From Candidatus Heimdallarchaeota archaeon (GTDB taxonomy: Archaea; Asgardarchaeota; Heimdallarchaeia; Hodarchaeales; Hodarchaeaceae), in NCBI GenBank assembly GCA_048881705.1, contig JBHLSH010000079.1:1-17640 (forward strand): a stretch of DNA of 17,640 nt. The letters are read 5' to 3'. Numbering within the stretch: the stretch's first letter is position 1; each line of letters opens with the position of its first letter. The notes under the pieces are model-generated. The model did not search any database. It had not been told where the DNA came from and saw nothing but the letters and a program-made list of their open reading frames with translations. The translations under genes and the position numbers were made by a program. Shown here in pieces: positions 1-17,640 of the stretch.

Positions 1-227
1 TTTGTTACCAACATCTCCAAATGCGGCGCCAGCAGCTCCTCATCAATGATGACTGTATCTCGAGTAATATCATAGCCAAGGTAGTATCCTTCATCGAGTA
101 CAATAGTATTGATTTCTACAAAGGGGAGATTTAGGAGCTGGGTAAGTCTTTCTGCTACCGTGGTTTTTCCTGTACCAGTGACACCAGTTATATACACTCG
201 TAATGGGGCCGAGATTCGAAATTCCAC
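1..227 (-). CDS. Partial adenylate kinase-like NMP kinase, AK6/Fap7/hCINAP type (runs off the window's left edge)
   Basis: Manual translation of the minus strand from GTG at 227 gives MEFRISAPLRVYITGVTGTGKTTVAERLTQLLNLPFVEINTIVLDEGYYLGYDITRDTVIIDEELL. It has a P-loop (GxxGxGKTT) and an AK6-like RDTxIID segment. Not in the supplied ORF track. An alternative TTG start lies at 242. Confidence 0.75.
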   Translation of the reverse strand, partial: MEFRISAPLRVYITGVTGTGKTTVAERLTQLLNLPFVEINTIVLDEGYYLGYDITRDTVIIDEELLAPHLEMLVT

Positions 228-334
228 CGTTTCGTTATTCAAGGTAGGCCTGTAAAAATCCTTTAACTTTAAATTTTTCTTTGAAATTGGGGGCATAGGA
301 TAATTCCAAAACGAAGATTGCAGTTAGAAGACAT

Positions 335-2830
335 ATGGTCGCCATAGTATCCATTTTCGCAGAAAAACCATCAATCGCGCGCGCATTGGTCCGTGGTTTT
401 TCAATTGTATATAAATTAAAGTTCAAGGGGACAAAAGGCAAGACTAAGTACAATTATGTATATAAAGCACCTATTTCCAACGGACAAATAATTTTTAAGA
501 TTGGAAGCGACGAATACCGCCTTTCCGAGGACGATCAACTTACCATCACCAGTGTCACGGGCCATGTCCTTCAATATGAATACCCCCCGCCATATGACAA
601 GGAAAGTAATTGGCATAATTCAGACCCACTTGATCTAGTGGAGTTAGAACCAATCGAAATCCCCATTCGGGAATCGATGGTCACCCATGTCCAAGAAGTA
701 GGGCGGTATTCTGATGTCATTATAATTGCAACCGATTGGGATGGCCACGGGGAATCAATAGGTCGACAGGTCGTAGATATCGTCACGGGGATAAATAAAA
801 GAATCAAACATGGTCGTATGCAGTTCACTAGTACTGGTCCAATGGCCCTTAAGCGGGCCTTTGAAAATCAAGGTACGCTGGACTGGGATTGGGTAAGACA
901 GGTTGATTCTCTTCGAAAGCAGGATCTTCGCATGGGTTCATCACTCACTCGTTTCCTTACGGTTGGGGTCCAGAATCAAGGCATTCATAATACTCTGGTT
1001 TCATATGGACCTTGTCAAACATCAGTATTATGGTTGATCACACATCGGTATTTAGAAAACAAAGAGTTTAACCCTCAAACATTCTGGCGATTAACTCTTA
1101 AGCTCCAGCTCTCTGACAAGGATTCATTGTTTCTGGATTGGAAGGGTAATCCTTCATACGATGAAAAGGAAATAGATTCCCTTCTATCGGAACTCGGGCA
1201 AGTGCAGCAATGTCTAGTTACGGATTACAACGAGGAAATCTCGCTTATAAAACGTCCGGTCCCCTTAGATACAGACACTCTCGAGTCTCAATGTGCACAG
1301 TTCCTTAAAATCAGCCCGAAAAGAGTTGCGGACATTGCAGAGAGGCTCTATAATAATGGATTTATTACCTACCCTAGAACTGAGAGTTCATATTACCTTC
1401 AAAAAGACTTAACCCCGCTTGCTAATAAGTTTGTTGACCATCCGGAATTTGGTAAGGTTGCCCAAGAGGCCATTGCCATTGGTGGAACCACAAATGCAAG
1501 TAAAGGGCGATTCACAAAGGACCATGAACCAATTCGGCCTGTTAAGGCAGTTACACGCAGTGAAATTGCAAAATCCTTTTCCAAAACCCCCAGTATGATC
1601 AATCATGCATGGGCTATCTATGTGTACGTTGTTTGGCGTTTTTTGGCTACCGTCCATATGGATGCCAAGGTAACCAATCAATACCTCCTCGTAACGGCGG
1701 CTTCGGAAGAATTCATTGCAAAAGGCCAAAAATTATTGGAGCCTGGGTTCTTAAAGTTCTATAAATACAAAACTATCTCCATCCAAGGACTTCCACAATT
1801 ACAGAAAGGGACTAATTTTCCCTTTGAGACCTTTAAGCACCATGGATTTACCGCACCTCCCCAATTATGGAGTGAGGCCCGTCTTATTACGAAAATGGCG
1901 TCATTAAACCTAGGAACCGATGCCACTCGGTCATCACATATAGACACTGTACAAAAACGGCAATATACTGTTGTACAGGGTCCCCAGCGAAGCTTGGTTC
2001 CAACATCGCTCGGACTAGCACTCTATCAGATTTTAACTCAAAATGCAGGGGAATTAATCCTCCCCGAAATCCGTGGTCGAGTTGAAACCTGGACACAACA
2101 AATTCGAACCCATGAAAAAACTCCCGAAGATGTTGACAAGCTGGTTATGGGCGTTACAACTCGTGGTATGCAACAATTGAAAGCGAATCAAGAAGAAATC
2201 TTCCCCACACTAGCAAGAAGCATTGAATCAATGACTGGGATCGGAAAACATCTAGGAATATGCCCTGAATGTCAAGGGAGCCTGGTTTTACACCAAGGAA
2301 AGGCAGGAACTCGATTCCTACGGTGTTCCAACCCATTATGTGAGACTAGCCTTCCTCTTCCCAAAAAAGGAACCCTTGAAACTATTACAGATGAACTCTG
2401 CCGAATCTGTAATGGGATCCCACTCCTTGTCTCCACGAGATATCATAAATGGATCTTATGTCCATATTGTTGGTCTACCAAAGGAACAGAAGATAAACCC
2501 TGGTTTTGTAGTGAATGTGATCGTATTGATTGTCCTATCTCAGGATCCTGGGAATTTACTCCCCCCGAACAATATCTTGGCGATTGCCCGCATTGCGGTC
2601 ATGAGGTGCAGGTCCGGATTGAACAAGATTCATCTCCAGTAACCCAAGTCATGTGTAGTAATTGTAAACATACCTGGAAGGCGCCTCATCCTCGTAAAGG
2701 AACCAATCTTTCTGTCGGAGCACCTTGTACAAGATGTGGCCGGCAGACATTGTCTATTTTCAAACGAGGAAAAAAGCCGTATCGATTATGCGTGTTTTGT
2801 TCCATCTTCTTCTTTGAAACAGATGACTGA
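335..2830 (+). CDS. top3: Type IA DNA topoisomerase (topoisomerase III, eukaryotic TOP3B-like) with Cys-rich Zn-finger C-terminal domain
   Basis: Toprim AEKPS (E10), TSVTGH, IATDWDGHGE, SYGPCQT, active-site GFITY346PRTE, LGTDAT, and 19 Cys in CxxC-type motifs from residue 643 to about 822. Confidence 0.95.
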   Translation: MVAIVSIFAEKPSIARALVRGFSIVYKLKFKGTKGKTKYNYVYKAPISNGQIIFKIGSDEYRLSEDDQLTITSVTGHVLQYEYPPPYDKESNWHNSDPLDLVELEPIEIPIRESMVTHVQEVGRYSDVIIIATDWDGHGESIGRQVVDIVTGINKRIKHGRMQFTSTGPMALKRAFENQGTLDWDWVRQVDSLRKQDLRMGSSLTRFLTVGVQNQGIHNTLVSYGPCQTSVLWLITHRYLENKEFNPQTFWRLTLKLQLSDKDSLFLDWKGNPSYDEKEIDSLLSELGQVQQCLVTDYNEEISLIKRPVPLDTDTLESQCAQFLKISPKRVADIAERLYNNGFITYPRTESSYYLQKDLTPLANKFVDHPEFGKVAQEAIAIGGTTNASKGRFTKDHEPIRPVKAVTRSEIAKSFSKTPSMINHAWAIYVYVVWRFLATVHMDAKVTNQYLLVTAASEEFIAKGQKLLEPGFLKFYKYKTISIQGLPQLQKGTNFPFETFKHHGFTAPPQLWSEARLITKMASLNLGTDATRSSHIDTVQKRQYTVVQGPQRSLVPTSLGLALYQILTQNAGELILPEIRGRVETWTQQIRTHEKTPEDVDKLVMGVTTRGMQQLKANQEEIFPTLARSIESMTGIGKHLGICPECQGSLVLHQGKAGTRFLRCSNPLCETSLPLPKKGTLETITDELCRICNGIPLLVSTRYHKWILCPYCWSTKGTEDKPWFCSECDRIDCPISGSWEFTPPEQYLGDCPHCGHEVQVRIEQDSSPVTQVMCSNCKHTWKAPHPRKGTNLSVGAPCTRCGRQTLSIFKRGKKPYRLCVFCSIFFFETDD

Positions 2831-2843
2831 GGCTACTTTGTCC

Positions 2844-2850
2844 TTTTTTT
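2844..2850 (+). terminator. Probable oligo-T terminator of top3
   Basis: T7 tract 13 nt after the TGA stop. Confidence 0.4.
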
Positions 2851-2963
2851 CTATACCCAATAACTTATTAGTTTTCATCTCAGGAATTTTTGATATAAAC
2901 CCCCTGTCCTCATTGTTGAAGAATAATCCCGAAATAGGCAAATAGAACTTGGTTGATGAGTAG

Positions 2964-5321
2964 ATGAGTTCTGATGATGTTTTTGGGCGTGACCCCGCTC
3001 CTAGTTCAATACGATACCTTATTTTACTCAGCGCCTTTACCAGTCTGTTAACTGCCGTTTCATTTATACCTTCAATGGTGGGGACGAATTCTCAAGAAAC
3101 TAACTTCTTCCAAACCGCAATTCCTGGATTTTTATTCTTTTCAGTTATCTCTATTCCAGAATGGTTTTTTTTACGCCGCTCTCGTAAGATGTTAGGACCG
3201 TATGGGCTTGCTTTTGCCGTGGAGATTGTGAGAAGTATAGCTCTGCAGATAGCTGGGTTCTATTATGTTCAACAAGTCGAGACTGCCTCATCCACAGCAT
3301 TTTCGCTTCTCCAAGTCACCTCCTTACTTACTCTCGCCCTGTTGGTTGGAACTAAGGTCGCCCGTTCCAGATTAGAGGAACTTGCTGAACGGGATGTCAC
3401 CCGAAATATATTGAATCTTCTCCCCACCATCCTCGTATTACTCCTGTTTTTAGGCACATATCTCACAGAGATCGCTGGATTAAACACCCCTCGGCAGCAG
3501 AACCTATTTCCTGATTATACGGATAAAGAAATCGATTGGTCTATGTTCAACACGCCAACATGGGACGCTACCTACTTATTAGAAAACCTTCTCGACCAAT
3601 TCACAGCGGGTTTAAGTGCCCCAGATACCATACTCTTCAATGTTACCAGTGATCAAGCAGACCCACAAGGTCCTACCACTTATTGGCGGCTTGGAACTCT
3701 GGAGGCATATGAATATACCAATAAGCCTCCATATTCGACAGATTGGAACCCCACTCAGAAAGTCAAACGGATTTTGTCTACGGGAGCCCCTAGTTCAAGT
3801 GCTTATTCGCAACTTGTGGATCCTGCTGATAGAACTGCGAAATTCACTGTCCTTCTCCCACTTGACCATAATTCATCCCTTGGAGATGTCACCGTCAATC
3901 CAAATTATCAAAATTATCTGCCTACCACATGGAATGGGCAAAAGGGTTCATACATTGACTCTAATTCATTTCGTTTTTTTGATAGCATTGGAAATTCGCT
4001 GAGTGCGACCACCAAGAATGCACGGGAAGTATTCCCGCTCTCCCATTCCGATGATTTGCTTGGAGTCGACGCCAATCTTTTGCTTGATACTACATCCAAT
4101 GAAACGGGGCTTTTTACTTATGATATTGACTACGAGAAGGTCGACGTTCAATCGGCTGCTGCATTCTCCTTGACCAGATCTGAGAATGACTATTTGCAGG
4201 CTTTAGGTAGTGATGCGGCCACGTGGAGTGCCATCAAAACTCTGTATCTTCAACTCCCGAATGAAACAGGCACTTTACCGACTCAGATGACAAATCTCCC
4301 TTATATCAGTTCGGCATCTCAGCGATATCAGGATTGGGCTCCTAAAGTATACGAAAATGCCACCAATCTGAACGATTCAGGGCTTTCGGTTTTCGGACAA
4401 GCCTACAAAAACATGCTGAGCTTCGAAAACTTTACTTTTGATGTGAATATGTGGTTGGGAAGACAAATCGGTTTCGCTCCTGGAGTGGCAAACGCACATC
4501 CCGCCCAATACGAGGATTTCAATGAATGGTTTTTCCGTCGGCCTCACGATGGTACTGAAGGTGGAGTTTCTATTCACTTCGCTGGATCATACGCCATCAT
4601 TAATCGGCTGCAAGGGATTCCTACCAGAATGGTTATCGGGTATTTGGGAGGGAACGATTCCATTGATTATTATCCTTACCGTGCCGTCTCGGCGCGTTTT
4701 CTCCATGCCTGGGCCGAAGTGCTAATTCCCATGCTAGATCCCATCAATGGGTATCGAGCGGAATGGGTAAGTTTTGACCCTTTGTTGTCCTATCTAGCAA
4801 GTCAATATGGATTGACTCCCCCTACTGATATCGTGCCAACTTCCTCGGTAGGCCAGTCGATTACTATCCGATCCGATTATGATTTGGAAAATCAGGGGCT
4901 TTTCCAGGCAGGTCTCGACCACCAAGACATGAAAACCAACGGTAGTGGGGACTTCATTTTTGGACGAGTGATCACAAATTACACAGCGAGTAACAGTTTA
5001 GCTACCCCCTACACTCTTGCCAATGGTGTCGGGGTCAACGTGTCTGTCAGGCTTATTGCGACTCCCTCTGCTGTAATGTGGATACCTCTACAGGGAGCAA
5101 ACTTTAGTTTTTATGCTGGCATTTCAGGAGAAAATAGTAGTGGTATATGGTTAGGGAACAGTTCGACAGACAGCCGCGGCGTGGCCACTCTTCTGTTCAC
5201 AGTCGATATCACACAGCTAGGAATACGGACAATCTATTTTTATGTTGAGGTTAACCTAGGAGCTTCTGGCGGCGTCCGAAAAGCTGCCATCTCCTGGCCT
5301 TATGTCACGTCATTCTTCTAA
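2964..5321 (+). CDS. Membrane-anchored transglutaminase-like (TgpA/DUF3488-type) extracellular glycoprotein with Ser at the catalytic Cys position
   Basis: About 5 N-terminal hydrophobic helices; YWRLGTLEAY motif; core GVSIHFA...RLQGIPTRMVIGYLGG...HAWAEV...WVSFDP; 14 N-x-S/T sequons, all after the TM region; beta-rich C-terminus. Confidence 0.85.
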   Translation: MSSDDVFGRDPAPSSIRYLILLSAFTSLLTAVSFIPSMVGTNSQETNFFQTAIPGFLFFSVISIPEWFFLRRSRKMLGPYGLAFAVEIVRSIALQIAGFYYVQQVETASSTAFSLLQVTSLLTLALLVGTKVARSRLEELAERDVTRNILNLLPTILVLLLFLGTYLTEIAGLNTPRQQNLFPDYTDKEIDWSMFNTPTWDATYLLENLLDQFTAGLSAPDTILFNVTSDQADPQGPTTYWRLGTLEAYEYTNKPPYSTDWNPTQKVKRILSTGAPSSSAYSQLVDPADRTAKFTVLLPLDHNSSLGDVTVNPNYQNYLPTTWNGQKGSYIDSNSFRFFDSIGNSLSATTKNAREVFPLSHSDDLLGVDANLLLDTTSNETGLFTYDIDYEKVDVQSAAAFSLTRSENDYLQALGSDAATWSAIKTLYLQLPNETGTLPTQMTNLPYISSASQRYQDWAPKVYENATNLNDSGLSVFGQAYKNMLSFENFTFDVNMWLGRQIGFAPGVANAHPAQYEDFNEWFFRRPHDGTEGGVSIHFAGSYAIINRLQGIPTRMVIGYLGGNDSIDYYPYRAVSARFLHAWAEVLIPMLDPINGYRAEWVSFDPLLSYLASQYGLTPPTDIVPTSSVGQSITIRSDYDLENQGLFQAGLDHQDMKTNGSGDFIFGRVITNYTASNSLATPYTLANGVGVNVSVRLIATPSAVMWIPLQGANFSFYAGISGENSSGIWLGNSSTDSRGVATLLFTVDITQLGIRTIYFYVEVNLGASGGVRKAAISWPYVTSFF

Positions 5322-5628
5322 TAACGTCCGGGTTCCCCACAAAAAAGTGCTCTATAATCAAAATCGATCAGATAATTTAGATATCCTCGTACTTCCTCTT
5401 TGTAGCAAATTCTACTCAGTACCTTTAAACTGGGGCAAAAAAACCCAAAGGAGAGAGAGACTTCCAGTTTTGCGAAGAAAGTATTTAATAACTCAGCTTG
5501 AAGACACATCAAAAGATAAAAAAAAAAGCTAAATCTCGGGCTGGTTGTCCCTTAATTCAACCAATACTCAAGTCTATGAAGAAAGATCAAGAGAAGCAAA
5601 CTAGAGAAATTCGGAGAATGATTTGGAA

Positions 5629-5973
5629 ATGTCTAAAGATAAGATTTATGGTTATGGCATATTTTTTGTAACGTTAATACTAATGATCCTCTATGTCATC
5701 TATCTGCCAGTACAATATTATTTTACCAATATAGGAGGTCCTTTTCTGGGATTTGATCTTACCCAATTTTTTACGGACTTCCCACTCAAGATAGGGTGGC
5801 AGGATGCTGTTATTTGGCCCGTATTTCTAGCTACAATGATGATTGGCTTTATTATCGCCTGGATTGGATACACTATGGCCACAACTCCTCCTCCAGAACC
5901 CATTGATCTTGATGATCTTAATTTGGATGAAGAAATCGAAGAAGAAGCCGAAGACGAAGACAACGACGATTAA
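5629..5973 (+). CDS. Small 2-TM membrane protein with acidic tail, DPM2-like
   Basis: Two hydrophobic helices (DKIYGYGIFFVTLILMILY and AVIWPVFLATMMIGFIIAWIGYTM), then TTPPPEP and a D/E-rich tail. ATG at 5629; the ORF track uses TTG at 5623. Confidence 0.7.
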   Translation: MSKDKIYGYGIFFVTLILMILYVIYLPVQYYFTNIGGPFLGFDLTQFFTDFPLKIGWQDAVIWPVFLATMMIGFIIAWIGYTMATTPPPEPIDLDDLNLDEEIEEEAEDEDNDD

Positions 5974-6060
5974 GAAATCAAACCACCTAATTCGCTTCCC
6001 TTTTTCTTAGTTTATTTGAGGTGAGAGGGGAAGAAAAAAGGATTCTTGACCGTACCCCGT

Positions 6061-7086
6061 TCATGTCATATCTGGTGGGAGCCCCAAGAGGTTGTCTAAG
6101 AAATCGGGGAAGTAAATCGCGATCCCAAACAATGCCACAATAATCAATCCGGTAAAAAAGATCTGTTTATCAAAGAAGAGCCGCTCAGCCTTTCTGCCAA
6201 CCACATTATTGCTAGAAACTAAGAATAGGAAACGGAAAATTCCGAGAGAAAACAGCGGTAATGCTGCGACAAGAAACACGGTCTCGTTCGCATGACGTTC
6301 CACGAGATAAATGAATACTGCTAACAATTCAATTGCGGTTATTGTGGCTAAACTTTGATTTAGGAGCTCGGGGGTATATAATTTGAATACCTCTTTATGT
6401 TGCCGTGCGGATTCTCCCAATACAGCCAAATCGCCCTTACGTTTAGCTAATGATAACAACATGGCGGTGATGAAACAAAGAATAATCAACCATGGCGAAA
6501 CCGAAACCGATATCAGTACGGCTCCCGCCATGGCTCGCCAGACATAATTCACGGACAGCGTTATAACATCGGCAAAGACAATCTCTTTTAAACGCAAATT
6601 ATAAAGTTGACTGGTAATGAATAAAGCGCCCAATACTAGAAGAAAGGCGATTTTTGATTCTAAGACAATAGATGCTTCCTGATTTGGTGTTGTAGGTAAT
6701 AAAAGAATTTCTTCGGTAGTTTGAGGGATAAGAATTAGGACTCCACTTAAAACAATTAAAAGGATGACTCCAATGGTTAATCCCTGAAGTGGACTTATTT
6801 TTCCTGAGGGAAAAGGACGTTTGGCCTTTTCAGGGTGATACCGATCCTTTTCTCTATCCCGAAAGTCATTGACTAGATAGCCAAGGCTGGAAACAAGGCA
6901 CAACGCTAGAAAGGCAAGTCCGATAGGAATCCAGAGGTCAGCACGAAACAGATTTCCAGAGAAAAATATCCCAAAAAAAGCTAGGACGTTCTTATAATAT
7001 TGATGCGGTCGAAGTAAAATCACGATCGCACGCAGACGTTCCGGCAGGGAGAGAGTTTCTTTGTAAGAGGAGGTATTAGTAGCCAT
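6061..7086 (-). CDS. UbiA prenyltransferase family protein, decaprenyl-phosphate phosphoribosyltransferase (DPPR synthase)-like
   Basis: LRPHQYYKN, YLVNDFRDREKDRYHPEKAKRPFPSG (NDxxDxxxD...HPxKxxRP) and LAKRKGDL motifs, with multiple TM helices. Confidence 0.85.
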   Translation of the reverse strand: MATNTSSYKETLSLPERLRAIVILLRPHQYYKNVLAFFGIFFSGNLFRADLWIPIGLAFLALCLVSSLGYLVNDFRDREKDRYHPEKAKRPFPSGKISPLQGLTIGVILLIVLSGVLILIPQTTEEILLLPTTPNQEASIVLESKIAFLLVLGALFITSQLYNLRLKEIVFADVITLSVNYVWRAMAGAVLISVSVSPWLIILCFITAMLLSLAKRKGDLAVLGESARQHKEVFKLYTPELLNQSLATITAIELLAVFIYLVERHANETVFLVAALPLFSLGIFRFLFLVSSNNVVGRKAERLFFDKQIFFTGLIIVALFGIAIYFPDFLDNLLGLPPDMT

Positions 7087-7117
7087 GGAATTATCACTAT
7101 CCTGAAGAATGATGATT

Positions 7118-7486
7118 TTAGACGTATTGCATTATTTCAAATAGAACCATTCCTGGATCTAGGTCATCACCAATTGCAGCAAGAACATTTTCTTTATCTA
7201 GCGCGAGTACTACCAGATAACGATTAATCCGTCCTTCCTTTGCCACAAATCCTCGTTGATTCAAGATTACCATTTCATAAATTTCGTGAACATCCTTGTG
7301 GGCTAGACGGATAGGCATTGCTAGATTTGACTGCAAAACAACACGAAAATTTGATTTCAGAAGTGCGCTGGCAATCTCCTCATCCCCGCTCTGATCTACC
7401 ATGCCATCTGCTAGATGGAGGATTACCGTCAACTGGAGGGCTTTTTGAATTCGTGTGAGAGGGAACCGCGATTTTTCGACTGGCAT
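7118..7486 (-). CDS. Probable Roadblock/LC7 (MglB-like) domain protein, 122 aa
   Basis: From ATG 7486 (MPVEKSRF): strand-turn VILHLADGMV, helix EEIASALLKS, and C-terminal YLVVLALDKENVLAAIGDDLDPGMVLFEI match the roadblock pattern as recalled. The ORF-track extension to 7654 is judged non-coding. Confidence 0.5.
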   Translation of the reverse strand: MPVEKSRFPLTRIQKALQLTVILHLADGMVDQSGDEEIASALLKSNFRVVLQSNLAMPIRLAHKDVHEIYEMVILNQRGFVAKEGRINRYLVVLALDKENVLAAIGDDLDPGMVLFEIMQYV

Positions 7487-7653
7487 TGTTCTCTCGAGGA
7501 GGTTTGTTCTACCCTTAAATGAAAGATGAGTACTCAGCCAAAGAAAGAAAAGGATAAGTAAATTACGCCAAAAGTGATAAAAGGGGCGTGTTCTAGCGCC
7601 TAGTGTCCAAAAACCCAGTAAAAACCTCCTTGAAATCGGAATAAGGATCAACA

Positions 7654-8148
7654 ATGACCCTCAAGACCTGTTCACAAAGTTTAGGTAAGTTAATTCCACT
7701 AATCATCCTTGCTAGCTTGGTGCTAAATCCTTATCCCGCCCTGATTACATCTGGAAACCTAGAAGTGCAAGATCCCCCTCATTCTCTCTATGGTGACAAG
7801 TTTAATATAATCAAATTACCACTAGTGATTGGGCAAGAAAATACCACCGATACAACAAACACTACAACTCCCACAACCACATCTACGACTGGAGATACCA
7901 ATACCACAACAGTCGCAGGTAGACCGGGGCCATGGAATCCTATCCTTGACCCTGGTCTGTATTTTCCGCTAGCCCTCGTGTTTAGCATCTTGGGGATATT
8001 TTCTGCAATCTGGTTAATCTTTTTTGTTGAAACAAGTCAAGATCGGACGATTAGAGAACGGTTAATCGGCAGTACCATCCGATTGGTGACTATGAGTATT
8101 TTGCTCGGGCTTGCTATCCATTTTTGGCTGTTGTTCGAACCCATTTGA
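7654..8148 (+). CDS. Hypothetical membrane protein: signal/TM helix, Thr-rich linker, two C-terminal TM helices
   Basis: Hydrophobic N-terminus, then ENTTDTTNTTTPTTTSTTGDTNTTT with three NTT sequons, then two hydrophobic helices. Confidence 0.7.
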   Translation: MTLKTCSQSLGKLIPLIILASLVLNPYPALITSGNLEVQDPPHSLYGDKFNIIKLPLVIGQENTTDTTNTTTPTTTSTTGDTNTTTVAGRPGPWNPILDPGLYFPLALVFSILGIFSAIWLIFFVETSQDRTIRERLIGSTIRLVTMSILLGLAIHFWLLFEPI

Positions 8149-8247
8149 GTCAGATTGCAAAACCACAGTAGGTACTCCCGCCCACAGCGTTTCACATATT
8201 CCCTCTTCCCTTTTGTTCCATTTCTTCTTAAGGGTTTAAAAGCAGGG

Positions 8248-8262
8248 GAAAAGCTTTTTTAA
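8248..8262 (+). promoter_or_regulatory. BRE/TATA-like promoter of the 8291 gene (leaderless spacing)
   Basis: GAAAAGCTTTTTTAA about 30 nt upstream of ATG 8291. Confidence 0.5.
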
Positions 8263-8290
8263 TCGGGTTACGGAAAAAAAACAAACAGAG

Positions 8291-8563
8291 ATGACACGGC
8301 TCTTAGACCATTTCCTTAGAGAGGAAGAGTCGTATTGGTCAATCCAGACTCTCCTTCATCGTGTCCTAAAGGGGATGTGGGTGCTGTTGTACGGTAGCCG
8401 GGTGATTGCGTTTTCAGAGGAGAGAGAGGAAATAGTTCGACATTTCTCTGAGTATATCGAAAAGGGTGACCCGCACGAATGCCTACCGGGGGCAATTTGC
8501 GTGCAAGTGGGACATGAAAAGCCCTTCTATCGAATTCCGGTGGATGACAATACGGCCGAGTAA
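8291..8563 (+). CDS. Small hypothetical protein, DUF5678-like
   Basis: KGMWVLLYGSRVIAFSEEREEIV...ICVQVGHE resembles the recalled GkwVai...kvva.g.d pattern; promoter at the expected distance. Confidence 0.45.
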   Translation: MTRLLDHFLREEESYWSIQTLLHRVLKGMWVLLYGSRVIAFSEEREEIVRHFSEYIEKGDPHECLPGAICVQVGHEKPFYRIPVDDNTAE

Positions 8564-8572
8564 CTAACCAGA

Positions 8573-10402
8573 TCATTCTACAGTTACTGTTTTGGCGAGA
8601 TTCTTGGGCTTGTCAGGATCATAACCTCGGCTGGTAGCCGCGTAATAACTGAGCATCTGAAGGGGGATTACATCTAGGATAGGACGGAGAAACGTAAGAG
8701 AGGGATTGGGTACCACAAAGGAATAATCAGACCGTTCGATGATCGGATGGTTGGGTTCTGCTACCGATATGATATGTCCACCACGTGCACGCATCTCTTC
8801 AGCGTTGCTTATGATTTTTTTAGCGGTCCAATCATCAGGTGCTATCAATATCACGGGGAAGTTTGGTTCTACAATGGCAATTGGGCCATGTTTTGATTCC
8901 CCCGCAGGAAAAGCTTCAGCGTGGATGTAAGAGATTTCTTTAAGTTTTAGTGCTCCCTCCATGGCTACTGGAAGACTCGCCCCACGTGCTAGAAAGTACG
9001 CAGAATGCTGATTGGAGATCTTTCCTGCAAGTTCTTTCGCCTTAAATTCATTTTGAGTGATAACCGTTCGAGTAAGCTTTGAGATTTCTTGCAAGAGATA
9101 ATCATGGTCTTGGATTAATTCTTTAGAGGTTAGGAACCCTAGTTCATGCTTAACTTGGAGCCCAAGCCGGCCAAGCAGAGCAATTTGGGCCGTGTGGGTT
9201 TTGGTAGCTGCAACCCCGATCTCTGGCCCCGCCTTGGTATAGAGCGAGACATGACTCATTCGGGGGATAGATGAGTCAATAACATTCGCCACAGTAATAA
9301 CCGAGGCTCCGGCTTTACGTGCAGCACTAACCGCCTTCATCACATCAAGTGTTTCTCCTGACTGACTAATTGCCAAGATTAGACTGTCTTCATCCATAAA
9401 AGAGGAGTATGTTTCGTATTCTGAAGCAATTAAGGGGAAGATAGGCTTTTTCTTCAACATTGGTTGGAGATAATGATATCCAGACAACCCTGCATGATAA
9501 CTTGTACCGCATGCTAGTATTGCGATCTGATCTGCCTCCAAAATCATTTTCGCAGCGCTTTCAACCATTTTCTGGTCTATAAATAAAGTGTTTTTCAGCG
9601 CAAGGGGTTGTTCATGAATTTCTTTAAGCATATAGTGTGGATACCCACTTTTTTGAGCACTTTCAGCGGTCCATGTGACAATCACAGGTTTTGGTTGAAT
9701 AATATATCCGCCTTTTTCAATATAAACCGTTTGGGGTGTGATAGTAGCGATTTCTCCGTTTTTTAAGATAATAGCTCTTTTGGTGTATTCTAAAAACGCG
9801 GGAATGTCGCTCGCTGCAAACTTCGTGTCATCCTTGACTCCAATCACCAAGGGACTGTCCTTTCGGGCGAGAAAAATCGTTTCGGGATCATCGCGGGTAA
9901 ACCAGACAAGTGCATAGGTACCTTCAATTTGAGCTAGCACATTTTTAAAGGCGGAAACGGACGTTTTTTTGCCAGGATCGTCCATTGCCTCTTCAAGTAG
10001 ATGACAAATCACTTCTGTATCGGTATCTGAAACAAATTTATGGCCTCGATTGAGAAGACCCTTTTTCAACTTCATATAATTCTCGATAATCCCATTATGT
10101 ACCAGGACAATCTTTCCTGTGCAATCAGAGTGCGGATGGGCGTTAATTTGGTTTGGCGGCCCGTGAGTAGCCCATCGTGTATGACCAATTCCGACTTGCC
10201 CCGTAAGGTTCGTAAATGACATACGCTTACTTACCTGATCAATGGTACCTTTGTCTTTTAAGGTTTCGATCTGCCCATCTCCGTTCAACACAGAAACCCC
10301 CACACTGTCATATCCTCGATATTCTAAGCGTTTTAGACCAGCTGTGATCATTGGGGAAACATTTTTGCGAGCACTGGTTGTAATAGCGATAATCCCACAC
10401 AT
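8573..10402 (-). CDS. glmS: Glutamine--fructose-6-phosphate transaminase (isomerizing)
   Basis: N-terminal MCGII, LEYRGYDS, GHTRWATHG, HNGIIEN, SQSGET, ALKLKE, ESKHGP and C-terminal PKNLAKTVTVE; 609 aa. Confidence 0.98.
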   Translation of the reverse strand: MCGIIAITTSARKNVSPMITAGLKRLEYRGYDSVGVSVLNGDGQIETLKDKGTIDQVSKRMSFTNLTGQVGIGHTRWATHGPPNQINAHPHSDCTGKIVLVHNGIIENYMKLKKGLLNRGHKFVSDTDTEVICHLLEEAMDDPGKKTSVSAFKNVLAQIEGTYALVWFTRDDPETIFLARKDSPLVIGVKDDTKFAASDIPAFLEYTKRAIILKNGEIATITPQTVYIEKGGYIIQPKPVIVTWTAESAQKSGYPHYMLKEIHEQPLALKNTLFIDQKMVESAAKMILEADQIAILACGTSYHAGLSGYHYLQPMLKKKPIFPLIASEYETYSSFMDEDSLILAISQSGETLDVMKAVSAARKAGASVITVANVIDSSIPRMSHVSLYTKAGPEIGVAATKTHTAQIALLGRLGLQVKHELGFLTSKELIQDHDYLLQEISKLTRTVITQNEFKAKELAGKISNQHSAYFLARGASLPVAMEGALKLKEISYIHAEAFPAGESKHGPIAIVEPNFPVILIAPDDWTAKKIISNAEEMRARGGHIISVAEPNHPIIERSDYSFVVPNPSLTFLRPILDVIPLQMLSYYAATSRGYDPDKPKNLAKTVTVE

Positions 10403-10781
10403 TGAAGATACTTCCTTAAGATTCTATTACCTGAAAATCCCGGTTTTCCCTGTCACTCCACGAGTTTTAAAGCTAGAGTAAGGAAACGAAAGTAGGAAAC
10501 GAGTAGTTCTAGCTATAAAGGGGGCTTTTAAATGTGTTACCTTAAAGGTTTCCTGAATGTGTCATACCATTTTTTTAAGGAGATATGGAAACAGACAGTT
10601 TTACGGTCAAGGTAAGTCATTTTTTTCTTTTTACTCGCATAGATGTGTTTTTAAGGAGAAACAATGAGAACAGAAGGTAGATCCTCATATTGACTACTCT
10701 AGCCCCATTTGAAGTAGTAAGATCGATGAGGCATTAATCTGACCTGAACGATCAAATAGCACTATTTTGGTAGTTAATCCG

Positions 10782-11714
10782 ATGTTACGTCATTCCCGTA
10801 AAATTGATCCGAAAATCGCAAGACTTCTGGCACATGATCTCCGTTGGCAAATCATGATGTTGCTTTCAGATGATGAAACAAATTATGCTAAACGTATTTC
10901 AGAAGAACTCAACATATCAGAGTCGAAAGTTCATTATCACATGGCCAAACTTCGTGAAGCGGGACTCATTATTCCTATCGGTATCAAGCCTGGAAAAAGG
11001 AGAGGGAGAGCGAAGCTCTTCAAGCCCGTAGCTGCCGAATACTATTTATCCCTAGACTCTCGTAAAAGAAGGGGCCCCGCTGATACTGTTTTTGATAAGA
11101 TTTTCGCTGGACGATTCGTGACGAATGAGGAATTTGATGCAAGAATCATTGTGGGTTCAGCAGAAGCGCATGGACGGTATGATGCAATTTCACGAGATGG
11201 ATATCTGGTTTCAGAACTCTGTGGGTATCTGGGATGCCATCTTACCAGGTGGAGGCGTGATAACCAACTTTTTCCTTATTTTCTCTGTACTGACGTAGAT
11301 TATGAAAAACACCACCAAAAAGAACGGACAAATCTCATTATCCTCGGAGGACACATCACCAATACTCTCACTGCAGAATACAACTCGACTTTAGAAAACA
11401 AGTTTGGGATCTGTTTTGTTGAAAACCGGATTATGGTAGGGAAAACTGCTTATGCAAATCCAGAAAATGGATTAATTGCGCTGTTTCGTCGCCCCGATAG
11501 TAAACGACATTGGGTTTTGATTCTGGCAGGGGTACGGGGCATCGGAACAAAAGCAACGCTTTTTGCATTGACATCGGATTGTATTAAGGTACTGGAAGAT
11601 GCTCCTGAATTCGTAAGCGTGATTAAAGGGCAGAGCAGGAACGGGAGAATGGTTTCAGGGGTAGAGAAATTAGATAGCAGGATCAATTCCCACGGCTCAG
11701 AACTGAATTATTAA
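10782..11714 (+). CDS. ArsR-type winged-HTH transcriptional regulator fused to a C-terminal domain of unknown function
   Basis: LAHDLRWQIMMLL...AKRISEELNISESKVHYHMAKLREAGLI is a winged HTH. The C-terminal NLIILGGHITN resembles the NLILxGGPxxN motif. ATG 10782 is preferred over TTG 10767. Confidence 0.8.
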   Translation: MLRHSRKIDPKIARLLAHDLRWQIMMLLSDDETNYAKRISEELNISESKVHYHMAKLREAGLIIPIGIKPGKRRGRAKLFKPVAAEYYLSLDSRKRRGPADTVFDKIFAGRFVTNEEFDARIIVGSAEAHGRYDAISRDGYLVSELCGYLGCHLTRWRRDNQLFPYFLCTDVDYEKHHQKERTNLIILGGHITNTLTAEYNSTLENKFGICFVENRIMVGKTAYANPENGLIALFRRPDSKRHWVLILAGVRGIGTKATLFALTSDCIKVLEDAPEFVSVIKGQSRNGRMVSGVEKLDSRINSHGSELNY

Positions 11715-11775
11715 GTAATTAGGGGATTCCTTTTGACCACTCTTGTATTAAATTGAGGACAGGTAGCGACGAATC

Positions 11776-12477
11776 TTGGCTGAAACCCAACGCGTCATAA
11801 CGCAGGCAATCCAACAAGGAAGAAAGGTACTTACTATCAAAGAATCCAAAGTTATACTTGTGTACGAAGGTTTTCCCATTAATCCGACCGGATTTGGAAA
11901 AACCCTAGAAGAGATTCTTACCGAAGCAAAAAGAATCGGTTTTCCCCTCGTTCTTAAGGTTAGTTCCCCAGATATTGTCCACAAATCGGATGTTGGGGGA
12001 GTTATTACGGGAATAATGGATGTTTTGGATCTCCAGGAGAAGTTTGAAGGACTAGAGGAAACACTCAGACAGAAGGCTCCTTCGGCTCACATCGAAGGGT
12101 ATGTTCTCGAAAAAATGGAAACGGGGATTGAACTTTTAGTAGGATCCGCCCAGGATCCCATGTTCGGATCAATCTTGTCTTTTGGGCTAGGTGGGATCTT
12201 CGTTGAGGTCTTTAAGGATGTTGTGTTTCGGTTGATCCCGATAACTCCTGAGGATGCAGTTGAAATGCTTTCTGAGATCAAAGCGGCGCCACTATTGGAT
12301 GGAGTGCGAGGACAACCCCCTGTTGATAAGCAAGCTCTTGTAGAGTTATTGTTGCAGACCTCTCGATTTATCGAATCTCACCCAGAAATTGAAGAACTAG
12401 ACCTTAATCCAGTTTTTGCCACGGCCAAAGGGGTTTCGGTTGTTGATGCACGAATTATCCTGAAATTGGCTCAATAA
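11776..12477 (+). CDS. acdB: Acetate--CoA ligase (ADP-forming) beta subunit, stand-alone ATP-grasp
   Basis: IGFPLVLKVSSPDIVHKSDVGGV, DPMFG...FGLGGIFVEVFKDV and ELDLNP...VVDARI motifs; TTG start. Confidence 0.92.
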   Translation: MAETQRVITQAIQQGRKVLTIKESKVILVYEGFPINPTGFGKTLEEILTEAKRIGFPLVLKVSSPDIVHKSDVGGVITGIMDVLDLQEKFEGLEETLRQKAPSAHIEGYVLEKMETGIELLVGSAQDPMFGSILSFGLGGIFVEVFKDVVFRLIPITPEDAVEMLSEIKAAPLLDGVRGQPPVDKQALVELLLQTSRFIESHPEIEELDLNPVFATAKGVSVVDARIILKLAQ

Positions 12478-12901
12478 CCAGACCACGCCACAGAACGAGA
12501 AGACAAGAGAGTGTGATTGTCGCCCCAAGTGCTGAAAAAATCAAAGCTAGAAAAAAGAAAACTTCATACCCAGAAAACGATATAACGAGTTGACTCAACA
12601 AGACTGGTACCAAGGCTGCCCCTCCAAGCATGACCAAAAATCGAAGGAGAGTTTCTAAACGCTGGAATGAATCTAACCATTGACCACGATTTAAAACAAC
12701 AACAATTGGCAAACTTAGTGTAACACCAACAAGGAACGGGATTCCCACAAGTGATAATGCTTCTTTCCCCAAAAACATACTTGCGAGGGAAAGCATAACC
12801 AATTCAGAAAAAGAAAAAGAAAGGGGGATAATTACCAATTCAAATCGTTGAAACGTCGTCAATTGAGGCATTTCTTGATGCTCAGGATGGTATTGTGTCA
12901 T
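12455..12901 (-). CDS. Hypothetical 4-TM membrane protein
   Basis: 148 aa with four hydrophobic segments; fills an otherwise empty gap and overlaps the acdB 3' end by 23 nt. Confidence 0.6.
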   Translation of the reverse strand: MTQYHPEHQEMPQLTTFQRFELVIIPLSFSFSELVMLSLASMFLGKEALSLVGIPFLVGVTLSLPIVVVLNRGQWLDSFQRLETLLRFLVMLGGAALVPVLLSQLVISFSGYEVFFFLALIFSALGATITLSCLLVLWRGLVIEPISG

Positions 12902-13086
12902 TCTATCTTTTTACTCTGCGTTTCATTTGAGTTTATCTGTTGTGAAGGGGGAAGAACCGGGAAATTGATTCATGTAGGATGAACCCTCAAAATTTATAGA
13001 GTATGATAAACTGCGAAATAAACGCAAAAAATCCCTCTCATATAAAGATTATTTACTTAAATCCCTTTATTTCAGATATAAAAGAA

Positions 13087-13160
13087 GCGCCGATAATCTA
13101 GTCCGGTTAGGATCTCAGCCTTCCAAGCTGATTACCCGAGTTCGAATCTCGGTCGGCGCA
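13087..13160 (+). tRNA. tRNA-Gly: tRNA-Gly(UCC), intronless, CCA not encoded
   Basis: Acceptor GCGCCGA/TCGGCGC plus A73; anticodon arm TCAGC-CT TCC AA-GCTGA (anticodon 13122-13124); T arm CCGAG-TTCGAAT-CTCGG. Confidence 0.97.
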
Positions 13161-13167
13161 TCTGCCC

Positions 13168-13173
13168 TTTTTT
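13168..13173 (+). terminator. Oligo-T terminator of tRNA-Gly
   Basis: T6 tract 7 nt after the discriminator base. Confidence 0.5.
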
Positions 13174-13177
13174 ATTA

Positions 13178-14272
13178 CTAGTTAATCTTATAACGAAGTA
13201 TAGCGCAAATACCACCAAAACTCTGGATTTTGCGCCCTTCTTCTGTTTGGGGACTGATGATTTCGACTCGCGTGCCCGTCTTTTCTGCTAGTTCTCCTAG
13301 TTCCAATATGAGGCTAGTATCAAGGCCACTTGAGAGAAGAAGGGTATCCACCGCTCCCATTCTCAGGTTTTCACGGACTTCTTTCTCACCATAGTTGGCT
13401 TTGTTATCGATTAAAGCTTGTGTGAACTGATGTACGAGTTCCTTCTCCTCAATGATAGCTACACCTGCTAAAATATCTGTGGAGCTTGCGACCAGCTCAT
13501 TAATCCCTGATTTATCCCCTCCATACCCCAAGTCTTTGGTTCCAACAATCTTATCTTTCAATCGAGGATCAAAATACTCCACGATTTGGTCTTTTATCTG
13601 GCCTGGGCCTCCAAGGATCACCCCTTTTAGCTCTTCATCAGCATTTTCAATAAAAAACTCCTTCATTTCATCAGCAACACGTTTCAAATATCGCTGAATT
13701 GCTTCCTCACGCAATCTTGCATAACGCACGCTGCTCTGCCCTCCTTTGCGGTGTTTTTTGGCCGCACCACTTCGTGTACTCTTGATAATCTGTACATTAT
13801 CACCTTTCAAGGTAGCAATTGTGGCTTTGGCACTATCAATGGCCAGTAGAGCATATTTGTCTTTTTCGACAAGTAAATTTAGTATATGCTCAACATGAAA
13901 CCTATTATCACATACATAGAGTTTTCGAGAGATTGGTTCTGCCAGTTGGTCAAACACAAAAGATTCTAGCTTGTATTTGTTACTGGTTCCAGTCACCCCT
14001 GAAAAAATGGCTAACCCCGAATCGGGAGCTGAATTGCCGTAGAGCTTAAGTTTTCCAATCACATTTTTTAACGCAGATATGACATTCTTTTGTGTAAATT
14101 TACTGCGAATATTTGTTGCTGTCCCAATTTCATCAGACAACTCCTGAACAAAGTCCGCTATTTTGCGATTTGGGGGCACATATAGCGAAATAAGACAGGT
14201 ACTCCCATCTGGAGATTCTTTTTCTTGTAACTCGGCTAGTTGTTTCTCTATTTTATATTGACGATAACTCAT
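13178..14272 (-). CDS. prf1: Peptide chain release factor 1 (aRF1)
   Basis: LISLYVPP, GTATNIRS (NIKS position), YVCDNRF (YxCxxxF), KHRKGGQS (GGQ), and C-terminal GAVDTLL...SFGGICAILRY. Confidence 0.96.
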   Translation of the reverse strand: MSYRQYKIEKQLAELQEKESPDGSTCLISLYVPPNRKIADFVQELSDEIGTATNIRSKFTQKNVISALKNVIGKLKLYGNSAPDSGLAIFSGVTGTSNKYKLESFVFDQLAEPISRKLYVCDNRFHVEHILNLLVEKDKYALLAIDSAKATIATLKGDNVQIIKSTRSGAAKKHRKGGQSSVRYARLREEAIQRYLKRVADEMKEFFIENADEELKGVILGGPGQIKDQIVEYFDPRLKDKIVGTKDLGYGGDKSGINELVASSTDILAGVAIIEEKELVHQFTQALIDNKANYGEKEVRENLRMGAVDTLLLSSGLDTSLILELGELAEKTGTRVEIISPQTEEGRKIQSFGGICAILRYKIN

Positions 14273-14366
14273 AGGAACTTCAGCCTCGTTCTATATTCTA
14301 GTGGATATATTGGGACAGGTCGTCTGTCAATTGAATTTCCCGAAAAGATTCTTTTTTGAATCGCTA

Positions 14367-15353
14367 CTAGTGATCTCGTTCTGCTCGATAAGAATGTAAA
14401 AGTGCCCAGAATCTCTGATAGAAATCCATTAGCACTTTTAATGTCAAATAGTTCCAATCACAGATCGGCGAGTATTCTACAATGTCTAAAGCGAGAAGAG
14501 AAACCATGGGGGTATCCTCGAATGCCTTAACCAACTGAGCAAGTATCCTGAATAATTCAGAAGATGATTTCTCAATGGTTTTCTTCTTTTTAGCGGAAAA
14601 TCCACTTAAACTAGGGAAGTCGAATAATTCACCTATCCATTCTATATTGCTATTGGCCTCTTTTTTTGCTTCTAATAATTGGTCTAAATTCAAAGCATGC
14701 CCTATGATCCTGTTTCGGTGCCAATAATTGGCATAACCCATGAATGGAGGCTGTCCGACAGCAAAATAATCTAAATCGATAGTTACATATGTCTTTTTGC
14801 CTGACAACCAACTTGTAAACTGTGGGTCCTCAATAAGGGTGATAAAGGATGAAACCAGAAATTTCAAGGCACGTTGGGCCATCCTACGATCTGAGGATGC
14901 CTCGGCCCATCCACCAATTACAGCAGTTCGTTTTGATAGTTCATCAGTTAACCAGTTGCCATGGACTGCCTCTAGAGGGCCTGCTAGATCGAAATGGGCA
15001 TCAAATGAGATTATGGCAAGATCATTTCCAACATCGGAGAGATAATTTTGCGCAATGTAACGTGAAGGGGCGTGTGAAGGAGATAGGTTAATGAACCGTC
15101 TCTGATCATCCCAGAGAGGAGGAGAAATCTTTTCAAGATCAGTATAATTTCGTGTACCCCGCATTTTCGTATGGGGAAGCTCCTTAAGTACCGTAGATAA
15201 GTTTTTTTGAAACGATGTATTGATAAAACCAGATAAGTCTAGATTTGGGTTCCTATTTTTTAATGACTCAAGTTTAACTGCAGTCCAATACTCCTCAGCC
15301 CAAAAAACTGCGGTTCCAAACTTTTTAGTTTGTTTATTGGCCGGATATTCCAT
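14367..15353 (-). CDS. Divergent ureohydrolase (arginase/agmatinase superfamily)
   Basis: Metal-ligand motifs SPSH (GGDH position), DAHFD, VHG, TIDLD and DIVEYSP. Confidence 0.75.
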   Translation of the reverse strand: MEYPANKQTKKFGTAVFWAEEYWTAVKLESLKNRNPNLDLSGFINTSFQKNLSTVLKELPHTKMRGTRNYTDLEKISPPLWDDQRRFINLSPSHAPSRYIAQNYLSDVGNDLAIISFDAHFDLAGPLEAVHGNWLTDELSKRTAVIGGWAEASSDRRMAQRALKFLVSSFITLIEDPQFTSWLSGKKTYVTIDLDYFAVGQPPFMGYANYWHRNRIIGHALNLDQLLEAKKEANSNIEWIGELFDFPSLSGFSAKKKKTIEKSSSELFRILAQLVKAFEDTPMVSLLALDIVEYSPICDWNYLTLKVLMDFYQRFWALLHSYRAERDH

Positions 15354-15423
15354 TTGTACTCCTAAGGCCTTCCTAGGTGATATCCACCATATTATTCACG
15401 GATTTTGGCCGGGAACGGAGCCC

Positions 15424-16113
15424 CTAGCCCGTCACTGGGTTTTGAATAACGGTCCCCACACTCTTTCCTTGAATCGCTTCTCGAATCTTGTCGACTTCTT
15501 TGGGACAAATCACAATTCGAATATTGGATCGCTCACAGATTTTGGCCGCAATTAGCGTGAACGGGGCGTTAGACCCAGCACCTAATGATAAGGGTGAGAC
15601 AATTTCGTAAAATTCACGATAAGTCAAAATGTCATACTTTTTGGCATCGCTAAACTCCCGGGGATCCCTATCATATATACCATCCACGTTAGTAACATTG
15701 ATGAGCATATTTGAACCCACTAGATCGGCAAGAACGGCAGTATCCTCATCTGTCTTGACCGCTGGCAAAAATCCGCCTGCCAAACCAACATCGTAAGTCT
15801 GTAGCTGCTCGGTCACCTCCGTCAGAGTTGTTGGTAATATCACAGAACAATACCCCTTAAAGTAGTATGACAGCAGCCGTGCATTCAACCATGTGGCAGC
15901 AATTGCCATTGTATCCCTTTCACCTTCAGTTAATTTCTTGGGGAGCCCCGCAATGTATTGTCGAGCAACTTTTCCCCCGCCACAGACCACAACGAATTTT
16001 GACTCGTGAAAAAAACTTTTGATCATATCAGTAAACTGCTGAAGGAACTGGGTATCAATTTCACCAGGATTGATAACCGACCCACCTAAAGAAATGGAAA
16101 CCACGGGTTTCAT
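15424..16113 (-). CDS. pyrH: UMP kinase, archaeal type
   Basis: SLGGS, VCGGGKVARQYI, KTDEDTAVLA and TNVDGIYDRDP motifs. Confidence 0.95.
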   Translation of the reverse strand: MKPVVSISLGGSVINPGEIDTQFLQQFTDMIKSFFHESKFVVVCGGGKVARQYIAGLPKKLTEGERDTMAIAATWLNARLLSYYFKGYCSVILPTTLTEVTEQLQTYDVGLAGGFLPAVKTDEDTAVLADLVGSNMLINVTNVDGIYDRDPREFSDAKKYDILTYREFYEIVSPLSLGAGSNAPFTLIAAKICERSNIRIVICPKEVDKIREAIQGKSVGTVIQNPVTG

Positions 16114-16163
16114 TGTGCTATCAACTCATCCCGTTATCAACGATGACAAGGTAGTCACCTGCA

Positions 16164-16172
16164 CTTATAAAG
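16164..16172 (-). promoter_or_regulatory. TATA-like element upstream of pyrH
   Basis: Minus strand CTTTATAAG, preceded by ACAAATTT, about 50 nt upstream of the ATG. Confidence 0.4.
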
Positions 16173-16239
16173 AAATTTGTGAAGGTTTATCAAGATCTAC
16201 ACCTGAATTCACACGGTAATCGAAAGAAGGAGAGATTAA

Positions 16240-16372
16240 TGCCGCGGGCGTGATTTGAACACGCGACAACCGGATTTCTATCGTTTTTTAGCTATTAAAC
16301 GACTTCAGTCCGGCGCTTACGGGAAATACACCAATTATATGGCGCGGTTCTCCCGGTCTAAGCTACCGCGGC
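16240..16372 (-). tRNA. tRNA-Phe: tRNA-Phe(GAA) with two introns: 22/23 (16349-16318, 32 nt) and 37/38 (16302-16276, 27 nt)
   Basis: Removing both introns gives a 74-nt cloverleaf: GCCGCGG TA GCTT AGACCGGGA GAGC G CCGGA CT GAA GA TCCGG TTGTC GCGTG TTCAAAT CACGC CCGCGGC A. Bulge-helix-bulge (BHB) motifs are present at both junctions. Confidence 0.92.
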
Positions 16373-16405
16373 TGTTTACTTAAATTCACACGTGTTAGAA
16401 CGGTA

Positions 16406-16594
16406 TTAGTCTATCCTTCGACGTCTGTTAAAATTCTTACGTTGCCACGAATAACGACGTAATTTTGGGCTAGGATACCCGCAATGTGCACAGCGATGTT
16501 TAGATTTATGATAACTTCGCTGACCACATCGTCTACACTGGATGTGAGTGCGTTTGCTCGTATGTCTGCCAAATGATGCTGTACCTTTGGTCAC
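16406..16594 (-). CDS. rpl37e: 50S ribosomal protein L37e
   Basis: MTKGTASFG, CRRC...CAHC zinc finger and LRRYSW; GTG start with AGGAGG Shine-Dalgarno at 16608-16603. Confidence 0.97.
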   Translation of the reverse strand: MTKGTASFGRHTSKRTHIQCRRCGQRSYHKSKHRCAHCGYPSPKLRRYSWQRKNFNRRRRID

Positions 16595-16621
16595 ACTGAA
16601 TACCTCCTGTTGTGAGCGTGA

Positions 16622-16861
16622 TTATGGAGGAGAGATTAGGATAACATTATCTCCTCTGAGGATGATATGACCCAATTCCTCAGTTTTCGCCTCATCTTCT
16701 TCACCTTGGGCTGGATGAATCAGTTCGGCATCTTCCAACACAAGGTTGAGGTGGGGGTCGTAACTTCGTAGGATACCTCGAATCTCTCGGTTTCCTCGAA
16801 CCTTGAGGATCACCGTTTTATTAAGGGCTTCGTTTAAAACATCTAATGGGCGTTGTACCAT
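16622..16861 (-). CDS. lsm: Sm-like archaeal protein (Lsm/SmAP1)
   Basis: Sm1 (RGILRSYDPHLNLVLEDAE) and Sm2 (IILRGDNVILISP) motifs; conserved archaeal lsm-rpl37e synteny. Confidence 0.96.
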   Translation of the reverse strand: MVQRPLDVLNEALNKTVILKVRGNREIRGILRSYDPHLNLVLEDAELIHPAQGEEDEAKTEELGHIILRGDNVILISPP

Positions 16862-16887
16862 GCGAATTTCATATCCATAAGATTAAA

Positions 16888-17027
16888 TGCTCCGACCGGG
16901 ATTTTCAGGACGAGAGAACGACTCTGAACCCTTTGAACCCGGGTATCCTCCTTCGTTCCAGATTTAAGAGGAACGAAGCCTTAGGGGTGAAAGCCCTAAA
17001 TGATGGGCCAAGCTACACTATCGGAGC
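16888..17027 (-). tRNA. tRNA-Glu: tRNA-Glu(UUC) with two non-canonical introns: 45/46 (16979-16945, 35 nt) and 59/60 (16931-16902, 30 nt)
   Basis: Removing both introns gives a 75-nt cloverleaf: GCTCCGA TA GTGT AGCTTGGCCCA TCAT T TAGGG CT TTC AC CCCTA AGAC CCGGG TTCAAAT CCCGG TCGGAGC A. Strict BHB at 59/60, relaxed BHB at 45/46. Confidence 0.92.
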
Positions 17028-17165
17028 GTGCCTCTAGCAGCTTTTCAAGACCAACAAATCACTCTGACAGCCTTTTATAAGCAGTAGGGCGTGTAACCAT
17101 TTCTTATTAAAAAGCTATTAACATTTCTTGAACAATCAACTCCACCTCGCGAGTATTCAGGAATC

Positions 17166-17543
17166 ATGGTATCTAAAAAGCAAAAGCGTCTAGTCCGAAG
17201 AACCGAGAAGCGAGAACAACAATCGTTTGGAAAAGAAGCCGTATCATATTTACTAGACGAGAGTCTCCAACTACGGGTGCGCGACACTCAGCGGGCACAG
17301 GATCTTGCAAAAGATGCACTAAAGATTCGAACACGAGTGAAGATCCACCTTCCGCGTCAATACAGAATGAAGTTTTGTCGGGCATGTCATACCCCCTTAA
17401 GCGTGGAAACCGTCCGGGTAAGATTAAACAGCAAAAAGCGGCAAGTCCACTATCAATGTCTAATGTGCGGGCAAGAACGTCGATTTGGATACTTGGATCC
17501 TAAGAGGAGAAAAAGAAAAAAACCGAAACGGAGCACTCATTAG
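17166..17543 (+). CDS. rnp4: Ribonuclease P protein component 4 (Rpp21)
   Basis: AQDLAKDALKIRTRVKIHLPRQYRMKFCRACHTPL...VRVRL...YQCLMCGQERRF, a CxxC...CxxC zinc ribbon. Confidence 0.9.
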   Translation: MVSKKQKRLVRRTEKREQQSFGKEAVSYLLDESLQLRVRDTQRAQDLAKDALKIRTRVKIHLPRQYRMKFCRACHTPLSVETVRVRLNSKKRQVHYQCLMCGQERRFGYLDPKRRKRKKPKRSTH

Positions 17544-17583
17544 AAGAAGTAATTAGAAGCGTAATTAGTACGGAGATTTTCTT

Positions 17584-17640
17584 ATGTATTGTGCTGTATA
17601 CACCACTGTTGCCACATTAGAAGATGCTACGAATATCGGA
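17584..17640 (+). CDS. cutA: Probable start of divalent-cation tolerance protein CutA (partial)
   Basis: ATG 17584 gives MYCAVYTTVATLEDATNIG, matching the CutA N-terminal VYTT...e.A..I pattern. GGAG lies upstream. Only 19 codons are visible. Confidence 0.5.
   Translation, partial: MYCAVYTTVATLEDATNIG

Follow-up and report, generated by a model that had tools for sequence, protein, structure and literature searches.

Archaeal type IA topoisomerases have long been called Topo III and fall into several subgroups (PMC2647321). Two marks characterize the Topo III subfamily, a lysine after the first Toprim glutamate and a proline after the catalytic tyrosine (PMC10969213), and the Sulfolobus enzyme is a decatenase (PMC8185306, PMC10969213). 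In the structures of human TOP3B, the catalytic metal site comprises E9, D117, D119 and H387, accompanied by K10, R338 and Y336, and a structural metal is bound by E340, D386 and D511 (PMC11743793). Five zinc sites have been described in the tail of this enzyme, three of them resolved and two predicted, and its RGG box promotes DNA and RNA activity as well as TDRD3 binding (PMC7587558). RNA topoisomerase activity has been reported for type IA enzymes from each of the three domains, human TOP3A being one of the exceptions, and conformational flexibility, not any motif recognizable in the sequence, has been held responsible for RNA competence (PMC11743793).

The relationship between Asgard and eukaryotic Top3, the novelty of which had been left open when the present gene was first read from its sequence, is already published. 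In Feng et al. 2025 (PMC12680538), the legend of Extended Data Fig. 4f relates one clade of eukaryotic Top3 to the non-canonical Top3 of 'Heimdall clan Sifarchaeia and Wukongarchaeia', and the study counts Top3 among the genes probably transferred around eukaryogenesis. Our analysis reaches the same conclusion, and the Borrarchaeales (Sifarchaeia) and Wukongarchaeia groups in our tree match the lineages named in that study. The legend and main text do not name Hodarchaeales for Top3, and the main text contains no motif, tail or TOP3A/TOP3B analysis; our tree also adds relatives from Thermoproteales, Culexarchaeia and Methanosarcinales. Our literature search found no paper that links an Asgard topoisomerase III to TOP3B.

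The window (the whole stretch of DNA analyzed, 17,640 nucleotides) is contig C79 of a 3.96 Mb Hodarchaeales genome. The open reading frame singled out by the sequence-only reading runs from ATG to TGA and encodes 831 amino acids with zero internal stops (Table 1), and the five motifs quoted from it are all present at the protein positions given (besides SYGPCQTSVL, these are TSVTGH at residue 72, LGTDATRSSHI at 526, LVPTSLGLAL at 554 and ELILPEIRGRVE at 573). Neighboring genes exceed the cut-offs of the archaeal NCBIfam models aRF1 and pyrH_arch. The nearest homologues of the protein (40-94% identity) are mostly labeled Hodarchaeota/Hodarchaeales or Heimdallarchaeota, and the order kinase, topoisomerase, transglutaminase-like gene is kept in about 20 Hodarchaeales genomes, single-contig chromosomes among them. 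Because of the archaeal-marker neighbors, the Hodarchaeales homologues and the recurrent gene order, we conclude that this is a native Hodarchaeales gene, real and intact. The same observations, together with the absence of introns from the gene, exclude eukaryotic contamination, a concern raised with the sequence-only reading. The kinase and transglutaminase-like neighbors give no hint to the function of the topoisomerase.

Table 1 Features of the Hodarchaeales topoisomerase gene (nucleotide positions in the window)
Feature	Position	Strand	Basis or remark
Type IA topoisomerase (Topo III) gene, Hodarchaeales GPCQ/GTDAT type	335..2830	+	ORF, Pfam, NCBIfam, PDB search, AlphaFold model
Toprim domain, residues 7-165: E10, K11, D134, D136 (aligned with TOP3B E9, K10, D117, D119)	353..829	+	
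Type IA core domains II-IV, PF01131, residues 186-600	890..2134	+	Pfam
SYGPCQTSVL, residues 223-232; GPxQ in place of GRVQ	1001..1030	+	Also in TOP3A, TOP3B and several archaeal lineages
Active-site motif ITYPRTES (from residue 344): predicted nucleophile Y346, R348, predicted structural-metal ligand E350 (aligned with TOP3B E340)	1364..1387	+	
D396-H397 (aligned with TOP3B D386, structural metal, and H387, catalytic metal)	1520..1525	+	
LGTDATRSSHI: D529 (aligned with TOP3B D511), predicted structural-metal ligand; T531 as in TOP3A and archaea, Ser in TOP3B	1910..1942	+	
C-terminal zinc tail, 19 Cys, C643-C822, five inferred zinc sites	2261..2800	+	Alignment to human TOP3B

Pfam recognized Topoisom_bac (E=1e-85), Toprim and Zn_ribbon_Top1 in the protein. 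All catalytic and metal residues of TOP3B are kept (E10, D134, D136, H397, K11, R348, Y346, E350, D396 and D529), as are both Topo III subfamily marks (K11 and P347). On the basis of its domains, catalytic residues and subfamily marks, we classify the protein as a type IA topoisomerase of the Topo III subfamily. The human TOP3B motifs cited in the sequence-only reading (SFGPCQTPTL, KPTNLGIVL and ELVLPTIRSAVE) were found in the alignment to 9cah, where Y346 aligns with Y336 (PDB chain numbering +1). Because the aspartate of GTDA aligns with the TOP3B metal ligand D511, it is presumably a metal ligand here too. Ordinary archaeal TopA has a lysine at the D529 position and usually an aspartate or serine at the E350 position, so the signature would be mechanistically meaningful, and it is common to the GTD group and both eukaryotic paralogues.

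The sequence-only reading took the protein for a prokaryotic relative of the TOP3B lineage specifically, which suggested that the TOP3B type is older than eukaryotes and that the enzyme may act on RNA or R-loops. Several similarity searches agree with this. Among PDB sequences, the protein matches human TOP3B best (9cah, E=5e-74), over residues 69-734 and into the zinc tail, with further matches to core-only TOP3B (6e-66), TOP3A (1e-61) and Sulfolobus Topo III (7e-33), although this ranking is biased towards TOP3B by the truncation of all TOP3A entries in the PDB. TOP3B is also the best Foldseek match of the AlphaFold model (pLDDT 89.8), with a TM score by target of 0.90 against the TOP3B core and 0.89 against the TOP3A core, and the first non-Asgard matches in the homologue search are mostly TOP3B. 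At 14 alignment columns that separate TOP3A from TOP3B, the protein has the TOP3B residue at six, D396 included, and the TOP3A residue at three. However, five of these six TOP3B-like residues (T229, P328, Y354, D396 and G471) are common in archaeal outgroups too and are thus retained ancestral states. Mean core identity is 28.7% to TOP3B and 28.4% to TOP3A; it is 32% to Borrarchaeales, 31% to Wukongarchaeia and 30% to the TACK GPCQ group. Given these results and those of the tree tests and the comparison of motifs and tails below, we consider TOP3B orthology extremely improbable.

In order to place the protein, we built trees on 562 core columns with FastTree (246 rows), LG+F+G4 (106 rows, with bacterial and reverse-gyrase outgroups) and LG+C20 PMSF (81 rows). 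The TOP3A and TOP3B rows were named by tree position and Pfam tails, human sequences not being among them, and the set used for AU tests left out the long-branched P0126 as well as the bacterial and reverse-gyrase outgroups. All three trees pair TOP3A with TOP3B and leave the Hodarchaeales clade outside (SH-aLRT 99 in both IQ-TREE runs), so the phylogeny of the type IA core went against the proposed descent. In all three, the Hodarchaeales clade (SH-aLRT 100 in the PMSF tree) nests in a GPxQ clade together with eukaryotes and several archaeal groups (SH-aLRT 98 for the GPxQ clade and 91 for its GTD subclade). UFBoot supports, drawn from a checkpoint of an unconverged PMSF run, are 100% for TOP3A+TOP3B, 100% for the GPxQ clade, 97% for the GTD subclade and 0% for Hodarchaeales with TOP3B. 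Grouping with TOP3B was rejected by the AU test (p=5e-5 under PMSF, 0.008 under LG), as were two further variants (p=0.013 and 0.015 under PMSF). One of these two, joining Hodarchaeales and the P0125/P0127 pair to TOP3B, was not rejected under the simpler LG model (p=0.08) and was rejected under PMSF (p=0.013). Grouping with TOP3A was rejected as well (p=3e-4, PMSF). The placement does not support a TOP3B type predating eukaryotes, TOP3A and TOP3B being monophyletic without the Hodarchaeales enzyme.

Grouping with the ordinary GRVQ-type TopA was also rejected (AU p=0.015 under PMSF, 0.044 under LG). Thus one half of the proposed TOP3B lineage assignment stands, in that the protein is nearer to eukaryotic TOP3 than to GRVQ-type TopA, while the specific link to TOP3B does not. 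An ordinary archaeal TopA with convergent motifs, or alternatively a eukaryote-to-archaeon transfer or contaminant, is very improbable. The protein reaches no NCBIfam cut-off and scores best, below cut-off, on the archaeal model PRK07220, and on a Hodarchaeales tail HMM the tails of certain ordinary archaeal TopA enzymes reach up to 98 bits and outscore eukaryotic ones, which would fit an ordinary TopA. Nevertheless, the score on TIGR01057 is 234 bits against a cut-off of 458, identity to Sulfolobus solfataricus Topo III (PDB 6K8N), which has both Topo III subfamily marks too, is 21%, and the ordinary enzymes carry GRVQ and GTK[SA]T instead of GPCQ and GTDAT and lack the acidic E350/D529 pair. 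A transfer or contaminant is contradicted by the position of the protein outside, rather than within, eukaryotic TOP3 and by the gene order described above; if the donor was a stem eukaryote and the transfer very ancient, these data could not tell it from shared descent. We conclude that the Hodarchaeales enzyme is a cousin of the TOP3A/TOP3B ancestor and not an archaeal TOP3B, and its GPxQ and GTDAT motifs, its E350/D529 pair and its place in a supported clade with eukaryotic TOP3 make it a member of the archaeal GPxQ/GTDAT group of Top3 enzymes.

The motifs that had been read as a TOP3B signature proved to be more widely distributed. SYGPCQ together with GTDAT is seen in Pyrobaculum, Vulcanisaeta, Caldivirga, Thermofilaceae, Culexarchaeia, Methanomethylicia and Nezhaarchaeales, and SYGPCQ also in most TOP3A proteins. 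Borrarchaeales and Wukongarchaeia have GTDAT too, with the GPxQ variants S[FW]GPCQ and SIGPVQ, respectively, and a Methanosarcinales paralogue combines SIGPCQ with GTKAT. Within 356 Asgard genomes, a DNA-pattern scan for SYGPCQ returned Hodarchaeales only, with a codon-restricted pattern that misses SFGPCQ, SWGPCQ and SIGPVQ. Judged by their occurrence, the GPxQ and GTDAT motifs are not specific to TOP3B. At the GTDA[T/S] site the protein has the threonine of TOP3A and the presumed ancestor, not the serine of TOP3B, and its Toprim domain has ATDWD in place of the WLDCD common to the two eukaryotic paralogues.

A similar picture emerged for the C-terminal tail. Its cysteines are laid out as one C4 ribbon, a seven-cysteine two-zinc cluster and two more C4 ribbons, and the alignment to human TOP3B suggests five zinc sites, collinear with those of TOP3B. 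Protist TOP3A and Borrarchaeales show the same cysteine pattern, and so do certain Asgard enzymes of the GRVQ type; because it is common to protist TOP3A and other archaeal enzymes, a five-zinc tail is not diagnostic of TOP3B. The aspartate ligand of the TOP3B CPxD motif is a cysteine here (C689-R-I-C692 against CPLD), as in TOP3A, and protist TOP3A tails are collinear including this CxxC at the second site. Zn_ribbon_TOP3B (PF23546) gave no match to the tail at E<=1, against 5e-18 on a TOP3B control, and none in 26 archaeal GPxQ members at E<=0.01. The tail scored 83 bits with a TOP3A-tail HMM and 50 bits with a TOP3B-tail HMM, a rough comparison as the HMMs differ. No RGG box was found in the Hodarchaeales protein, and the last 90 amino acids of 14 Hodarchaeales proteins contain 0-2 RG. 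The enzyme thus resembles human TOP3B (PDB 9CAH, 5GVE; PMC11743793) in fold, ligands, S[YF]GPCQ, GTDA and zinc tail, and differs from it in its sequence (about 27-29% identity), in its position outside the TOP3A+TOP3B clade and in lacking GTDAS, CPxD, WLDCD and the RGG box. The likeness to TOP3A (PDB 4CGY) is of the same order (core identity 28%, GTDAT shared), with the difference that the protein has neither GRF nor CCHC zinc fingers nor the CQF motif. The GRF zinc finger PF06839, absent from the Hodarchaeales protein, is present in 26 of 42 TOP3A.

We also searched for the partners of the eukaryotic enzymes. The RMI1/TDRD3-type OB domain (PF08585) was found in none of 22 genomes, a weak negative since no positive control gave a match, and Tudor (PF00567) in none of five, likewise a weak negative; both weakly disfavor a TOP3B orthologue with a TDRD3-like partner. 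With working controls, the RecQ RQC domain was found in none of five genomes, so that, as with RMI1, this component known alongside eukaryotic TOP3A was not found in the genomes tested.

The exact position of the Hodarchaeales clade is soft, given the length of its stem branch (0.8 substitutions per site). The Hodarchaeales enzyme and unclassified, possibly mobile-element relatives may be the direct sister of all eukaryotic TOP3, and then its best living pre-duplication model, a reading that we put forward only tentatively. The best PMSF trees place Hodarchaeales and two unclassified groups there (AU p=0.41; 52% UFBoot in the unconverged run). The full five-zinc tail is in agreement, and the enzyme keeps all three structural-metal ligands, whereas Borrarchaeales, Wukongarchaeia and TACK members have an alanine at the D396 position. 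Some phylogenomic studies, as discussed in PMC12680538, also put eukaryotes sister to Hodarchaeales. On the other hand, the internal branch has a length of only 0.02, and the AU test did not reject Borrarchaeales plus Wukongarchaeia (p=0.53) or TACK (p=0.07) as the sister instead. The unclassified pair P0212/P0202 is the sister in 42% of the bootstrap trees, and Hodarchaeales alone in 0% (UFBoot, unconverged run; AU p=0.09). Furthermore, 11 of 20 eukaryote-typical core residues are present in the Hodarchaeales enzyme and 14 in Borrarchaeales.

A stronger version appears rather unlikely. In it, no living archaeal sister would be closer than the Hodarchaeales enzyme and its unclassified relatives, and the pre-duplication state would survive there, with both metal sites, the full five-zinc tail and dual DNA/RNA activity but without an RMI1/TDRD3 cofactor. 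If it were true, TOP3A would have lost an ancestral RNA activity, and the enzyme would link eukaryotes to Hodarchaeales as a single-gene marker and could stand in directly for the ancestor at the bench.

Very probably, the protein is the housekeeping topoisomerase III of Hodarchaeales and belongs to an archaeal GPxQ/GTDAT subfamily within which eukaryotic TOP3 arose, later duplicating into TOP3A and TOP3B. Under this reading, the subfamily encompasses Hodarchaeales, Borrarchaeales, Wukongarchaeia, Thermoproteales, Thermofilales, Culexarchaeia/Methanomethylicia, Nezhaarchaeales and unclassified lineages. This gives a polarity to the eukaryotic split, as the TOP3B-looking GPCQT, two-metal site and five-zinc tail would be ancestral. 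Later gains would include WLDCD, GTDAS, the CPxD aspartate, the RGG box and the GRF fingers, and probably the OB-fold cofactors too. The Hodarchaeales enzyme does not show that TOP3B is older than eukaryotes and, with the broad Asgard link published, the result is a modest surprise.

Conserved residues, the TOP3B structures and established type IA chemistry suggest how the Hodarchaeales topoisomerase III would work. Single-stranded DNA would dock in the groove and Y346 would attack the scissile phosphate, giving a 5'-phosphotyrosine with the aid of a catalytic Mg2+ (E10, D134, D136, H397), K11 and R348. The gate would then open and the second strand pass, the break would be resealed with the second, structural metal (E350, D396, D529), and the five-zinc tail may contribute nucleic-acid binding. 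The most likely cellular role, by analogy with the decatenation shown for Sulfolobus Topo III, would be the unlinking of hemicatenanes, precatenanes and recombination intermediates. Nothing points to a specialization for RNA or R-loops. Because RNA activity is reported for type IA enzymes of all domains and ascribed to flexibility, RNA activity in vitro would not be special; the enzyme could plausibly pass RNA strands in vitro, but this would be a property of Topo III in general and not a TOP3B-like specialization. We found no biochemistry in the literature on any member of the archaeal GPxQ/GTDAT subfamily, of which an enzyme such as that of Pyrobaculum or Hodarchaeales would serve as a test of an ancestral RNA activity lost in TOP3A.

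The distribution of the gene fits a housekeeping function. Of the 21 other genomes of the genus, 20 have the Top3-like gene, as do both other genomes of the order sampled; none of 17 other Heimdallarchaeia sampled has it. In five genomes (G010, G008, G017, G004 and G016) the Top3-like gene is the sole type IA match, G010 being a single 4.9 Mb contig that is 96% complete, and neither G000 nor G010 yielded a type IB gene. Its near-universal presence in Hodarchaeales and its status as sole type IA match in these genomes argue for a housekeeping and not an accessory RNA enzyme. On contig C41, the source genome carries another type IA gene, one of the ordinary GRVQ type; this second copy is patchy in its distribution, and some division of labor between the two is possible.

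The nearest relatives of the window topoisomerase outside Hodarchaeales are P0127 (loci L015/L016) and P0125 (L142/L143), with a UFBoot value of 94% that, like the other value given below, comes from a checkpoint of an unconverged bootstrap run. Their contigs, of 160 kb and 22 kb and with mostly unknown gene content, also encode a 1391-aa PolB with a faint POL2_thumb match, PCNA, TFIIB and an ERCC4-like gene. Possibly, Top3 is carried here by extrachromosomal elements or by archaeal viruses of large size.

Two unclassified GPCQ/GTDAT enzymes, P0212 (L014:9228-11171) and P0202, are without the tail and in some trees are the sister group of eukaryotic TOP3 (42% UFBoot). HMG-CoA reductase and ABC transporter genes are present on the contig of P0212. 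Within the GPxQ clade, a Methanosarcinales type IA paralogue branches deepest; its signature is intermediate, SIGPCQ together with GTKAT (the locus set L044-L063, L066, L070 and L092 includes the Methanosarcinales loci). A TACK-type GPCQ/GTDAT gene (L062) was found on a 6 kb contig in a bin labelled Dehalococcoidia; this contig was probably mis-binned.

The genome of the window also encodes a second type IA topoisomerase of the GRVQ/GTKSS type (see table), which forms a long branch together with other Asgard GRVQ enzymes. The occurrence of this second gene is patchy across the genus. In Asgard family f17 (G050, G085, G091, G096, G123 and others; loci L140 and L141), none of the 14 genomes, which are 80-91% complete, had a match to a type IA topoisomerase, and two of the three genomes tested encode a type IB enzyme of 585-591 aa. 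This pattern parallels the case of Thaumarchaea (PMC2647321), and family f17 may be a second lineage in which type IA has been replaced by type IB.

Features of the window and of a second contig of the same genome
Feature	Location	Strand	Length	Remarks
Membrane-anchored transglutaminase-like protein	window 2964-5321	+	785 aa	PF01841
Membrane protein	window 7654-8148	+	164 aa	weak Ost5 match, E=1.3e-4, under cut-off
aRF1	window 13178-14272	-	364 aa	two matching stretches, 403-position model
tRNA-like gene	window 16240-16372	-		tRNA-Phe(GAA) by eye
LSM (Sm-like) protein	window 16622-16861	-	79 aa	E=7.5e-21
tRNA-like gene	window about 16888-17028	-		tRNA-Glu(TTC) by eye
Second type IA topoisomerase	L001:1261-3582 (contig C41)	-	773 aa	GRVQ/GTKSS type

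In most Hodarchaeales loci, the transglutaminase-like gene lies directly 3' of the topoisomerase. The gene for the membrane protein with the weak match to Ost5 (oligosaccharyltransferase subunit 5) adjoins a UbiA-family gene and glmS. Because aRF1 is shorter than its model and matches it in two stretches, its sequence suggests a shortened C-terminal domain.

Default ARAGORN and Rfam scans of the window detected neither tRNA-like gene. Relaxed ARAGORN recovered both regions, but called the first Asn rather than Phe. Both genes are apparently interrupted by two or more introns, whose positions are non-canonical, and the LSM gene sits between them.
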